Source: Candidatus Buchananbacteria bacterium (GTDB taxonomy: Bacteria; Patescibacteriota; Patescibacteriia; 2-01-FULL-39-33). From it: 64,000 nucleotides of DNA. Under the pieces are notes generated by a model that was not told the origin of the DNA, ran no database searches, and saw only the letters and a list, made by a program, of their open reading frames with translations. Shown in pieces: positions 1 through 64,000 of the stretch; position 1 is the first letter of the stretch; each line of letters begins with the position of its first letter. Made by a program: the position numbers and the translations under genes. The stretch covers positions 6,823 to 70,822 of the forward strand of contig CAISTG010000034.1 of the NCBI GenBank assembly GCA_903888345.1. The letters are read 5' to 3'.

Positions 1-113
1 ACCACTAGTTGTTAGAGCGATCGCTCCGTAAACAACACCAATAATTATGAGAACGCCCACCACGCCGGCGACAATCCCCATAACCAATTTCTTGTTATTT
101 TTTTTCTCATCCA
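1..113 (-). CDS. Partial CDS (N-terminal 37 aa, continues beyond window): membrane-anchored protein
   Basis: rc of 1-113 reads MDEKKNNKKLVMGIVAGVVGVLIIIGVVYGAIALTTSG...; hydrophobic helix after a short basic N-terminus; ATG at 111-113. Confidence 0.3.
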
Positions 114-142
114 TATTAAAGACTTTAGTTTATTAATTATAT

Positions 143-760
143 TTAATTGGTTTTAGTTGAGATTATATCCTCAATAACTGCCCGAAATTCTGTTTCTTCA
201 TTTGCTAAATTATCTTCATTTTCATAGCCATTACCGACGCGAAAATACTTACAACCAAAGATAAAGGTCGGGATTGAACCTTCCGGATTAAAGGTCTCAT
301 AGGCAATAGTAGCACTCTCCGGCATTTTAGTTTCAACTAAAGGGGTCAGTAAATCATCTCCGGTTTCAGCGTCAAAATGATAGGCCTTGATTTTACCGGC
401 TGCAACATATTCCTCAACCACCTTATCATAAGTATCTTTAATCCACTGGCAATGCGGACACCAGGAGGCGGTAAATAAATATACCACTGGCTTGCCATCT
501 TCGCGACAAATTTCCGCATTTTTTTTAAGCTCAAAAGTATTAATGGCGGGATTAGTAATAGAGTCAGTTTCTGGCCCAGCCGAACTAACCGCGGATTTAG
601 TGGTAACTTCCGTGCCCGTTAACTTATTATTATGATTGGTTGCAGATTTTAAAAACAAAAAAACTAGTGTGACAATTAACACAATTGCCAAACCGATGAC
701 TAAACCAAAAATAAATTGTCGATCCCTCCAAAATCGCCTGTCACCTTCCATAAGTAACAA
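143..760 (-). CDS. Membrane-anchored thioredoxin-fold thiol:disulfide oxidoreductase (CPHC active site, DsbA/TlpA-like)
   Basis: N-terminal TM helix (IFGLVIGLAIVLIVTLVFLFL) followed by a soluble domain with a WCPHCQ CxxC motif. Confidence 0.7.
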   Translation of the reverse strand: MLLMEGDRRFWRDRQFIFGLVIGLAIVLIVTLVFLFLKSATNHNNKLTGTEVTTKSAVSSAGPETDSITNPAINTFELKKNAEICREDGKPVVYLFTASWCPHCQWIKDTYDKVVEEYVAAGKIKAYHFDAETGDDLLTPLVETKMPESATIAYETFNPEGSIPTFIFGCKYFRVGNGYENEDNLANEETEFRAVIEDIISTKTN

Positions 761-866
761 CTAAATTATAATAAAGTATTAATATAATACCACAAAAACA
801 AGAGACTATACAAACTAATAATTACCGTGTCTGATAATTTACTATAATACAAAACGAGTGAAATTT

Positions 867-2327
867 TTATTTCAACTCCGGTTTGGCTAGATGATAATCC
901 GTCGCCAATTGGAATTGATGACCAGCACGCAAAATCGTCTTTTCATCAAAGCGTTTGCCTAGTAGCTGAATACCAACCGGTAATTCGCTTACTAAACCAG
1001 CGGGAATTGATAAACCACATAAACCAGCTAAAGAGGCTGGGATGGTAAACACATCTTCCAAATACATTGCTAGTGGATCACCAATTTTCTCTCCTAATTT
1101 ATAGGCTGGGGCTGGAGCGACTGGCGTTAAGATAATATCAACCTGTTTATAAGCTTCCTCAAAGTCCTGGCGTACCAAAGTTCGTACTTGCATCGCTTTT
1201 TTGTAATAAGCATCATAGTAGCCAGCTGATAAGGCATAAGTACCGATCATAATGCGGCGCTTCACTTCCGCACCGAAACCCTCACGACGACTATCTAAAT
1301 AGATATCTAACAAATCTTTGCCGTCACGCTTCGACAGGCCGTAACGCATGCCATCAAAACGGGCCATATTACTAGAAACCTCTGAAGGGCAAATAACATA
1401 ATAAGCCGCTACTGCTAAATCAGTATGTGGTAAGGAAATATCAATTACTTCCGCGCCCAGTTCCTCGAATTTCTTGGCAGCGTTTAAAACTGTTTGGCGC
1501 ACCCCTTCATCCATACCTTCGACAAAATATTCTTTCGGCAAGCCGATTTTTAAACCCTTAATATCTTGTTTAATTTCTTCAGAATAATTATCAACGACAA
1601 CTGGTGGCGTGGTAGCATCTTTAGAATCAGGACCAGCCAAGTATTCCATAATCATCGCGATGTCAGCAACATTCTTGCCGAAGGGTCCAATCGTATCAAG
1701 TGACGAAGTCATGGCCATGACACCATAACGAGAAACGCGACCATAAGAAACTTTCAATCCAGATATACCACAAAATGAGGCGGGTTCGCGGATTGAGCCG
1801 CCAGTATCTGTACCCAAAGAATAAAAGCCCATATCAGCAGCCACGGCCGCAGCTGAACCGCCAGAAGAACCACCGGGAACACGGCTATAGTCCCAAGGAT
1901 TGCTGGTTGGCCAAAAACCGGAATTTTCTGTTGAGCCGCCCATGGCAAATTCATCTAAATTGGTCTTACCCAAAATTACCGCCCCGGCTTCGCGTAAAAT
2001 TTTAACGACGGTCGCATCAAACGGTGGCACGTAATTTTCTAAAATCTTGGAAGCTGAAGTGGTACGTAAATTAGTTGTGCAAAATATATCTTTAATCGCC
2101 ACTGGAATACCTTCCAGAGGATGTAAACTTTCTCCTTTAGCGATCTTCTGATCAGCGGCATCAGCTTGTGTATATGCCTCAGCTTCGTTGAGTGTCAAAT
2201 AAGCCTTAATCTTATCATCGTATTTTTTAATTTGTTCAAAACAAGCTTCGGTCAATTGGTGTGATGTGAATTTCTTATCACGTAAACCTTGAAAGGCCTC
2301 GAGTAAAGTTAATTTATGTAATTCCAT
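867..2327 (-). CDS. gatA: Glutamyl-tRNA(Gln) amidotransferase subunit A
   Basis: 486 aa; amidase signature GGSSGGSAAAVAA, catalytic Ser-cisSer-Lys context; sits immediately downstream of gatC. Confidence 0.9.
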   Translation of the reverse strand: MELHKLTLLEAFQGLRDKKFTSHQLTEACFEQIKKYDDKIKAYLTLNEAEAYTQADAADQKIAKGESLHPLEGIPVAIKDIFCTTNLRTTSASKILENYVPPFDATVVKILREAGAVILGKTNLDEFAMGGSTENSGFWPTSNPWDYSRVPGGSSGGSAAAVAADMGFYSLGTDTGGSIREPASFCGISGLKVSYGRVSRYGVMAMTSSLDTIGPFGKNVADIAMIMEYLAGPDSKDATTPPVVVDNYSEEIKQDIKGLKIGLPKEYFVEGMDEGVRQTVLNAAKKFEELGAEVIDISLPHTDLAVAAYYVICPSEVSSNMARFDGMRYGLSKRDGKDLLDIYLDSRREGFGAEVKRRIMIGTYALSAGYYDAYYKKAMQVRTLVRQDFEEAYKQVDIILTPVAPAPAYKLGEKIGDPLAMYLEDVFTIPASLAGLCGLSIPAGLVSELPVGIQLLGKRFDEKTILRAGHQFQLATDYHLAKPELK

Positions 2328-2332
2328 AGGTA

Positions 2333-2626
2333 TTATTTATTTTCGAAAATCTTCGGGATCACGACATAACCATCCTGGTGCTGTGGTGCACAAGCAACCA
2401 ATTCTTCGCTGATGCCGCTTTCAATAATTTCATCTTCACGAGTAACATTAGTTAGGCCAGTAACCTGAGAAGTTGGCTCAATATTAGCTGTATCAACCGC
2501 CGCTAACTTTTCGACATATTCCAAAATACCAGACAATTGTCCAGCATATTTTTCAGTTTCTTCAGAAGTGACACGTAAACGCGCTAATTTAGCGATATGT
2601 TCGACTTCTTCTTGTGAGAGTTTCAT
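2333..2626 (-). CDS. gatC: Asp/Glu-tRNA amidotransferase subunit C
   Basis: 97 aa acidic protein 5 nt upstream of gatA; MKLSQEEVEHIAKLARL... is typical of GatC. Confidence 0.8.
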   Translation of the reverse strand: MKLSQEEVEHIAKLARLRVTSEETEKYAGQLSGILEYVEKLAAVDTANIEPTSQVTGLTNVTREDEIIESGISEELVACAPQHQDGYVVIPKIFENK

Positions 2627-2646
2627 AGTTAATTTAGTTAAAAACT

Positions 2647-2672
2647 GACGGTTTTAGCCGTCCGTTGTTTAA
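2647..2672 (-). terminator. Rho-independent terminator downstream of the sensor kinase gene
   Basis: Minus strand reads GACGGCUAAAACCGUC hairpin followed by AGUUUUUAAC. Confidence 0.5.
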
Positions 2673-2741
2673 TTTCCGATAACGAAATTCTAACATTATT
2701 CGTTATTTTTTTCAAGCCTGCCCCGGCACTGGCTATTTTAC

Positions 2742-4943
2742 CTATTTAGGGATCTTTAATTTAATCGTAAAGGTTGTACCCTCCCCCTCTTTACTAGTAA
2801 AAACTAGGCTACCACCATCATGGGCCTCGACAATTTGTTTAGCAATAAACAGACCCAGGCCTGTCCCATCAGTATACATATTAACCGCATTTTTGGCGCG
2901 AGAAAACTTGTCAAACATTTTTTTCTGATCCGCCTCAGGAATACCGATGCCAGAATCAACAACTTTAACGGTTAAGTAGCCTGGTTCTTCACTTAATAAT
3001 TCCAATTTAACAAAACCTTGTTTAGTATACTTGATGGCATTATCAACTAAATTATAAATAGCCTGCTCAAGGAAATCGGCACTAGTCATAATGGGTGCCG
3101 CTTTCTTTGGTAATAAATTTAATTCTAATTTAATGCCCTTGCGTTCCGCTAATTCTTTTAAGTCACTGTAAACTGATTGTAACAATTCTTCTAATTGTAC
3201 TTTTTTACTACTAGCGGCATCAATCTTAAATTCTTCACTTTCAATTTCTGAGGCACGCAGAATATCACTAATAATTAAATTAAGCTTTTCTGTTTTTTGA
3301 TAAATATTATCAAAAAATTTCTTTTGTTCGGCTTCTGGTAACTTATCCATCGAACCGTCACGGAACATTGAAATGGTGCCACGAATAACGGAAACGGGAG
3401 TCTTGAGTTGATGGCTGGCAATATCCAAAAATTCCTCGCGCATTTTCAATAATTTTTCCAAATGCAAAGCACGCGTTTTTAGCTCATTAGTTTGTAAATC
3501 AACTTTCTCCTGCAAGACCTTATTGAAATTCTTGGTTTCCGAATAGAGTCGCGCGTTATCGATCGCAATGCCTGCCTGGCTTGATAAGGTGGTCAATAAT
3601 TCTAGATCTTCCTTTGTAAAGGGGTCGCCAGAATTCTTGGCACCCAAAACGATAATTCCCTTAAGTTCCTTATTGCTTAACAGTGGCAAACAAAGCGAAG
3701 CCTCAATGTGCTGCATCTCCTTTTCTAAATTCAAGAAAGATTTTTTTTCTGCTGGACTAACACTACCATTAGCAATAAAAGACATTTCTTCCCGCACTAG
3801 CGGCTTAGCGGTTTTCTTGAGATAACGGGTTAAAAAATTATCTTTTACTAAAGAAATACCATTAGTAATATCAAAGCCAATCACTTTAAATATTTTATAA
3901 TGAATCTCAGAACCCTCTTTGTTAATTAATAATACACCCGCTCGATTAAGACCCATTGTGGCCTTAATTGTATCAACGATCAGGTCTACTACTTTATTTA
4001 AGTCATTATAATTACTTAACTCGGCCGTTAGCTTAATAATCGTCTGCCGATAATCATAAAGCGAATAAAAAAAGTACTTATCAATTAATCGGGTGATGAT
4101 TTTGTTAAAATTGAATAGGCCATAAACAAAAGCGGGGGCCACGATTACGCCCGTTAATAGCGCATAAGGATGCCAGACATTACCCCAGAGATAAATATAA
4201 AACCACACCAAACTATTAAAAAAAACATACACGATTACTGCGTCAATTATATAGATTAAAACAATTCTCGCTACCTGGCGCAAATCCATTAAGCGATATT
4301 TTAAAATAGCGTAAGAAATAATCACGACGAAAAATAACCCAGACAAATAGGAAAAAGGGTAAATACTGACACCATAAGCCGGTAAATAAGCGGTTGGCCC
4401 AATAGTGAACAGGATCAAAAAAGCGATAAAATAATACTTGATCTGATAGCGGACTAAAGTTGATTCAGTGTGACGATACTGCTTATAGACAATAAAAAAC
4501 CAAGCCAGAACATAAGAGCAAAAATAAATCAAGAACAAGTGGTGCAATGGGCCAGCTTTAGTATGAACCCCCCATTTATATACAAATAGATCGTGGACAA
4601 AATAATTTGTCGGAATTGAAATTAAAAAGAAAATTGACAAGAAATATGCAAAATATAACCAAAAATCGGCCTTGCGGTTAGTTAAGGCCAAACAAAAATA
4701 ATACATGAAGGCCGGAATAAACACCACCGCACCATAAATGAAACGATCCCAAAAAATCGCCGCTTCACGATCACCGCCATTACTAAACATCATGAAGGTT
4801 CCAAATAACCACAAAGTAATCACGAGTGCAAACAAAGCAAAAGCGACATTCAAACGATTTTTAGGATTCCGCCAAAAAACCATGCTGCCTTGTATAAAAA
4901 CAAGTAGTGCACTAATTAATGGAAAATAAACAATTAACGACAT
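2742..4943 (-). CDS. Sensor histidine kinase with a large polytopic membrane N-terminus, GAF-like domain, HisKA and HATPase_c
   Basis: 733 aa; more than 8 predicted TM helices, then H-box ASHQLKTPVSVI and G-boxes DSGIGIP / GTGLGL. Confidence 0.8.
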   Translation of the reverse strand: MSLIVYFPLISALLVFIQGSMVFWRNPKNRLNVAFALFALVITLWLFGTFMMFSNGGDREAAIFWDRFIYGAVVFIPAFMYYFCLALTNRKADFWLYFAYFLSIFFLISIPTNYFVHDLFVYKWGVHTKAGPLHHLFLIYFCSYVLAWFFIVYKQYRHTESTLVRYQIKYYFIAFLILFTIGPTAYLPAYGVSIYPFSYLSGLFFVVIISYAILKYRLMDLRQVARIVLIYIIDAVIVYVFFNSLVWFYIYLWGNVWHPYALLTGVIVAPAFVYGLFNFNKIITRLIDKYFFYSLYDYRQTIIKLTAELSNYNDLNKVVDLIVDTIKATMGLNRAGVLLINKEGSEIHYKIFKVIGFDITNGISLVKDNFLTRYLKKTAKPLVREEMSFIANGSVSPAEKKSFLNLEKEMQHIEASLCLPLLSNKELKGIIVLGAKNSGDPFTKEDLELLTTLSSQAGIAIDNARLYSETKNFNKVLQEKVDLQTNELKTRALHLEKLLKMREEFLDIASHQLKTPVSVIRGTISMFRDGSMDKLPEAEQKKFFDNIYQKTEKLNLIISDILRASEIESEEFKIDAASSKKVQLEELLQSVYSDLKELAERKGIKLELNLLPKKAAPIMTSADFLEQAIYNLVDNAIKYTKQGFVKLELLSEEPGYLTVKVVDSGIGIPEADQKKMFDKFSRAKNAVNMYTDGTGLGLFIAKQIVEAHDGGSLVFTSKEGEGTTFTIKLKIPK

Positions 4944-4992
4944 GTTGTTTGATAAAATAGTTACTATTATTATAACACAAAACTACAGAAAT

Positions 4993-5023
4993 AAAAAACC
5001 GGCTACTCTTTTAGAGTAGCCGG
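4993..5023 (-). terminator. Rho-independent terminator (10-bp stem CCGGCUACUC/GAGUAGCCGG + U-run on minus strand)
   Basis: Plus strand reads aaaaaaCCGGCTACTCttttaGAGTAGCCGG; on the minus strand the hairpin is followed by UUUUUU. It terminates the Aar-like gene and bounds the GC-rich island. Confidence 0.65.
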
Positions 5024-5040
5024 ACAATAAACAAATAACC

Positions 5041-6087
5041 TTAAATTTCTGGTAGAGCAAAGCCTAAAGCTTGTGCCGCCTGCCAGGTTAGTTCCAGCCG
5101 ATCGATATCAACCGGTCCCACCTCGTGTTCGCTCCAGCCTTCGGCAGCATGGACAAATGTTCCGGCATGGCAAGCATATGTTAATCCGGGCTGCAAACGC
5201 ATAGTAAAGTGCAGGTCTGTCAGAGCCGGATCATAACACAGCAATCCACCTTCGTAATTGCGAATGTCGGGACGAGAATTGATGTCGTGCCGAGTCAAGG
5301 GATTGGGAACAGCGAAATTCAAGATAATCGTTCCCTTAGGCACACGATTAAGTAATTCCGTGCTAGCCGGAATCGCTTTACCAGTCACCCATAAGGCACA
5401 ATCATGACCTTGCGTTAGCGAATCAGCATGAATCAGATTATCAGCATACTCACCGGCTTCGGACCGAATTTTTTGGAATCGATCCTGATCCTGAGTATAC
5501 ATAATAACCTTAACGCCCTGTCGCGCTAAATACAAAGCCACCGCTCGTCCGATTTTCGATGTCGACCCAGTCAGAAAGACTGGGCTAGTAATCCGAAACT
5601 TGGCAAGCAGTCCCAACACCTGCTGAATGACGACCATCGCCGTTAACGTATCGCCGTGGACAACCCACGCATGCAACCGATCACCAAGCTGGTCGACAAT
5701 CCATTTACCGCCCTGTGTAATTCGCTCATCCTTAATGAGGGCACCCAATCCAATAACATCGTTATGTTCTTGCGCATACAAAACAGCGTCAAGAATCTTC
5801 TGTCGAATCCGATCCCGTTGCTTCGGGATCACAAAGTGCCAACCAAAAGTACGAGTCAAGATGGTCATTCCCTGAACTTCTAAACCGTTGACACCATGAA
5901 AAACGAATCGATCAACAACATCATAAGACTTCTTGCCGAACAAGTAAATGATCGACATTAAAGCACACAGTGGCCAGAGCCAAAAAAAATACTTACGGTG
6001 ACTAGGATGGCGATGCAAATCACCAATCCACCAAAACAACCAATTCGAATTTTCTACCCAGTGAGCAATGAATGTCATCCGCTTCAT
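5041..6087 (-). CDS. Aar-family (acyl-ACP reductase-like / shikimate-DH-like Rossmann) oxidoreductase with N-terminal membrane segment
   Basis: Blocks align by eye with cyanobacterial acyl-ACP reductase: AQEHNDVIGLGAL, HGDTLTAMVVIQQV, TGSTSKIGRAVALYLARQGVKV nucleotide-binding motif, C-terminal GW..E block. GC-rich. Strong SD AGAGGAGG. Confidence 0.55.
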   Translation of the reverse strand: MKRMTFIAHWVENSNWLFWWIGDLHRHPSHRKYFFWLWPLCALMSIIYLFGKKSYDVVDRFVFHGVNGLEVQGMTILTRTFGWHFVIPKQRDRIRQKILDAVLYAQEHNDVIGLGALIKDERITQGGKWIVDQLGDRLHAWVVHGDTLTAMVVIQQVLGLLAKFRITSPVFLTGSTSKIGRAVALYLARQGVKVIMYTQDQDRFQKIRSEAGEYADNLIHADSLTQGHDCALWVTGKAIPASTELLNRVPKGTIILNFAVPNPLTRHDINSRPDIRNYEGGLLCYDPALTDLHFTMRLQPGLTYACHAGTFVHAAEGWSEHEVGPVDIDRLELTWQAAQALGFALPEI

Positions 6088-6196
6088 AACAATAACCTCC
6101 TCTGGCTATTTGCCGTTTCTTGATTAAAAAATTGGGTTGAGCTCGTTGCCACAAAGCAACAGCTAATTTTTAAAGTGCTTAATCAATCTTCACCAG

Positions 6197-6259
6197 ATTA
6201 TATCATAACAATATGTTTTTGTCAATGCTATTGACAAAAAATATATAATGTTGTATAGT
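6197..6259. promoter_or_regulatory. Back-to-back divergent sigma70 promoters sharing a palindromic -35 (TTGTCAAtgctaTTGACAA)
   Basis: Plus strand: TTGACA(6231-6236)-17 nt-TATAGT(6254-6259). Minus strand: TTGACA (rc of 6220-6225)-17 nt-TATAAT (rc of 6197-6202). Confidence 0.6.
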
Positions 6260-6346
6260 GACATATTGGAATTGTCTTTCCAATTAAATTGTACCAACAA
6301 CAGCCAGCGGCGATCAATCTGGATCGCTAAAAAAAAGGAATCCGCC

Positions 6347-6574
6347 ATGAAAAAGCTTCTGTCCCGCGTCATCGAAAGCGTCCTTAGCTCCATTTTTGGC
6401 CTAGGCTTGCTAATTTTCTTCATTTATGGCAGCATTACTGAGTATTTTCGCTGCTGGCTTGGCTGGAAAGACCTAGCCAGCACCATGCTCGGCTGGGCAT
6501 TCTTTGCCTCCATTGCCATCCCGCTATTCACCTTTGCTGCCGCCCGCTACATTTTAACCGGTGCTGAATACTAG
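6347..6574 (+). CDS. Small hydrophobic membrane protein (75 aa, 2-3 TM)
   Basis: Internal ATG of the 108-aa ORF preceded by AAGGAA; sequence MKKLLSRVIESVLSSIFGLGLLIFFIYG...; lies downstream of the plus promoter and is followed by a terminator. Confidence 0.45.
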   Translation: MKKLLSRVIESVLSSIFGLGLLIFFIYGSITEYFRCWLGWKDLASTMLGWAFFASIAIPLFTFAAARYILTGAEY

Positions 6575-6590
6575 CCCGCCCCGAACCTTC

Positions 6591-6620
6591 GCCGCCAGGT
6601 CCCACCTCGCGGCTTTTTTT
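6591..6620 (+). terminator. Rho-independent terminator (GCCGC...GCGGC + T7)
   Basis: gccgccaggtcccacctcgcggcttttttt lies directly after the small membrane protein gene. Confidence 0.6.
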
Positions 6621-6656
6621 AATTAAAAAACCGGTACCCTTTCGAGGATACCGGCG
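6621..6656 (-). terminator. Rho-independent terminator for the OMP gene
   Basis: Minus strand reads CCGGUAUCCUCGAAAGGGUACCGG hairpin followed by UUUUUUAAUU. Confidence 0.6.
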
Positions 6657-6669
6657 GTTAAACAAAGTG

Positions 6670-7848
6670 CTAGAACTTCCAACAGGCCGAAACGCCGGCC
6701 GTGGCCACCTTAGTCGATATTTCACGACCGTAAACTTCATTAAGGCCCCAGCCGTAGCTGAGAGAAGTAATGACGCTAAAGCTGTCAGTCGGCGAATACT
6801 TGACGCGCCCACCAACTGCCCAGCCATTGGCATCGGGAGTCATGAAATCGGCGGTCTTGGTGATGGCCTTATTCATATACGTTACCCCGCCACCAACTGT
6901 CCAGCGCTCGTTAATGACATGGCTAGCCCCAACATTGATGGCGATATTGTCTTGCCAATTGAGGCTGACCAGTTTCACGATCGGCAACTTGTCAAAGTGA
7001 ACCTGTGCCGTGTTCAGACTGGTTTCGGAATAACCGAAGTAAGTCAGCTGTGCGACAAGCAGCCAATCAGCTCGCGGCTGATAACCAACCGAGAAATCAA
7101 GCTTCTCCGGAAACTCATACTTCAGCTTCACGTTGTCGCGGACACTGATTCCAGCATTGACCGAGCAATGCCCACGCAAATCAACTGTAACCTTCGACAA
7201 GTAATTCATGCCGACAGCGACCTGATCCGTTACCTGATACATAGCGCCGATCTGAAATCCATAGCCAAAGCCAATGGTCTGCATGTCAACACGTATCGGC
7301 AGCGGCACCCGATTGATGTCGAAGGGGCCGCTCCAGTTCATCATACTCATAACAAGTACTGGACCAGCACCAATCGACAACTTGTCAGTTAACTGTTTGG
7401 ACAGGTACGGCTTAATATAGGTTCCCGAAACCAAAGTCCGCGAATCCATGCCATACCAGATGTCTTTAAAAGACGCACCGATACCAAAGTTGGTATGGAT
7501 ATCCACGCCCCAGACCATGTCGTCGCCCAGTTTTCGGGCGTATGAAACAGCCGGCAAAATATGGATCATATCCTTGGAGGTGAACTCCTGACGCCGACTG
7601 TCTTTGTAACCAAACTTGGGGCCCATGGCCTCCATGCCGATCTCAAGATAGTTATTCGAGTCAAGCAGCTGAAACTGTCGCAACTGAAGCTTGCTGCCGA
7701 GATTGTGCGGGAACTTCGGGCCATCCGGGTCAGAGCCCAGCCCGATATCTGTGGTTCCGGTCGCCGCAATACGGCTCAAACCGCCAGCCAGTGCCACCTG
7801 ACAGACACCAAACGCCAAAATAACCAGCATCAAAGTCAGCTTCTTCAT
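6670..7848 (-). CDS. Outer-membrane beta-barrel protein, FadL/OmpP1-like (hydrophobic-compound channel family)
   Basis: Signal peptide MKKLTLMLVILAFGVCQVALA; alternating amphipathic beta-strand pattern, aromatic girdle and C-terminal ...CWKF terminal Phe. GC-rich; strong SD AAGGAGAG. Confidence 0.55.
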   Translation of the reverse strand: MKKLTLMLVILAFGVCQVALAGGLSRIAATGTTDIGLGSDPDGPKFPHNLGSKLQLRQFQLLDSNNYLEIGMEAMGPKFGYKDSRRQEFTSKDMIHILPAVSYARKLGDDMVWGVDIHTNFGIGASFKDIWYGMDSRTLVSGTYIKPYLSKQLTDKLSIGAGPVLVMSMMNWSGPFDINRVPLPIRVDMQTIGFGYGFQIGAMYQVTDQVAVGMNYLSKVTVDLRGHCSVNAGISVRDNVKLKYEFPEKLDFSVGYQPRADWLLVAQLTYFGYSETSLNTAQVHFDKLPIVKLVSLNWQDNIAINVGASHVINERWTVGGGVTYMNKAITKTADFMTPDANGWAVGGRVKYSPTDSFSVITSLSYGWGLNEVYGREISTKVATAGVSACWKF

Positions 7849-7930
7849 GTTATCTCTCCTTGTTGTTTAGCCTTGCGGCTATTGTTAAGTACACTTTAGC
7901 TATGGACAATCTCGTCCAGGCCAATACATA

Positions 7931-7959
7931 TTTATATCATACTTTTATAATTTTGTCAA
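7931..7959 (-). promoter_or_regulatory. Sigma70 promoter for the OMP gene (TTGACA-17-TATAAA)
   Basis: rc reads tTTGACAaaattataaaagtatgaTATAAAt about 80 nt upstream of the SD. Confidence 0.5.
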
Positions 7960-7975
7960 ATATAGCCGGAATCAA

Positions 7976-8006
7976 ATAAAAAAGCTCACAACCGAAGTTG
8001 CGAGCT
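7976..8006 (-). terminator. Rho-independent terminator downstream of 8326..9033
   Basis: Minus strand reads GCUCGCAACUUCGGUUGUGAGC hairpin followed by UUUUUU. Confidence 0.45.
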
Positions 8007-8325
8007 GAGAGAGTATTTACTTTAGATTGGGAGTCAGGCCTAAAAAGAACAGGAATGATTGGCTACGGCATAGAAAAAGAATCAACCAAACTAAAGATGC
8101 TGTTACTGAAAGTCATAATTTTACTCCTGCGGTTGCAGTGCCGTTTAAGATATTAATAATACCAATAAAACGCATAACTCAACGCATCGAGCAAAGCATA
8201 AAACAAATCATAAAACATCCCAAAAATCACATCGAGAAAAGACATGACATCATCTCCTGTTGGTTGTTGGCTCGTGGCGCAACTCTAATTAAAAACAAGT
8301 ACAATAATTAGGAACTGGAAACAGC

Positions 8326-9033
8326 TTAAGAACCAAACAAAATTAATATCACGGCCAAGACTAAGGGCAAGGTGAAATTATCGTCAGGATAAATAACAGT
8401 GATGAACTTCGGTAAGACCAAAGTCATTCCCGCCGTTATCGATTTCAAATACTGCCAAACGCTTCCCGTGTAGGCCTCAATAGCCGCTGTAACTAGACTA
8501 GCAATAATTATCGCCAGCCAATTGATACCGCCACCATAAAAAGAAAATATCAGCGCCACCAATAAACAAGTGGCTACCGCAAAGGCCAGGAACCCAAAAA
8601 ATCGAAAATTTGTTATGCCAAGCTCATAAGACAAAAGTCTTACTAATGCTGCCAGCGGATCAGCTATAGCTATTACGACTATCGCCGAAACTAAAATTAC
8701 TTCACTAACTAAACCGCAATATAAGCCAGTAATCAAAATGGCTACTGCCAGAAAACAATAGGTTGAGGCGTTATAACCGAAATGCTCATGTGCTCTCAGG
8801 ATTGACCCATAAAACGGCAACCGTTTAAAGGCCTGATTGGCAGCCGGACGATAAAGACGAATAATATCAATCGTGACACAAATTCCCGCCAACAGCCAAG
8901 CTAATCCCAAAAGACAAATTAGCCAATAATCAAAATAGTTAATCCCCCGCCATAAAAAGTAAACCGGCAACATCGATAAACAACCGCAAATATGCCACAA
9001 CTTTCGCTTAGTATTCCAGGCTTCTTGATCCAT
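8326..9033 (-). CDS. Polytopic inner-membrane protein (possibly CTP-dependent polyprenol/diacylglycerol kinase-like, CdsA/DolK family)
   Basis: 235 aa with 6-7 TM helices; the family call rests on weak pattern similarity only. Confidence 0.4.
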   Translation of the reverse strand: MDQEAWNTKRKLWHICGCLSMLPVYFLWRGINYFDYWLICLLGLAWLLAGICVTIDIIRLYRPAANQAFKRLPFYGSILRAHEHFGYNASTYCFLAVAILITGLYCGLVSEVILVSAIVVIAIADPLAALVRLLSYELGITNFRFFGFLAFAVATCLLVALIFSFYGGGINWLAIIIASLVTAAIEAYTGSVWQYLKSITAGMTLVLPKFITVIYPDDNFTLPLVLAVILILFGS

Positions 9034-9096
9034 GTTATTGTCTCCATTGTAAAGAACCTAGGTCAAAACTAACATATTTATTCTATTTTGGCAAAC

Positions 9097-9120
9097 TAAA
9101 AAGATGGCTGATCGCCATCT
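9097..9120 (-). terminator. Rho-independent terminator for 9242..10030
   Basis: Minus strand reads GAUGGCGAUCAGCCAUC followed by UUUUU. Confidence 0.5.
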
Positions 9121-9241
9121 CCTTAGTTTAATACGATTGTTTTCGGCGCCCCAGCGTTAAGGATCAGCTAAATTAATATCCAAGCAGCGCCTTTCTAATA
9201 AATAAATTAATTATGATATATGAATCAGCTATTTTAGTTTT

Positions 9242-10030
9242 CTAAAATCCAAATAACTTTTTAAAGAAACCGCCCATTTGACCAAAGAAACCAAAATGGT
9301 TTCCGTTCTTAACTTCAGTGCCTGCTCCGATACTCGCGACCACCGGTTTATTCTGATCAATCACCGAGCTGGCAGTAATCGACGTGCCACTAGTTAAACC
9401 CTGAACAACTACCGTATCGCCAACCATCACATTCGCAAGGGAAATAGTAGCTTGTCCCTTAACAATCTTAGCACTCGCCGTATCGACAGTATATTGAATG
9501 CCGCTTCTGGTAGCAACGGTTATGGTCGCACCACTAATAGCAGTCACGCTACCAGCTACCACCGGCTGTCCATTACCCGTAATTGCCGGAATAGTTGATG
9601 AGCCAAAACGTTCACCCTTACCATTAGTTCGCATTCCTTGTGGCCCACCATTAGAATTAAATCTGATGGAAGTAGCTGCGATATTGGTGCCACTGATCGT
9701 CCCTTCAATTCTTAGGCTATTGCCCACCGCTAAAGTACTGAGGCTACTGGCAACATTATCTTTAAAAACTTTGGCCGCGCTAGTATCAACAGTATAAGTG
9801 ATGGCCGTGCCAGCGTTACCAAAACCCTGGCGACCACTGACCATTAAGTTGGTGCCATTAATCGCCGTAATGGTGCCGCTGACGCCATTTTGTCGTTGCT
9901 GCAGCTGACCGCGACCGAATCGCTGTCCCGTTTCCACGCCAGTGGTCGCTGCCAAGGCAGGTGCTGTCGCCAAGATACCGGCACCAAAGACTAAGATAGA
10001 AATGATTGAAAGACTAGTTTTAGAATTCAT
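9242..10030 (-). CDS. Secreted protein with two internal ~95-aa repeats and a Gly/Phe-rich C-terminal tail
   Basis: Signal peptide ...ATAPALA. Repeat 1 ITAINGTNLMVSGRQ...ITYTVDTSAAKVFKD matches repeat 2 VTAISGATITVATRS...IQYTVDTASAKIVKG. Tail HFGFFGQMGGFFKKLFGF. Confidence 0.6.
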   Translation of the reverse strand: MNSKTSLSIISILVFGAGILATAPALAATTGVETGQRFGRGQLQQRQNGVSGTITAINGTNLMVSGRQGFGNAGTAITYTVDTSAAKVFKDNVASSLSTLAVGNSLRIEGTISGTNIAATSIRFNSNGGPQGMRTNGKGERFGSSTIPAITGNGQPVVAGSVTAISGATITVATRSGIQYTVDTASAKIVKGQATISLANVMVGDTVVVQGLTSGTSITASSVIDQNKPVVASIGAGTEVKNGNHFGFFGQMGGFFKKLFGF

Positions 10031-10254
10031 ATGTTTTGGTTAATTAATTATCGTTCTGTTATAAATACAATTGAGGTAACAGAAATATTCCAAAATAATT
10101 ACCCAAAAAAATATAATTAAAAATACCTAAAATGAGGCAAATATTTTATCAACACCATAATTGAAAGATAACCTCCAACATTAATGTATAATTTAATGTG
10201 TGTTATACTATAATTACGTTTAGAGACTACTAACCAGTAATAATCGGCTAACTT

Positions 10255-11016
10255 ATGAAAAATATATTCCACGTAAAATTACGGTTCAAAGTCTTAAGTT
10301 TTTTATTGCTCTTTACAATTGCGTTTTATTTTTTCCGTAGCAGCAACTACTATAACTATAAAATTTTGGCTGCCGATCTCGGAAGCATCCCCTGGCTATA
10401 TTCGACCATCGGCTTAATTTTCGGTGTTATCTCTGCTTTCATTATCCAAAAAGAATGGCAACAATGGAATGATCTAGTTGATGCTATTAAAGGTGAAAAC
10501 AATGCCCTATATGAATTATGGTTGTGGTCTGAACGCCTACCCCAAAACATCCATGCGAAACTTAAACAATCAATTATCACTTACTTAACGACAATGATTG
10601 GCGAAGGTTGGCAAAAAACTGAAGCAGGAGAAATTAGCGATGAGCTTGATGCCAATATCCGAGAGATGCATAATATTGTCGCCGATCTAAATGAAACGCA
10701 GCCAATCATGTCTTCGATTGCCTTTTCATTACTCAGTAATGTCATGAGCTATCGTGAAAAGAGAGTCCGTTATGGCTCGAGCCATATGCCCAGTATTCTG
10801 CTTTCAACTTTACGTTTTGCCACCTTTCTGATGATTGCCCTTTGTCCGTTAATCGTCGTTAAAGACTTCGAATTGCATTATATCTTTAGTATTAGTATTG
10901 CTTTCCTCTCTTATATCGTCTACCTAGTGTCTTATGACCTTGATCACCCACTACGACCTGGTGGCTGGCATCTGACCATGAAAGACTACCAGAAATTACT
11001 CGCGAAATTATCCTAA
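10255..11016 (+). CDS. Hypothetical membrane protein (TM helices at both ends)
   Basis: 253 aa ORF; one of the rare plus-strand genes. No recognisable catalytic motif. Confidence 0.5.
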   Translation: MKNIFHVKLRFKVLSFLLLFTIAFYFFRSSNYYNYKILAADLGSIPWLYSTIGLIFGVISAFIIQKEWQQWNDLVDAIKGENNALYELWLWSERLPQNIHAKLKQSIITYLTTMIGEGWQKTEAGEISDELDANIREMHNIVADLNETQPIMSSIAFSLLSNVMSYREKRVRYGSSHMPSILLSTLRFATFLMIALCPLIVVKDFELHYIFSISIAFLSYIVYLVSYDLDHPLRPGGWHLTMKDYQKLLAKLS

Positions 11017-11100
11017 AATTTATAATTAACAAAAAAACACCAGCCACGACTGATGTTTTTTTGTTCATAGCTATTTAATCCCCATCAACTGACATTTTCG

Positions 11101-11742
11101 TTAAAGCAACAACCGAAAATTTTTTTTAAAAATATAATGAAAAACCAGCCACGCCAACCCGATTCCGCCAATAATATCTGGCAAATAATGCTGTTTAATC
11201 AAAACCGTCGAGATGACAATCAAGCAGGTCAGTGGTAGTAACAACAATGCAAATTTACGACTCATTCGCATCAAGCAAAGATTAGCCAAAACCGTAAAAG
11301 TTACATGTTCACTAGGAAAAGAATTTTGCGCGGTATCCACTGAATAGATAAACAAAACTAGTTTATCAAAAATATTTACCGGTAAAACATCACCTCTGAT
11401 CATCATGGTCGGCAATAAAATAAAACAAAGATTGCAAATTAGTGCTGCCCAAAAAAATGATTTGGCGGTTGCCAAAAATAGTCTTTTATCTCGAGCAGCC
11501 AGAACAAACACCAGAATTAATACCGCTAAATATAAAATATATGGAACAATAAATATAGCAACAAAAGGAATCTTATCGTCCCAAGGAAATTTAAAAATAT
11601 AACCGCTAACAAAATTCCACTGAATTAGCTTATAGACTAAGGTGATTTGTAAGAGAAATAAAATAAAATAGATCTGCGCCTGATATTTTCTCCACATATT
11701 GTTCGGCATTAATATTGGGATTAAACTTGCCTCTAACTTCAT
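11101..11742 (-). CDS. PAP2-superfamily membrane phosphatase-like protein
   Basis: 213 aa, 5-6 TM helices; PSEH (like PSGH motif 2) and H-x3-D (HYLPD) near the C-terminus (motif 3). Confidence 0.45.
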   Translation of the reverse strand: MKLEASLIPILMPNNMWRKYQAQIYFILFLLQITLVYKLIQWNFVSGYIFKFPWDDKIPFVAIFIVPYILYLAVLILVFVLAARDKRLFLATAKSFFWAALICNLCFILLPTMMIRGDVLPVNIFDKLVLFIYSVDTAQNSFPSEHVTFTVLANLCLMRMSRKFALLLLPLTCLIVISTVLIKQHYLPDIIGGIGLAWLVFHYIFKKNFRLLL

Positions 11743-11761
11743 TATATTCTCTTTTCATAAT

Positions 11762-11797
11762 AAAACATACTCTCGGCCTAGGCCGAGAGTATGTTTT
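11762..11797. repeat. Perfect 36-nt palindrome (17-bp arms, 2-nt centre)
   Basis: AAAACATACTCTCGGCC ta GGCCGAGAGTATGTTTT; it lies between the PAP2-like gene start and the rpmG terminator. Confidence 0.8.
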
Positions 11798-11868
11798 ATT
11801 GGCACGGGATGGAGGTGCCGCCCCCCCGCTAGCGGTTTTGGAGACCGCTGTACTACTGTTATACGAAT

Positions 11869-11893
11869 CCCGCAAAAAAGCGCTAACAAGCGC
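11869..11893 (-). terminator. Rho-independent terminator of rpmG
   Basis: Minus strand reads GCGCUUGUUAGCGC followed by UUUUUUGCGGG immediately after the rpmG stop. Confidence 0.7.
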
Positions 11894-12049
11894 CTATTTG
11901 GTTTCTTTATGAGGAGTATGCTTTTTGCAATGTTTGCAATATTTGCTCATTTGCAATCTTTCTTTGAGCAATTTTTTATTTTTACGAGAAAAATAGTTAA
12001 TCTTTTTGCATTCAGTACACTCGAATTTGATCATGTTATCTTGGGACAT
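11894..12049 (-). CDS. rpmG: 50S ribosomal protein L33
   Basis: 51 aa, absent from the ORF track (<60 aa). [51 protein letters not shown] carries the C4 zinc ribbon and the HKETK C-terminus typical of L33. Confidence 0.8.
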
Positions 12050-12079
12050 ATCAGTAACTTAATTTATTGTTATTATTTA

Positions 12080-12151
12080 AGCCGGCCATCAGAATCGAAC
12101 TGATAACCTACCGCTTACAAGGCGGTTGCTCTACCATTGAGCTAGGCCGGC
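12080..12151 (-). tRNA. tRNA-Thr (anticodon UGU)
   Basis: Manual cloverleaf: acceptor GCCGGCC/GGCCGGC, D-stem GCTC/GAGC, anticodon stem ACCGC/GCGGT with loop CTTGTAA, T-stem ATCAG/CTGAT, T-loop TTCGATT. No encoded CCA. Confidence 0.85.
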
Positions 12152-12221
12152 ATTACCGCCAATTCGTAAATAGTATGGGTAAATACTAACATAAAACTAA
12201 CAAAAAGGCAAGTAGCTGAAT

Positions 12222-13484
12222 TTAAGCCAATTTTCCACTTAAAACAAAGGATTTAGCGTCAATAATCTTAACCTTGACAAATTGCCCAACTAGCGACTTT
12301 TTACCACTAAACGCCACAATTTTGTAGCTAGCGGTCTTGCCAAAACAACGGCCATTTTTATAGCCGTCAACCAGTAAAAGCTCCGTCTGACCCAGATACT
12401 TTTGACTATTCGCCAAGGCAGTTTCTTTTAGTAGCTTATTTAATCTCTCTTCGCGCCGCTTTTTTTCTAGCTTAGAGACATTATCTTTAAGTTGAGACGC
12501 GGCGGTACCAGAACGAGATGAATAACGATTAAGATAGGCCATATCAAAACCAATCATTTGCATTAATTCGGCCGTATGTTCAAATTGCTGTTTCGTCTCA
12601 CCCGGAAAACCAACGATGATATCGGTCGAAACGGTCAGGTTTTTAATTTTCTTCCTGGCCTGAGTGATTATTTTTTGATAATGCTCTGCAGTATAACGAC
12701 GATTCATTTTTTTTAGGATGTCATTATCACCGGATTGTAAGGCTAAATGCAGATAAGGTGTCAGATGTTTTCCTTGTGCCAAAACATTAATCAAGTCCAG
12801 TGAAAAATCCTTCGGATGGGAAGTTAGAAACCGCACCCAAAATTCACCCTCGATTTTATTCAGCGCCGTTAGCAACTTAGGAAAATTATAACGACCGCTC
12901 TGGTAAGAATTTACATTTTGGCCAAGTAAAACTATCTCTTTGTAGCCCTGAGCTACTAATTGCTGACATTCAGTAATAATACTTTTAGCAATTCGAGAAA
13001 CTTCCCGGCCGCGAGTGTAAGGCACCGCACAATAGGAGCAGAAATTATTACAGCCATTACTAATTGGCACGTAAGCAGTGAAAGTTGACTCGTGGTGCGC
13101 TGGCAGACATAAATAATCAGTCGTCGTCAGGACTGACTGCGATTCGATAATTTCAGGCAATTGATTTATTTCTTTGGCAGTAATAATCAGGTCAAATTGC
13201 AGGCCCAGCTTCTTTTTATCTTTAGTTAGTACGCAACCGGTCAAAATAGCTTGTAAGTGACCGGCTTTCCGCCGAGTCTGCCATTGGCGCGCCTTACCAT
13301 AAATCCGATCAATCGCCGATTGACGCACTGAGCAGGCCACCGCAATAATCAAATTTGCCTCGCGTTCACTATCAGTTTTTTTCCAACCCAAATTCAAAAG
13401 AATCATTTCGATTCTTTCGGCATCAGCCTGATTCATTTGGCAGCCTAAAACCAATAACAGGAATTTTTTAGTTGATTGCTTCAT
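12222..13484 (-). CDS. MiaB-family radical-SAM methylthiotransferase (MiaB/MtaB/RimO-like)
   Basis: 420 aa; N-terminal MTTase Cys cluster, radical-SAM CSYCAVPYTRGRE motif and C-terminal TRAM-like domain. Confidence 0.85.
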   Translation of the reverse strand: MKQSTKKFLLLVLGCQMNQADAERIEMILLNLGWKKTDSEREANLIIAVACSVRQSAIDRIYGKARQWQTRRKAGHLQAILTGCVLTKDKKKLGLQFDLIITAKEINQLPEIIESQSVLTTTDYLCLPAHHESTFTAYVPISNGCNNFCSYCAVPYTRGREVSRIAKSIITECQQLVAQGYKEIVLLGQNVNSYQSGRYNFPKLLTALNKIEGEFWVRFLTSHPKDFSLDLINVLAQGKHLTPYLHLALQSGDNDILKKMNRRYTAEHYQKIITQARKKIKNLTVSTDIIVGFPGETKQQFEHTAELMQMIGFDMAYLNRYSSRSGTAASQLKDNVSKLEKKRREERLNKLLKETALANSQKYLGQTELLLVDGYKNGRCFGKTASYKIVAFSGKKSLVGQFVKVKIIDAKSFVLSGKLA

Positions 13485-13625
13485 GAAAATTAACTTATCT
13501 AATTATTGATCGATCTGAATTAGCCCTAGATTCCCGCTTCTGCCTGACGACAGACAAGTGCGCAGAAATAACGAAGCAAGATCTTCATCCCAAAATCATA
13601 CCTTAAAACAACAAAATTTTCAAGA

Positions 13626-13652
13626 TAAAAAAAGTGGCCACTAACGACCACT
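13626..13652 (-). terminator. Putative terminator (AGUGGCCACU palindrome + U-run on minus strand)
   Basis: rc reads ggaGTGGTCGTTAGTGGCCACttttttt; it lies downstream of the small ORF 13670..13801. Confidence 0.35.
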
Positions 13653-13669
13653 CCAATTAAAGTAATAAT

Positions 13670-13801
13670 TTATCGTGCCACAAATAAAGTCAAAATTACC
13701 CCAATCGCAGCTGAGGCCAAGAGCATCATACCAGTCATGGTCACCACTCTTTGCGTCGAGGAAGTGCTTCTAACTACTTTTACTAATGTTTGCTTTGCCA
13801 T
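13670..13801 (-). CDS. Possible small membrane peptide (43 aa)
   Basis: MAKQTLVKVVRSTSSTQRVVTMTGMMLLASAAIGVILTLFVAR. The start lies 3 nt after the stop of 13804..14910, there is no obvious SD, and a terminator-like element follows. Confidence 0.25.
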   Translation of the reverse strand: MAKQTLVKVVRSTSSTQRVVTMTGMMLLASAAIGVILTLFVAR

Positions 13802-13803
13802 AT

Positions 13804-14910
13804 CTACTGAATAATGATTTTTATTCGTTTGCTATCGTTAGGGGTAGTATCGCGCCAATAAGGAGAAATTATGACTTCAATATTATTAATGACACCAGTT
13901 TGTGCCGCCCACGTGCGAATTTGTTGAGCAGTTTTTCCGGTAAAATTACTCTTATTAAGAGTGTCATTACCTTCGGTTAAATATGCCTTTAAAGGATAAC
14001 TAACTTTAATGATAATACTATTAGGGTTTTTGGAATCTAAAACCGTATATTTAATCTGACTAACGTCAATCGTTGTAGCCGAGAGGCCCTTGAGATCCAT
14101 CTTTTGGGTTTTCCGTGTTATTAATGCGGCTAACTGCGTTTCATCCGCCTTAACGATCTTTAAGCGAACAACCGCCGTTAAGGTGAAGGTCTTAGCCACA
14201 TCACCCAACTTCTTATCAATTTCATAACTGACTAGTTCGCCCTTAACATTAGTATTGGTCGAAGAAACGGTGGTCAAATAATCATCAACCGCTTTAGTGA
14301 CAATTTCTTTTTTGGCGAGATTAATATCGCTATCAGCAATATAGTAAGAATCGCCGCCAGTTGCCACCGCCAAAGGTTCCGCCACTTGACCGTAAATTTT
14401 ATCCTGTAACGTTGTTGCCAGCTTAATGATTGTCAGCTTACCACTAACTACTGACTGAAAGCTGGTTCCCTCTTTTGGATAAACATCAACCATAACACTG
14501 CCGCCAGCCGGAACATTAACCTCACTATTGGTGCGAACAATCACACCATTCTCAGCCTGAAATTGAGTTGTTTTAACTAACTTCTGACTCTTGGAATAGC
14601 TATTAACTACTTTAATGCGACCAACGAGGTTAGTGCCAGTAACTGGCTTCGTACTAGATGTATTATAAACAGCTGAAACCGTCGAACTAATTGTCTCAAT
14701 TATTCCACCCACAGCATCTTGATCAGCTAATTCAGCTGAAGTCGATGAGGTTCTAATCTCGGTGACAAAATTTAAATTAACCGTCTGAGCATCTGCCGTA
14801 ATCACTATAGTTGCCTGTGAATAAAACATTAAAAAAACAGCACACAAAATCATCGCCGCAAAAACGATAAAGGTGATGGAAATATTGCGATAAAGATTAA
14901 GTCGGCCCAT
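13804..14910 (-). CDS. Hypothetical membrane-anchored protein (N-terminal TM, extracytoplasmic Thr/Ser/Val-rich domain)
   Basis: 368 aa ORF downstream of dnaE; no recognisable motif. Confidence 0.55.
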   Translation of the reverse strand: MGRLNLYRNISITFIVFAAMILCAVFLMFYSQATIVITADAQTVNLNFVTEIRTSSTSAELADQDAVGGIIETISSTVSAVYNTSSTKPVTGTNLVGRIKVVNSYSKSQKLVKTTQFQAENGVIVRTNSEVNVPAGGSVMVDVYPKEGTSFQSVVSGKLTIIKLATTLQDKIYGQVAEPLAVATGGDSYYIADSDINLAKKEIVTKAVDDYLTTVSSTNTNVKGELVSYEIDKKLGDVAKTFTLTAVVRLKIVKADETQLAALITRKTQKMDLKGLSATTIDVSQIKYTVLDSKNPNSIIIKVSYPLKAYLTEGNDTLNKSNFTGKTAQQIRTWAAQTGVINNIEVIISPYWRDTTPNDSKRIKIIIQ

Positions 14911-15035
14911 ATTGCAAGTTAATGAGAAGAAGCCAATTTAATAAAAAACTATCAAAATTCGCTGAACTATGCTTCTGCTGTTTATTATAACACAAATTCA
15001 ATAAAAGACCTACTAATTGTGGATAAGTTTAACCA

Positions 15036-18000
15036 CTAAACCTTGACCGTTCCCGGCCCTAGCAATTGTTCAATCTCCTTTTGGAAGCTCTCGGTATAAT
15101 TAATACGAAAGGTGGTCCGAATTTTTTCACTACCCTGTTCCTTATTAACCAAAAATTCAACAAGATGATTACCCGGGTGCCGTAAAATTAACCCTTTTAG
15201 ATTTTTTGATAAATCATAAAGCAACGGATGACCTAGACTAATGGTGATAATTTTGTCGACAATGACTGGTTCTTTCTTGGGTGTGTTTTTTTCAAATCCT
15301 CCCGCCGGTCGAAAGCGACGGTTATTATTACTGCTCGCCTCACGTGAGGCAATCAAAAATTGATCTAAAGTTTCCTTTAAATTCTCCTTATTAATAACAA
15401 CGGCTAGGTCACATAGCACCTTACGTTCACCATCTTTATCGGAAATCACTCCAGAACAAATAATTAAATTATCTGGCTGCCAAAGATGAGGATTTTTTTC
15501 TAACACTTTGGGGAAAACTAAAATTTCAATATCGCCAGTAGTATCTTCAACTTTAACAAACAACATCGCATCACCTTTTTTGGTATAAATTTTTTTTATT
15601 GTCGAAATAACTCCAGCAACACGCACTTGTGAACCATCAGCGCAACCCTTTAAAGTTAAACAAGCAGCGGCATAATTTCGAACTTGTTTTTCAATATCCG
15701 ACATGGGATGCTCTGATATATATAATCCCAAATACTCTTTTTCCCAAGTTAACTTCTGACGCTTATCTAGCATTGCCACCTTATCTAAGCGCAACCGCGT
15801 CAAATTAATTTGTGCCGTAGAAGCAAATAAACTATCCTGACCATTACCCGCGCCCTGATTAATTTCATTGGAAAAAGTCAGCAACTTATCCATATTCGCC
15901 AGAATATGATTTCGTTCTGCCAGTGAATCCATTACACCAGTTTTGGCCATTGCCTCGAGTGAGCGTTTATTTAGATCCTTGCTTTTAACGCGCGACAACA
16001 AATCTTCCAAATCAGAATACTTGCCACCTCGTTTGCGCTCTTCAATAATTTCCTTAACGATATTCTCACCTAAACCCTTAACTCCCAATAAACCGAAGCG
16101 AATACGCGGTCGGCCCGTCTCTAAACTTTCAGCCACCACACCAAAATCAGAAAATGACTCATTAATATCGGGCGGTAAAACATCAATACCCATCTGACGA
16201 CATTCTTCGACTTCAATCGCGACGCGATCAAGATTAGTCTGATCGGACGTTAAAAGTGCCGCCATGAATTCAGCCGGATAATTCGCCTTTAACCAAGCGG
16301 TTTGATAGGCTATCAAGGCATAACAAGCCGCATGGGAACGATTAAAGCCATAGGAGGCAAACGGCAAAATAAATTCCCAAATCTTTTTAGCTACCGGACG
16401 TTCAATACCACCAGCAATCATTCCATCAATTAACTTGACTTCTTGTTCATCTAATAATTCTTTAATTTTCTTACCGACCGCTTTACGTAAAACATCGGCC
16501 TGACCATAAGTAAAGCCAGCCAAACTGCGTGCGATTTGAAAAATCTGCTCTTGATAAATCGCTACACCATAGGTTTTTTCTAAAATAGGCTTAAGTTTAG
16601 GATGCAAATAAACTGGCTTTTTACGACCATATTTACCGGCAATATAATCGGGAATATATTCAAGCGGACCCGGGCGATATAAAGCTACCATGGCGATTAA
16701 GTCTTCGATATCAGTTGGCATTAACTGCTTTAAATAGCGCTTCATGCCGGCACTTTCAAATTGAAACACACCAGTAGTACGACCATCTTGAAAAATTTTA
16801 TATGATTTCTTATCATCCAGCGGAATGGTATCAATATTAACATCAAGATTATGAATTTTCTTGACTACCTTTAAGGCCTGTTCAATAATAGTTAAGTTAG
16901 ATAGACCCAAAAAGTCCATTTTAAGTAAGCCCAATTCTTCAACCATTTTTCCCTCATATTGAACGATGATAGTTTCGTTGCTACCAAACTGACGCGGCGC
17001 ATAATGATCGATCGCCTCCGGCGTAATCACTACTCCGCAAGCATGTGTCCCCGCATGACGACAAACACCTTCCAAGCGTTTGGCGATGGCGATTAATTTC
17101 GAGCCATCGTCATCACTCAAAATATCTTTCAATTCGGGCACCGCTTCACAAGCCTCGTCTAAATCCATACCCATGGGAATCAATTTAGCCACGCGATCAC
17201 AATAATTATAAGGAATGCTCATCGCTCGTCCCACATCACGTATCGCATTACGCGCCGCCATCGTTCCAAAAGTAATAATTTGAGCGACATGATCGCGGCC
17301 GTATTTTTCGGCGACATAATTCAAAACATCATCGCGGCGCGAATCAGCAAAATCAGTATCGATATCAGGCATCGAGATGCGCTCGGGATTTAAAAATCTC
17401 TCAAAAATCAAATCATACTTAATCGGATCAATATTAGTGATCTTAGTTAAATAAGCCACAATGGAGCCAGCCGCTGATCCACGTCCTGGACCGACCACCA
17501 CGCCATTATTTTTGGCCCAAATAATAAAATCAGACACGATTAAAAAATAGCCGGCGTAACCAGTCTTCTCAATAATTCCTAACTCATAATCCAGCCGCTC
17601 CTGAAGTTCAGTGGTAATTACCTCGCCATAACGTTCCGTTAATCCCTGCTGACATAATTCGCGTAAATAGCTATCAGAGGTCATGCCAGCTGGTAAATCA
17701 AAAATCGGCAAAATATTTTCACCCAAAGTTAATTCTAAATTACATTGCTCGGCCACCTTTAGGGTATTGGTAATTACTTCGGGATGATCAGCAAAAGCCG
17801 CCAGCATATCGTCACCCGACTTGAAAGACAAATCAAAGCCGATGTATTTCATGCGATCCGTATCTGACAAAACTTTTTTGGTTTGAATACAAAGTAAAAC
17901 GTCCTGTGCATAATCATCATCCTTATTTGGATAATGAATATCGTTTGTCGCCACGACCGGCACACCAGTTTCCGCCGCCAAGGCAAACACTGCCTCGTTA

Positions 18001-18560
18001 ACTTGATTTTGTTTGGCAAAATGTGGGTGCGATTGCACTTCCAAATAAAAGTTTTCGGCTCCAAATAATTCCCGATATTTCGTAATCATTTCTCTGGCAG
18101 CAGCTAAATCATTATTTAAAATATGATTAGCCAATTCGCCAGCCGTGCAGGCCGTCGAGCAAATAATTCCCTCGTGATATTGCTCCAACAACTCAAAATC
18201 AATGCGCGGTTTATAATAAAAACCCTCTAAATGAGCAATTGTCGTCAGTTTCACTAGATTCTGATAGCCAATTAAATTTTTGGCTAATAAAATCAAATGA
18301 TAAGGCCGCTCATCAAGCTTGGGACGCTTATTCAGGTGACCGTTACGTGCGACGTAAGCTTCAACGCCGACGATCGGTTTAATACCGGCCTTCTTCGCTT
18401 TTTTATAAAACTCAATTGCCCCATACATAACACCGTGGTCGGTTAAGGCCATCGCTGGCATTTCGTATTGCTTAGCCAATTTTACAAGTTCATCAATCTT
18501 ACCCAAACCATCAAGGAGTGAGTAATGCGAATGGGTATGCAAGTGGACAAAAGGAGTCAT
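15036..18560 (-). CDS. dnaE: DNA polymerase III alpha subunit
   Basis: 1174 aa; N-terminal PHP domain (HLHTHSHYSLLDG), polymerase core and OB-fold regions. Confidence 0.95.
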   Translation of the reverse strand: MTPFVHLHTHSHYSLLDGLGKIDELVKLAKQYEMPAMALTDHGVMYGAIEFYKKAKKAGIKPIVGVEAYVARNGHLNKRPKLDERPYHLILLAKNLIGYQNLVKLTTIAHLEGFYYKPRIDFELLEQYHEGIICSTACTAGELANHILNNDLAAAREMITKYRELFGAENFYLEVQSHPHFAKQNQVNEAVFALAAETGVPVVATNDIHYPNKDDDYAQDVLLCIQTKKVLSDTDRMKYIGFDLSFKSGDDMLAAFADHPEVITNTLKVAEQCNLELTLGENILPIFDLPAGMTSDSYLRELCQQGLTERYGEVITTELQERLDYELGIIEKTGYAGYFLIVSDFIIWAKNNGVVVGPGRGSAAGSIVAYLTKITNIDPIKYDLIFERFLNPERISMPDIDTDFADSRRDDVLNYVAEKYGRDHVAQIITFGTMAARNAIRDVGRAMSIPYNYCDRVAKLIPMGMDLDEACEAVPELKDILSDDDGSKLIAIAKRLEGVCRHAGTHACGVVITPEAIDHYAPRQFGSNETIIVQYEGKMVEELGLLKMDFLGLSNLTIIEQALKVVKKIHNLDVNIDTIPLDDKKSYKIFQDGRTTGVFQFESAGMKRYLKQLMPTDIEDLIAMVALYRPGPLEYIPDYIAGKYGRKKPVYLHPKLKPILEKTYGVAIYQEQIFQIARSLAGFTYGQADVLRKAVGKKIKELLDEQEVKLIDGMIAGGIERPVAKKIWEFILPFASYGFNRSHAACYALIAYQTAWLKANYPAEFMAALLTSDQTNLDRVAIEVEECRQMGIDVLPPDINESFSDFGVVAESLETGRPRIRFGLLGVKGLGENIVKEIIEERKRGGKYSDLEDLLSRVKSKDLNKRSLEAMAKTGVMDSLAERNHILANMDKLLTFSNEINQGAGNGQDSLFASTAQINLTRLRLDKVAMLDKRQKLTWEKEYLGLYISEHPMSDIEKQVRNYAAACLTLKGCADGSQVRVAGVISTIKKIYTKKGDAMLFVKVEDTTGDIEILVFPKVLEKNPHLWQPDNLIICSGVISDKDGERKVLCDLAVVINKENLKETLDQFLIASREASSNNNRRFRPAGGFEKNTPKKEPVIVDKIITISLGHPLLYDLSKNLKGLILRHPGNHLVEFLVNKEQGSEKIRTTFRINYTESFQKEIEQLLGPGTVKV

Positions 18561-18694
18561 GAAATTTAGTTTGAGCCTTTATTTAGCAATTAAAGACAAA
18601 AACTCCCCAAGGCTAGAGAGTTTTGTTTATTGAGTAAAATGTGATTGTACCATTACCATTATACAAAAAAATGGACTTAAAAACAAACTGAAAA

Positions 18695-19780
18695 TTACTT
18701 TAAAGTAACAGCTACCGTGAGATCTTGCCCGCCACGGTTCACTAACAATTCAACGCGATCATTTGGTTGATAATTACTAACCGCTTCCGCTAAACCGACA
18801 AAGTTATTAAGCTCAATATCATTAACTTTTTTGATAACATCGCCCTTTTTTACTACGCCATACGCCGCAGTATCTTTCAGTGGCTCATAAACAACATAAG
18901 CCCCCTTATCACCAAAAGCAATCAAACCGTCGATTTGCGACAAATCAAGATAGTCAACGCCTAAAGTTGCCCGAGTTATTTGTTGTTTAGAAAGAACTTG
19001 AGTCATAACAGTACTGAAATAATCTGCCGGAATAGCGCTTCCGCCAGAAATAATACCGATAACTTCACCCTTAAAATTAACCAGTAATCCCCCTTCAAAG
19101 TCGTCGGACAACGTTTGAGCTAAATAAATTCGTTTACGTAAATAATCAGAATTTAGCGCTAAATCTTTATTCTGGCGTAAGTCATAACCAATTTTTGCAA
19201 TCGTTGTTAGTGATAATTGATTACGACCAGAAACAACGACCACTGTCTGTCCCAGATGCAAGTCGCTGGACCTGCCAATCTTCGCAACTGATAAGTTGCT
19301 AGCTGCCATATGGCCAAAAATAACACCAGTCGCATTGTCCAATAAAAAATTATCTAAAGCATACTTTTTATTTTGATATCCAACAGCAGAATACTGGCCC
19401 TTGAGATTACTAATCGCTTTCGCAGTCGAGATCACCCAACCATCGGCTGTCAAAACAAAGCCACGACCCAAAACATCACTTTGTGTATAAGCGGATGAAA
19501 GTGGATCGGTCGATTTATTGGTCCGATATACATTAATAACGGTCGGCAATAAATCATTTTCTATTTGCTGGATTTGGGTATCTTGCTCTAAAACCACTGA
19601 GCGCGGCTGCTGAATTACGATGTTACTATCCAAATTTGAGCCAGCATAATTAATGGTCCCAACAAAAGGAATTTTAAAATTTCCCGTGCCAATAATAATA
19701 AAACCCAAGATACCTGAAAGTGCCCCAAAAAAAATCGCCAGAATAATAAAATAAAAGGAGTTGCTAAATTTGATTGCCAT
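18695..19780 (-). CDS. HtrA/DegP-like trypsin-fold protein with C-terminal PDZ domain, catalytic triad apparently degenerate
   Basis: N-terminal TM helix. The region matching the GNSGGPLVN catalytic-Ser motif reads DDFEGGLLVN (Ser to Glu), and the His region reads TADGWVISTAKAI with no His. PDZ domain at KKGDVIKKVNDIELNNFVGL.... Confidence 0.65.
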   Translation of the reverse strand: MAIKFSNSFYFIILAIFFGALSGILGFIIIGTGNFKIPFVGTINYAGSNLDSNIVIQQPRSVVLEQDTQIQQIENDLLPTVINVYRTNKSTDPLSSAYTQSDVLGRGFVLTADGWVISTAKAISNLKGQYSAVGYQNKKYALDNFLLDNATGVIFGHMAASNLSVAKIGRSSDLHLGQTVVVVSGRNQLSLTTIAKIGYDLRQNKDLALNSDYLRKRIYLAQTLSDDFEGGLLVNFKGEVIGIISGGSAIPADYFSTVMTQVLSKQQITRATLGVDYLDLSQIDGLIAFGDKGAYVVYEPLKDTAAYGVVKKGDVIKKVNDIELNNFVGLAEAVSNYQPNDRVELLVNRGGQDLTVAVTLK

Positions 19781-19810
19781 ATAATTGATTAAATTTTTGT
19801 TTAAATTAAA

Positions 19811-20575
19811 TTAGGTCCAGGCAGCGGTCAAAAAAATAGCTAACGCCACTACCGTACACCAAATAATGTAGCGCCACAAAAACCTGCTAGTCAATTGATT
19901 TTTTAAGGCCGCTAAAGTGACAGCTGACAAGAGATAGTAAATTAAGGAAACCACTGCTGCTGCCACATAAAAACTCGTTGGCAAATACATTAATGCTGTT
20001 AAAATTTCTATTAAGATCAGAGCAAGAATTGATGAATATATCCACGCCTCGTCTCGATTAATCTTTTGTCTGGTGAGAGCAAAATTAATGATAATAAGAT
20101 AAGACAAACCCAACATTAACAATATCCCCACTTCCGACCAGTTCAAAAAAATATAAAAACTAATAAGTGAACTAGTTAAGAAAAAAATAATCAAAATATT
20201 AGCATACAAGGAAACGTTCTGCAAATTAATAATATGTGTTCGGTTCGTTTCATAAAATTCATGAAAAACGGCTTCCAAATAAAGCCAAAAAATTAACGAC
20301 CAGGCCACAAGAAAAATATTGATTATTTGAGGATTTTCCAAAACCAGAAAATACGCTAAACCAGCCAAATAATATGTAACCGCAAAAAACATTAGGCCCA
20401 AGATTGGTTTTTGACGATTTTTTAATTTTAGTAAGATAAAATTAGCCACTGTCAGTGCCAAACCTAAAACCAAAAAACCCAGCCAATAATCTGGATAATA
20501 AGCAGTGGCCTTGGCTAAACCAAAGAAAGTTAACGGTATAAAATATGGTAAAAATCTGACCAGTAAAAAAATCAT
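19811..20575 (-). CDS. Polytopic membrane protein (hypothetical)
   Basis: 254 aa with 7-8 TM helices; no recognisable motif. Confidence 0.5.
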   Translation of the reverse strand: MIFLLVRFLPYFIPLTFFGLAKATAYYPDYWLGFLVLGLALTVANFILLKLKNRQKPILGLMFFAVTYYLAGLAYFLVLENPQIINIFLVAWSLIFWLYLEAVFHEFYETNRTHIINLQNVSLYANILIIFFLTSSLISFYIFLNWSEVGILLMLGLSYLIIINFALTRQKINRDEAWIYSSILALILIEILTALMYLPTSFYVAAAVVSLIYYLLSAVTLAALKNQLTSRFLWRYIIWCTVVALAIFLTAAWT

Positions 20576-20579
20576 AGGA

Positions 20580-21035
20580 CTAGTTCTTTTCGAATAATTG
20601 TCTCAAATCGTTGATTTTCTTATCAGCGTTTTTGGGGTTGCCATTGGAGATTAGGTCGGCGATTTCTCCCAACAGTAAAACTTCGGCTAAATGCCGTGCC
20701 TTATACTGCGCTGGTAATGTTAAATTCAATAAACTTGCTTGGGCGGTATGAGACAGGACTGCCAGGTTAGGGTTGGTGGAGCTAGCTACAGCTAAATATT
20801 CGGTAATAATTTGTGATGACTGAGATAAATAGTCTTCATTTAGTCGTTCAACGTCAATTGGCTTTTGTGTGGCCAGAATCGGATTCTTAACAACAAGCTG
20901 ATTAACGTCGGAAATAACAACTAAATAACGCCAGGCGCAATACCAAACTAATCCCAGCAAAACCAAACCGAGGACGCTAATGGCGACAATTCTAAAAATA
21001 ACACTAGTTTTTGAAATCGAGACCATAAGGTTCAA
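20580..21035 (-). CDS. Membrane-anchored hypothetical protein
   Basis: 151 aa; single N-terminal TM helix. Confidence 0.45.
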   Translation of the reverse strand: MNLMVSISKTSVIFRIVAISVLGLVLLGLVWYCAWRYLVVISDVNQLVVKNPILATQKPIDVERLNEDYLSQSSQIITEYLAVASSTNPNLAVLSHTAQASLLNLTLPAQYKARHLAEVLLLGEIADLISNGNPKNADKKINDLRQLFEKN

Positions 21036-21048
21036 TCAGATTAGCTGT

Positions 21049-21408
21049 TTAAATTAAAGTGGTCAAGGCCGCACCCAAAAAGACTAAAGTAAAAATAACG
21101 AATATTGTGGCCGCCGTTGCCAAAAAAGCATAGAGCGCTTCTTGGTATTTTTTTTCAATAAAATAGTAAGCGGGCCAAGCAAAAACCAAAACCCCAGCGA
21201 TTGCCACGCTCAAAACCAACAAAGACAAGAAAGCGATGATACCAAAAATAATTGTCGCGGGATTAGCAGTCGCAAATAATGATTCGGTAGCAACCATAAA
21301 AATGGCGACTAAAACAATGTAAGCAACTTCCATAATACCAGCTATTACTCCCTGGCCCACCGGTGTTGCTAGTTTGTCTCGACCAAAAAATGCTTTGAGT
21401 TTAATCAT
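21049..21408 (-). CDS. Small membrane protein (hypothetical)
   Basis: 119 aa with 3 TM helices. Confidence 0.45.
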   Translation of the reverse strand: MIKLKAFFGRDKLATPVGQGVIAGIMEVAYIVLVAIFMVATESLFATANPATIIFGIIAFLSLLVLSVAIAGVLVFAWPAYYFIEKKYQEALYAFLATAATIFVIFTLVFLGAALTTLI

Positions 21409-21429
21409 ATAGTTTGATTAGTTAGTTGA

Positions 21430-21978
21430 TTATATTTTACCATTATTTAGACTAAACTCACAACCACAATATTTCTGACGATAAAAACCCTGCTCTTTAG
21501 CAAATTCCGTCGCTTTTCTAAAACCGTCATTAACCCTAAAATCATCAGCCAAAAATTTGAGACTATACTTTTGCGCCAAGGCTTGGCCAATGTTTTTAAT
21601 CGCTTGATCATTCTTGTAAGGAGAAATAGACAAGCTGGTAGTAAAATAATCAAACTGGTGCTCGGCGGCATACGTGGCTGCTGCCTTCAAGCGATAATGA
21701 TAACACAACTTACAACGTTTGCCCTGTTCTGGCTCCCCTTCCAAGCCCACGGTTAACTTTTTCCAGTCAGCATAATTTTGGTCAACCAAGATAAATTCTA
21801 CGTTTTGTGCTTTAAAATATTTTTCAGCTTCCTGGGCACGCTTCTGAAATTCGCTCTCCGGCCAAATATTGGGATTATCAAAATAAACCGTGACTTGAAA
21901 ATCCTGAAGCAACCGCTGCGACAGTAAACCACTACAGGGCGCACAGCAGATATGAAATAATAATTTCGGTTTAATCAT
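21430..21978 (-). CDS. queH: Epoxyqueuosine reductase QueH (DUF208 family)
   Basis: 182 aa; N-terminal LLFHICCAPCS and C-terminal YCGCEFS cysteine motifs characteristic of QueH. Confidence 0.65.
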   Translation of the reverse strand: MIKPKLLFHICCAPCSGLLSQRLLQDFQVTVYFDNPNIWPESEFQKRAQEAEKYFKAQNVEFILVDQNYADWKKLTVGLEGEPEQGKRCKLCYHYRLKAAATYAAEHQFDYFTTSLSISPYKNDQAIKNIGQALAQKYSLKFLADDFRVNDGFRKATEFAKEQGFYRQKYCGCEFSLNNGKI

Positions 21979-21981
21979 AAA

Positions 21982-22440
21982 CTACTTGCGGTTGGCAATA
22001 AAACTTTCGGCTTCGGTCAGAATTTCCTTAAGATTTTTGAATTTTAAATATTTACTAGCGACTTTGTAGGGTAGCCAAGCATAACCATTAACTTTCTCGC
22101 CTTCACCCTCATTAACCAATAATTTAACCTGTTGCCCCGCTGGTAGCTCAGCTAAATACAAGACCAAATCTTTTTTGATAAACTCACCGCTTTTGGTCCC
22201 ATGTTTCTCTTTAAACATAAACTGAGTTTGTTGACGCCAGCCATCGATTACTTGCGTACCGCTAATTCCTGTTTCCTCACGTAATTCTCTAACTGCGGTT
22301 TCCGCCTCGGACTCACCAACCTCCATGTGACCCTTGGGCACATTCCAATAATCACCACGAAGATACAACATTAAATATTGAATGCCCTCTTGCGCATCTT
22401 GGCGATACAAGATAACACCAACTGATTTTTCGTATATCAT
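21982..22440 (-). CDS. NUDIX hydrolase
   Basis: Nudix box GHMEVGESEAETAVRELREETGI. Confidence 0.85.
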   Translation of the reverse strand: MIYEKSVGVILYRQDAQEGIQYLMLYLRGDYWNVPKGHMEVGESEAETAVRELREETGISGTQVIDGWRQQTQFMFKEKHGTKSGEFIKKDLVLYLAELPAGQQVKLLVNEGEGEKVNGYAWLPYKVASKYLKFKNLKEILTEAESFIANRK

Positions 22441-22484
22441 AATATTAATATTTACAAATTTGACATGATTAATTAATTTATCAT

Positions 22485-23747
22485 CTAGATTTCTCGGAGA
22501 TACTTACGTCCTTTTATTTTAATTGGCAAATACTCTTGCTGTTCTTGATAATCATGATCGGGGCTATATTTATAATCCTTACCATAACCGAGATTTTTCA
22601 TTAACTTGGTCGGCGCATTACGCAAATGAATTGGCACCGGTTCATCAGCCGTTTCTTTAACATCTTTCATGACTGCATTTATCGCCTCATAAAGCTCATT
22701 TGATTTCTTGCATTTCGCTAAATACACCACGACTTGCGCCAAAATAACGTTGCATTCCGGCATACCGATAAAGTGGCAAGCCTGATATCCGGCGACCGCC
22801 TGTTCCAGTGCCTTAGAGTTAGCTAGCCCGACATCCTCGCTCGCAAAGCGAACTAACCGCCGTGCAATATATAATGGATCTTCGCCACCAGCGAGCATTC
22901 GTCCTAACCAATACAAGGCCGCATCAGCATCACTACCACGCAAAGATTTGTGCAAGGCCGAAATAATATTATAATGCTGATCGCCGGTCTTATCGTATAA
23001 ATGCGCATTTCGCTGCAATGACTCCTTAATTAGCGCTTGAGATAATTTAATTATACCAGATTTCAGTGGTTTCGTCGCTTTGACAGAAATCTCTAACACG
23101 TTCAGCGCCGTCCGCGCATCACCATTAGAGAGTAACGCCAAATAACTAATCGCCTCTTCATCGATTTTAATTTTTAAGTAACCTAAGCCCCGCTCCTTAT
23201 CAGCGACAGCCAACTTGATGATATTAGCAATATCAGCTTCGGCTAATTGTTCTAACACAAAAACGCGCGAGCGTGATAATAACGCGGAGTTAACTTCAAA
23301 GGAAGGATTCTCTGTCGTCGCCCCGATTAAAATTACTGTACCATCCTCAACATGCGGCAATAAAGCGTCTTGTTGCGCTTTATTCCAACGATGAATTTCA
23401 TCAATAAATAAAATAGTGCGGCGTTGCTGGAATTTTAACTGTTCTTTTGCTTCGCTGATTAGTTTTTTTAATTCCGCCACGCCCGAGCTGACCGCCGAAA
23501 AGGAAACAAAAATTGAACCGGTAGCGCCAGCAATAATTCGGGCCAAAGTAGTCTTGCCTGTACCTGGCGGGCCCCAAAAGATCATGGACGGGATTTGATC
23601 ACTTTCAATTAAGCGCTTGAGTAATTTGCCCTCACCTACAATTTGCTCCTGCCCAAAAAACTCGGCTAAATTCCGAGGTCTAATTCGATCCGCCAAAGGC
23701 CCTTCTTTGGCCTGTAACGCCTCCAAATTAGCGTCAAATAAATCCAC
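22485..23747 (-). CDS. rarA: Replication-associated recombination protein A (AAA+ ATPase)
   Basis: Walker A GPPGTGKTT, Walker B ILFIDEIHR, and MgsA C-terminal domain. Confidence 0.9.
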   Translation of the reverse strand: MDLFDANLEALQAKEGPLADRIRPRNLAEFFGQEQIVGEGKLLKRLIESDQIPSMIFWGPPGTGKTTLARIIAGATGSIFVSFSAVSSGVAELKKLISEAKEQLKFQQRRTILFIDEIHRWNKAQQDALLPHVEDGTVILIGATTENPSFEVNSALLSRSRVFVLEQLAEADIANIIKLAVADKERGLGYLKIKIDEEAISYLALLSNGDARTALNVLEISVKATKPLKSGIIKLSQALIKESLQRNAHLYDKTGDQHYNIISALHKSLRGSDADAALYWLGRMLAGGEDPLYIARRLVRFASEDVGLANSKALEQAVAGYQACHFIGMPECNVILAQVVVYLAKCKKSNELYEAINAVMKDVKETADEPVPIHLRNAPTKLMKNLGYGKDYKYSPDHDYQEQQEYLPIKIKGRKYLREI

Positions 23748-23874
23748 GGTAACTGATTATGACTAATACCCTAATCATACTTCAATTCGAGTTTTTAGTA
23801 AAATTATGATAATTTATTTTATCTAAATTTAGATAATTTTAATCTAACTAAAAATGTTACAGTGGATAAGTATC

Positions 23875-23903
23875 TTGACAAAATTTGATATATATGATAT
23901 AAT
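23875..23903 (+). promoter_or_regulatory. Perfect-consensus sigma70 promoter (TTGACA-17-TATAAT)
   Basis: ttgaca aaatttgatatatatga tataat. An upstream DnaA-box-like AGTGGATAA (rc TTATCCACT) ends 5 nt 5' of the -35. Confidence 0.65.
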
Positions 23904-24013
23904 TATAATTATCGAAAGAGTACCTTCCCAAGCACTTCGACCAGACAGTTTCTGGCTAGAAGCAAATCAACTATCACCTGGCAGCAAAAATGCCAGACCA
24001 CAGGGAGAAAGAA

Positions 24014-24511
24014 ATGAAGCAGAACAACGAACTCCGCCATGCCCTGACCATCGTGACCGTCATCATGACTGGTTTGCTGTTTATTGGGAAGTTCTTCCCG
24101 ATCAACCAGCACCCGGAACTCCAATGGCTGCAACACGATATCACGCTGTTTGGCTGGATGCTGAGCCCAATCGTCCTGATGCTGTTCTCGGCCTGGAGCT
24201 TCCAGTTCCTGACCGAGAGCTGGAGCGTGGTTTTGCGATACGGTGCCAAGAGCTTCCAGCTGTCCCCACCTTGGTGGCTTGGCCTGATCGCGGGACTAGT
24301 CATAATTGTGCTGACGCTGGTCAACGCAGCTCAGCTAGCCTTGCGAACAATCAACCTTGATCCGGTATCTCAGCAAACCGGGGGGGTTGTTCCGATTTTG
24401 GCAGTTGATGCCCTACTCATCGTCGGGCTCTCACTTGGTTGGTCGCTGTTTAAGACCAATGCGGAAATTGCCAACTTCCTCCATCCCGAAAACCCGCCCT
24501 TCAATATCTGA
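24014..24511 (+). CDS. GC-rich 4-TM membrane protein of unknown function
   Basis: 165 aa from the ATG with SD GGGAGA; an alternative ATG at 23990 gives 173 aa. About 58% GC versus about 38% in flanking genes. It has its own promoter and terminator. Confidence 0.55.
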   Translation: MKQNNELRHALTIVTVIMTGLLFIGKFFPINQHPELQWLQHDITLFGWMLSPIVLMLFSAWSFQFLTESWSVVLRYGAKSFQLSPPWWLGLIAGLVIIVLTLVNAAQLALRTINLDPVSQQTGGVVPILAVDALLIVGLSLGWSLFKTNAEIANFLHPENPPFNI

Positions 24512-24534
24512 GGGCACCATTCAAAGCACACAAA

Positions 24535-24590
24535 AGCCGTCCCCCACCAATCTTCACAGATTGCCACGGGACGGCTTTTAAAATTTTATT
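24535..24590 (+). terminator. Hairpin terminator (AGCCGTCCC...GGGACGGCT + T-rich)
   Basis: Follows the cassette gene. Reading the other strand, the same hairpin follows the stop of 24593..24964. Confidence 0.5.
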
Positions 24591-24592
24591 GA

Positions 24593-24964
24593 TTACTTTT
24601 TCTCTAAGCGCGTATTAACCAACTTCACCACCTCATCTAATTTCCAGTTAGACTTAATCAGATATTCAAAAACTCCTCGCTCTAATGCTTCGGCCGTTTT
24701 ATCCGCCTCCGATAAGTTAGTTAAAATAATCACGGGCACTTTTTCCCCGAGCGGGTCTTGTCGCAATAGCTTCAACATCGTCAACCCATCCATGATGGGC
24801 ATCACAATATCTAACAGAATTAAATCTGGTAGAAACTTTTTAAAAACTGTTAAACCCTCTTGACCATTTTTGGCTACCTTAACATTAAACCCTCTTTTAA
24901 TAAACTTGGCCGATAGGACGCCCCTTAATGATTTCTCATCTTCTACAATTAAAATTTTTTTCAT
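24593..24964 (-). CDS. Stand-alone response-regulator receiver domain (CheY-like)
   Basis: 123 aa; acidic pocket ILIVEDE, phospho-acceptor region DLILLDIVMP, conserved K near the end. Confidence 0.85.
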   Translation of the reverse strand: MKKILIVEDEKSLRGVLSAKFIKRGFNVKVAKNGQEGLTVFKKFLPDLILLDIVMPIMDGLTMLKLLRQDPLGEKVPVIILTNLSEADKTAEALERGVFEYLIKSNWKLDEVVKLVNTRLEKK

Positions 24965-25023
24965 ATCAATTTAAGTCAAATAATCTTATTACTAATCAAA
25001 TACTACCAAACCTTAAAACGCAA

Positions 25024-25470
25024 CTAGTCCTTAGAGGCGTCATTTTTCCGATTATGCAGCACTCCCTTCAAGTCAGAAATAATCTTCTCTAAACGAAAAT
25101 CTGATTTAGTATAATACTTTTCCACACCCAATCGAAGATAACCAGCAACCTTATCGGGCGAAGCCGTATTAGAAACAACAAAGATTGGAATTTTTTTCCA
25201 CTTTGACCCATCCTCCTTCATCTTAATTACCAAATCCAAACCATTTTCTTTACCTAAGAGATAGTGATCAAGCCAAATCGCATCAATCTTCACCCCTTCA
25301 GTCAAATACTGCAAGGCGGCATTAACTGATCGGGCTGAGACAGTACTAAATCCATTCTTTTCCAATTTTAATTTAATCGCCTCAGCCAAAGGACGCTCAT
25401 CCTCGATAATTAAAATATTATGATTGTTTGTCGCCAATTTAATTGTGGCTGCTGACTGTTTCATATACAA
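25024..25470 (-). CDS. Stand-alone response-regulator receiver domain
   Basis: 148 aa; ILIIEDERPLAE...IDAIWLDHYL receiver pattern with no output domain. Confidence 0.8.
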   Translation of the reverse strand: MYMKQSAATIKLATNNHNILIIEDERPLAEAIKLKLEKNGFSTVSARSVNAALQYLTEGVKIDAIWLDHYLLGKENGLDLVIKMKEDGSKWKKIPIFVVSNTASPDKVAGYLRLGVEKYYTKSDFRLEKIISDLKGVLHNRKNDASKD

Positions 25471-25491
25471 TTTAAAATTAATTAAAGCTAC

Positions 25492-27822
25492 TTATTTCGC
25501 CTTACCTTTAGCTTCCATCCCAGCTAATGGTAACAAAATATAAAATTTACTACCTTTGTTTTCATGCGACTCGAACCAAGCCTTACCCTTAACCTCATCC
25601 ATAATTTCTTTGACGATATATAAACCTAAGCCGGTACCCTCAGTATCCATACTTTTAACATTATCAGCGCGAAATAATTTTTGAAAAATCTTCTCTTGTT
25701 GACACTTAGGAATACCATAACCAGTATCTTCAACTGAAAATAAGATGCCTTTTTTATCCCAAGTCATCGAGAGCTTAATTTTACCTTTCTCGGGCGTATA
25801 CTTAACAGCATTAGATAAGTAATTCTGAAAGATCATACGCATTAATTTTGGATCAACATTAACTTGCGGCAAATCATCGGCATAAGTGGCGGTAAAAGAT
25901 AACTTTTTTTCATTAATACCGACCAATTGCTCCTTGACCACCTCTTCTGAGAGTAACTTCAAATCGGTTGGTTGCGGTTCAATAACAAAAGTTCCCAATT
26001 CTAAACGCGAGACATTCAATAAGGTATTAACTAATTCAACCATGCGTTGATTACCGCGATAAATCTCTTTAATGTAATCCTTTTGTTCAGCCGTCAATTT
26101 TCCCGCATCACCATCTAATAGCATTTCCGCGTACCAGTTAATAGCCGAGAGTGGCGTGCGTAATTGATGTGAGGCCAAAGAAACGAATTCTGTTTTCGCT
26201 TTATCGATTTGTCTTTCCTTGGTGATATCCATACTGATAACGGAAACCCCAATAACCTTACCGGCGGCGTTTTTGATGGGCGAGGCAGAAATCGAAACTT
26301 CAACTAAACTGCCATCTTTCTTTTTTCGAACAGTCGCAAAATGTTCAACTGGGTGCCCTCGACCAATCATCACTGAAATTCCTTCGATCTCGGAATATTT
26401 TTCGGGAGGAACAATAATCTTAATTGATTTACCAATAACTTCTGCGGCAGTATAACCATAAAGATTAACCGCTCCATTATTCCAGCCAGTTATTATACCA
26501 CTAAGATCCTTACTAATAATCGGTTCCTCAGCATCACGAACAATCGCTGCCACCTGCTCAGCCTTAACCTTTTCTTCTTCGACATCTTCTAGAATATTTA
26601 AAATCGCCCCTTTTTGATTAATAGCATCCTGTTGCCTCGCTAGTAACTCTTTCGTCTGCTCCTGCACTTTTTGATCGATCTCAGCCTTAGCTTTTTTAAT
26701 GGCGGTCACCATTAAATTAAATGAATTAGCTAAATCACCAATTTCATCCTTGGCTTTAAAGTCAATCTTAAAGTTAAAGTCACCATTTTTTACCTTATTA
26801 GTAAAATGTGACAAAACACTAAGTGGCTTAGTAATCCTGCCGGCTAATATATTGCCCATCACTAACAGCAGCAGGACAATAATTAGACAAGCCACCACAA
26901 TAAAAATAATTAAATTAAACCGATAGGAAAATATCTCCGAAACATCTGCCTTAGTAATTAAACACCAACCAGTTTCCGGAATATAGGCGTGGGTACCAAC
27001 AACTTGAACGCCACGGTAGTCTGTTGCTTGAAGAATTCGTGAATGCTTTTCAATTTTGGCTAACCCACTATAACCATTGGTTTTAACGTAGGCCATTTCT
27101 GCCGGATCAAAACAATTAATGGAATTTTGTGTCTCAACTTTTTGTTTTAAAATAACTTGACCAACCAAAAATATCGACGGTGTAATAAAAAATCTATCAC
27201 TATTAATTAGAAAATTTTCTTCGGTCTTACCGAGTCCATTTTCGTTAAAAACCATTGCATAAAAATCATTAGAGTAATAACGCAAAACTGACACACCAAG
27301 AAAAGTACCGTCGCTATCGAGGATGGGAGCTGAAATAGCATAAGCAAATCCCTTAACCTGTGTGGAAACATAAATACTCTTAAAATACACTCCACTGGTG
27401 GCGTTAACGAAATAATCATCCCGTGACTTGTCCAGACCAACCTCCGACTCAATGGAGGAGGCGACAATTTTTCCCGTCTTATCTATGACCAAAGTCGAAT
27501 GCAAACCGGGATCAGCCAGTAGGGTTCGAGTCAAACGCTTATCAACTTTATCCTTAATAACTCGGTACTGATTGGAAGTGGTTGGTTCTTTTAAAAAATC
27601 AAGATAAACTGAAGCCGAAGCCAAAATAACGGCAGCTATTTCTTTTTGCTGAATATATGTTCTGATGTGCTCCGCCCTTGCCCGATTACTCGAGATCAGA
27701 TAAGCATTTATATCACCCTTAACCAAATTATTAGCATAAATTTCAAAACCGACACCCACTAAAAGTATGCCAATAACAAAAATAGTAAAAAAACTTAAAT
27801 TGATTTTATTTCTAATTTTCAT
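25492..27822 (-). CDS. Sensor histidine kinase: TM - periplasmic Cache-like domain - TM - HAMP - PAS - HisKA - HATPase_c
   Basis: 776 aa. H-box SLASHQLRTPLSAI; N/G boxes NYLSNAVKYT, DTGYGIP, GTGLGL; PAS region IISKDLSGIITGWN. Confidence 0.85.
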   Translation of the reverse strand: MKIRNKINLSFFTIFVIGILLVGVGFEIYANNLVKGDINAYLISSNRARAEHIRTYIQQKEIAAVILASASVYLDFLKEPTTSNQYRVIKDKVDKRLTRTLLADPGLHSTLVIDKTGKIVASSIESEVGLDKSRDDYFVNATSGVYFKSIYVSTQVKGFAYAISAPILDSDGTFLGVSVLRYYSNDFYAMVFNENGLGKTEENFLINSDRFFITPSIFLVGQVILKQKVETQNSINCFDPAEMAYVKTNGYSGLAKIEKHSRILQATDYRGVQVVGTHAYIPETGWCLITKADVSEIFSYRFNLIIFIVVACLIIVLLLLVMGNILAGRITKPLSVLSHFTNKVKNGDFNFKIDFKAKDEIGDLANSFNLMVTAIKKAKAEIDQKVQEQTKELLARQQDAINQKGAILNILEDVEEEKVKAEQVAAIVRDAEEPIISKDLSGIITGWNNGAVNLYGYTAAEVIGKSIKIIVPPEKYSEIEGISVMIGRGHPVEHFATVRKKKDGSLVEVSISASPIKNAAGKVIGVSVISMDITKERQIDKAKTEFVSLASHQLRTPLSAINWYAEMLLDGDAGKLTAEQKDYIKEIYRGNQRMVELVNTLLNVSRLELGTFVIEPQPTDLKLLSEEVVKEQLVGINEKKLSFTATYADDLPQVNVDPKLMRMIFQNYLSNAVKYTPEKGKIKLSMTWDKKGILFSVEDTGYGIPKCQQEKIFQKLFRADNVKSMDTEGTGLGLYIVKEIMDEVKGKAWFESHENKGSKFYILLPLAGMEAKGKAK

Positions 27823-27827
27823 TTTAT

Positions 27828-29102
27828 TTATTTAGACTTTATATCACCAGTATTTTTTTTCAGGGCGGCAATCTCTTGTTTGAGACGAATCATCTCAAGT
27901 TCCCGTCCCACCATCAATTTATTCAACTTTTCTGAATCGATTAAATTTTTCTTTAAACTATTTTCTGATAATTCCAATTTCTTGGTCTTTTCTTTAACTT
28001 TTTTATCTAAATTTTTATACAAATCATCCAATTTTCCCGCCATATCATTAAATGATCTAGCCAAAACGGCAGTTTCATCGGTAGCCTTAAGTTCCGCCTC
28101 ACTTAACTTAATATTAAACTTACCGCCAGCAATTTCTTGAGTAATCTTGCTCAGTCGAGTAATCCTGGTGGTGATCCTACTAACAAATAAAAAAACGATA
28201 ATAATTGTTAAGATAATCGCGGTGACGATCGCCAGAATAAGCGTCAAATTCATGGTCTGTACTAAAGACAACAAGGTGCGCGCTGATTTTTCATAAACGA
28301 CAGTTACTGAACCATTAAATTTATAGCCGACAAAATTATCGCTATCACGAAAACTTCCCTGATTATTATTACCAGCTAAACCAATCGCAATTTTTTTCAA
28401 TTCTATTTCTTCATGATCGGTTGAACTACTGATGCTGGTGATTTTTTCTTCGGTATTTAAGAACATTAGGCCATGACGATCCAATAATTCAACCTTACTA
28501 GCTTGGCCTTGCTGTAAATCCCACAAATAGCCTCGCAATTCGGATAAATCGATAGTGCCGATAATATTCCCAATGACCTCACCCCGGATATTTTTGACTG
28601 GCACCGCTAAACCCAATACCGGATTATTACTAATAGCACTTAGATAGGCTGACGATAGATAGGTTGCTTTAGTTTTAACTACCCCCTGACAATAATCTCT
28701 ACTAGAAAAATCCTTACCAATAAATGGCGCTGAAGCTTGATCACCTCCTACTAAGATGCAAGTCGATCCCTTAATTTCATCTAAACCGATATTTTCAATT
28801 GTCGTAATCGTCTCATTAACGTCCGTAATTTTTTTGGTTACTTGCGCCAGAATAACTGGATCTTTTGTTTCTAAAGCCTCAATAATCAGTGGATCATTAG
28901 CCAAGCTGGTCAAATTATTTTCGGCACGATCAACATAAAAATTAACTAGCTGGGTAACCTGATCAACAGTGTTGGTGATATCAGAATTAAGATGTGCTGT
29001 AATCACGCGATTATTTTGCCAATAAATAAAAGCTCCCATTGCTAAACCGTCGATCAACAAGATCGCGACAATAATTAAAGTTAATTTAAATTTTATCGAC
29101 AT
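27828..29102 (-). CDS. Output-less sensor: TM - Cache-like periplasmic domain - TM - HAMP - coiled coil (chemoreceptor-like but no MA domain, no kinase)
   Basis: 424 aa, 5 nt upstream of the kinase gene. HAMP region ITRLSKITQEIAGGKFNIKL...FNDMAGKL. Ends in the coiled coil ...EKLNKLMVGRELEMIRLKQEIAALKK. Confidence 0.7.
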   Translation of the reverse strand: MSIKFKLTLIIVAILLIDGLAMGAFIYWQNNRVITAHLNSDITNTVDQVTQLVNFYVDRAENNLTSLANDPLIIEALETKDPVILAQVTKKITDVNETITTIENIGLDEIKGSTCILVGGDQASAPFIGKDFSSRDYCQGVVKTKATYLSSAYLSAISNNPVLGLAVPVKNIRGEVIGNIIGTIDLSELRGYLWDLQQGQASKVELLDRHGLMFLNTEEKITSISSSTDHEEIELKKIAIGLAGNNNQGSFRDSDNFVGYKFNGSVTVVYEKSARTLLSLVQTMNLTLILAIVTAIILTIIIVFLFVSRITTRITRLSKITQEIAGGKFNIKLSEAELKATDETAVLARSFNDMAGKLDDLYKNLDKKVKEKTKKLELSENSLKKNLIDSEKLNKLMVGRELEMIRLKQEIAALKKNTGDIKSK

Positions 29103-29107
29103 AGCAA

Positions 29108-30124
29108 TTATTGAGTTAGATTCCGCATAAAGCTAGCGTTAATAATATCCAAGGAATCAATTTTTTGAGTGATTACTTTGCGCTCGAATAAATAGTCGTT
29201 AATCTTACTAATAGCTCCATGAATCGAGCCAAGATTAGGACCGTAAGTAAAAATAGTTAGGTTGTCTTTCAAGCCGATTATCCGATCAGTTGCTGCTAAA
29301 GCCGCTACCTCTTCGGGATAAATATTGTGAATCTGTGCAATAATTGCATAGGCCGCCTGTGGATTGGCTATAATAAACTCCGTGGTTTTATTCCAAACGC
29401 CAACAAAAGCTTGGACATCTTCCGGCCGCGCCTCAATAAAACTACGTTTAAAAACCCAATTACCGAAATTGATCCCCGGCATCTGAGAAGAATCAAAGAT
29501 AATTTTACCCTTACCTTTGTTGGCGGCCTCAGACAAATTCGGTTGCCAGTCGACAATAGCGTCATACTTACCAGAGATAAATCCCGTAACCGCCTCTTCC
29601 GGGGTGGTGTCAATCTTAATAATATCCTCTGCCGGATTTAAATCGTTATTAATCAAAACAACATTTAAAATGTAATCCAAATATGTACCCACAGTGACTG
29701 CAACTTTTTTACCCTTGAGACTTTTGATCGTATTCAAGCCAGTTTTGGCGACAATACCATCAGCGCCAGAAGAAAGATCTGAAGTGAAAACAATATTGAG
29801 GTCTGCACCCTTAGCATTATACTGGATCAAATCAAAGGGCGGAAAGTTAACCGTATCAAGCTTGCCATCAGCTGTATCTTTTAATGATTGGTTATAATCA
29901 GTATTAGTATCAACTAGTTCAACATTGAGCCCAGCCTCCTTAAACCATCCTTTTTGATTGGCGATTTCAACCCAATATGACCCCGGCCAATAATACTTAG
30001 CCACGCGAATTACCTGGCCAGAAGTATGTGGTTGTGATTGCTGAAGGATAAACCAACCGCCAGTTGCTATTAGAGCAAGCATCAAAATAGCACCAACACC
30101 CACAATGATAAATTTATTTCTCAT
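29108..30124 (-). CDS. Membrane-anchored periplasmic substrate-binding protein (NMT1/SsuA/TauA-like)
   Basis: 338 aa; N-terminal TM anchor then a two-lobe SBP fold; 5 nt from the neighbouring gene. Confidence 0.65.
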   Translation of the reverse strand: MRNKFIIVGVGAILMLALIATGGWFILQQSQPHTSGQVIRVAKYYWPGSYWVEIANQKGWFKEAGLNVELVDTNTDYNQSLKDTADGKLDTVNFPPFDLIQYNAKGADLNIVFTSDLSSGADGIVAKTGLNTIKSLKGKKVAVTVGTYLDYILNVVLINNDLNPAEDIIKIDTTPEEAVTGFISGKYDAIVDWQPNLSEAANKGKGKIIFDSSQMPGINFGNWVFKRSFIEARPEDVQAFVGVWNKTTEFIIANPQAAYAIIAQIHNIYPEEVAALAATDRIIGLKDNLTIFTYGPNLGSIHGAISKINDYLFERKVITQKIDSLDIINASFMRNLTQ

Positions 30125-30180
30125 ATTATATATGATAAACCAGAAACGATCAGTTTAGTATAATGAATCGGCTAAACTTA

Positions 30181-31167
30181 TTACTTTTTTTCTGATTGTT
30201 TTTTTAATCTTTCAATCGTATTCTTTAAATCAATCATTTTTAGCTCCCGACCAACTAATAATTTATTTAATTTTTCTAATTCTTCTAGCCGCGCCTTTAA
30301 TTCATTTTCAATTTCCTTTCGTTTTTCAATATTTTCAATTTCCGTAACAAAATATAATGGTTTCTGGCTACTATCCCGTACCAAGCTTGTATGTAAAGAA
30401 ACCCAAATTGTCTTTCCTGCCTTAGTAATATACCTTTTTTCGACATCATAGTTGTTCATCAAACCCGACACCATATTTTTTAAAGCGCCTAAATCTCGCT
30501 TAACCTCATCTGGATAAGTAATTGCCTTAAAATCCAAATTCAATAATTCTTTAGCAGAATAACCCAGTATAGCGCAAATAGCTGGATTAACCTGAATCCA
30601 CTTTCCCGTCGGCGAAACCAATGCCATGCCCAAGGATGAACTATCAAATGCATTCTTAAACTTCTCTTCGCTTTCCTTTAAGCGGTTGGAAACACGCTTC
30701 TCTTCGGTAATATCATGAATAATCCCTACTAAAATTTTATCGCCTTGATCATTTTTATAGACGTTTTTTTTAGTAATAATGGTGTGAGTTTGCCCCTTAG
30801 CATCTGTAAAACACTCTTCATTAATATTATTTTTACCACTTTTTAAAACCTCTTCGTCTTTCGCCCAAAAAACTTCCGCCTCCTTTTTCGGAAAAAAGTC
30901 GAAATCAGATTTGCCAATCAACTCTTCGCGACTGTGACCCTTAAATCGACAAAAGGCATCATTTAACAAAATCCAATGATGTTTACTATTCTTAACGAAG
31001 ACTGGATCACTAATCGCATTAAAAATATCATAAAGAATCTCATCTCTAATAAAAGCTGGATCAATCGACTTAATTGGCTTATTTTTTTTCAAACCCAAAA
31101 TAACTGATTTTATTGCATGGGCAGGATTATGTGATCTGGACTTAGTAACGACCGACTTGTTGACCAT
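30181..31167 (-). CDS. Cytoplasmic tandem-PAS protein ending in the same coiled-coil motif as 27828..29102
   Basis: 328 aa; two PAS-like regions; C-terminus ...EKLNKLLVGRELKMIDLKNTIERLKK. Confidence 0.65.
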   Translation of the reverse strand: MVNKSVVTKSRSHNPAHAIKSVILGLKKNKPIKSIDPAFIRDEILYDIFNAISDPVFVKNSKHHWILLNDAFCRFKGHSREELIGKSDFDFFPKKEAEVFWAKDEEVLKSGKNNINEECFTDAKGQTHTIITKKNVYKNDQGDKILVGIIHDITEEKRVSNRLKESEEKFKNAFDSSSLGMALVSPTGKWIQVNPAICAILGYSAKELLNLDFKAITYPDEVKRDLGALKNMVSGLMNNYDVEKRYITKAGKTIWVSLHTSLVRDSSQKPLYFVTEIENIEKRKEIENELKARLEELEKLNKLLVGRELKMIDLKNTIERLKKQSEKK

Positions 31168-31193
31168 ATTTAATTATTAAATTTACAAAAAAA

Positions 31194-31658
31194 TTAACGA
31201 ACAACACTAATTGTAGAACTATTTTCGGCACGCGGCGCGCAGAGTGTAACACGATTAGTGGTAGCGTTTTTATAAATTTGGTAAGCCGTGCCATTAGTAC
31301 TGGTGGTCGTAGGATCAATTGGCATTGATTCTAAATATTTGGCTGTGGTTGAAACTAAATAATAGCCAACATCCGTTAAGCCACTACAAGATCCGCCGGT
31401 CTTACAAATCTCCTGAGCCGCAACACCACAGGCAGTACCATTAATAATCGTCGGCGGCAAGGAACCATTATTGTCGATCGCGTACTGATAAACAGCATTC
31501 AGAATCGAATTAAGATCAGAGCGACGATCAATATTACGAGCATCACCAAATTGTTTAGTGGGATTTAAAGCCATAACAGCAATACCAGCCAAAATAGCAA
31601 TAATAGCAATCACTAGCAATAACTCTACTAAAGTAAAGCCTTGATTTTTAGATTTCAT
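31194..31658 (-). CDS. Type IV pilin / pseudopilin
   Basis: MKSKNQ G|FTLVELLLVIAIIAILAGIAV class-III signal peptide with E+5. Confidence 0.75.
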   Translation of the reverse strand: MKSKNQGFTLVELLLVIAIIAILAGIAVMALNPTKQFGDARNIDRRSDLNSILNAVYQYAIDNNGSLPPTIINGTACGVAAQEICKTGGSCSGLTDVGYYLVSTTAKYLESMPIDPTTTSTNGTAYQIYKNATTNRVTLCAPRAENSSTISVVR

Positions 31659-31735
31659 GTTTTTGAATTAGTTTCAAGCTACAATTTTTAGCCTTTACTA
31701 TTTTATTATAACATACTTGAGTGCGGCCAGCCAAA

Positions 31736-32148
31736 TTATGGTAGCTCTTGCCAAGTAGAACTAATGGTCGGATTAACCGCGGAAACAGAAACCGTTACTC
31801 GTCGAACAACGCCACTAAAAGTACTACTCGCCGTAACGGTTTTGGGTAAGATGCCAGTAACGGCGTAATCACAACTACCTCCATTAATACTCAGACTACC
31901 CGATCCTGTATAACTGGTATTTTCTCGAATCTGCTCCAGTGCGGTCTCAACGCAAGTATTAACTCCGGCTTTTGCTTTATTGGAAGATTGATAAGAAATA
32001 GCGCTTTTAGAACCGCCAGTGCCCAAAAATAATAAAGCTATCGCTACGGAAGCTGCAATAGCTCCGACGATAATAACACTAATTAGCAAGATAAAACCCT
32101 TAGCGCAAGGTAGCCGAACCGCTAAAGTTTTGGGTGTAATTATACTCA
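31736..32148 (-). CDS. Minor pilin-like protein lacking Glu+5 (GspK/PilX-like); start trimmed to the internal ATG
   Basis: MSIITPKTLAVRLPCAKG|FILLISVIIVGAIAASV. The ORF-track start at 32242 would overlap the upstream pilin gene by 142 nt; start 32148 overlaps it by 49 nt. Confidence 0.4.
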
Positions 32149-32606
32149 TTGGTAGTAGACGAAGTATTAAGTTTACTAAGAGTGAATTGAATGCGAATGG
32201 AACCATTGGCAAAGTTAGAAAATGTCGTATTAGTGATAGCAACGTGACTATCAGTCAAATTAATTGGACTAGCTGTTCCCTCTTTAATTCTTAGGGTTCC
32301 GCTGGCTACATCAAAGACCGTGGGCGAATTAACTCCGGTGGGCACAGTAATAGTCAATGAGGTTGAAGTCGCACCACTGATCGGTGTAGTAATAGCGGTA
32401 GCATTCCTAATGATTTGTGTCATTTTTGTTAAAACCAAAGTACCTTGCTGTTCGACTTCCGCCACGGACTGCGCCTTGACTCGAACCGATAAAGCTAAAG
32501 AAAAAAACTGTGACAGCGCCAATAAAATAATGGCAGCGACAGCTACATAGATCAAAAGTTCCACCAGCGTAAATCCCGATTGTTGATTTTTATTAATTAT
32601 CTTCAT
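32100..32606 (-). CDS. Type IV pilin / pseudopilin
   Basis: MKIINKNQQSG|FTLVELLIYVAVAAIILLAL prepilin leader. Confidence 0.75.
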   Translation of the reverse strand: MKIINKNQQSGFTLVELLIYVAVAAIILLALSQFFSLALSVRVKAQSVAEVEQQGTLVLTKMTQIIRNATAITTPISGATSTSLTITVPTGVNSPTVFDVASGTLRIKEGTASPINLTDSHVAITNTTFSNFANGSIRIQFTLSKLNTSSTTNEYNYTQNFSGSATLR

Positions 32607-32609
32607 AAA

Positions 32610-34391
32610 TTAATTACGCCACCAAGCAAATGAATAGGGACTATTAATAGATTGCGGCAAACTAAGTTCAATTGCAGCGCCATCAGAATTAGTCCAAGTA
32701 AAAGTCGGCGTAGCATTCATGACTAAGCGCTTACAAAACAAATCGCTCGCATTATCAGAAGTACAAAACATCAATTGATCTTTACTTAAGGGATTTGTGG
32801 TAATTTGGTAATGTTTTTGCGGATTAGCAAAAACTGGAGCCGGTACAAAAACAGTCGGATTAGAACCATTAGTTGGTGCCCAAGTGTTACCAGTTGGATT
32901 ATATTGACGGTAATTAATGCCGGTAGTCCCACTATCGTTATAAACAACGATCGCCCTGGTGGTAGCTCCAGAAATTAGCCAGCCAGTCGCCACTAATTCC
33001 GACCCAGCGACCGGAATTTGCGCCGAGGTATCCGTATTAGCTGAATTCGTCCAAGCCGAACCGTTCCAATAACCAACTTGTAGATCGCTTTGGTTAGTAC
33101 CAATCGAGGCAAAGATCATTTCATCACTATTCGGATTGGCAGACAAATCGAGATTGACCGAATCATCGGCAAAAGTAGCTGGAGTCGACGTAGCCCCCCA
33201 AGTACAGGTCGCAGTTCCGCCAGTACACGCGCGATAACGGACACCATTAATATTAGCGGCAACAGTAGTACCCCAAATCATCATCAAGTCACCCGACACC
33301 GATTCATATTCTAGGTCAAAATCATCCACGTCTTGAGCTGCCGTCACAAAATCAAGATTGGCATCAGAAACCGCTGATGGCTCATTACCCCAAGAAGAGC
33401 CGCTCCAAATCATAGCCGATAAACCAGCATTAGCATCCGCCCACTGAGCCGCAATTAAATTTTGACCAGCCCGTCGATCCCAAGCCATTTTAATCCACTG
33501 AATAACGCCAGTCGTTCGCAGAACGCTATAATTAGTATTAACTGACCAGTTAGCCGAACCGCAGCCAGTATTACCGGCCTTGGTACGATAACCAAGCTGG
33601 GAACTGCTGCCACCGACATTATTACTAAATAAAACCAGGGCATCACCAGTGGCCGTTTCATAAGCGATATCAAAACGACGAGTTGTGCCAGTGCCACCGA
33701 CAGTAGTTGTCCATTCTTGATGCCAAGAACCATCATAACACAAAACATTCAAGACCCCGGCAGCTGTTACGAATCCGGCAATGGCCTCCTGATTAAGTGG
33801 AGAGGTGCGAACAACAAAGGTATTTCCACTAGCATTAGCTGTAATCGCCGCTTCCGTACCAAAATTATTTAAAGTTGTATTATAAGCGCGGTATTTCGTG
33901 CTGGTAGTGCCGTCACCATAAAGCAGGAGGCCACCTAGGGCCGCAATTGTTCGCTGCCAATTTGTTAGCTGTGTAGTCAAAGAAAAAGTCGAGGTTCCTA
34001 GTCCGGTATTATAACTGACGGTACTAGTAATAATTTTTGTATAGGAGCCAGAGTCAGCAACATCTAAATGGCGATTAAAGATCCCATTATTATCGGAAGT
34101 TCCCGATAAAGCCCAAACGCCTGCCGCGGTTAAACCGTAGGTTCCAGCCGTCAGGCTACTATAAGAAGTATCTCGTAGACTCCGAGCTGCTTCTAAACCC
34201 TCTTCGGCTAATAACATCGCCCGAGAATTGGCACCAGCGACCTGAACACTCTGCACGGCATAAGCTAACGCTCCCACCAAAACTGCGGCAATCAACATGA
34301 ATATCCCCAACGCTAAAACAGCCTCAACCAAAGAGAAGCCAGAAAGATTGTTGCTATTTTTATCGGGGCTAGACACAAACTGCTTCATCAA
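32610..34391 (-). CDS. Large prepilin-type protein (593 aa; candidate tip/adhesin minor pilin)
   Basis: N-terminal SG|FSLVEAVLALGIFMLIAAVLV methylation motif followed by about 550 aa of Thr/Ser/Gly/Asn-rich beta-rich sequence. Confidence 0.7.
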   Translation of the reverse strand: MMKQFVSSPDKNSNNLSGFSLVEAVLALGIFMLIAAVLVGALAYAVQSVQVAGANSRAMLLAEEGLEAARSLRDTSYSSLTAGTYGLTAAGVWALSGTSDNNGIFNRHLDVADSGSYTKIITSTVSYNTGLGTSTFSLTTQLTNWQRTIAALGGLLLYGDGTTSTKYRAYNTTLNNFGTEAAITANASGNTFVVRTSPLNQEAIAGFVTAAGVLNVLCYDGSWHQEWTTTVGGTGTTRRFDIAYETATGDALVLFSNNVGGSSSQLGYRTKAGNTGCGSANWSVNTNYSVLRTTGVIQWIKMAWDRRAGQNLIAAQWADANAGLSAMIWSGSSWGNEPSAVSDANLDFVTAAQDVDDFDLEYESVSGDLMMIWGTTVAANINGVRYRACTGGTATCTWGATSTPATFADDSVNLDLSANPNSDEMIFASIGTNQSDLQVGYWNGSAWTNSANTDTSAQIPVAGSELVATGWLISGATTRAIVVYNDSGTTGINYRQYNPTGNTWAPTNGSNPTVFVPAPVFANPQKHYQITTNPLSKDQLMFCTSDNASDLFCKRLVMNATPTFTWTNSDGAAIELSLPQSINSPYSFAWWRN

Positions 34392-34420
34392 TCAATTAAT
34401 ATTTATTCAGATTGTTTAGT

Positions 34421-34846
34421 TTAGTAATCAACCAAACCCTTAGCATTGACACTTATGATCTTACGATCACCTGAATCTGAACTCAAGGTAATGGAAGTCG
34501 AGGCTACCGGTTCTCCAGTAAATTTTGAGAAGTTAATATCAACAACAGTCGAAGTAACGCTAGCCGGCAGACTGTAGGGCTCATCATAGTTACTGTTGCG
34601 TGAACCAAAACTAGCACCGACATAAACAGTAATACTAGAGGTAGAAAAATAGGTACCCCAATTATTATCTTGCTCCATATTAACGGCTAACAATTGCGCT
34701 CGTCGTAGTGACCGCACTCCCGCCTCGGTAGCTAAACCGAATTCATTATTTGTTTGGTAAGAAAAATATACCGGTGTCGCCAAACCGATCAAGATGGCCA
34801 TAATCGCCACAGATAGCACCATTTCTACTAAAGTAAAACCACGCAT
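34421..34846 (-). CDS. Type IV pilin / pseudopilin
   Basis: MRG|FTLVEMVLSVAIMAILIGLATPVY. Confidence 0.75.
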   Translation of the reverse strand: MRGFTLVEMVLSVAIMAILIGLATPVYFSYQTNNEFGLATEAGVRSLRRAQLLAVNMEQDNNWGTYFSTSSITVYVGASFGSRNSNYDEPYSLPASVTSTVVDINFSKFTGEPVASTSITLSSDSGDRKIISVNAKGLVDY

Positions 34847-34863
34847 TGCAAATCATTTAATTA

Positions 34864-35964
34864 TTAAAGGCTACCGACAAGACTATAAATCGGCAAGATA
34901 ACAGCAATCGCCACCGCCAACACAACCAAACCAACCATTAATAATAAAAACGGCTCCAGAATTACTGAGATGTTTTTAGATGTCATCTCCATTTTTACTT
35001 CATAAATAGCGCCAACCTTGACTAAGGTATCAGCTAAATTGCCGGATTGTTCGCCAGCAATGATTAATTGTTTTACTGTCGACGGTATTAGGATGTTGGC
35101 TTTTTTCATCGACTCGAAACTACGTCGTAATGATTTACCCTCTTCAATATCTGCCGATAGTCTACGATAAAACCTTTTATAGGGAGCATAATTAACCGAT
35201 TCGACTAATGCATCAAGCGCTTCAACAATTGGCAGACCAGCATTGAGCAAAGTACCGAAAATAAACCCAAAACGCGCGACTTCTGCTTGTCGCACCAACC
35301 GCCCTGAGCCAGGCAAATATAGTAATAAATTCTGACCAATAAATTTAGTGAAACGAAAAAAGAAGAAAAAATAAATCAGGGCCACTAACGCCAAAAATAC
35401 ACCGGGCACAACAATCAAACCATAAGCAGTGACAAAATTACCAACATTAATCATGATACGAGTAACTAGAGGTAATTCAACGTGCAATGAAGAAAAAACT
35501 TTAGCGAACTTAGGAATAATAAAAACGGTTACGCCCACTCCAACAACGCTAGCCACTGTTAAAACTACTAGTGGATACATCATCGCTGATTTTATGTTAG
35601 ATTGAAAGCTGCGATTTTTTTGTTGTTGCAGGGCGACCACCTTTAGATTATCTATCAAGCGACCAGAACGCTCGCCCAGGTTAATTAAGGCTAACGCCTG
35701 ATTATTAACCAAGCCAGTACCAGCAAAAGCTTGATATAAGGACGAACCACTTTCAATTTCTGCCACCAAATAATCAATAAACTTAATCATACGTCGTCGC
35801 ACCGTTTCTTCGCGCACAGCTTTAATAGCGGACAAAACATCCATGCCGGCAGTAAGCAACATGAGAAGATTTTCAATAAAATTTTCCCGGTCTTCGGTAT
35901 AACCAAAGCCGGGTAAACGAACTTTTTTAGTATTAGATTTCTTACTGTTAGTTTTACCAGCCAT
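34864..35964 (-). CDS. pilC: Type IV pilus / T2SS platform protein (GspF/PilC family)
   Basis: 366 aa; two T2SSF repeats, 3 TM helices. Confidence 0.85.
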   Translation of the reverse strand: MAGKTNSKKSNTKKVRLPGFGYTEDRENFIENLLMLLTAGMDVLSAIKAVREETVRRRMIKFIDYLVAEIESGSSLYQAFAGTGLVNNQALALINLGERSGRLIDNLKVVALQQQKNRSFQSNIKSAMMYPLVVLTVASVVGVGVTVFIIPKFAKVFSSLHVELPLVTRIMINVGNFVTAYGLIVVPGVFLALVALIYFFFFFRFTKFIGQNLLLYLPGSGRLVRQAEVARFGFIFGTLLNAGLPIVEALDALVESVNYAPYKRFYRRLSADIEEGKSLRRSFESMKKANILIPSTVKQLIIAGEQSGNLADTLVKVGAIYEVKMEMTSKNISVILEPFLLLMVGLVVLAVAIAVILPIYSLVGSL

Positions 35965-35968
35965 AAAA

Positions 35969-37627
35969 TTACTTTTTGGGACTAAGTATGATTGGCGTGG
36001 CGACTCTAGTCACCTCCTCAATGGTAGTTGTTCCGGTCAACACTTTGGCAATACCATCTTCAAACATCGAGATACTACCCTGTTTTTGGGCCAACTGCCA
36101 AATCTGTAACGACGAAGGATGGGTCAAAATTAATTCTTGTAACTCCGGTGTAATAGAAATGATTTCAAATAAAGCAACACGCCCCGTATAACCAGTACCA
36201 TGACAAATCGGACAGCCCTTACCCTGATATAACGTCAAATCACCAGACTTGAAAAAGCCCCTGACTTGTGGATATTTAGCTACTAACTGTTCAGTCTTGA
36301 CCTTGTAACTAACACGGCAATTCTCGCAAATTTTTCGTGTCAGACGCTGGGCCATAATCAACTGTAAAGTCGAGGCTAACAAAAATGGTTCGGCACCCAT
36401 ATCCAATAAACGCGGAATACCGGTGGCGGCATCATTAGAGTGAAAAGTGGATAACAATAAATGACCGGTCAAAGCGGCGTTAATAGCAATATCGGTAGTT
36501 TCGGGGTCGCGTATTTCACCAACCATAATAATATCAGGGTCCTGACGAACTATCGAACGTAAACCCTTAGCAAAAGTTAAATTGGTGGCTGTATTTACTT
36601 GAATTTGATTAACGCCAGAGATTTTATACTCAACTGGATCTTCAATAGTAGTAATATTGACGTCGCGGCTATTAATTTTCTTAAGAATCGCATAAAGCGT
36701 AGTGCTTTTGCCGGAACCGGTCGGCCCAACCGTTAAAATCATGCCAAATGGCTTTTCCGAAGCGGCTTCAATAACTTTTTGATCACGCAAAGACAAGCCT
36801 AAATCACTTAAACCATAACCACGAACATAGTGTGATAACAAACGAATAACGATTTTCTCGCCGTCTAAAATCGGCACAATCGAAACGCGCATATCCGCCG
36901 CAATACCTTCACGCTCATAAAACATTGATCCGTCTTGGGCAGCATAATGTTCATCAGTACGCAAGCGACTTTTTACTTTAATACGGTTAACGATACCCTC
37001 ATAAAATTCTTTGGGCAAACGTCCCGCCTCGGCTAAAATGCCATCAATACGGAATCGCACCACCACCTCATAAGGCTCGGGCTCAAAGTGAATATCCGAA
37101 GCACGGTAAGTAATCGCGTCAGAAAAAATTTCATCAACAATTTCAGGAGCAATCCGATGTTTTTCTTTAATAATTTGAGAAAATCTCGTCGCTAATTCCT
37201 GACGATAGGAAACCAAAACAGTATTAATGTCTTCAGTTAGCGAGTAGGCAATTTTAACATTTTTACCATACGCCTTAATTAAAACTTCTTTCAATTCTTT
37301 ATTGTCCGGCTGATCTGTAGTAATTACAAGACTTTTCGGAGTTTTCTTAAATAATACAATGCGATATTTAATGGCTAAGTCTTCAGTCACCAATTTAACC
37401 TGCTCCGCGTCAGGCATATTCGAATTCAAGTCGGCGTAAGGTACGCCAAAAAATTCCGCCATGGCCTGGCCGAATACATCTTTATCTAATAAGCCCTCGT
37501 CAAATAAATAGTCAATGATTTCAATATGCCGCCTAGCTGTTTCCGCTTCCGCGGTGAGCCAGTCAGCTTCTTCCAGGTACCCTCCTTCGACCAGGATTTT
37601 TTTGAGTTGTTGTTGATTTAATTCCAT
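35969..37627 (-). CDS. pilB: Type IV pilus assembly ATPase (GspE/PilB family)
   Basis: 552 aa; N-terminal GSPII_E_N domain, Walker A GPTGSGKSTT, Asp box, His box, and tetracysteine CENC...CPIC. Confidence 0.9.
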   Translation of the reverse strand: MELNQQQLKKILVEGGYLEEADWLTAEAETARRHIEIIDYLFDEGLLDKDVFGQAMAEFFGVPYADLNSNMPDAEQVKLVTEDLAIKYRIVLFKKTPKSLVITTDQPDNKELKEVLIKAYGKNVKIAYSLTEDINTVLVSYRQELATRFSQIIKEKHRIAPEIVDEIFSDAITYRASDIHFEPEPYEVVVRFRIDGILAEAGRLPKEFYEGIVNRIKVKSRLRTDEHYAAQDGSMFYEREGIAADMRVSIVPILDGEKIVIRLLSHYVRGYGLSDLGLSLRDQKVIEAASEKPFGMILTVGPTGSGKSTTLYAILKKINSRDVNITTIEDPVEYKISGVNQIQVNTATNLTFAKGLRSIVRQDPDIIMVGEIRDPETTDIAINAALTGHLLLSTFHSNDAATGIPRLLDMGAEPFLLASTLQLIMAQRLTRKICENCRVSYKVKTEQLVAKYPQVRGFFKSGDLTLYQGKGCPICHGTGYTGRVALFEIISITPELQELILTHPSSLQIWQLAQKQGSISMFEDGIAKVLTGTTTIEEVTRVATPIILSPKK

Positions 37628-37764
37628 CTTAACCGCATGAGTTAGTTTACCCTGTAGAATAAGCTATCGGATATGCTTTAAATTATTGCGCTAGTAGTGC
37701 CAATAATTAGAAAAACAATCGCATTCGAGCCACTATTCTACTGGATTAAGACAAAAGGATAAAT

Positions 37765-38136
37765 TTAAACGAGCGTTTTGACTTTATTAACGATGTCTTG
37801 GATTTGAGTGTTTGATTTGACAATGTAGTCAACCGCCCCCAAACCCTTAGCGCGCTTTATGTCCTCCTCCTGTGATAAATTTGATGTTACGATAACTTTA
37901 ATCTTTATTTTCTTTTCTTTGATTTTTTCTAAAACACCAAAGCCGTCAAGCTTAGGCATAATCAAGTCCAATAAAAGAAGATCAAATGATGATTTTTCTA
38001 GGGCCGCAATTGCTTCCTCGCCATCAAAAACCAGTGTCGGATCAAAGCCTGATTTCTGGAATTTCAAACCCATGGCCTTGGCCATAGACTTTTCGTCTTC
38101 GGCAATAAGGATTTTTGGCTCACTTTTACTTGGCAT
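37765..38136 (-). CDS. Stand-alone response-regulator receiver domain
   Basis: 123 aa; ILIAEDEKSMAK...DLLLLDLIMPKLDG receiver pattern. Confidence 0.85.
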   Translation of the reverse strand: MPSKSEPKILIAEDEKSMAKAMGLKFQKSGFDPTLVFDGEEAIAALEKSSFDLLLLDLIMPKLDGFGVLEKIKEKKIKIKVIVTSNLSQEEDIKRAKGLGAVDYIVKSNTQIQDIVNKVKTLV

Positions 38137-38330
38137 AATTTTTATAACCAGTTACTATAGTTATCTATATTCTACCACAAATATAATAAAACAGCAAAAC
38201 ATATCAAGGCTATATATCAATAAATAATATAACCACCACAATTAAACCAAAATTAACTAATTGATTGCGAGATTAATAAGTAATTAACCGCAATTAACAT
38301 AATAGGAGTTGTTTCTTGATGTCGGGCTGG

Positions 38331-38388
38331 GCGGAATTGAACCGCCGTCACGCGAACCTTCACCCTGGTAAATAGGTGTCGGGATGAC
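38331..38388 (-). pseudogene. tRNA 3'-half-like fragment (variable region + T-arm GGCGG/TTCAATT/CCGCC + acceptor 3' strand CAGCCCG-A); no 5' half found
   Basis: Abuts the 3' end of tRNA-Pro. The sequence differs from the tRNA-Pro and tRNA-Thr 3' halves, and the cloverleaf cannot be completed. Confidence 0.35.
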
Positions 38389-38461
38389 CCGATTTGAACG
38401 GGCGACCTCGTCGTCCCGAACGACGCGCGCTACCATCTGCGCTACACCCCGAAAATTTAAC
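38389..38461 (-). tRNA. tRNA-Pro (anticodon CGG)
   Basis: Manual cloverleaf: C1:G72 pair typical of bacterial tRNA-Pro, D-stem GCGC/GCGC, anticodon stem CGTCG/CGACG with loop TTCGGGA, T-loop TTCAAAT. Confidence 0.85.
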
Positions 38462-38506
38462 AGGGCGGGTCGCGTATAATGCCGTTATACCACAGCCCGA
38501 AATTGA

Positions 38507-38959
38507 TTATTTGGTCAGCTCATAGGCTGCGATACCATAAGCGACTGACACATTTAAACTTTCCTTAATCCCCTGCATCGGAATCTGCACGGCAGCGTCA
38601 CAGCGCTTGAGTAAAGCCGGTGTTACGCCGGTGACTTCATTGCCAAGAACGATCGCTAAAGGATATTCAGATTTAAATAGCTTAATATTTTTACTCTCTT
38701 TTGTCAATTCTAAAGCAATCACTTTGAAGCCCTGCTTCTTTAACTTTTCTACGACCCGCCAGGACGACTTGGCTTGTTCCCAAGCCACCGAATTCTCCGC
38801 CCCCAATGACACTTTGGCCAGACCAGACTGCTCCGGTGTGCCAGTTATACCGCAAAGCCAAATCTTGCTAATGCCCAAGGCATCAGAAGTACGAAAAATA
38901 GAGCCGACATTATAGAGGCTCCTAATATTATCACAAATTACGTGAACTTCTTTATTCAT
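38507..38959 (-). CDS. SpoU-family tRNA/rRNA 2'-O-methyltransferase (TrmL/TrmH-like)
   Basis: 150 aa; NVGSIFRTSDALG and C-terminal SLNVSVAYGIAAYE SPOUT knot motifs. Confidence 0.8.
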   Translation of the reverse strand: MNKEVHVICDNIRSLYNVGSIFRTSDALGISKIWLCGITGTPEQSGLAKVSLGAENSVAWEQAKSSWRVVEKLKKQGFKVIALELTKESKNIKLFKSEYPLAIVLGNEVTGVTPALLKRCDAAVQIPMQGIKESLNVSVAYGIAAYELTK

Positions 38960-39119
38960 AAAACAAAAAAATGGATTCCAAGCTTCCTTCGTGTCATTCC
39001 GGCCCTGCCTACCGGCAGGCAGGCTTGAGCCGGAATCTGAACTCTTGCTTCTGACGCAAACGAAGATTCCGGGTCAAGCCCGGAATGACGTCGATAATTC
39101 GTACTTAATAATTGATCGC

Positions 39120-40457
39120 CTAGTATTGTAAAACAGTCTTAAATTTCTTTGTTTCTTTGGTCTTACCAAAAACAATCTTCTCGATATTATAAGTACCGTA
39201 TTTCGGCGCTTCAATAAAACCCGCCATCGCTGCCTCGGCTAACCAACCAGAATGCAACCAATCACAAAGCCATTCACCAGTATATTTGGGATCATCCTGA
39301 TCAATTCCCGCCCCAATTAATTGTAACCACTTCTGATTAAATTTTTCTTGACTGCCAACCGGTGGCGCCATAATAATCGGTAAACCTAAAGCACAATAAA
39401 AACATAATTCCGATGGCTTAGTCCAAAGAATATCTGATTCACGCAGCGCCTTATTAAAAGTTTTGAAATATTGATGCTTATTAGATTCAAAAATTATATT
39501 AATACCCTTACCCAACTCTCGAGATAATTTTAATTTCTTTAGTTCCTCTTTAAAATATTCAGCTACTTGCTGATTAGTACCCGCCACCAAATTTAAGCGC
39601 ATCTTACCATCCAAAATATACTTTTTAATACTGAAGGCAACTTCGACCCCCAATTCACGTTGAGCGCCAGCACCGCCAACGGCAAAAGTAATGGTTAAAG
39701 GCCGTGATTTATGTAATTTAAAATTAGACCCCAAATGAGAATGAATTGAGGGTTTGAATTGATTAATATATACGCGTCCCGGATCCAAATTAATTAGACG
39801 CTTCCCCAGATCCGCTTTCAAAATTTTTAAATTAACGCCAACATTTTCCTGAGGCAAGGGGAAACCAGTCAAAATAATCCGATCTTCCGTCACGCCATAC
39901 AACTTTAGGCGATCAGCCACCCGCCGATTAGAAGCAAAGTAAATAATCCGGCTATCTTGAGGCTTAGGCGGTACCCAGGCACGTGAAATATCCGCATCAC
40001 ACAAAATACAATAAATTTCTCCAGGATAATCGAAATACTCTGCCATCATCGCCGTCACAAAAAACGTGGTAATAAATGGGAGTGGCGTTTTCGCTAATTT
40101 AGAAATCAGATGCTTGCCCCAATCACCTTCCTCAAAAAATTTATAAATCTGTTTTAATTGCAAATTAGAAGTCGATAAATCACGCTTCGGATAAAAATTC
40201 GGAATGGCCTGCAATTTATCGTATAAACTAAAAACTCGATCACCAATAAGTGGTACCATTTTAAACCGCGAGACAAATTCATAAAAGCCACGCGAGTTCT
40301 CCCAAATAAATTTGTCTTTTTCGGGAATGCCAACATAAGTATTAGCGGTAATAATACCCTTGTAGGCAATATTCTTTAAGGGGTAGGCAGCGCGTTGATG
40401 ACCATAGCCCATATCAACTGTCACCACCCACGCTTTTTGTGGAAGTTTAGAAGTCAT
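39120..40457 (-). CDS. GT-B fold glycosyltransferase (MGDG-synthase/UgtP-like, GT28-like)
   Basis: 445 aa; N-terminal VDMGYGHQRAAYPL resembles the G-x-GH motif of MGDG synthase / YpfP. Motif similarity only. Confidence 0.45.
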   Translation of the reverse strand: MTSKLPQKAWVVTVDMGYGHQRAAYPLKNIAYKGIITANTYVGIPEKDKFIWENSRGFYEFVSRFKMVPLIGDRVFSLYDKLQAIPNFYPKRDLSTSNLQLKQIYKFFEEGDWGKHLISKLAKTPLPFITTFFVTAMMAEYFDYPGEIYCILCDADISRAWVPPKPQDSRIIYFASNRRVADRLKLYGVTEDRIILTGFPLPQENVGVNLKILKADLGKRLINLDPGRVYINQFKPSIHSHLGSNFKLHKSRPLTITFAVGGAGAQRELGVEVAFSIKKYILDGKMRLNLVAGTNQQVAEYFKEELKKLKLSRELGKGINIIFESNKHQYFKTFNKALRESDILWTKPSELCFYCALGLPIIMAPPVGSQEKFNQKWLQLIGAGIDQDDPKYTGEWLCDWLHSGWLAEAAMAGFIEAPKYGTYNIEKIVFGKTKETKKFKTVLQY

Positions 40458-40529
40458 AGTTAATTCAAGTATAACATAAAACCCTGCTTAGTTAAAAGCA
40501 GGGTTTTATTAATTCGAATCAAATAATAA

Positions 40530-40817
40530 TTATTTGCCTAAGCAAGATTCTTTAGCAGCTTTAGCGACGCGGAATTTAACCACAGTCTTAGCTGGGATCT
40601 TGATAGTTTCACCAGTAGCTGGGTTTCTACCTTCACGAGCTTTACGAGCAACTTTAACTAACTTACCGAAGCCTGGTACTACAAATTCACCATTCTTCTT
40701 TACTTCTGAATAAGCCAATGTAGTTAGGGTATCCATTAACCCAATTACATCTTTCTTTGCCAAGCCGGTCTTCTCAGCTAAGGCGCTCATAAGAGCTGAT
40801 TTAGTCATTTTAGCCAT
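40530..40817 (-). CDS. hup: HU family DNA-binding protein
   Basis: 95 aa; ...GFGKLVKVARKAREGRNPATGETIKIPAKTVVKFR arm motif. Confidence 0.85.
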   Translation of the reverse strand: MAKMTKSALMSALAEKTGLAKKDVIGLMDTLTTLAYSEVKKNGEFVVPGFGKLVKVARKAREGRNPATGETIKIPAKTVVKFRVAKAAKESCLGK

Positions 40818-40979
40818 AATCTTAAGATTATTTAATTATTAATTTTTAAAAACCTTATTTTCATTGGGGGTTTTATCCACACCCTCAATTCAATATAATC
40901 ATTATATAGTAAAAACAAAGAAAAGGCTAATATTTTGTCAATGTTTAATTCCAGCCTCAAGGCATTAAACTAACCCGAC

Positions 40980-41008
40980 TTGACATTTTGCTAATTTTTT
41001 GCTAAAAT
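40980..41008 (+). promoter_or_regulatory. Sigma70 promoter (TTGACA-17-TAAAAT) for the plus-strand paralog operon
   Basis: cTTGACAttttgctaattttttgcTAAAATagcgg lies about 70 nt upstream of 41079. Confidence 0.5.
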
Positions 41009-41078
41009 AGCGGGAAGTGTCTGATAGTAAATCAGGCCAAAAGGACCTTGAAAATTCAACGGAAAAGGAACTGCCATA

Positions 41079-41606
41079 ATGGAAGCAACTAGCGATGTCA
41101 GTACTGGTCGGATTTCTACATTGCGCCTGTACAGCGACACGGCCGCCAAGATCAATCAGCGCAAGTTTAATCTGATTATATCCTATCTAGGCGAACAACT
41201 AGCCGATGCTCTGGCAATAATTGGAATTCTCGCTTTGTCCTGGTTCTATCAACCAAGTGACTTGAGTGAATTAATTCCCTGCCTGATCACTGCTCTCTTG
41301 ATGGTTATGCCACTAGGGACCACGTTATTGATACTTAGGTCGGCGCGAAAATCAAAGAAACTCAAGCAAGAACTGGAGACACTTTTGCCAGCGATGCTAA
41401 TCGAAACGCGCGATTTATTTCTACGCGACGAACAAAGCAAGCAAGACACGGACTTGGTCTTAATTGAACCCGGTCTTCATCCGCTCGAGGATCTCGACGG
41501 TACCAGATTCATCATCAAAGGAACTGAAATATACGGTGACTGGAAAGAACTTAAACGCCATGACAAAATTCAAAACGGCGGCATTCGCTTGATCGAAAAA
41601 CTGTAA
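41079..41606 (+). CDS. Paralog 1 of a 2-TM membrane protein family with conserved PGL(H/Y)PLE motif
   Basis: 175 aa; ...LIEPGLHPLEDLDGTRFIIKGTE. Region is GC-richer (~50% by eye). Confidence 0.5.
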   Translation: MEATSDVSTGRISTLRLYSDTAAKINQRKFNLIISYLGEQLADALAIIGILALSWFYQPSDLSELIPCLITALLMVMPLGTTLLILRSARKSKKLKQELETLLPAMLIETRDLFLRDEQSKQDTDLVLIEPGLHPLEDLDGTRFIIKGTEIYGDWKELKRHDKIQNGGIRLIEKL

Positions 41607-41629
41607 TTCAACCAACAGGGAGAAAAACC

Positions 41630-42160
41630 GTGGGTATTTGGAAAAACGCGAAGTGGCTAAATTTTGAACAGAGATTCATCAATATCTCAGAGCCGGGTGA
41701 GATCCTAACAGCGCGGCTTTATGATGATGTCGTTGCTAGCAACCTGAAGCAGCACTACGACAATTGGCGGCTCTGCTTCAAGCTTATGTTCAGTATTATT
41801 GTTGCGGCAATTATATTGCTGGTACTATGCTTTCAGTTTCATTGTGTTTCCATCTGGCTCGTTCTAATTATCATTATGACCTTCGTGCCGATCCAATGTA
41901 TTGCCTCGCAAAATGCCATTCAGTACCGCTGCTTACTGGAACCGCAACTACCAGCATTGCTAGTCAACACACCAAGAATTCTCTTGGGCGAAGAAAACAA
42001 TCGTGGTGCTGGCGAAGTCATCGTCGGTCCCGGCCTCTACTCGTATATGCCGACTGACGATCCTTCGGTTTTCCGATTTAAGCGTGGCACACTAGTTTTT
42101 CATGCGAACATCGCTGCTGGTGCTGGATCGCAACTTAAATTGATCACCAAAATCTGGTAA
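41630..42160 (+). CDS. Paralog 2 (GTG start) of the same family
   Basis: 176 aa; SD AGGGAG 8 nt upstream of GTG; ...LLEPQLPALLV...VIVGPGLYSYMPTDD. Confidence 0.5.
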   Translation: MGIWKNAKWLNFEQRFINISEPGEILTARLYDDVVASNLKQHYDNWRLCFKLMFSIIVAAIILLVLCFQFHCVSIWLVLIIIMTFVPIQCIASQNAIQYRCLLEPQLPALLVNTPRILLGEENNRGAGEVIVGPGLYSYMPTDDPSVFRFKRGTLVFHANIAAGAGSQLKLITKIW

Positions 42161-42186
42161 TCAGCCACCAGCAAGAAAGGCAAGCA

Positions 42187-42657
42187 ATGAACGACTCAAA
42201 GATATCCGACGGCCAACTCAAGACAACGACCTACTTTTCTAGCCAACAGGCTCGGGAATGCAAAAGAAAATATGATGAAATAATCAATTGTCGCTCTTAT
42301 GCGAGACAATTAGTATTGACCCTCGCACTAGCTTCCGGAATCTTGCTATTCTCTCCTACTATTATTGGCGCCAAAATTTTGATTGGCGTGTCAATCTTAT
42401 CAATTGGCATGTATTCCTTCTTCCGCAGTGCCGTTGCCAAACGCGAAGCTGAGCTCAAGCCGCTCTACCCCGCACTGCTGGTTAGAGACGATACTTGTCT
42501 CCGATTTTCCGGGGAAGCGATTACTCTGAAGCCGGGATTATACCCGCTAGAAGAAACCGGCATGGAAACGATCACGATTAGCGGCACCAAACGCACTATG
42601 TTGCGAAGTGAGCTGGGGCAGATTATCAAGCTCAATACCGTGACTCTACTGAATTAA
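42187..42657 (+). CDS. Paralog 3 of the same family
   Basis: 156 aa; RSAVAKREAELKPLYPALLVRDD...ITLKPGLYPLEETG aligns with paralog 1. Confidence 0.5.
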   Translation: MNDSKISDGQLKTTTYFSSQQARECKRKYDEIINCRSYARQLVLTLALASGILLFSPTIIGAKILIGVSILSIGMYSFFRSAVAKREAELKPLYPALLVRDDTCLRFSGEAITLKPGLYPLEETGMETITISGTKRTMLRSELGQIIKLNTVTLLN

Positions 42658-42714
42658 CTCTGAACTTTCAAAATAACCCCGAACGCCTAACAGCGTCCGG
42701 GGCTTTTTATTTTT

Positions 42715-43470
42715 TTAATATTTTTTATTACCAATGTTCCAGAAATAATCGTAAATACTTTTGACGCTACCGACAATTGCTTGATGATGGCAAGCGACGA
42801 CAAACGGCGGCTTGCCCGAAAATAAAACCAGCAAATTTCCGACAAACCAAATTGAAGCGGTAAAATTAATTTCTTTTGGCAACTCCCTGATTTCAATATT
42901 TTGTGCCGATAATTTTTTATTATCAATTCCAGCAAATGTTCCGATTGGTACTAAAGTCTTAGTAATAATCCCCTGCTTTTTCTTTAAACTTAAAAGCACT
43001 CGGTTAAAATCTTCCGAAAATATTTTTTGATAATTGCCCTGATGTGGGGCATCAATCGTATAAATAACCGACTTAGCCGGCAAATTAATCAATAACTTTT
43101 CAATAAAATTCTTAATCCCTTTTTGCGTATCATAAATATTAGCAAAAGGAAAATTTGCCTCGGAACGATACAACTCCGACAACGATTCTTCAAGTGAACT
43201 TGCGAGTGTTCGTTTATGATCAAAAATAGTTTGTAAAGTCTTCGGCGACTCCACCCAATAATAAGTCATCCCCTTGTAATGATTGGTCGACAAATAATTC
43301 TCACTAGCTAAGTGTTCCAAATTATCAATGGTCGTCGTTCGCGGCAAGCCGACTTTCTTAGCAACTCTAGAGGCTGGTGCCTCGCCGAGCTCAGTTAAGG
43401 CCAAATAGACCTTAATGGCATTATCCTTTAAACCTAACTCTTTGAGGATTTTTTTGAGTTGAACTGGCAT
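42715..43470 (-). CDS. TrmB-like HTH transcriptional regulator
   Basis: 251 aa; N-terminal winged HTH (LKDNAIKVYLALTELGEAPASRVAKKVGLPRTTTIDNLEHL) plus a C-terminal effector-like domain. Confidence 0.55.
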   Translation of the reverse strand: MPVQLKKILKELGLKDNAIKVYLALTELGEAPASRVAKKVGLPRTTTIDNLEHLASENYLSTNHYKGMTYYWVESPKTLQTIFDHKRTLASSLEESLSELYRSEANFPFANIYDTQKGIKNFIEKLLINLPAKSVIYTIDAPHQGNYQKIFSEDFNRVLLSLKKKQGIITKTLVPIGTFAGIDNKKLSAQNIEIRELPKEINFTASIWFVGNLLVLFSGKPPFVVACHHQAIVGSVKSIYDYFWNIGNKKY

Positions 43471-43669
43471 AAATATGGGTTATTTCGCTGTTGCTGTCGG
43501 AAAAATCCGACAGTAGTAGCCGTATTTATTATCTAAATTTAAATAAAAAAATAATATGACTTCTTGACTTTCCCGAGAATTTCAGCTAAAATAATCAATC
43601 ACTGCTATTATTATAGCAGTAAATGATTGAACATTAAAAACGGTCTAAAACCCGAAAAGGAACAGCGTT

Positions 43670-44722
43670 ATGAAAAAGAACCTGATCGTCTTCCCTGGAA
43701 CCTTTTGCCCACCCACTTACGGTCACCATGAAATCGTCAAAATGGCCGCGGAAATTTTCCCTTGTGGCGTTACGATTATGGCTTCGGCCAATCCCGATAA
43801 AGACAACTGGTTTACTCAAGAAGAACGCGCCGCCATGTGGCAAGCTTATGACCTGCCCAGTAATGTTCGCGTAACGACCCTAGATCAGATGCAACGTGAA
43901 GAAGTTGATTTTACTACTATGGTCATGGTTCGCGGTATTCGCAATCAAGACGACTATATTCATGAGCAATCCGTCATGGAACTAAATTTTAATGGTTATG
44001 GAATTAGCAAATACTTCTATATCATGACCACCGGCGAATTCCGCGAGCTGTCCTCATCGAGAGCCCGCGCTGCCGCCAGTGAACTGCGCTTAGCTGATCT
44101 AGCCAAGTATGTGCCACCGCAGATTGCAGGACAACTACTTGAATACGTCTTGCAAGCCAAAAATATTTTCTTGGTCGTCGGACGACCGGGATCAGGTAAG
44201 TCAACTTGGTTAAAGTCAGTGGTTGAAGTTGATCCTTCTGCCTACCATCTTGATGGCGATCAACTGAATAAAGAGCTGCGACCCGAACTAGTAGCAGCCT
44301 TCCCTGGCGTCGACCTGATCGAACTGGCTATGACTAACGAAGCCGCCTTGCTCGAAGTATTGGCCCCCAAATGGCTGGCACTACTGGGCGAACGGCTGAA
44401 ACAAGTACCGCCTGGTCGCAACGTCTACGTTGAAGCCGCTTATGGACTTGAAGCCAACAAACAACTTTACCGCTATCTCGGCAGTAAAGTCATTCATGTT
44501 GGTTGCCAAGATCCGGCAGTGAATCAAGAGCGGATTGCCGCTCGTGGCACCAGCCGACATCAAGCCTTCGTCGAGAAGATTCCTGATCTTTGCGAGTCGG
44601 TTATGATCGCCGCTTCCGAAAAGCTATCCCTCAAACTCGTGGACACTTCCGGCAGTCTGGAAGATCTCAAACAAACTACCAAAGACTTTGTCAGCGACCT
44701 CCATCAAGGAACCTCATCATGA
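43670..44722 (+). CDS. Fusion protein: cytidylyltransferase-like nucleotidyltransferase (HxGH) + P-loop kinase domain (NadR-like NMNAT/nucleoside-kinase or PPAT-kinase)
   Basis: N-terminal LIVFPGTFCPPTYGHHEIV (G-x-F-x-P-x-H-x-GH Rossmann motif); C-terminal Walker A VVGRPGSGKSTWL. Confidence 0.6.
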   Translation: MKKNLIVFPGTFCPPTYGHHEIVKMAAEIFPCGVTIMASANPDKDNWFTQEERAAMWQAYDLPSNVRVTTLDQMQREEVDFTTMVMVRGIRNQDDYIHEQSVMELNFNGYGISKYFYIMTTGEFRELSSSRARAAASELRLADLAKYVPPQIAGQLLEYVLQAKNIFLVVGRPGSGKSTWLKSVVEVDPSAYHLDGDQLNKELRPELVAAFPGVDLIELAMTNEAALLEVLAPKWLALLGERLKQVPPGRNVYVEAAYGLEANKQLYRYLGSKVIHVGCQDPAVNQERIAARGTSRHQAFVEKIPDLCESVMIAASEKLSLKLVDTSGSLEDLKQTTKDFVSDLHQGTSS

Positions 44723-45387
44723 AAACTGAAATCAAAGCCAGGTTGAAACAGCGCTTTGCGCTGCTGTGTAAAAGATTTGCGGAAGCCAAGCAACTTACCG
44801 ATACTGATGCCAAGATTGAGAAGTGGTGGAAAGTTCTGGATGAATGTTATAGTGCTAGCCAGCGTGCTTACCACAATTGGGAACACGTTGCCGCGTGCTT
44901 AGAGGAGTTCGATCGGGTCATTCACCTGTTCGATAATCCCCTTGCCGCTGAAGCCGCAATATTCTTCCATGACGCGAAATACGATCCTTTCGCCACCGAC
45001 AATGAAGCCGTTAGTGCGGAAATGCTCGGAGAATTTTACGCTGACTTTGGTTGGCCGGACACTATTGCCAAGAAACTGGTTAATAGCACCGACCATAAGG
45101 CGACCAGCAAAGATAACGACGAGCAATTGCTCTGCGATATCGACCTGGCAATTCTGGGTCAGCCGTGGCCTCGCTACATCTGTTACGCCCAGGATATTAG
45201 AAAAGAATATCAAGCGGTACCTCTGGCTGCTTATCGCACCAAACGGATCGAGGTTTTGAAGAAACTTCGCGACCGTGAACCACTATTTCAGACGGAATAT
45301 TTCCAGCGCCAGTATAAGCTGAACGCCGAGAGCAATCTGACTGCCGAAATCATGGCCCTGGCGCATGAGCAGTTCCCTAACTACTAA
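44719..45387 (+). CDS. HD-domain metal-dependent phosphohydrolase (start overlaps upstream stop, ATGA)
   Basis: 222 aa from MKTEIKA; HNWEHV and FFHDAKYD motifs (H...HD...D); translationally coupled to 43670..44722. Confidence 0.55.
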   Translation: MKTEIKARLKQRFALLCKRFAEAKQLTDTDAKIEKWWKVLDECYSASQRAYHNWEHVAACLEEFDRVIHLFDNPLAAEAAIFFHDAKYDPFATDNEAVSAEMLGEFYADFGWPDTIAKKLVNSTDHKATSKDNDEQLLCDIDLAILGQPWPRYICYAQDIRKEYQAVPLAAYRTKRIEVLKKLRDREPLFQTEYFQRQYKLNAESNLTAEIMALAHEQFPNY

Positions 45388-45479
45388 GCGCACCTTTACG
45401 TCCCGAACAACAAATTTGTTCGGGACTTTTTATTTACAAAAAAACCGAGCCTCGCGGCTCGGTTTTTCTTATATAGCTA

Positions 45480-47276
45480 TTAATTACCTTTTCTACCCGA
45501 TCGAATACGATCAGTCTCGGTTAAAAATTGTTTGCGTAATCTGATGGAATTCGGTGTGATTTCTAAGTATTCATCATCATTCATCACTTCCATACCGCGC
45601 TCTAAGTTAAGCTCCCAAGCTGGAGTCAGTTTTAACGCTTCATCCGCGCCAGAAGAACGCATATTAGTTAAGTTCTTGCCCTTGATTGGGTTAACTGTTA
45701 AGTCGTTGCCCTTAGTAACATTACCAATAACTTGGCCTTCATAAACTTCAACAGCACCATTAACATATAAGATGCCACGATTTTCTAAGTTAGCTAAGGC
45801 ATAAGCAGCAGTCTTACCGGTTGCCATAGAAATCATGGAACCAGAATCACGCTTCTCAACTTCACCAGCATATTTCTTGAAACCGACAAAACGAGAACAA
45901 AGAATTCCTTCACCACGAGTATCAATTGTAAATTCACCACGATAGCCCAATAAACCACGGGTCGGAGTTTCAAATACAATTCTCGTTTGATCGGCTTCCT
46001 GTTTCATGTCGATAATCATGCCCTTACGCTTAGACATCTTTTCAATGACGGTTCCAGAATAATCTGTCGGTACATCGATAGTTACTTCTTCAAACGGTTC
46101 CAATTTAACGCCGCCTTCTTCCTTAATAATTACCTGCGGTTGAGAAACTTGAATTTCATAACCTTCGCGACGCATATTTTCCAGTAAAATCGCAATATGT
46201 AATTCGCCACGGCCATAAACTTTACAAAATTCAGTATCAGAAAATTCAACTTTAAGTCCAACATTAACTTCTAATTCTTTTTCTAAACGCTCTTTAATTT
46301 GCTTCGAAGTGACATATTTACCCTCACGTCCAGCAAACGGAGAATTATTAACCAAGAAATTCAAAGCGATCGTTGGCTCATCAACAGAAATAGCTGGCAA
46401 TGGTTCTTGATCTGCAGTCAAACAAATCGTATCACCGATCCAGATATTAGGAATACCAGCGATCATCGCGATATCACCGGCGCCGACTTCAGTGGTTTCT
46501 TCCCGCTTCAAACCTTTAAAAGTAAACAATTTGGAAATTTTAGCATTAGTAATACTGCCGTCATATTTTCTGACAATCACATTATCGCCAGTCTTAACCT
46601 TACCTTCATAAATTCTAGTAATCGCCAAGCGACCCAGAAAATCATCATAAGCTAAGTTGAATGGTTGAGCGCGCAAGGGACTTTCGGAATCAGTTTTAGC
46701 CGGAGCAACTTTAGCAATAATCGTCTCCAGTAACGGGGTTAGATCATGGCTCAAATCTTCTGGTTGAAATTTAGCGATACCTTCGCGAGCAATCGCATAA
46801 ACAGTCGTGAAATCTAATTGCTCATCATTAGCGCCTAAATCCAAAAATAGTTCATAAACTTCTTCTTGTACCATATCAATACGGGAAGCCGGCTTATCAA
46901 TCTTGTTGATAACTACAATCGGTCGCAAGCCCAACTCTAATGACTTCTTCAAAACAAAACGCGTCTGAGGCATCGGGCCTTCTTGGGCATCAACTACGAG
47001 TAACACTGAATCAATAGAACTCAAAACACGCTCTACTTCAGAACCGAAGTCCGCATGACCTGGCGTGTCGACGATATTGATCTTGGTGTCTTTATAAAAA
47101 AACGAGCCGTTTTTAGAATAAATAGTAATGCCGCGTTCTTTTTCTAAGGCATTTACGTCCATAGAAAAATCATCAGCCACCATGTGTGTCTGTTTTAAAA
47201 TAGCGTCAGTCAGGGCGGTCTTGCCATGGTCAACGTGAGCGATAATCGCGATATTACGGATTTCCATTTGTGTCAA
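45480..47276 (-). CDS. typA: Translational GTPase TypA/BipA
   Basis: 598 aa; G1 AHVDHGKT, G3 DTPGH, G4 NKID, EF-G-like domains. Confidence 0.9.
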   Translation of the reverse strand: MTQMEIRNIAIIAHVDHGKTALTDAILKQTHMVADDFSMDVNALEKERGITIYSKNGSFFYKDTKINIVDTPGHADFGSEVERVLSSIDSVLLVVDAQEGPMPQTRFVLKKSLELGLRPIVVINKIDKPASRIDMVQEEVYELFLDLGANDEQLDFTTVYAIAREGIAKFQPEDLSHDLTPLLETIIAKVAPAKTDSESPLRAQPFNLAYDDFLGRLAITRIYEGKVKTGDNVIVRKYDGSITNAKISKLFTFKGLKREETTEVGAGDIAMIAGIPNIWIGDTICLTADQEPLPAISVDEPTIALNFLVNNSPFAGREGKYVTSKQIKERLEKELEVNVGLKVEFSDTEFCKVYGRGELHIAILLENMRREGYEIQVSQPQVIIKEEGGVKLEPFEEVTIDVPTDYSGTVIEKMSKRKGMIIDMKQEADQTRIVFETPTRGLLGYRGEFTIDTRGEGILCSRFVGFKKYAGEVEKRDSGSMISMATGKTAAYALANLENRGILYVNGAVEVYEGQVIGNVTKGNDLTVNPIKGKNLTNMRSSGADEALKLTPAWELNLERGMEVMNDDEYLEITPNSIRLRKQFLTETDRIRSGRKGN

Positions 47277-47413
47277 TTTAGATTATTTAATACCACAATA
47301 TTCTATCACATTTTTATTATTTTGTCAAAAAAACTCCCCGATAAATCGAGGAGTGAGTACAAAAAACATAGCATACGGTGCTTTTTTTACAATAATTACG
47401 CTTGGCCACCCGC

Positions 47414-48217
47414 CTATTTTTTTGGTTTAGGTGGATTTGCTGCTGCTAATGGCGGCATTTGAAAGCCACCATCATCAGGACCAAAAGCATTATCGAAATT
47501 GGAGTCACTGGGACCAAAAGCACCATCAAAGATCGGCATTTCTCTGCGTCGATCATGCGGACTAACTGGTGGCACCTGAAAGCCCCTACTTGTCGGCCCG
47601 AAATCAAAGTTGGAGTCACTAGGGCCAAAGGCACTATCAAAGACTGGAGTCTCTGCCGGTCCCCGACCCAAGTCACCCCCAAAATCCGGGACCACAATAC
47701 CGGGCTTGGCGGGCGCAGCATCTTCACGTTTTCGTGCCGGGCCAAAGGCCCCGTCAAAGATCGGTGTTGCTGACTCGCCCAAACCAAAGCCAGTATCGGG
47801 ACCAAAATCCGGAACCATAATTTGACCATCCTTATTAGCTGGCCTAAAACTAAAATTTGGCAGACCATAATCATGACCAGGAACAGGAAAACCATCATCT
47901 AGATTTGGTCCAAAAACCGGATTTTCCATAAAGAAATCATCACGATCAAACAAATCATTGCCACAAGCCGGACAAATACAAAAAGCATAACGAACAGGAT
48001 ATTGACATTTGGGGCAAGGAAAAATATCGGCTTCTGTGTGCGATCCACCGACTGGCTCACTTGATGCCCGGGAGGTCTTCGCTGGTACTTCACACTCTTT
48101 TTTGGTAGTAGTCGTTTTAGAAGCTCTGCCAACATAATATCCAGTTGCAAAAATCATTAGTGCCAGCAGTAAAACTAATGGTCCCATCTCGTTTTCTCCT
48201 TTGAGCATTTCTGCCAT
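47414..48217 (-). CDS. Membrane-anchored zinc-ribbon protein with degenerate FGP/FD(G/S)AFGP tandem repeats
   Basis: N-terminal TM helix; CPKCQ...CPACG zinc ribbon; at least 3 repeats of ...VPDFG(P/G)D.G.G...TP(I/V)FD(G/S)AFGP...; Pro/Lys-rich C-terminus. Confidence 0.6.
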   Translation of the reverse strand: MAEMLKGENEMGPLVLLLALMIFATGYYVGRASKTTTTKKECEVPAKTSRASSEPVGGSHTEADIFPCPKCQYPVRYAFCICPACGNDLFDRDDFFMENPVFGPNLDDGFPVPGHDYGLPNFSFRPANKDGQIMVPDFGPDTGFGLGESATPIFDGAFGPARKREDAAPAKPGIVVPDFGGDLGRGPAETPVFDSAFGPSDSNFDFGPTSRGFQVPPVSPHDRRREMPIFDGAFGPSDSNFDNAFGPDDGGFQMPPLAAANPPKPKK

Positions 48218-48383
48218 TGTGTTATTGAGGTGCTATTTAACAAACTTAAGTTATAAAGAACCGCATTAAACAATACAATCATCTGACTCTCTATTTTAGC
48301 AGATTTTAGTAATTTGTCAAGACACAAAAGCTGTCGGAAAAATCCGACAGCCTGTTAAATATTGGCTAATTTTAGATTAAATA

Positions 48384-48737
48384 TTATTGCGCCTTCTTAA
48401 ACTTTACCGTAAATAATGGGTCATACTCTACCTCATACTCATCAACCACCTTAACTGTCTCCCCTTTCATGAGCTGAGTCAAAGCTAAATCAGAAATCAT
48501 TTCCATGTCCGAATCAATATCAATCTTTATATCCTCCAGCTTCGTAAATTCCGAAGTAAACTGACCCTTAACATCAGACTCGATCTGTTTCTTTTTAACC
48601 TTCAAATCATTGAGCTCATCATTTACTTCTTTGTAAGATGGCGAATTGGCAAGCGCATCGCGATAAGCTTCTTTTAATTTTTTCTGCTCTACCTTATTTT
48701 TTCTAATGCGTAAAAATACTTCTTGCAGGTTGGACAT
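48384..48737 (-). CDS. Hypothetical coiled-coil protein
   Basis: 117 aa, highly charged with heptad periodicity. Confidence 0.45.
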   Translation of the reverse strand: MSNLQEVFLRIRKNKVEQKKLKEAYRDALANSPSYKEVNDELNDLKVKKKQIESDVKGQFTSEFTKLEDIKIDIDSDMEMISDLALTQLMKGETVKVVDEYEVEYDPLFTVKFKKAQ

Positions 48738-48771
48738 AACTAAAAGTTTTATTTTTATAATTTTTAATTTT

Positions 48772-50064
48772 TTATTGCGCGCTAGCTAACTCATTACCAT
48801 CTAAAATTTTCTTCACAATATTATTGCGTTGATCCAAGGAATAGGCGTGAAAAACTATAATCACTTTCCCCTCTTTCATAATTACGGCATTACGCTGCGC
48901 TTCTACCAAATAACCAGACTTCGAGGCAATCGGATTAAATGCCAATAAACTATAATTGCGATTAACGACATTAACGTCTCGAGGCGTACCATCGGCTTGT
49001 TCAACGGTAAAAATATAACTTGTATATCGAGTACCAGCCGCAATCGTCTCATTGCTAAAAGCCAACTTAACGACTTTAGCAAATTCCTCCGCCGTGGAAA
49101 TATTATCCGCCGACAACCCAGACATTTCCACAAATCTCGTCTTAACCAAACCTAACGACTTCGCCTTGTCATTCATTTTTTGGACAAATTCAACTGGAGT
49201 CAAACCAGAATTATCAGCTAAAATCTTGGCCGATTGATTGGAAGAGGCCGTTAACATTGCCGCCCATAAATCCTTAATCTTAACCTTATCACCCGCTTTT
49301 AAATTAACTTCACTCGTCGAACCGCAAGCTTGCAAAGTGCAAGGATAATGAATTTCCGCCGGCGTAATTTCCACCACCTTTTCCCAGTCAGGATTAGTGT
49401 CGAAAAACACCAAAGCCGTCATCACCTTACTTACTGAAGCTAACGATAAAATCCGCTGACTTTCCTTACCGTAAGAATAACTCTGTCCATCATATTGCAC
49501 CTGGGCCGTTCCATAATAAACTGGGTCATAAGTCAGTTGCCGAGAATTCATTGGGAGCTGACGCAATAACGCATCAGTCGCTCCCAGACCAATTACTTGA
49601 GCCGTCTTATAAAAATCAGCAAAATCATCCATCATGTAAATGATGTTATCGGCAGGATTAAAATAGTAGGGCGTACTGGTATGGCTAGGATTAATAATAA
49701 TCCGACCGCTGTACTTTTTAATTAACGCCGCTGTTGTTTTGGTTTTCTTGTTCTGAGCTAGCTTCGCAAAATCTTTAACGGTAGGTTTGACACCCAAATT
49801 ATCCGCCAAAAACTGTAAATCAGCATCGTTATGTAAATAATATCTTAGCTTAGTGGTCGGATCGATATACCATAATTTATTTTCGCTTTGATACTGTAAG
49901 ACCAAACGACCCAATAAATCCTTAGTCGTTGGCACGGGCACCTTTTTCTTGACCACTGTCTTCGCCACAACTTTCTTGGTCGTTGCCGCACTAACACTAA
50001 CCGGTAAGATTACCGGCAATAAAACTAATAACAAAATTATACTGAAGATTTTTTTCTTAGTCAT
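48772..50064 (-). CDS. D-alanyl-D-alanine carboxypeptidase (PBP5/6-like, peptidase S11) with N-terminal extension
   Basis: 430 aa; signal/TM anchor; active-site SxxK (ASVSKVMT) and later SxN/KTG-like blocks. Confidence 0.7.
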   Translation of the reverse strand: MTKKKIFSIILLLVLLPVILPVSVSAATTKKVVAKTVVKKKVPVPTTKDLLGRLVLQYQSENKLWYIDPTTKLRYYLHNDADLQFLADNLGVKPTVKDFAKLAQNKKTKTTAALIKKYSGRIIINPSHTSTPYYFNPADNIIYMMDDFADFYKTAQVIGLGATDALLRQLPMNSRQLTYDPVYYGTAQVQYDGQSYSYGKESQRILSLASVSKVMTALVFFDTNPDWEKVVEITPAEIHYPCTLQACGSTSEVNLKAGDKVKIKDLWAAMLTASSNQSAKILADNSGLTPVEFVQKMNDKAKSLGLVKTRFVEMSGLSADNISTAEEFAKVVKLAFSNETIAAGTRYTSYIFTVEQADGTPRDVNVVNRNYSLLAFNPIASKSGYLVEAQRNAVIMKEGKVIIVFHAYSLDQRNNIVKKILDGNELASAQ

Positions 50065-50140
50065 ATAATAACGTTATTATAGCAGTTTGCGCCGGACAAA
50101 TCAAAAGGCCGAATAACTCTCGTTATTCGGCCAGCAGTTC

Positions 50141-50602
50141 TCAAATGACTATCTCTTCGAAGTCGTTAATATGCAATTTTAACCGCACAATCGCCCGCTC
50201 ACGCTGTACGTCTGACAATTCCGATAGAACGTAATTATAGAAACGCGGATTTGCCGGATCGCCGTAACAAATTACCAGCGTGTGTTTGTCAGGTTGTAAC
50301 CAACGCTTAACAGTCTCAACTCGAGCATAATTGATATCTTTCCAGGTGATATACATAATTATTCGTCCCCGAAAAGTTTCGGTAATGGCAGCGACACACA
50401 GTTCTAAGTCGGTCAAATAGCGATCAAGGACTTGATAAAGATGAACCACAGCAATAACGGCAATCACAGCGGCTAATACTTGGCAATCACCAATGAAAAA
50501 ATTGCCGAAATACAAACCAATAAATAAAGCTGGTAGCCACATAACCCAGAGTAAATGATGCAAAAAAATATAAAGATCCGGTTTAAACTTAAGTAGTTCC
50601 AT
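50141..50602 (-). CDS. 2-TM membrane protein with C-terminal bacterial-PH-like domain (hypothetical)
   Basis: 153 aa; no recognisable catalytic motif. Confidence 0.45.
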   Translation of the reverse strand: MELLKFKPDLYIFLHHLLWVMWLPALFIGLYFGNFFIGDCQVLAAVIAVIAVVHLYQVLDRYLTDLELCVAAITETFRGRIIMYITWKDINYARVETVKRWLQPDKHTLVICYGDPANPRFYNYVLSELSDVQRERAIVRLKLHINDFEEIVI

Positions 50603-50701
50603 CTCTGTCTCCTTTACCAGTAATTACACCGGTTGGCGATAATTAAAAATGAGCTAAAAGTTTAGCTCATTATAACTAAATCTGATTTTTTTGTCAATGG
50701 T

Positions 50702-51544
50702 CTAAGAAGAGGCCGGTGGCATGATGTTGTTCGCGTCTAGATAATTAATTTCCGGCAAAACCTCGACTGTATCGGCCTGAGAAATTGCTTTAGTCCAATT
50801 CAGTTCAATTGTTCGCTGCTCCCCCGATTTAAATTGGGGAATCGTCGTAAAATTAACACCAACTGTGCTGCCACCATTAGACAAGAGAATCACTACGCCC
50901 GCCTCCCAATAACTATAAGAAGAATCATTTTTGATAGTAAAGCGGACCCGCGATGGATCGCCAATTTGTGGTGCTGGTAAAAACTCGGTATTTTCAATTG
51001 TAAAACGTTCACGAACATTTCTAATAGCCAAATAATCAGTAATCTTTTGCCACTTCACATTACTCACTTCTAATTGTGCAGCGGCCATTGAACGTCCTAA
51101 ATCTAATAATACTTTATGTTGTCCCGGCAAAACAAAACTAGAAAATTTAGTTGCGGTAGCATTACCACCAGCAAAAGTATAATCAAAGGTAGCGAACCAG
51201 CTAGAATTGGGGTTAACGACGTCAGCCATTAAATCATAAAGATTACCATTACCACTAAAAACCTCAACGCTCGATAAATTTAACGGTTGTGGCTTCATCG
51301 CTTCAAGCGTCGACAAGACGCCTGAGTCCGAGAACATTAAACCCTGCGTTTGTTTAGTTAGACGATCATTATCAAGTGCCCACGACGCTAAGCCAGCTAT
51401 GGAATAGCCCCAGAACACGCAGTTTATAATAACTAATAACAAAACCAGCAACTTACGTAAAAGCAGTTTATTGCTGACATAAAAATAACTCAATTTTAAT
51501 TGCCAATCGGACAAGCCCGAAGTTGGCGGCATAGCATCTGGCAT
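50702..51544 (-). CDS. Membrane-anchored protein with extracytoplasmic beta-rich domain (hypothetical)
   Basis: 280 aa; single TM near the N-terminus. Confidence 0.45.
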   Translation of the reverse strand: MPDAMPPTSGLSDWQLKLSYFYVSNKLLLRKLLVLLLVIINCVFWGYSIAGLASWALDNDRLTKQTQGLMFSDSGVLSTLEAMKPQPLNLSSVEVFSGNGNLYDLMADVVNPNSSWFATFDYTFAGGNATATKFSSFVLPGQHKVLLDLGRSMAAAQLEVSNVKWQKITDYLAIRNVRERFTIENTEFLPAPQIGDPSRVRFTIKNDSSYSYWEAGVVILLSNGGSTVGVNFTTIPQFKSGEQRTIELNWTKAISQADTVEVLPEINYLDANNIMPPASS

Positions 51545-51591
51545 ATAAGTTTATTATACCAAAAAATATCACAAACCAAAAGAAAAGCGCC

Positions 51592-52161
51592 TTAGGCGCT
51601 CGTCAGAATTTTTTTTAATGCCGGTAAACTATGTAGTTGTTTATCGGTCGCCTCTTGAACTAACGTCACCATTTTTAGTGACAATTCCGCCTGATTATTA
51701 ACCACTAGCGGTGGTTCATAGCCGGAGACAGCTAACAATTTAAATAAACTTTTATTAAAAACAATAACAGCACCACGTCCACTAGCGATCGTTTCTAATT
51801 GTTCCAAAAATTCGGCGACTAGATTATACACCCGTTCCTCGCGTTCTTTTTCTAATAATAAGAGATCAACTAATTCAAAAAAAATGTTCGCTAAGACCGA
51901 CTTAAATAAATTACGATTCAGATTTTTGTTGCTGTCTTTAATTTTTGCTCCGGCTAAACGATAAAAGCTGGCGCCAGGCGCAATCATTACTTCTACCGTG
52001 CCGAATAATTCTAAATGCGGCGCTAATTTTGAACTGATTTTAGAAGCGCTTTTAGCTAGTACTCTAACCTTGCCTAATTCTTTAGTCAGCAACACATACT
52101 GGCGATCAAAATCACCGCGTAAACTCTTTTTTAAAACAAAGGCTTCAGTTAAAACTGTCAT
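51592..52161 (-). CDS. recO: DNA repair protein RecO (short form)
   Basis: N-terminal OB fold; AFVLKKSLRGDFDRQYVLLTKELGKVRVLAKSA resembles the RecO N-terminus. Overlaps ruvX by 4 nt. Confidence 0.55.
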   Translation of the reverse strand: MTVLTEAFVLKKSLRGDFDRQYVLLTKELGKVRVLAKSASKISSKLAPHLELFGTVEVMIAPGASFYRLAGAKIKDSNKNLNRNLFKSVLANIFFELVDLLLLEKEREERVYNLVAEFLEQLETIASGRGAVIVFNKSLFKLLAVSGYEPPLVVNNQAELSLKMVTLVQEATDKQLHSLPALKKILTSA

Positions 52162-52547
52162 ACGTCCGGATTAGCATCAAGATAGCTTTGTAACATAATC
52201 ATAGCGGCAACATCATCATCGCGCTGTCCCGCCCCCATTTTCTGTGCTTGTTGTGAGGAAAAGCGCTCGTCAAATAAATCTAAATCCATACCTAAAACCT
52301 TTTGTAATTCCAGCGCGAATTTTCGCGTAGCCTCCGTCTGATTAGATGATTCAGAACGAGTGTTGAGCGGCAAACCCACCACGATCATTTCCACATTTTC
52401 AGCCTTAATAACATCCGCTAAATCCTGAAACAAAGTTGTCCAGCCAGAATTCTTGATAATTTTGTACGGTAACGCCAAATTCGACTCGCTATCACCAATA
52501 GCCAGCCCCACCTTCGAATCACCATAATCGATGCCTAAGTATTTCAT
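52158..52547 (-). CDS. ruvX: Holliday-junction resolvase-like protein YqgF/RuvX
   Basis: 129 aa; MKYLGIDYGDSKVGLAIGD RNase H-like start. Confidence 0.85.
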   Translation of the reverse strand: MKYLGIDYGDSKVGLAIGDSESNLALPYKIIKNSGWTTLFQDLADVIKAENVEMIVVGLPLNTRSESSNQTEATRKFALELQKVLGMDLDLFDERFSSQQAQKMGAGQRDDDVAAMIMLQSYLDANPDV

Positions 52548-52560
52548 TTCATTAGTATTA

Positions 52561-52728
52561 CCCGTTCCCAGGTGCGACCATTTGAAAATATTGTGCTGAT
52601 TTTATGCGAGAACGACTCAAAAATTATCGCAAGCGATGGCGTCAGATAATTTTTAGGAGTGAAGCATAAAATTCAGCCATGATTTTCAACCGGTCGCGAT
52701 TCTTGCTCCACTTCTTCTAAAGAAGTGG
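52561..52728. repeat. Copy A of a ~170-nt structured repeat (between map stop and ruvX start)
   Basis: About 85% identical to copy B; closing helix GGTGCGACC...GGTCGCGAT; terminal hairpin CCACTTCTTctaaAGAAGTGG. Confidence 0.75.
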
Positions 52729-52740
52729 AAAGATAAATTA

Positions 52741-53511
52741 TTATTTCGTTAAAATCTTAAAACCATCGTCAGTCACTGCTACCGTATGTTCAAAATGCGC
52801 CGACAAGGATTCGTCAGCCGTGACAATCGTCCAACCATCGTCGAGCGTATCAACCTCCCAGCCACCAGCATTAACCATCGGTTCGATCGCAATTACCATA
52901 CCAACCTCTAAGGTCAAATCGCGAGTATCATAAGCTGGCCAATAATTAGGAACCTGTGGATCTTCATGCGCCGCAAAACCAACACCATGACCACACAATT
53001 GCCGCACCACCGTGAAACCATTCTTTTCGACGACTGACTGAATGGCTTTACCGATATCTGATAATTTGTTACCTGGTTTTACCTTTTTAATGCCAGCGCC
53101 AAGCGCTTCTTGAGTGACTGACATTAATTTCTTGGCCGCCGGAGAAATTTTTCCCACGGCAACCGTCCGAGCCATGTCAGTAAATAATCCTTTATACTTT
53201 AAACCACAATCCAAACCAACAATATCACCAGCTTCTAATTTTCTATCAAAGGTTGGTATACCATGAACCACTTCATCATTAACCGAAACACAAAGCGCGG
53301 CCGGATAAACGCTCTCGGCCCAAGCCGCTTCATAATTCTTAAAACTACCCTCAGCCCCAGCCGCCTCAATTAACTTTTCGGCATAATCATTAAGCTCACC
53401 GGTAGTAATCCCCGGCTTAACCTTTTCGATGACTAAATCCATAATCTTCGACAGGATCTTCCCGCCCTCAGCAATGGTCTTTATTTGTTCTTTAGTTTTA
53501 TATTTAATCAT
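52741..53511 (-). CDS. map: Methionine aminopeptidase type I
   Basis: 256 aa; metal ligands in the conserved D...D...H...E...E pita-bread fold. Confidence 0.9.
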   Translation of the reverse strand: MIKYKTKEQIKTIAEGGKILSKIMDLVIEKVKPGITTGELNDYAEKLIEAAGAEGSFKNYEAAWAESVYPAALCVSVNDEVVHGIPTFDRKLEAGDIVGLDCGLKYKGLFTDMARTVAVGKISPAAKKLMSVTQEALGAGIKKVKPGNKLSDIGKAIQSVVEKNGFTVVRQLCGHGVGFAAHEDPQVPNYWPAYDTRDLTLEVGMVIAIEPMVNAGGWEVDTLDDGWTIVTADESLSAHFEHTVAVTDDGFKILTK

Positions 53512-53601
53512 AAGGTTTACCCTATGGAATGGTGTAATATTATTCCTATAGGGTTATTATAATCTATTCTATAGTTTATTTCCACCTCTTTAGACTTAAT
53601 T

Positions 53602-53773
53602 CCCGCTCCCGCTCCCAGGTGCGACCGTATGAAAATATTGTGCCAATTTTTAGTGGGAACGACTCGAAAATTATCGCAAGCGACAGCGTCAGATAATTTT
53701 CAGGAGTGAAGCTAAAAATTTGGCCATGATTTTCATCAGGTCGCGATTCTTGGTTACTTCTTCTAAAGAAGTG
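53602..53773. repeat. Copy B of the ~170-nt structured repeat (upstream of map)
   Basis: cccgctcccgctcccaggtgcgaccgtatgaaaatattgtgcc...ggtcgcgattcttggttacttcttctaaagaagtgac aligns colinearly with copy A. Confidence 0.75.
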
Positions 53774-54028
53774 ACAAAAGGATATTTCTTGCTCTTGTCA
53801 CTTTTTTCTAGAAAAAAGTAACCAAAAAAGTCGCGACGGCATAAAACATGGCCAAATTTTAAACTTCATTCACTAAACCAAAAACGCTGTCGCTGTTTTG
53901 GTTTGCCCTAACGGGCCGTTCATTCCCGTTTAAAATTGGCACAAGTTTTATTCATGTCGCAAGACGGGGACGGGAACGAAAAAAGTGTCTAAATTTAAAC
54001 AAAATAAATAATATTGTGGATAAACTAC

Positions 54029-54057
54029 TTGACAAAATATAATAGCCGTGCTATACT
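54029..54057 (+). promoter_or_regulatory. Sigma70 promoter (TTGACA-17-TATACT) with perfect DnaA-box-like TGTGGATAA ending 5 nt upstream
   Basis: tgtggataaactacTTGACAaaatataatagccgtgcTATACT; same arrangement as the promoter at 23875. Confidence 0.6.
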
Positions 54058-54163
54058 TATTTATTAACCTAATGACATTAGTCAAAGGGTTTATGGCTCA
54101 AAACGGTTAAGTTGACCGTTAAAAGCCCCGAAAACAGTACCTACAACCCAAGGAGACAGTATC

Positions 54164-54553
54164 ATGGCACCGAAGAACCAGAAGAGCGACAGCAAGGACG
54201 GCAAGGGCAAGGGCGAAGCGAAGCGCAGCGTTTTCGATGGAAACGCACCGCGCGAAAGCAAGTGCCTCACCCCCAAACCGGCGTACAGCCTGGAGAGCGT
54301 GATGCGCGAACTGCGGCGGCGGAAGAACGTTGCCCAGGCCGTCGTCCCGGTCCCCAAGAGCGACCGGACCCTTACAGTCATCTTTCACACACCCAAGGCT
54401 TTGGGCATCCGGATGCTCGGCGGCCTCGACTATCTCGCCAAGGCCCACGGCTACGGTTCGCTCCTGATCAGCCAGGAGGAGTTCAATGACCTGGTCAAGG
54501 CCAAGAAGATCAAGCCGTTCGTCGCGTTGAAGGATGCGACGGCCGCCGACTAA
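54164..54553 (+). CDS. GC-rich small basic protein of unknown function (129 aa, Lys-rich disordered N-terminus)
   Basis: Strong SD AAGGAGA 8 nt upstream of ATG; about 60% GC; own promoter and terminator. Confidence 0.55.
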   Translation: MAPKNQKSDSKDGKGKGEAKRSVFDGNAPRESKCLTPKPAYSLESVMRELRRRKNVAQAVVPVPKSDRTLTVIFHTPKALGIRMLGGLDYLAKAHGYGSLLISQEEFNDLVKAKKIKPFVALKDATAAD

Positions 54554-54574
54554 TCCCAAGCGTCCGCACATATA

Positions 54575-54616
54575 CGCCCCGAGCTAGCAATAGCCCGGGG
54601 CGTCATCTTTTTATTT
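54575..54616 (+). terminator. Rho-independent terminator (GCCCCG...CGGGGC + T-run)
   Basis: cgccccgagctagcaatagcccggggcgtcatctttttattt. Confidence 0.6.
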
Positions 54617-55298
54617 AACTTTTATTCCAATCTATCTTACTTCTCAAGTCAGTCACCAATAATTTAATTATTTGTTGCTGAACCTTTTCAATTGATTGCT
54701 CGCCATTAATCTTGCTTAACAATCCCTGCTCTTCATAAAACTTGACGATAGCGTCAGCCTCACGATGATAAACCTCTAATCGTGATTTAACGGTTTCTTC
54801 TTTATCATCATCACGTTGAAATAATGATTCACCGCAAGTATCGCAAATCAATTGATCTTTTGGTGGTGAATATTTCAAATGCCAAGTATGGCCATTTTTA
54901 CAAACCCGGCGCCCGGACATCCGTTCAACGATGGCCTCATCAGAAACATTAATTAAGAAAACTCGGTCAACAGTCGTGATCTGGCTCAGATATTGGGCCT
55001 GTTCTAAAGTCCGTGGAAAACCATCCATCGCATAGCCAAGACTGCAATCATCTTTTTTAATTCTGTCGGCCACCAAACGATTAACTAATTCGGTCGGCAC
55101 TAATTTCCCATTATCCATATATGAGGCCACCTCTTGAGCTAAGGGATTGTTGGTTTCCGCTTTTATGTTTTGTAAAATAACACCAGTAGAAATATGAGGA
55201 ATATCAAAAGTATTAGCGACTAATTCAGTCTGCGTCCCCTTGCCAGAAACTGGTGGTCCCAAAAAAATAAGTTCGAACGGTTTGTCATTTAAAGGCAT
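54615..55298 (-). CDS. adk: Adenylate kinase (long, zinc-lid form)
   Basis: P-loop GPPVSGKGTQ; lid with CKNGH...CDTCG zinc ligands. Confidence 0.9.
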   Translation of the reverse strand: MPLNDKPFELIFLGPPVSGKGTQTELVANTFDIPHISTGVILQNIKAETNNPLAQEVASYMDNGKLVPTELVNRLVADRIKKDDCSLGYAMDGFPRTLEQAQYLSQITTVDRVFLINVSDEAIVERMSGRRVCKNGHTWHLKYSPPKDQLICDTCGESLFQRDDDKEETVKSRLEVYHREADAIVKFYEEQGLLSKINGEQSIEKVQQQIIKLLVTDLRSKIDWNKS

Positions 55299-55484
55299 AG
55301 CTAAATAAATTAAGAATTAAGAATTACGAATTACGAATTTGATTAATGCACAATTCTTAATACTCCAATTATTGTAATTATATTAACCTATTTTACAAAA
55401 TTAATCCATACAAAAAAGACTGATTTAATTCAGTCTTTTTTGTATATATAAATCGTAATTTTTAATTCGTAATTCGTAATTCAC
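55299..55484. repeat. Intergenic inverted repeat (19-bp perfect arms GAATTACGAATTACGAATT) flanking a bidirectional terminator hairpin
   Basis: Arms at about 55317-55335 and 55461-55479. Central hairpin aaaaaaGACTGAtttaattCAGTCtttttt at about 55413-55446. Confidence 0.6.
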
Positions 55485-56765
55485 CTAGATTTCTTCGTAA
55501 TCTCTCATTGATAATTGAGCATTAATCTGATTAACAGTTTCAATAACTACGGACACCACAATCAATAAGGAAGTACCACCGATAACTAGAGATTTAGTTC
55601 CAGTTAATTGAGCAGTGACGAGCGGCAAGATAGCAATCAAGCCCAAGAATATAGCACCAGTGAAAATAATCTTACTGACGATTGCTTGCACATAATCGGC
55701 AGTGGACTTACCCGGGCGAATACCTGGGATGAAACCGCCCTGCTTCTGTAAGTTTTCGGCAATTTGGTCGGGATGGAAAATAACAGCGGTGTAGAAATAA
55801 GTGAAAGCCACTACTAAAGTGAAATAGGAAATGCCATAGAATAACTGATTCTGGAATAAGCGGACAATATACTGAGCACTTTGAGCGACCCAAGCACTTT
55901 TGACATTAATAAATAACTGAGCAAAAGTCGGTGGCATTAAGATGATAGAAATGGCGAAAATGATTGGAATAACACCAGCCATATTTACGCGCAATGGTAA
56001 ATGAGTCGTCACGCCACCAATCGTGCGGTTACCACGAATTTGACGGGCATACTGCACTGGGATATTGCGTTGTCCTTCAGTAATAACGACGACAGCCGCG
56101 ATAGTGATCAAGGCGATAATCGCAAAAATTATCAAATTAACTAATTCTGATACATTATAATTCAAGAACATTTTGGTAGCAGCTGATGGAATACCAGAAA
56201 CGATACCGGCAAAAATCATGAGGGAAATACCGTTGCCAATTTTCTTTTCGGAAATAAGTTCGCCGAGCCACATAATGAAGATAGTACCAGCCGTAGCCAC
56301 AACCATCGCGATTAGCAGATCATAAGTATGGAAATTGCTAAAAATTATGGAGCCACCCTGAGAGTTCTTTAGTAATTGGATCATGCCAAAGGCTTGCATC
56401 GCGGCCAAAGGAATCGTTAACCAACGAGTCCACATATTGATCTTATTGCGGCCATACTCACCTTCTTTGGATAATTCTTCGAGTGATGGAACCACCATTG
56501 TTAACAACTGAAAAATAATCGAGGAAGTGATGTAAGGTCCAACGCCAAGCATAACAACAGAAAAGTTAGCCATAGCGCCACCAGAGAAAATATTCATCAA
56601 TCCAAGAATCTGATTAGAAGCGAATAATTGTTTAAGACCAGCAGCATCAATACCAGGCAATGGGATAATCGCAGCAATTCTAGAAATAACTAAAAGACCC
56701 AAGACGAAAAGAATGCTATTCCGTAAATCCTTGAGCTTCCAAATTTGAGAAAGTTTATTAAGCAT
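55485..56765 (-). CDS. secY: Preprotein translocase subunit SecY
   Basis: 426 aa with 10 TM helices, in the conserved position downstream of rplO. Confidence 0.9.
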   Translation of the reverse strand: MLNKLSQIWKLKDLRNSILFVLGLLVISRIAAIIPLPGIDAAGLKQLFASNQILGLMNIFSGGAMANFSVVMLGVGPYITSSIIFQLLTMVVPSLEELSKEGEYGRNKINMWTRWLTIPLAAMQAFGMIQLLKNSQGGSIIFSNFHTYDLLIAMVVATAGTIFIMWLGELISEKKIGNGISLMIFAGIVSGIPSAATKMFLNYNVSELVNLIIFAIIALITIAAVVVITEGQRNIPVQYARQIRGNRTIGGVTTHLPLRVNMAGVIPIIFAISIILMPPTFAQLFINVKSAWVAQSAQYIVRLFQNQLFYGISYFTLVVAFTYFYTAVIFHPDQIAENLQKQGGFIPGIRPGKSTADYVQAIVSKIIFTGAIFLGLIAILPLVTAQLTGTKSLVIGGTSLLIVVSVVIETVNQINAQLSMRDYEEI

Positions 56766-56865
56766 AATAATAAATTGTTTTTTTGTTAAATTGTTTATTG
56801 TTAAATTATTGTCACCCTACTAATACCAACAATTTAACAATTTAGCAATTGCGCAATTTTATACC

Positions 56866-57300
56866 TTATTTAACTTCAGTTTTGCCACCGGCAGCTTCAA
56901 TAGCTGCTTTAGCGGTAGCGGAGAAAGAGTTAGCAATGACGGTCAATTTCTTTTCTAATTTTCCATTGCCTAAAATCTTGATGGTTTTATAGCGTTTGTC
57001 TAATAAGCCGGCTTGGATCAACTTTTTGTAGTCAACGATAGCACCTGCTTCAAACACATTTAAATCAACCAAATTAACCACTGGGGTTTTGGCATACATT
57101 GATTTGAAACCGCGAGACTTTGGAGTAGAAAGCATCATTTGCTTTAAACCTAAAGCCTTCAACCCGGACACGCCGCTACGGGATTTCTGGCCCTTCATAC
57201 CTTTGCCGGAATAAGTTCCACGTTTGCCGCCGCGACCGATTTCTTTGGCTTTTTTCTTAGAGCCCTGAGCCGGTTTTAAATTTGATAGATTGACTGACAT
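56866..57300 (-). CDS. rplO: 50S ribosomal protein L15
   Basis: Gly/Lys-rich N-terminus ...GRGGKRGTYSGKGMKGQKSRSG. Confidence 0.85.
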   Translation of the reverse strand: MSVNLSNLKPAQGSKKKAKEIGRGGKRGTYSGKGMKGQKSRSGVSGLKALGLKQMMLSTPKSRGFKSMYAKTPVVNLVDLNVFEAGAIVDYKKLIQAGLLDKRYKTIKILGNGKLEKKLTVIANSFSATAKAAIEAAGGKTEVK

Positions 57301-57325
57301 AATTGTAATTAGTTTTTTTCCTTAT

Positions 57326-57377
57326 TGTCATTCTCGGAAAATCCGTAAACGTAGTGGGAGGATTTATCCGAGAATCT
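57326..57377. repeat. 52-nt nested hairpin element, copy 1 (rplO-rpsE spacer, where L30 would normally be)
   Basis: gtcATTCTCGGaAAATCCgtaaacgtagtgggagGGATTTaTCCGAGAATc; nearly identical to copy 2. Confidence 0.7.
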
Positions 57378-57406
57378 TTTCCTAAATGATAAATTTATCT
57401 ACTTAA

Positions 57407-57946
57407 CTATTCGCTTTTAGCTTCAGCCTTGGTTTCTTTCTTGGCTGTTTTCAATTTCTTCAAGCTAGCTAAAGCGTGTAAAGTTGCTTTGATATTATTA
57501 ACCTTATTATTGGAGCCGAAAACCTTAGAAACAATATTTTCTACGCCAGCAAGTTCCAAAACGATACGAACCGCACCGCCAGAAATAATACCAGTACCAG
57601 CTGGAGCAGGTTTCAACATGATTCTCGCTGCACCGAATTTGGATCTGATTTCATGAGCAATAGTACCTTCGCGTAAAGGAACTTTGATTAAGTTCTTTTC
57701 TGCTTGGCGCACCGCTTTTTGTACAGCCATTGGCACGTCTTTAGCCTTAGCTAAACCCATGGCCACACGGCCCTTTTTATCACCGATGACTACACAAGCG
57801 CGAAAACTGATACGTTTACCGCCGGCCATAACACGAGTAACTCTAGCGATTTCCACGATGGTTTGTTGGAATTCACTGACTTCACGTTTTGGTCGCTGAC
57901 CTTTTCTGTCTCGTCTGTCTTTATTAGTATTGGTATTAGGTTTCAT
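57407..57946 (-). CDS. rpsE: 30S ribosomal protein S5
   Basis: S5 dsRBD plus C-terminal domain, with a basic N-terminal extension. Confidence 0.85.
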   Translation of the reverse strand: MKPNTNTNKDRRDRKGQRPKREVSEFQQTIVEIARVTRVMAGGKRISFRACVVIGDKKGRVAMGLAKAKDVPMAVQKAVRQAEKNLIKVPLREGTIAHEIRSKFGAARIMLKPAPAGTGIISGGAVRIVLELAGVENIVSKVFGSNNKVNNIKATLHALASLKKLKTAKKETKAEAKSE

Positions 57947-57953
57947 AAGATTA

Positions 57954-58307
57954 TTAAATAGTTAATCCATTTTCTCGAGCGCCTTCGGCCACCGCTTTAA
58001 CACGGCCATGATAACGGAAAGAACCGCGATCAAAAACGGCAGTTGAGATTTTTTTAGCTTTAGCTTTTTCAGCTAATAACTTGCCAACTTCAAAAGCTTT
58101 TTCGGTTTTAGTTTTACCGGTTTTGATTTCAGTATCCTGAACGCTAGCTAAAGTTACTCCAGTAGTGTCATTAATCAACTGAGCATAGATATGATCTAAG
58201 CTACGATAAACTGACAAGCGAGGCTTAAGCTCCGTGCCGGTAATTTTGGCGCGGACACGTTTGTGTCTTCTTTCGACCCTGGCGTTATTGTTTCTGACTT
58301 TATTCAT
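57954..58307 (-). CDS. rplR: 50S ribosomal protein L18
   Basis: 117 aa in the conserved spc-operon position. Confidence 0.85.
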
Positions 58308-58333
58308 AATATTTATTAGACTTTATCATTAGA

Positions 58334-58384
58334 TGTCATTCTCAGAAAATCCGTAAACGAAGTGGGAGGATTTATCCGAGAAAC
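58334..58384. repeat. 52-nt nested hairpin element, copy 2 (rplR-rplF spacer)
   Basis: gtcattctcagaaaatccgtaaacgaagtgggaggatttatccgagaaa; 3 substitutions relative to copy 1. Confidence 0.7.
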
Positions 58385-58398
58385 TATTCAATTATTTA

Positions 58399-58944
58399 TT
58401 ATTTGCCTTTGGAAGCAGTCTTACCAGCCTTACGGATAAAGATTTCACCAAGATACTTAATGCCTTTACCTTTATACGGTTCAACTTTCTTGATTTTTCT
58501 GATTTGAGCAGCAATTTCACCGACTACCTGCTTATCAATACCGGCAACAGTCATAATATTTCCTTCAACAGTAATAGTGATTCCGGCTGGAATAGCGAAT
58601 TCAACTGGATGAGAAAAGCCAACGTTTAAAATGACTTTATTACCAACAACAGCATATTTCATACCAACGCCGCTGATCTCTAGTTTTTTGATAAAACCTT
58701 CAGTCACGCCCTTGACCATATTTCTGAGCAAGCTACCAAAAAGACCCCACAAAGCACGTTGGCTCTTATCGGTTTCATCTTTAATGGTGACCTGGATGTT
58801 ATTGTCTTTAACTTCAACCATAACCTGAGGATGGATTTCCTGTTTTAAAACGCCTTTCGGGCCCTTAACAGTAATTTCACTTCCTTCAACCTTTACTTCG
58901 ACTCCAGCAGGAATAACGATTGGATTTTTACCTATTCTAGACAT
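58399..58944 (-). CDS. rplF: 50S ribosomal protein L6
   Basis: Two L6 alpha/beta repeats; 181 aa. Confidence 0.85.
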   Translation of the reverse strand: MSRIGKNPIVIPAGVEVKVEGSEITVKGPKGVLKQEIHPQVMVEVKDNNIQVTIKDETDKSQRALWGLFGSLLRNMVKGVTEGFIKKLEISGVGMKYAVVGNKVILNVGFSHPVEFAIPAGITITVEGNIMTVAGIDKQVVGEIAAQIRKIKKVEPYKGKGIKYLGEIFIRKAGKTASKGK

Positions 58945-59008
58945 AGTATTATATCAATTTTTAAGTTCAGCCGAAGCTGGGCTTAAATTTATTTTATTGG
59001 ATTAAATA

Positions 59009-59410
59009 TTAGTAAACTTCACAAACTACTTCTCCACCCAAACCAGCTTTCTTGGCTTGGCGATTAGTCATCATACCGGAGGAAGTGGAAATAATGGCGA
59101 TACCATAATTATTCAAAACTACCGGCAATTCATCTTTAGAGACATATTGGCGTTGACCTGGTTTGGAAACCCGGTTAATAGTATTAATAGCTGATTGGCC
59201 TTCGTCGTATTTCAAAGTCACTTCCAAACCGCCGAACTTATAACCTTCGGTGTCTGGTTTGATTTCAGAAAAGTCCGCGATAAAGCCTTCGCGCTTCAAA
59301 ATTTTGGCGATTTCTAATTTTACCTTAGAAAAAGGAATGAAAACCTTATCCTTCTTGACTTTAGAAGAATTCCGGATTCTGGTTAACATGTCGGCGATGG
59401 TATCGGTCAT
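59009..59410 (-). CDS. rpsH: 30S ribosomal protein S8
   Basis: MTDTIADMLTRIRN start is typical of S8. Confidence 0.85.
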   Translation of the reverse strand: MTDTIADMLTRIRNSSKVKKDKVFIPFSKVKLEIAKILKREGFIADFSEIKPDTEGYKFGGLEVTLKYDEGQSAINTINRVSKPGQRQYVSKDELPVVLNNYGIAIISTSSGMMTNRQAKKAGLGGEVVCEVY

Positions 59411-59451
59411 ATATGAATATAATTTATCTGTATTTATTTAACAATTAGAAA

Positions 59452-59637
59452 CTACCAGGAAGACTTAGAAACTCCCGGAATCTGGCCATTGTTGGCTAAT
59501 TCTCTAAAACAAATTCTACAGAGTTTGAAATCTCTCATGTAGCCGTGTCTTCTGCCGCAACGCCAGCAGCGATTGACCTTTCTGGTTGAAAATTTTGGTT
59601 TTCTGTTTGATTTGGCGATTTGTGCTTCGGTAGCCAT
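59452..59637 (-). CDS. rpsZ: 30S ribosomal protein S14 type Z (zinc-binding)
   Basis: 61 aa; CRRCGR...CRICFRE C4 motif. Confidence 0.85.
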
Positions 59638-59760
59638 AGTAATATATTAGTTGAAAGTCTATAAGGTCTAAAATCTAGAAAGTCAACTAAAGAGTTTCTT
59701 TTTGACTTTAGGGACTTTAGGGACTTTTGACTATGTTTTATTTAATCTTAATTAATTTTT

Positions 59761-60309
59761 TTAATCTTTCTTCTGCATTGGGAAGCCTAACAGCTTGAAC
59801 ATTTCTTCGCCGACTTCTTTAGTCCCAGCATTAGTAGAAATATTGATCTGTAAACCATGAATGCGATCTACTTCGTCATGACGAATTTCGGGAAACACGA
59901 TATGTTCTTTGAAGCCAATCGAGAGATTGCCTTGCTTGTCGATATTCTTTGGTGAGATACCGCGGAAATCGCGAATACGAGGCAAGGAAACATTGACTAA
60001 CTTATCTAAGAAATCATACATCATAGCGCCGCGTAAAGTTACCATAACACCAACCACCATATTCTCTTTCACTTTGAAAGCAGAAATAGCTTGTTTGGCC
60101 TTACAGCGAACCGGCTTTTGTCCAGTAATTCTCTTGAGAGTGCTTTCAACTGCGTCGAGTAAGCCACTATCCGTGTTACGGGAATTGATGCCGACATTAA
60201 GCGTAACTTTCATCACCTTTGGTACGGACATGATATTTTTGTAGCCGAACTTTTCTTTTAGAGCCGGTACGACTGCTTTAGTATATTTGTCTTTTAATCT
60301 AACATTCAT
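59761..60309 (-). CDS. rplE: 50S ribosomal protein L5
   Basis: 182 aa in the conserved position. Confidence 0.85.
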   Translation of the reverse strand: MNVRLKDKYTKAVVPALKEKFGYKNIMSVPKVMKVTLNVGINSRNTDSGLLDAVESTLKRITGQKPVRCKAKQAISAFKVKENMVVGVMVTLRGAMMYDFLDKLVNVSLPRIRDFRGISPKNIDKQGNLSIGFKEHIVFPEIRHDEVDRIHGLQINISTNAGTKEVGEEMFKLLGFPMQKKD

Positions 60310-60330
60310 AAAATTAATAGTATAAAAACC

Positions 60331-60636
60331 TTAAATAGTTTCTTTGCATTTTGCGCAAACTCTGGATTTCTTGCCAGCTTCGACTTTAAAACTGACTCGG
60401 GTCGGTTTGCCACACTTTGGGCAAAGCAAAGCTACCTTAGCAATGTTAACGGCGGCTGGAAATTGAATTCGTTGGCCTTTTTCACCGCTCTTGCGGGCTT
60501 TTTGATGCTTGATCAGCAAATTCAAACCCTCAACGACGATACGTCCTTCTTCGGTCATGACCTGAAGAACCTTACCGCTTTTGCCTTTATCTTTGCCGGC
60601 TTGCATTGTTACTTTGTCTCCTGATTTTATTTTCAT
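60331..60636 (-). CDS. rplX: 50S ribosomal protein L24 (C-terminal CxxC...CxxC variant)
   Basis: KOW motif ...GKDKGKSGKV; C-terminus CPKCGKPTRVSFKVEAGKKSRVCAKCKE. Confidence 0.8.
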   Translation of the reverse strand: MKIKSGDKVTMQAGKDKGKSGKVLQVMTEEGRIVVEGLNLLIKHQKARKSGEKGQRIQFPAAVNIAKVALLCPKCGKPTRVSFKVEAGKKSRVCAKCKETI

Positions 60637-60750
60637 ATTTACCCTGTTAAATAATATTTCGAATTGAACCTATATTAATTTGATTCTTGTTATCCCCTAT
60701 TTTCTCCCTCTTAATTCAATCTCTTGAAAAATTTAACAGGGTGAAATTAG
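60637..60750 (-). promoter_or_regulatory. 5'-leader of rplX: 12-bp long-range helix (ACCCTGTTAAAT / ATTTAACAGGGT) pairing the ACAGGGUAAA start-site motif
   Basis: Arms at 60641-60652 and 60731-60742; the mRNA reads ...AACAGGGUAAAU AUG. Confidence 0.5.
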
Positions 60751-60762
60751 TTGGTAGCTTAT

Positions 60763-60820
60763 TAGCTTGTAGCTTGTAGATTCTTAGAATACTTTCTAAC
60801 AAACTACGAGCTACAAGCTA
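60763..60820 (-). other. 17-bp near-perfect stem-loop 3' of rplN (no U-run)
   Basis: TAGCTTGTAGCTTGTAG...CTACGAGCTACAAGCTA with one G.U wobble; candidate RNase III site or stabiliser. Confidence 0.4.
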
Positions 60821-60835
60821 CAACGCCTAAATTAT

Positions 60836-61204
60836 TTATAATACTTCCGGTGCTAAGGAAATTATTTTTTGATAGCCAAGATTACGTAATTCTCTGGCAA
60901 CTGGCCCGAAGATACGGGTGCCACGCATTTCTTTTTTGGCATCAATTAATACGACAGCATTATCATCAAAACGAATATAAGAACCATCAGCGCGGCGAGT
61001 TTCTTTTCTAGTTCGCACCACGACACCTTTAACAACATCACCCTTTTTGACTTGGGAATGAGGCACGGCTTCTTTAACTGACATCGTGACGATATCACCG
61101 ACTCGGCCATAGCGTTTGCGATAACCGCCAGCGACATTAAACACAGCTAATCTCTTAGCTCCGGTATTATCAGCGGCTTTAACAATTGATCTTAATTGAA
61201 TCAT
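60836..61204 (-). CDS. rplN: 50S ribosomal protein L14
   Basis: [17 protein letters not shown] start is typical of L14. Confidence 0.9.
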
Positions 61205-61236
61205 ATAATTAAACTTCTATATCTAAATAATATTTA

Positions 61237-61479
61237 TTATTCGGCGGAATAAACAACTCTCCATTTTTTATCTTTGGACAGTGGTCGACATTCGACAAAA
61301 TTAACGACATCGCCAGTCTTGAATTGGTTCTTTTCATCATGAACTTTATACTTGCTGCTGACTTTATAGCGCTTCTTTAATTTCGAATGCATTTTGAAAG
61401 CATCGACTTTGACGACGATGGTTTTGGACATTTTGTCGGAAACCACAGTGCCCTTAAATTTTCTTAAAATCTTTTCCAT
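61237..61479 (-). CDS. rpsQ: 30S ribosomal protein S17
   Basis: 80 aa OB fold in the conserved position. Confidence 0.85.
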
Positions 61480-61509
61480 ATTATATTTAGCTTTTTATTG
61501 AGAGGATTG

Positions 61510-61695
61510 TTATTTAGCTTCTTTAGTAGCCATCAAAACTCGAGCGATGTTTTTTTTGATCACTCTGATTTCTCTGACGCTCTTCAGCTGGCCTTGATGT
61601 GCCTTAAATCTCAACTCATCGAGCTGCTTGCGCAAATCGTTGAGGATGGCTGAAAGTTCGCCCTTTTCTTTAAGTCTTAATTCTTTAATATTCAT
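61510..61695 (-). CDS. rpmC: 50S ribosomal protein L29
   Basis: 61 aa; MNIKELRLKEKGELSAIL. Confidence 0.85.
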   Translation of the reverse strand: MNIKELRLKEKGELSAILNDLRKQLDELRFKAHQGQLKSVREIRVIKKNIARVLMATKEAK

Positions 61696-61717
61696 ATAAT
61701 TAAATGATGCCTAACAA

Positions 61718-62126
61718 TTATTTAGAAACAAATTTTGCCTTAACTGGCAATTTATAAGCGGCGAGTTCCATCGCTTCGCGAGCCACAACCTCAGTAACGC
61801 CATCAATTTCGAAAATGATAGTTCCTGGTCGAATCGCCGCAACATAATACTCAGGTGCGCCTTTACCGCCGCCCATAGTGGATTGAGAACCCTTGTTAGT
61901 AATAGCTGCATGTGGGAAGATTCTGATCCAAACCTTACCGCCGCGTTTCACGAATTTAGTGATAACACGTCGAGCCGATTCGAGTTGCTGAGCTTTAACC
62001 CAACCACCAGTGGTCGATTGCAAGCCATAATTACCGAAGGCCAAATAATGACCCTTAGTCGCTGGGCTCTTGCCACGGACATCCGGTCGATGTGGTTTTC
62101 TTCTTTTTAGTTTCTTAGGCATTAAC
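61718..62126 (-). CDS. rplP: 50S ribosomal protein L16 (start placed at MLMPKKLKRRK; the ORF track extends to 62161)
   Basis: Conserved L16 N-terminus M-L-x-P-K-(R/K)-x-K-(F/R)-R-K. The upstream 11 codons are not conserved. Confidence 0.8.
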
Positions 62127-62233
62127 ATATATAGTAGATAGATTATGTCGTTATTTGTCATCCCGATTTTTTCGCCTTAAGCCGTTAGGCGTTGCGGAAA
62201 AAGAGGGATCTATTCTTTATTATTTGCTTAAAA

Positions 62234-62908
62234 TTATTTAGCGGCTTCCTTCTCTTTAAAAATATCACCCTTATAGATCCAAACTTTGATACCAATAGTT
62301 CCATAAATGGTTTGAGCGATTCCTCGAGCATAATCAATATCAGCGCGCAAGGTATGCAATGGTACTTTGCCATAAAGGAAAAGTTCGCGACGGGCAATTT
62401 CCGCTCCGTCCAAACGTCCAGAAATCAAAACCTTAACACCCTTAGCTCCAGCCTTTTCGGCTCGTCCCATCGCTTGTTTAACCACGCGGCGGAAAGGAGT
62501 TCTTTTTTCGATATCAGTGGCCATTGATTGGATCAAGACAGCTGAATCGATGTTTGGGTTAGCTACTTCAATGATATTAACATTGATTGCTTTGATGGCT
62601 TTCTTTCGAGAAAAAGCATCTTTAAGAAAATTCTCTTTGATTTCATTTCTCAAGTCTTCAACTCCAGAACCGCCACGACCGATGATTACACCAGGTCGAG
62701 AAGCATGCAAATTCACGGTTACTCCGTTAGGCGTACGCTCAGTTTCGATCTTGGAAATTCCTTGGTTTCTGAATTTCTTCATGATATACTTTTTGATTTT
62801 GACATCCTGTTTTAGATATTCAGCAAAATCAAATTCGGTAAACCATTTGGCATCCCAGGTTTTGTTGACTTTTAATCTAAATGCTTTGGCATTAACTTTT
62901 TGACCCAT
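62234..62908 (-). CDS. rpsC: 30S ribosomal protein S3
   Basis: KH domain plus S3 C-terminal domain; 224 aa. Confidence 0.9.
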   Translation of the reverse strand: MGQKVNAKAFRLKVNKTWDAKWFTEFDFAEYLKQDVKIKKYIMKKFRNQGISKIETERTPNGVTVNLHASRPGVIIGRGGSGVEDLRNEIKENFLKDAFSRKKAIKAINVNIIEVANPNIDSAVLIQSMATDIEKRTPFRRVVKQAMGRAEKAGAKGVKVLISGRLDGAEIARRELFLYGKVPLHTLRADIDYARGIAQTIYGTIGIKVWIYKGDIFKEKEAAK

Positions 62909-63055
62909 ATTTACCCTGTTAAATAAGATTTTTATTTTATTAAACTTCTTATATTATTTAATTAGTTCGTATTCGCCGTCTGTTAAAGGAATTCATTTGT
63001 TCCAATCTTAATTTCAAATTTGAATTTGAAATTATTTAACAGGGTGAATAATTAG
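62909..63055 (-). promoter_or_regulatory. 5'-leader of rpsC with the same ACCCTGTTAAAT / ATTTAACAGGGT long-range helix as the rplX leader
   Basis: Arms at 62913-62924 and 63034-63045; the interior differs from the rplX copy; the mRNA again reads AACAGGGUAAAU AUG. Confidence 0.5.
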
Positions 63056-63070
63056 TTTTGTCTTTTCAAA

Positions 63071-63601
63071 TTATTTAGAACCAGTCTTTCTATTTAAGAC
63101 CTTACTGGCAAAGCCCTGTTTAGGAGCTGTCTTTTTAACTTTAGAACCTTCTTTTTCTTTGACTTCTTTCTTGTCAGCAATATCTTTAATTTCATCAAAT
63201 TCGCCAGTACCGACTTTAATAATATCAGAATCATCGGTTTTCTTTACCTTCTTAGCTTTGCCGGAAGCAACGATTTCAGTCAGTGTTAAAGTAACATGAG
63301 AAGTTCCTTTGCGTAACGGAGTGGCACGGCCTTGAGCGCGAGGCATCCAGCGTTTTAAAACTGGGCCACCATCAACAGTGACGGTTTTAACTTTCAAATT
63401 AGCCTCGTCGATTTCGTAATTCTCTTTGGCGTTAGCAATGGCCGAATTTAAAATCTTCAGCAAATTATTGCTGGCGAGCTTTGAGTTAAAAGTCAATTGC
63501 CACTTGGCCTTTTCCACGTCCATACCAGCAATCAAATTGGCAACCAATCTGACTTTGCGGGGAGACATGCGGATATATTTTCCTCTGGCGATAACATCCA
63601 T
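63071..63601 (-). CDS. rplV: 50S ribosomal protein L22 with long Lys-rich C-terminal extension
   Basis: L22 core over the first ~110 aa, then a ~65-aa K/E-rich tail. Confidence 0.8.
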   Translation of the reverse strand: MDVIARGKYIRMSPRKVRLVANLIAGMDVEKAKWQLTFNSKLASNNLLKILNSAIANAKENYEIDEANLKVKTVTVDGGPVLKRWMPRAQGRATPLRKGTSHVTLTLTEIVASGKAKKVKKTDDSDIIKVGTGEFDEIKDIADKKEVKEKEGSKVKKTAPKQGFASKVLNRKTGSK

Positions 63602-63683
63602 ATATTTAATTCAATTCAATGTTTAGTTATGATCCACTTCTGCTACAAACAGCTAGCGGAGCTATAGTTATTAATTTTAAACT

Positions 63684-63971
63684 TTATTTCTTAGACGCTT
63701 CGATCGCTTTTTGGATCTTACCGCCATGTCTGACGAATTTTCTAGTCAAAGAGAATTCTCCCAACTTATGGCCAACCATATTTTCGACCACAAAAACTGG
63801 CAGATGATCTTTGCCGTTATGGACGCCGAAAGTCAAACCAACCATCTCAGGAGTAATGGAGGAATTGCGGGCCCAAGTCTTAATAATGGTCTTGGATCCT
63901 TTAGGTGTGTTTTGGACTTTTTTGAGCAATTTTGCATCGACAAATGGCCCTTTCTTTAAACTTCTAGACAT
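63684..63971 (-). CDS. rpsS: 30S ribosomal protein S19
   Basis: [12 protein letters not shown]...[22 protein letters not shown] is canonical S19. Confidence 0.9.
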
Positions 63972-64000
63972 AATATAGTTAGTTATAAGGTCTGTAAAGT

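Follow-up and report, generated by a model that had tools for sequence, protein, structure and literature searches.

A candidate composite promoter class with exchangeable orphan cargo, and its 129-aa member between adk and map in a Buchananbacteria-like genome

Described systems resembling the unit

Phage morons are autonomous units of promoter, ORF, and terminator that lie, with a deviant composition, between conserved genes and whose content varies among relatives. Integron cassettes, known also from chromosomal arrays with many small orphan genes, are small and mostly unclassifiable single ORFs, exchanged at a fixed position behind a resident promoter, and their replacement can be precise to the coding sequence (CDS). 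They are recognized by an attC site 3' of the ORF, an imperfect inverted repeat (R''/L''-L'/R') with a GTTRRRY core, and by a neighboring IntI integrase with attI or an array of cassettes. At the promoter level, DnaA acts as a transcription factor (e.g., on dnaA and nrd, and in the regulons of B. subtilis and Caulobacter) with DnaA boxes near the promoters, and class I activator promoters of the CRP type carry a dyad element at -61.5, -71.5, or -82.5. In E. coli, DnaA has a preference for paired boxes, and many consensus boxes that stand alone are left unbound in vivo (PMC11317965).

The reading that we favor, with some reserve, is that the unit described here, encoding a 129-aa protein in a Buchananbacteria-like genome, is one member of a conserved composite promoter class with swappable orphan cargo. 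The unit resembles a moron in its autonomous organization, its composition, its position between conserved genes, and its variable content; however, it is found in a cellular housekeeping operon (secY, adk, map, ruvX, recO) and not in a prophage. A phage location found no support, with no PHROG match and negative scans of viral contigs. Unlike morons, the units of the class have one elaborate conserved promoter and their deviant composition persists over long divergence. Like integron cassettes, the cargo consists of small, mostly unclassifiable ORFs behind a promoter and, as in the related loci L106 and L017, can be replaced with CDS precision, but the units are single and dispersed, show neither an array nor an evident integrase, and have a promoter copy at each locus. 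No attC-like site was seen by inspection, nor paired GTTRRRY/RYYYAAC cores at the junctions of the window or of L106/L017, and the integron cassette reading was rejected on this ground; the 3' hairpins are short GC stems followed by T-runs, 30 nt long in the case of the 129-aa unit. In contrast to the DnaA regulons, the class promoters carry one predicted box each, placed invariably next to the -35 element, without cluster or pair, and thus depart from the E. coli preference for paired boxes (PMC11317965). Finally, the class shares with the CRP-type promoters a dyad element at two positions one helical turn apart, whereas its motif (TCTAAATTTAGA) is unlike the CRP site, its core is near-consensus, and its start site is an inferred one.

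The predicted transcription unit of the 129-aa protein

The window, i.e., the whole 64-kb stretch of DNA analyzed, carries the unit antisense between adk and map, inside a ribosomal-protein/secY cluster. The Adk proteins nearest to the adk product of the window (76–82% identity) are named Buchananbacteria or Patescibacteria. The unit is predicted to be a stand-alone transcription unit composed of a promoter, a leader of about 100 nt, one CDS, and a terminator. The preliminary description had listed TTGACA-17-TATACT, a perfect SD, a GC-clamp terminator, and a GC-rich ORF of 129 aa, and all of these features were found in the sequence where it had placed them.

The predicted core promoter (54028–54057, plus strand) consists of CTTGACAAAAT, a 17-nt spacer, and the extended -10 TGcTATACT, with the -35 hexamer TTGACA at 54029–54034, the -10 hexamer TATACT at 54052–54057, and the TG at 54049–54050 (-15/-14). 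Positions 54029–54057 form the top promoter match within 52500–55500 (11 of 12 positions) and have the arrangement of a sigma-70 promoter, namely a TTGACA-like -35 and a TATAAT-like -10 separated by 16–18 bp. The 5' leader (54065–54163, plus strand) contains two small hairpins and an AAGGAG ribosome-binding site (54150–54155) 8 nt upstream of the ATG at 54164; its GC content climbs from about 54080 and it has no match to an Rfam family. The predicted intrinsic terminator (54574–54612, plus strand) has the GC-rich stem-loop directly followed by a T-run that is typical of such elements: the hairpin (54574–54603) has 13-nt arms, 92% complementary, and a 4-nt loop, is followed by CATCTTTTTATTT, and is closed in the RNA fold. 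It was missing from the list of a simple terminator scan, probably because of one internal mismatch, ends 3 nt short of the stop codon of the convergent adk (54615–54617), and is similar to the terminator at the same site in the related locus L039 (CCCCGAG...CCCGGGG).

The CDS (54164–54553, plus strand) has a GC content of 62%, against 40.3% for the window, and the surrounding block (54076–54650) one of 56%. The GC contents at its three codon positions are 0.59, 0.42, and 0.85, the last compared to a GC3 of about 0.37–0.40 in host genes. An antisense ORF (54119–54571) is longer and has a GC3 of 0.58, but the plus frame was preferred because of this codon-position pattern. The encoded protein is basic (pI 9.9, net charge +10.7), with a Lys-rich N-terminal tail of about 37 aa followed by a core of about 90 aa, and no hydrophobic segment was found in it.

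Searches of 5.8e9 and 1.84e9 proteins returned only the protein itself. Its sole known homologue (P0122, L106:6088–6351, minus strand) has 35% identity and a pairwise E-value of 3e-13, belongs to a related CPR genome, and is encoded behind another copy of the composite promoter class; its gene is also GC3-rich, though dS between the two is saturated. The comparison gives a dN/dS of about 0.46, with pN (0.41) below pS (0.61). Periodicity, a ribosome-binding site, and a homologue under purifying selection are all present, and by these criteria 54164–54553 is a real protein-coding gene, almost without a family. The homology search that the preliminary description had proposed therefore yielded a homologue, in a related CPR genome, but none from a GC-rich organism.

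Neither this protein nor the 165-aa protein of the first cassette (see below) matched Pfam, PHROGs, NCBIfam, or PADLOC, and the two-sequence profile of the 129-aa protein matched no PDB sequence at E-values up to 10. The AlphaFold2 models, with a pLDDT of 51.6 for the single sequence and 43.9 for the core with a two-row alignment, are both too poor for use. Given the charge of +11 and the Lys-rich tail, one might guess that the protein binds nucleic acids.

The predicted composite promoter

According to the preliminary description, the 23 nt ending at the -35 element match the first cassette of the window at 19 of 23 positions, which suggested a shared promoter module. The 19 identities hold, but the compared strings are 24 nt long and run 4 nt beyond the -35 hexamer. 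The sequence GTGGATAA-N4-CTTGACAAAAT occurs exactly twice in the 64-kb window, with 0.02 occurrences expected. A search with GTGGATAANNNNCTTGACAAAAT allowing up to three mismatches gave just two matches, at 23862 and 54016, each of them exact, a number that was not reached in any of 100 shuffles (mean 0.02). A specific promoter module common to both cassettes, recurring in related genomes, is thus borne out, and with only two window sites within three mismatches it is not the generic promoter of most genes, the outcome that would have spoken against it. What holds only in part is the extent of the module: the GTGGATAA 8-mer is specific, but 11 of the 19 shared positions (CTTGACAAAAT) are part of a strong -35 region that is generic in this genome, with TTGACAAAA present in 7 of the window's 12 consensus promoters. 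Neither the box nor the palindrome is present in nine other consensus promoters of the window, among them that of typA and those of further core genes. The specific candidate signal is the 8-mer together with an upstream palindrome, TCTAAATTTA(G/A)A, which was absent from the preliminary description.

In the 129-aa unit the upstream near-palindrome TCTAAATTTAAA occupies 53988–53999 (plus strand), with its center at about -70.5 for a transcript start placed 7 nt past the -10 element. Exact TCTAAATTTA(G/A)A is found in the window only at 23822, 43532, and 53988, each time upstream of a GC-richer unit on the plus strand. The 9-mer TGTGGATAA (54015–54023, plus strand; center at about -45) ends 5 nt before the -35 hexamer and is the reverse complement of the DnaA-box consensus TTATCCACA (PMC11317965), i.e., a perfect match on the minus strand. 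Perfect DnaA boxes occur three times in the window (15018, 40873, and 54015), all intergenic. There is one box per promoter, not two or more closely spaced ones, and the adjacent 9-mers have at best 4 of 9 matches. A replication origin was considered and rejected, with the GC skew monotonic across the window and one box per site; no dnaA homologue is present in the window or in the related loci examined.

The sister promoter of the first cassette (23822–23903, plus strand) is built from TCTAAATTTAGA (23822–23833, center at about -82.5), AGTGGATAA (23861–23869), TTGACA (23875–23880), a 17-nt spacer, and TATAAT (23898–23903), with a spacing of 30 between palindrome and box. Its cargo (24014–24583, plus strand) is a 165-aa four-helix membrane protein with a GC3 of 0.70 and a terminator at 24532–24583. 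The third unit (43532–45450, plus strand) has the upstream element (43532–43543) and TTGACT-17-TAAAAT, lacks the GTGGATAA box, and encodes a fusion of a PPAT-like nucleotidyltransferase with a P-loop domain (43670–44722) and an HD phosphohydrolase (44719–45387). A TrmB-like protein, one of the HTH regulators of the lineage, is encoded at 42715–43470.

A pair of palindromic intergenic repeats, in inverted copies of about 190 nt each, forms a 390-nt hairpin (53590–53990; fold z-scores of -12.9 on the plus and -13.9 on the minus strand), whose insertion separates the map promoter from the upstream element at 53988–53999. A solo copy of the repeat lies between the ruvX-like gene and map (52548–52740; 87% identity over 167 nt, fold z-score -7.6) and a related copy is present in L030. 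The hairpin was considered as a part of the promoter, but it is missing at the same site in L054 and the repeat also occurs downstream of map, so it probably lies outside the promoter.

Across 185,579 species genomes the exact module gave 35 matches, 17 of them in Patescibacteria, with a common architecture. In metagenomes, the composite pattern was found at 85 loci, from which 44 non-redundant members with a -10 element at 17 nt, from Buchananbacteria-like Patescibacteria, were retained, and one 958-kb contig (Ga0265297_10000004) alone carries seven dispersed members. Genomes of this group are present in groundwater and bioreactor samples (JGI 3300029288 and 3300014208). The class is defined here as TAAWTTTAR, 18–20 or 28–31 bp, (T/A)GTGGATAA, N4, CTTGACAAAAT, a 17-bp spacer, and TGnTAnnnT. 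The promoter of the 129-aa unit agrees with this definition: its upstream element starts at 53988 and lies 18 bp from a perfect box, which is followed by the -35 element and the extended -10. Of 41 clusters, 39 have a palindrome-to-box distance of 18–20 or 28–31 bp (p = 4e-15 relative to a uniform distribution over 14–32), and the two spacing groups, one helical turn apart, place the palindrome centers near -71 and -82 from the inferred start. Of the 44 promoters, 27 carry TGTGGATAA, the perfect DnaA-box match, and 16 carry AGTGGATAA (8 of 9 positions). Since members were gathered with patterns forcing three core motifs, membership is skewed toward the consensus; several features not forced by the pattern are conserved as well, namely the G and the A that flank TGGATAA on its 5' and 3' sides, the AAT after TTGACAA, T.TGcTAtaaT, and a T-rich tract preceding the palindrome. 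The upstream element itself is kept as ttatTTTat.TAAaTTTAGatAaa in the 44 related promoters. Searches of IMG/VR with the module, the composite patterns, and both cargo proteins gave few matches, which fell within phage coding sequences or were short transmembrane matches. Our literature search found no description of CPR promoter motifs or of Buchananbacteria gene cassettes. On this evidence, dozens of related genomes share a putative composite promoter of about 100 bp, which precedes small accessory genes that change quickly and have unusually GC-rich codons.

Gene turnover, alternative readings, and implications

The gene order secY-adk-[gap]-map-ruvX-recO is conserved in relatives, and the content of the gap differs. 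L039 and L041 have there the same promoter class with a gene pair of 64–72 aa and 62–65 aa, L054 has the same small-protein family, L030 has an unrelated gene of 143 aa, and L043, the closest Adk relative, has a GC-rich TPR-like gene (56–70% GC). As one promoter class is followed by different cargo in relatives, the content of the adk-map site has turned over, and in the genome of the window the cargo family of three related lineages was replaced by the 129-aa gene. The possibility that the 129-aa protein is a diverged form of the L039 pair (64 + 65 = 129 aa) was rejected, as the two show no similarity and the pair's second ORF encodes a membrane protein. Elsewhere, L106 and L017 are 88% identical in promoter and leader and differ by exactly the CDS (288 versus 440 nt), with homology returning just past the stop codon. 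Replacement or presence/absence directly behind the promoter is seen in 4 of 7–8 groups of orthologous sites, and about half of the exchanges take in the leader too. As shown by comparison, the candidate composite class marks sites of rapid gene turnover, with the unit behind it replaced between close relatives. The promoter itself need not be stationary: the 129-aa promoter matches that of L054 at the orthologous site at 81% over 52 nt, with homology ending at about 54067, and a promoter located elsewhere (L022) at 87% over 60 nt. As the same-site match is no better than the other, the promoter at the adk-map site may have arrived with its cargo rather than stayed in place.

In the cargo of the class, only 1 of 20 proteins passes a Pfam threshold, leaving 19 without a Pfam family. 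With the cargo ORF taken as the longest ORF having a ribosome-binding site ahead, the first ORFs have a GC3 of 0.60, compared to 0.49 for other ORFs of the same loci, a background that may contain false ORFs (Wilcoxon p = 4e-6; higher in 26 of 35). The GC content is 5–7% over the locus mean downstream of the presumed transcript start. Pairs of orthologous cargo genes have dN/dS of 0.18–0.53 and dS of 0.55–0.76, with a GC3 of 0.74–0.79 in both members. Judged by these comparisons, cargo genes are under purifying selection, and since their GC3 is this high after such synonymous divergence, the GC-richness is a lasting trait of this cargo class and not the signature of a fresh import. The proposal of parallel acquisitions made in the preliminary description is therefore an oversimplification: it agrees with the turnover of content at the adk-map site, but the persistence of GC3 does not fit a fresh import.

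The strongest of the competing explanations, though in our view an unlikely one, is a plain recent horizontal acquisition of moron type, in which the adk-map gap received a gene of GC-rich origin that uses an ordinary strong promoter by chance, with a lucky 8-mer accounting, beside generic promoter similarity, for the resemblance to the first cassette. The GC3 gap to the host genes, the generic CTTGACAAAAT half of the module, and the different cargo of relatives at the same site, including the GC-rich gene of L043, would fit such an event. However, among 15 billion proteins no homologue of the 129-aa protein from any GC-rich organism was found; the only one comes from a related CPR, behind the same promoter class and GC3-rich despite saturated dS. 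Neither a GC3 near 0.75 retained in orthologous cargo nor the phased spacing of 9-mer and palindrome in about 44 promoters is expected from it.

Slightly less plausible is that there is no dedicated regulon and that the composite is the canonical strong promoter of the lineage, including an extended -35 and an AT tract resembling a UP element; its link to accessory genes would then be a by-product, because single-gene units need their own promoter. The alpha-CTD of RNA polymerase binds UP elements at about -45, the position of the box, TTGACAAAA and TGnTATAAT are general features, and some strict module matches have housekeeping functions behind them, namely GreA in L008 and, in L016, a unit whose last gene encodes trigger factor. 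Against this stand the nine consensus promoters of the window that lack box and palindrome, typA and core genes among them, and a FadL-like gene whose window copy has a strong promoter without the box while its homologue in L027 has one with it. Moreover, a 12-bp palindrome with two preferred spacings, differing by 10 bp, fits the typical site of a dimeric regulator and not a UP element.

It is very improbable that the GC-rich block is a gene for a structured non-coding RNA with a fortuitous ORF. A GC-rich island with promoter and terminator is the classical signature of RNA genes in AT-rich genomes, the block has both, and its transcript folds better than shuffles (z = -3.6), but much of this score comes from the terminator and leader hairpins. 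The strong three-base periodicity (GC3 0.85 against GC2 0.42), the ribosome-binding site 8 nt before the ATG, and a homologue at the protein level with a dN/dS below 1 all argue for a coding gene. At gathering thresholds, Rfam returned only two tRNAs in the whole window and, at permissive ones, nothing on the block; the only permissive matches were to plant and animal microRNA models on the neighboring long hairpin, far below threshold and spurious, as generic hairpin matches. Least credible of all is an assembly chimera or contamination, i.e., a foreign GC-rich fragment joined to a CPR contig: although the jump in composition is abrupt and the 129-aa protein is otherwise known only from two very short contigs, these come from other, independent ENA assemblies (ERZ18663951 and ERZ27313564) and cover both junctions at 100% identity (53962–54785 and 54015–54675), so that the contamination caveat of the preliminary description falls away. 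In addition, the upstream junction lies within a lineage-specific promoter, the downstream one adjoins the adk stop codon, and in relatives this site is organized in the same way.

Under the favored reading of a conserved composite promoter class, a dimeric regulator would bind the palindrome in phased positions like those of class I activators, and a second factor, either DnaA or the alpha-CTD of RNA polymerase, would bind the 9-mer and act jointly with it. Both would set the output of an already strong promoter, making one co-regulated set of dispersed accessory genes. A bolder and quite tentative extension is a promoter-anchored gene exchange, in which dispersed, nearly identical regulated promoters with a DnaA-box-like element serve as docking and expression sites and small GC-rich coding sequences from a pool private to the lineage are swapped, at times with CDS precision, without attC or a known integrase. 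If this were true, the GC3 excess would reflect either the recombination itself, through GC-biased gene conversion, or selection acting on the transcripts, and these episymbionts might meet their hosts through a variable interface made of the co-regulated orphan proteins.

To our knowledge, transcriptional regulation in Patescibacteria/CPR is almost undescribed and much of their proteome is unclassifiable. A promoter of about 100 bp with two conserved upstream elements in helical phasing would provide a concrete and testable regulon in an uncultivated lineage, as well as a practical handle on fast-evolving accessory genes that homology searches miss. For annotation, a GC island in such a genome is not necessarily contamination or a recent transfer. 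The combination of gene turnover with GC-rich synonymous sites, within genomes of 40–47% GC, bears on how compositional heterogeneity arises, be it by import, biased gene conversion, or selection.

A GC-rich single-gene unit between adk and map

Cassette 2, the feature under study, lies on the + strand of the window (40.3% GC, nearly all genes on the - strand) between adk (54615-55298, -) and map (52741-53511, -), with secY and the ribosomal-protein cluster immediately upstream of the site. On reading 53400-55200, every element listed in the preliminary description was found on the + strand: a -35 TTGACA (54029-54034) and, after a 17-nt spacer, a -10 TATACT (54052-54057) with TG before it; ~100 nt of leader; AAGGAG as ribosome-binding site, 8 nt 5' of the ATG at 54164; an ORF of 129 codons (54164-54553); and a GC-rich hairpin (54574-54603) with a T-run, a predicted terminator ending 3 nt short of the convergent adk stop codon. 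A promoter scan ranked this site as the top consensus match of its 3-kb neighborhood. The terminator hairpin was seen by a repeat finder and by RNA fold and was not listed by a simple terminator scan, one internal mismatch probably being the cause.

The CDS has 62% GC (GC1/2/3 of 0.59/0.42/0.85). Given that GC3 is only 0.58 in a longer antisense ORF and 0.35 and 0.40 in the host neighbors adk and map, the + frame is the coding one, with a codon usage foreign to the host. AT-richness like that of the host extends through the promoter and ~20 nt into the leader, and GC rises from ~54080. In addition to the 82.8-kb source contig, two short contigs of other ENA assemblies encode the protein; they are 100% identical to 53962-54785 and 54015-54675. 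Since both junctions of the GC-rich block are spanned in these assemblies, an assembly chimera is ruled out, and the contamination that the preliminary description had named as a possible refutation is not borne out.

The protein is soluble and basic (computed pI 9.9, net charge +10.7), and a guess from its charge would be nucleic-acid binding. A homology search had been proposed; against 5.8 billion clustered proteins, and again when 1.84 billion representatives were searched exhaustively with phmmer, only the self match was returned. No family, defense-system, phage or PDB match was obtained, and two structure predictions were of too low quality for use. One homolog was, however, found among the ORFs behind related promoters (cargo, see below). 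This ORF, L106:6088-6351(-), from a related CPR genome, encodes 87 aa (GC3 0.79), aligns to residues 38-121 with 35% identity (pairwise E 3e-13) and shares the motifs ALG..LGGL.(Y/F)L.K and DLV..K.I.PF.A. A profile search recovered it (as P0122) and gave no further match. It lies near fusA, in a neighborhood unlike that of the window, behind another copy of the same promoter class. The data show the 129-aa gene to be genuine and native to its lineage.

The adjacent map is flanked on both sides by a ~190-nt palindromic intergenic repeat (53590-53990 and 52548-52740), which resembles elements of the MITE or REP type. A pair of inverted copies makes up a 390-nt hairpin (fold z of about -13 to -14, the - strand folding 20 kcal/mol better), the solo copy is 87% identical, a related copy is present in a Buchananbacteria MAG (L030, 1-122), and a short ENA contig (L001) begins within the repeat.

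A phased composite promoter

A control region common to cassette 2 and cassette 1 (23822-24583, +, encoding a 165-aa protein) had been proposed. Allowing up to three mismatches, GTGGATAA-N4-CTTGACAAAAT occurs in the window only at 23862 and 54016, exact in both cases, with 0.02 sites expected. The -35 half of this module is generic for the genome, since 7 of the 12 TTGAC(A/T)-16..18-TAnnnT promoters in the window read TTGACAAAA, but GTGGATAA is absent upstream of the other ten, so that the module as a whole is not the promoter of most genes.

The 9-mer at 54015-54023 reads TTATCCACA on the opposite strand, which is the DnaA-box consensus of E. coli (PMC11317965), and its cassette 1 counterpart is TTATCCACT. 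Single boxes are often ignored by E. coli DnaA (PMC11317965). Perfect boxes are found at three window positions (15018, 40873 and 54015), all intergenic; the one at 15018-15026 abuts the -35 position of the extended -10 promoter of gene 13804-14910, and the one at 40873-40881 is within the leader of an HU-like gene (40530-40817).

A stray BLAST match pointed to another element in common, TCTAAATTTA(G/A)A, with exactly three window sites (23822, 43532 and 53988), each upstream of a GC-richer unit on the + strand. The third unit (43532-45450, +, ~49% GC) has the upstream palindrome and lacks the GTGGATAA box; it encodes a 350-aa fusion of pantetheine-phosphate-adenylyltransferase-like and P-loop kinase-like parts and a 222-aa HD phosphohydrolase, and adjoins a divergent TrmB-like regulator (42715-43470). 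In L046, the syntenic site next to typA carries other genes, on the opposite strand. At 6200-6260, two near-perfect divergent promoters, 6231 (+) and 6225 (-), overlap back to back in a palindromic TTGTCAAT...ATTGACAA arrangement between two moderately GC-rich genes.

Alignment of the module beyond the two cassettes had also been suggested. When one genome from each of 185,579 species was scanned for exact occurrences, 35 matches were returned. Of these, 17 fall in MAGs of Patescibacteria (Candidatus Buchananbacteria, unclassified Patescibacteria and one Uhrbacteria), at most five per genome, where the surroundings are conserved too, with TYTAAATTTAG upstream and TGnTATAAT downstream. The remaining matches are scattered and most are chance-like, without promoter features nearby. 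In four MAGs labeled uncultured Gammaproteobacteria (L004, L005, L007 and L018), the strict module stands before plausible -10 boxes, followed in two by ATPase-like ORFs, and the upstream palindrome is absent; these could be chance matches, mislabeled bins or a sign that the box plus -35 is more widespread.

The composite pattern (TAAWTTTAR, 14-32 nt, TGGATAA, N5, TTGACAA) was found at 85 loci in JGI metagenomes, ~50 of them true promoters by -10 distance and 44 non-redundant, with seven loci dispersed along one 958-kb contig. Among 2.9 million viral contigs, it gave one chance-like match. The class consensus is ttatTTTat.TAAaTTTAGatAaa - N - tGTGGATAAA...cTTGACAAAAT.tt..a..T.TGcTAtaaT..tatatT, in which the lower-case and flanking positions are free of the search pattern's constraint, and the box reads TGTGGATAA in 27 and AGTGGATAA in 16 of the 44 members. 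In 39 of 41 sequence clusters, palindrome and box lie 18-20 or 28-31 bp apart (p = 4e-15 versus uniform 14-32); the spacing is 18 in cassette 2 and 30 in cassette 1. With the transcription start assumed 7 nt past the -10, the box is centered at ~-45 and the palindrome at ~-71.5 or ~-82.5, the same phased positions as those of class I activators, CRP for example. The data show the control region of cassette 2 to be a specific, conserved and phased composite promoter. A dimeric regulator would occupy the palindrome, and a second factor, DnaA or the alpha-CTD of RNA polymerase, may bind the 9-mer.

Cargo behind the promoter class

Downstream of the presumed start, GC is 5-7 points over the locus mean, the promoter being 25 points under it. 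The first RBS-preceded ORF has a mean GC3 of 0.60 versus 0.49 for other long ORFs of the same loci (Wilcoxon p = 4e-6) and exceeds them in 26 of 35 loci, with the window cassettes as the extremes (0.70 and 0.85 versus 0.40). Of 20 cargo proteins, only a DEAH helicase reached a Pfam threshold, and many carry signal peptides or membrane helices. Orthologous cargo pairs have a dN/dS of 0.18-0.53 and are therefore real genes.

As to the origin of the high GC3, biased gene conversion at recombination-prone sites would be an attractive candidate. Simple translational selection is argued against by the ordinary GC3 of the ribosomal-protein genes in the window. Recent import is unlikely, since GC-rich cargo pairs keep a GC3 of 0.74-0.79 in both members despite a dS of 0.55-0.76, so that GC-richness is maintained and is not a fading mark.

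A further GC-rich gene of the window (6670-7848, -, GC3 0.62, promoter near 7960-7930) encodes a 392-aa protein with weak matches to FadL/BamG-like outer-membrane beta-barrels, unexpected for a CPR genome; its homolog at locus L027 (64% identical) stands behind the GTGGATAA module, whereas the window copy has a strong promoter without the box. At one site (L025 1286-2000, and L019), 650-900 nt without a convincing ORF follow the class promoter, with a second GTGGATAA right after the -10 and small CxxC proteins downstream; this stretch may be a non-coding RNA or leader element. A ~45-nt segment is 94-98% identical over four otherwise diverged loci (L025, L019, L063 and L067).

Exchange and turnover at promoter sites

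Loci L106 and L017 are 88% identical over 1.5 kb of upstream flank, promoter and leader, almost as far as the ribosome-binding site. The next 288 and 440 nt, exactly the CDSs (87 and 135 aa), are unrelated, and homology returns at a conserved hairpin a few bases past the end of each CDS. In a third genome (L119), the site is occupied by a different gene again. In four of 7-8 orthologous-site groups, the gene immediately behind the promoter is replaced, or is present in some members and absent from others; the cargo is retained in three, with more divergence than in the upstream flank. On inspection, the exchange junctions showed neither an attC-like nor a repeat signature.

By annotation, the nearest Adk proteins (76-82% identical) come from Buchananbacteria or Patescibacteria. 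L039 (the 958-kb contig) and L041/L042 have the order secY-adk-gap-map-ruvX-recO in common with the window, and their gaps of 681 nt and 1065 nt hold the promoter class antisense to the operon (...ctaaatttaaac...tATGGATAAatatATTGACAAAAA...tgcTATAAT in L039; ...tttaaatttagat...TGTGGATAAatgcATTGACAAAAA in L041). In L039 and L041, AAGGAGA comes next, then a soluble protein of 64-72 aa, a membrane protein of 62-65 aa and a terminator beside the adk stop. The same small-protein family occurs in L054 (Map 84% identical), with the promoter directly next to map; in L030 (Map 84%), the leader is homologous to the one in L054 and is followed by an unrelated gene of 143 aa, and in L043 (Adk 80%) a TPR-like gene of 56-70% GC abuts adk. 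Similarity between the window and L054 ends at ~54067, three bases beyond the inferred start, so the entire transcribed unit differs. As the promoter match to L054 (52 nt, 81%) is no better than that to another locus, L022 (87% over 60 nt), the promoter may either have stayed in place or have come with its cargo.

Part of the L041/L042 gap from cargo terminator to adk (~5680-6040) is filled by a tandem array of a ~22-nt unit (gggaatgacaaaaggagggcgc), and similar repeats, 'RGNDEGSAGMTK'-encoding, occur in L022. Between promoter and map, L030 (900-1790) has two extra small genes in the direction of map, which, as a guess, could be a nucleotidyltransferase/HEPN-type pair; they are further evidence for the adk-map gap as an insertion hot spot.

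The observation of two cassettes with a common upstream region is confirmed, and its interpretation is partly supported and considerably extended. Compared with known kinds, cassette 2 resembles a regulon promoter and a moron-like autonomous cassette, and the data link its promoter class to genes that are small, unclassifiable, GC3-rich and quick to turn over.
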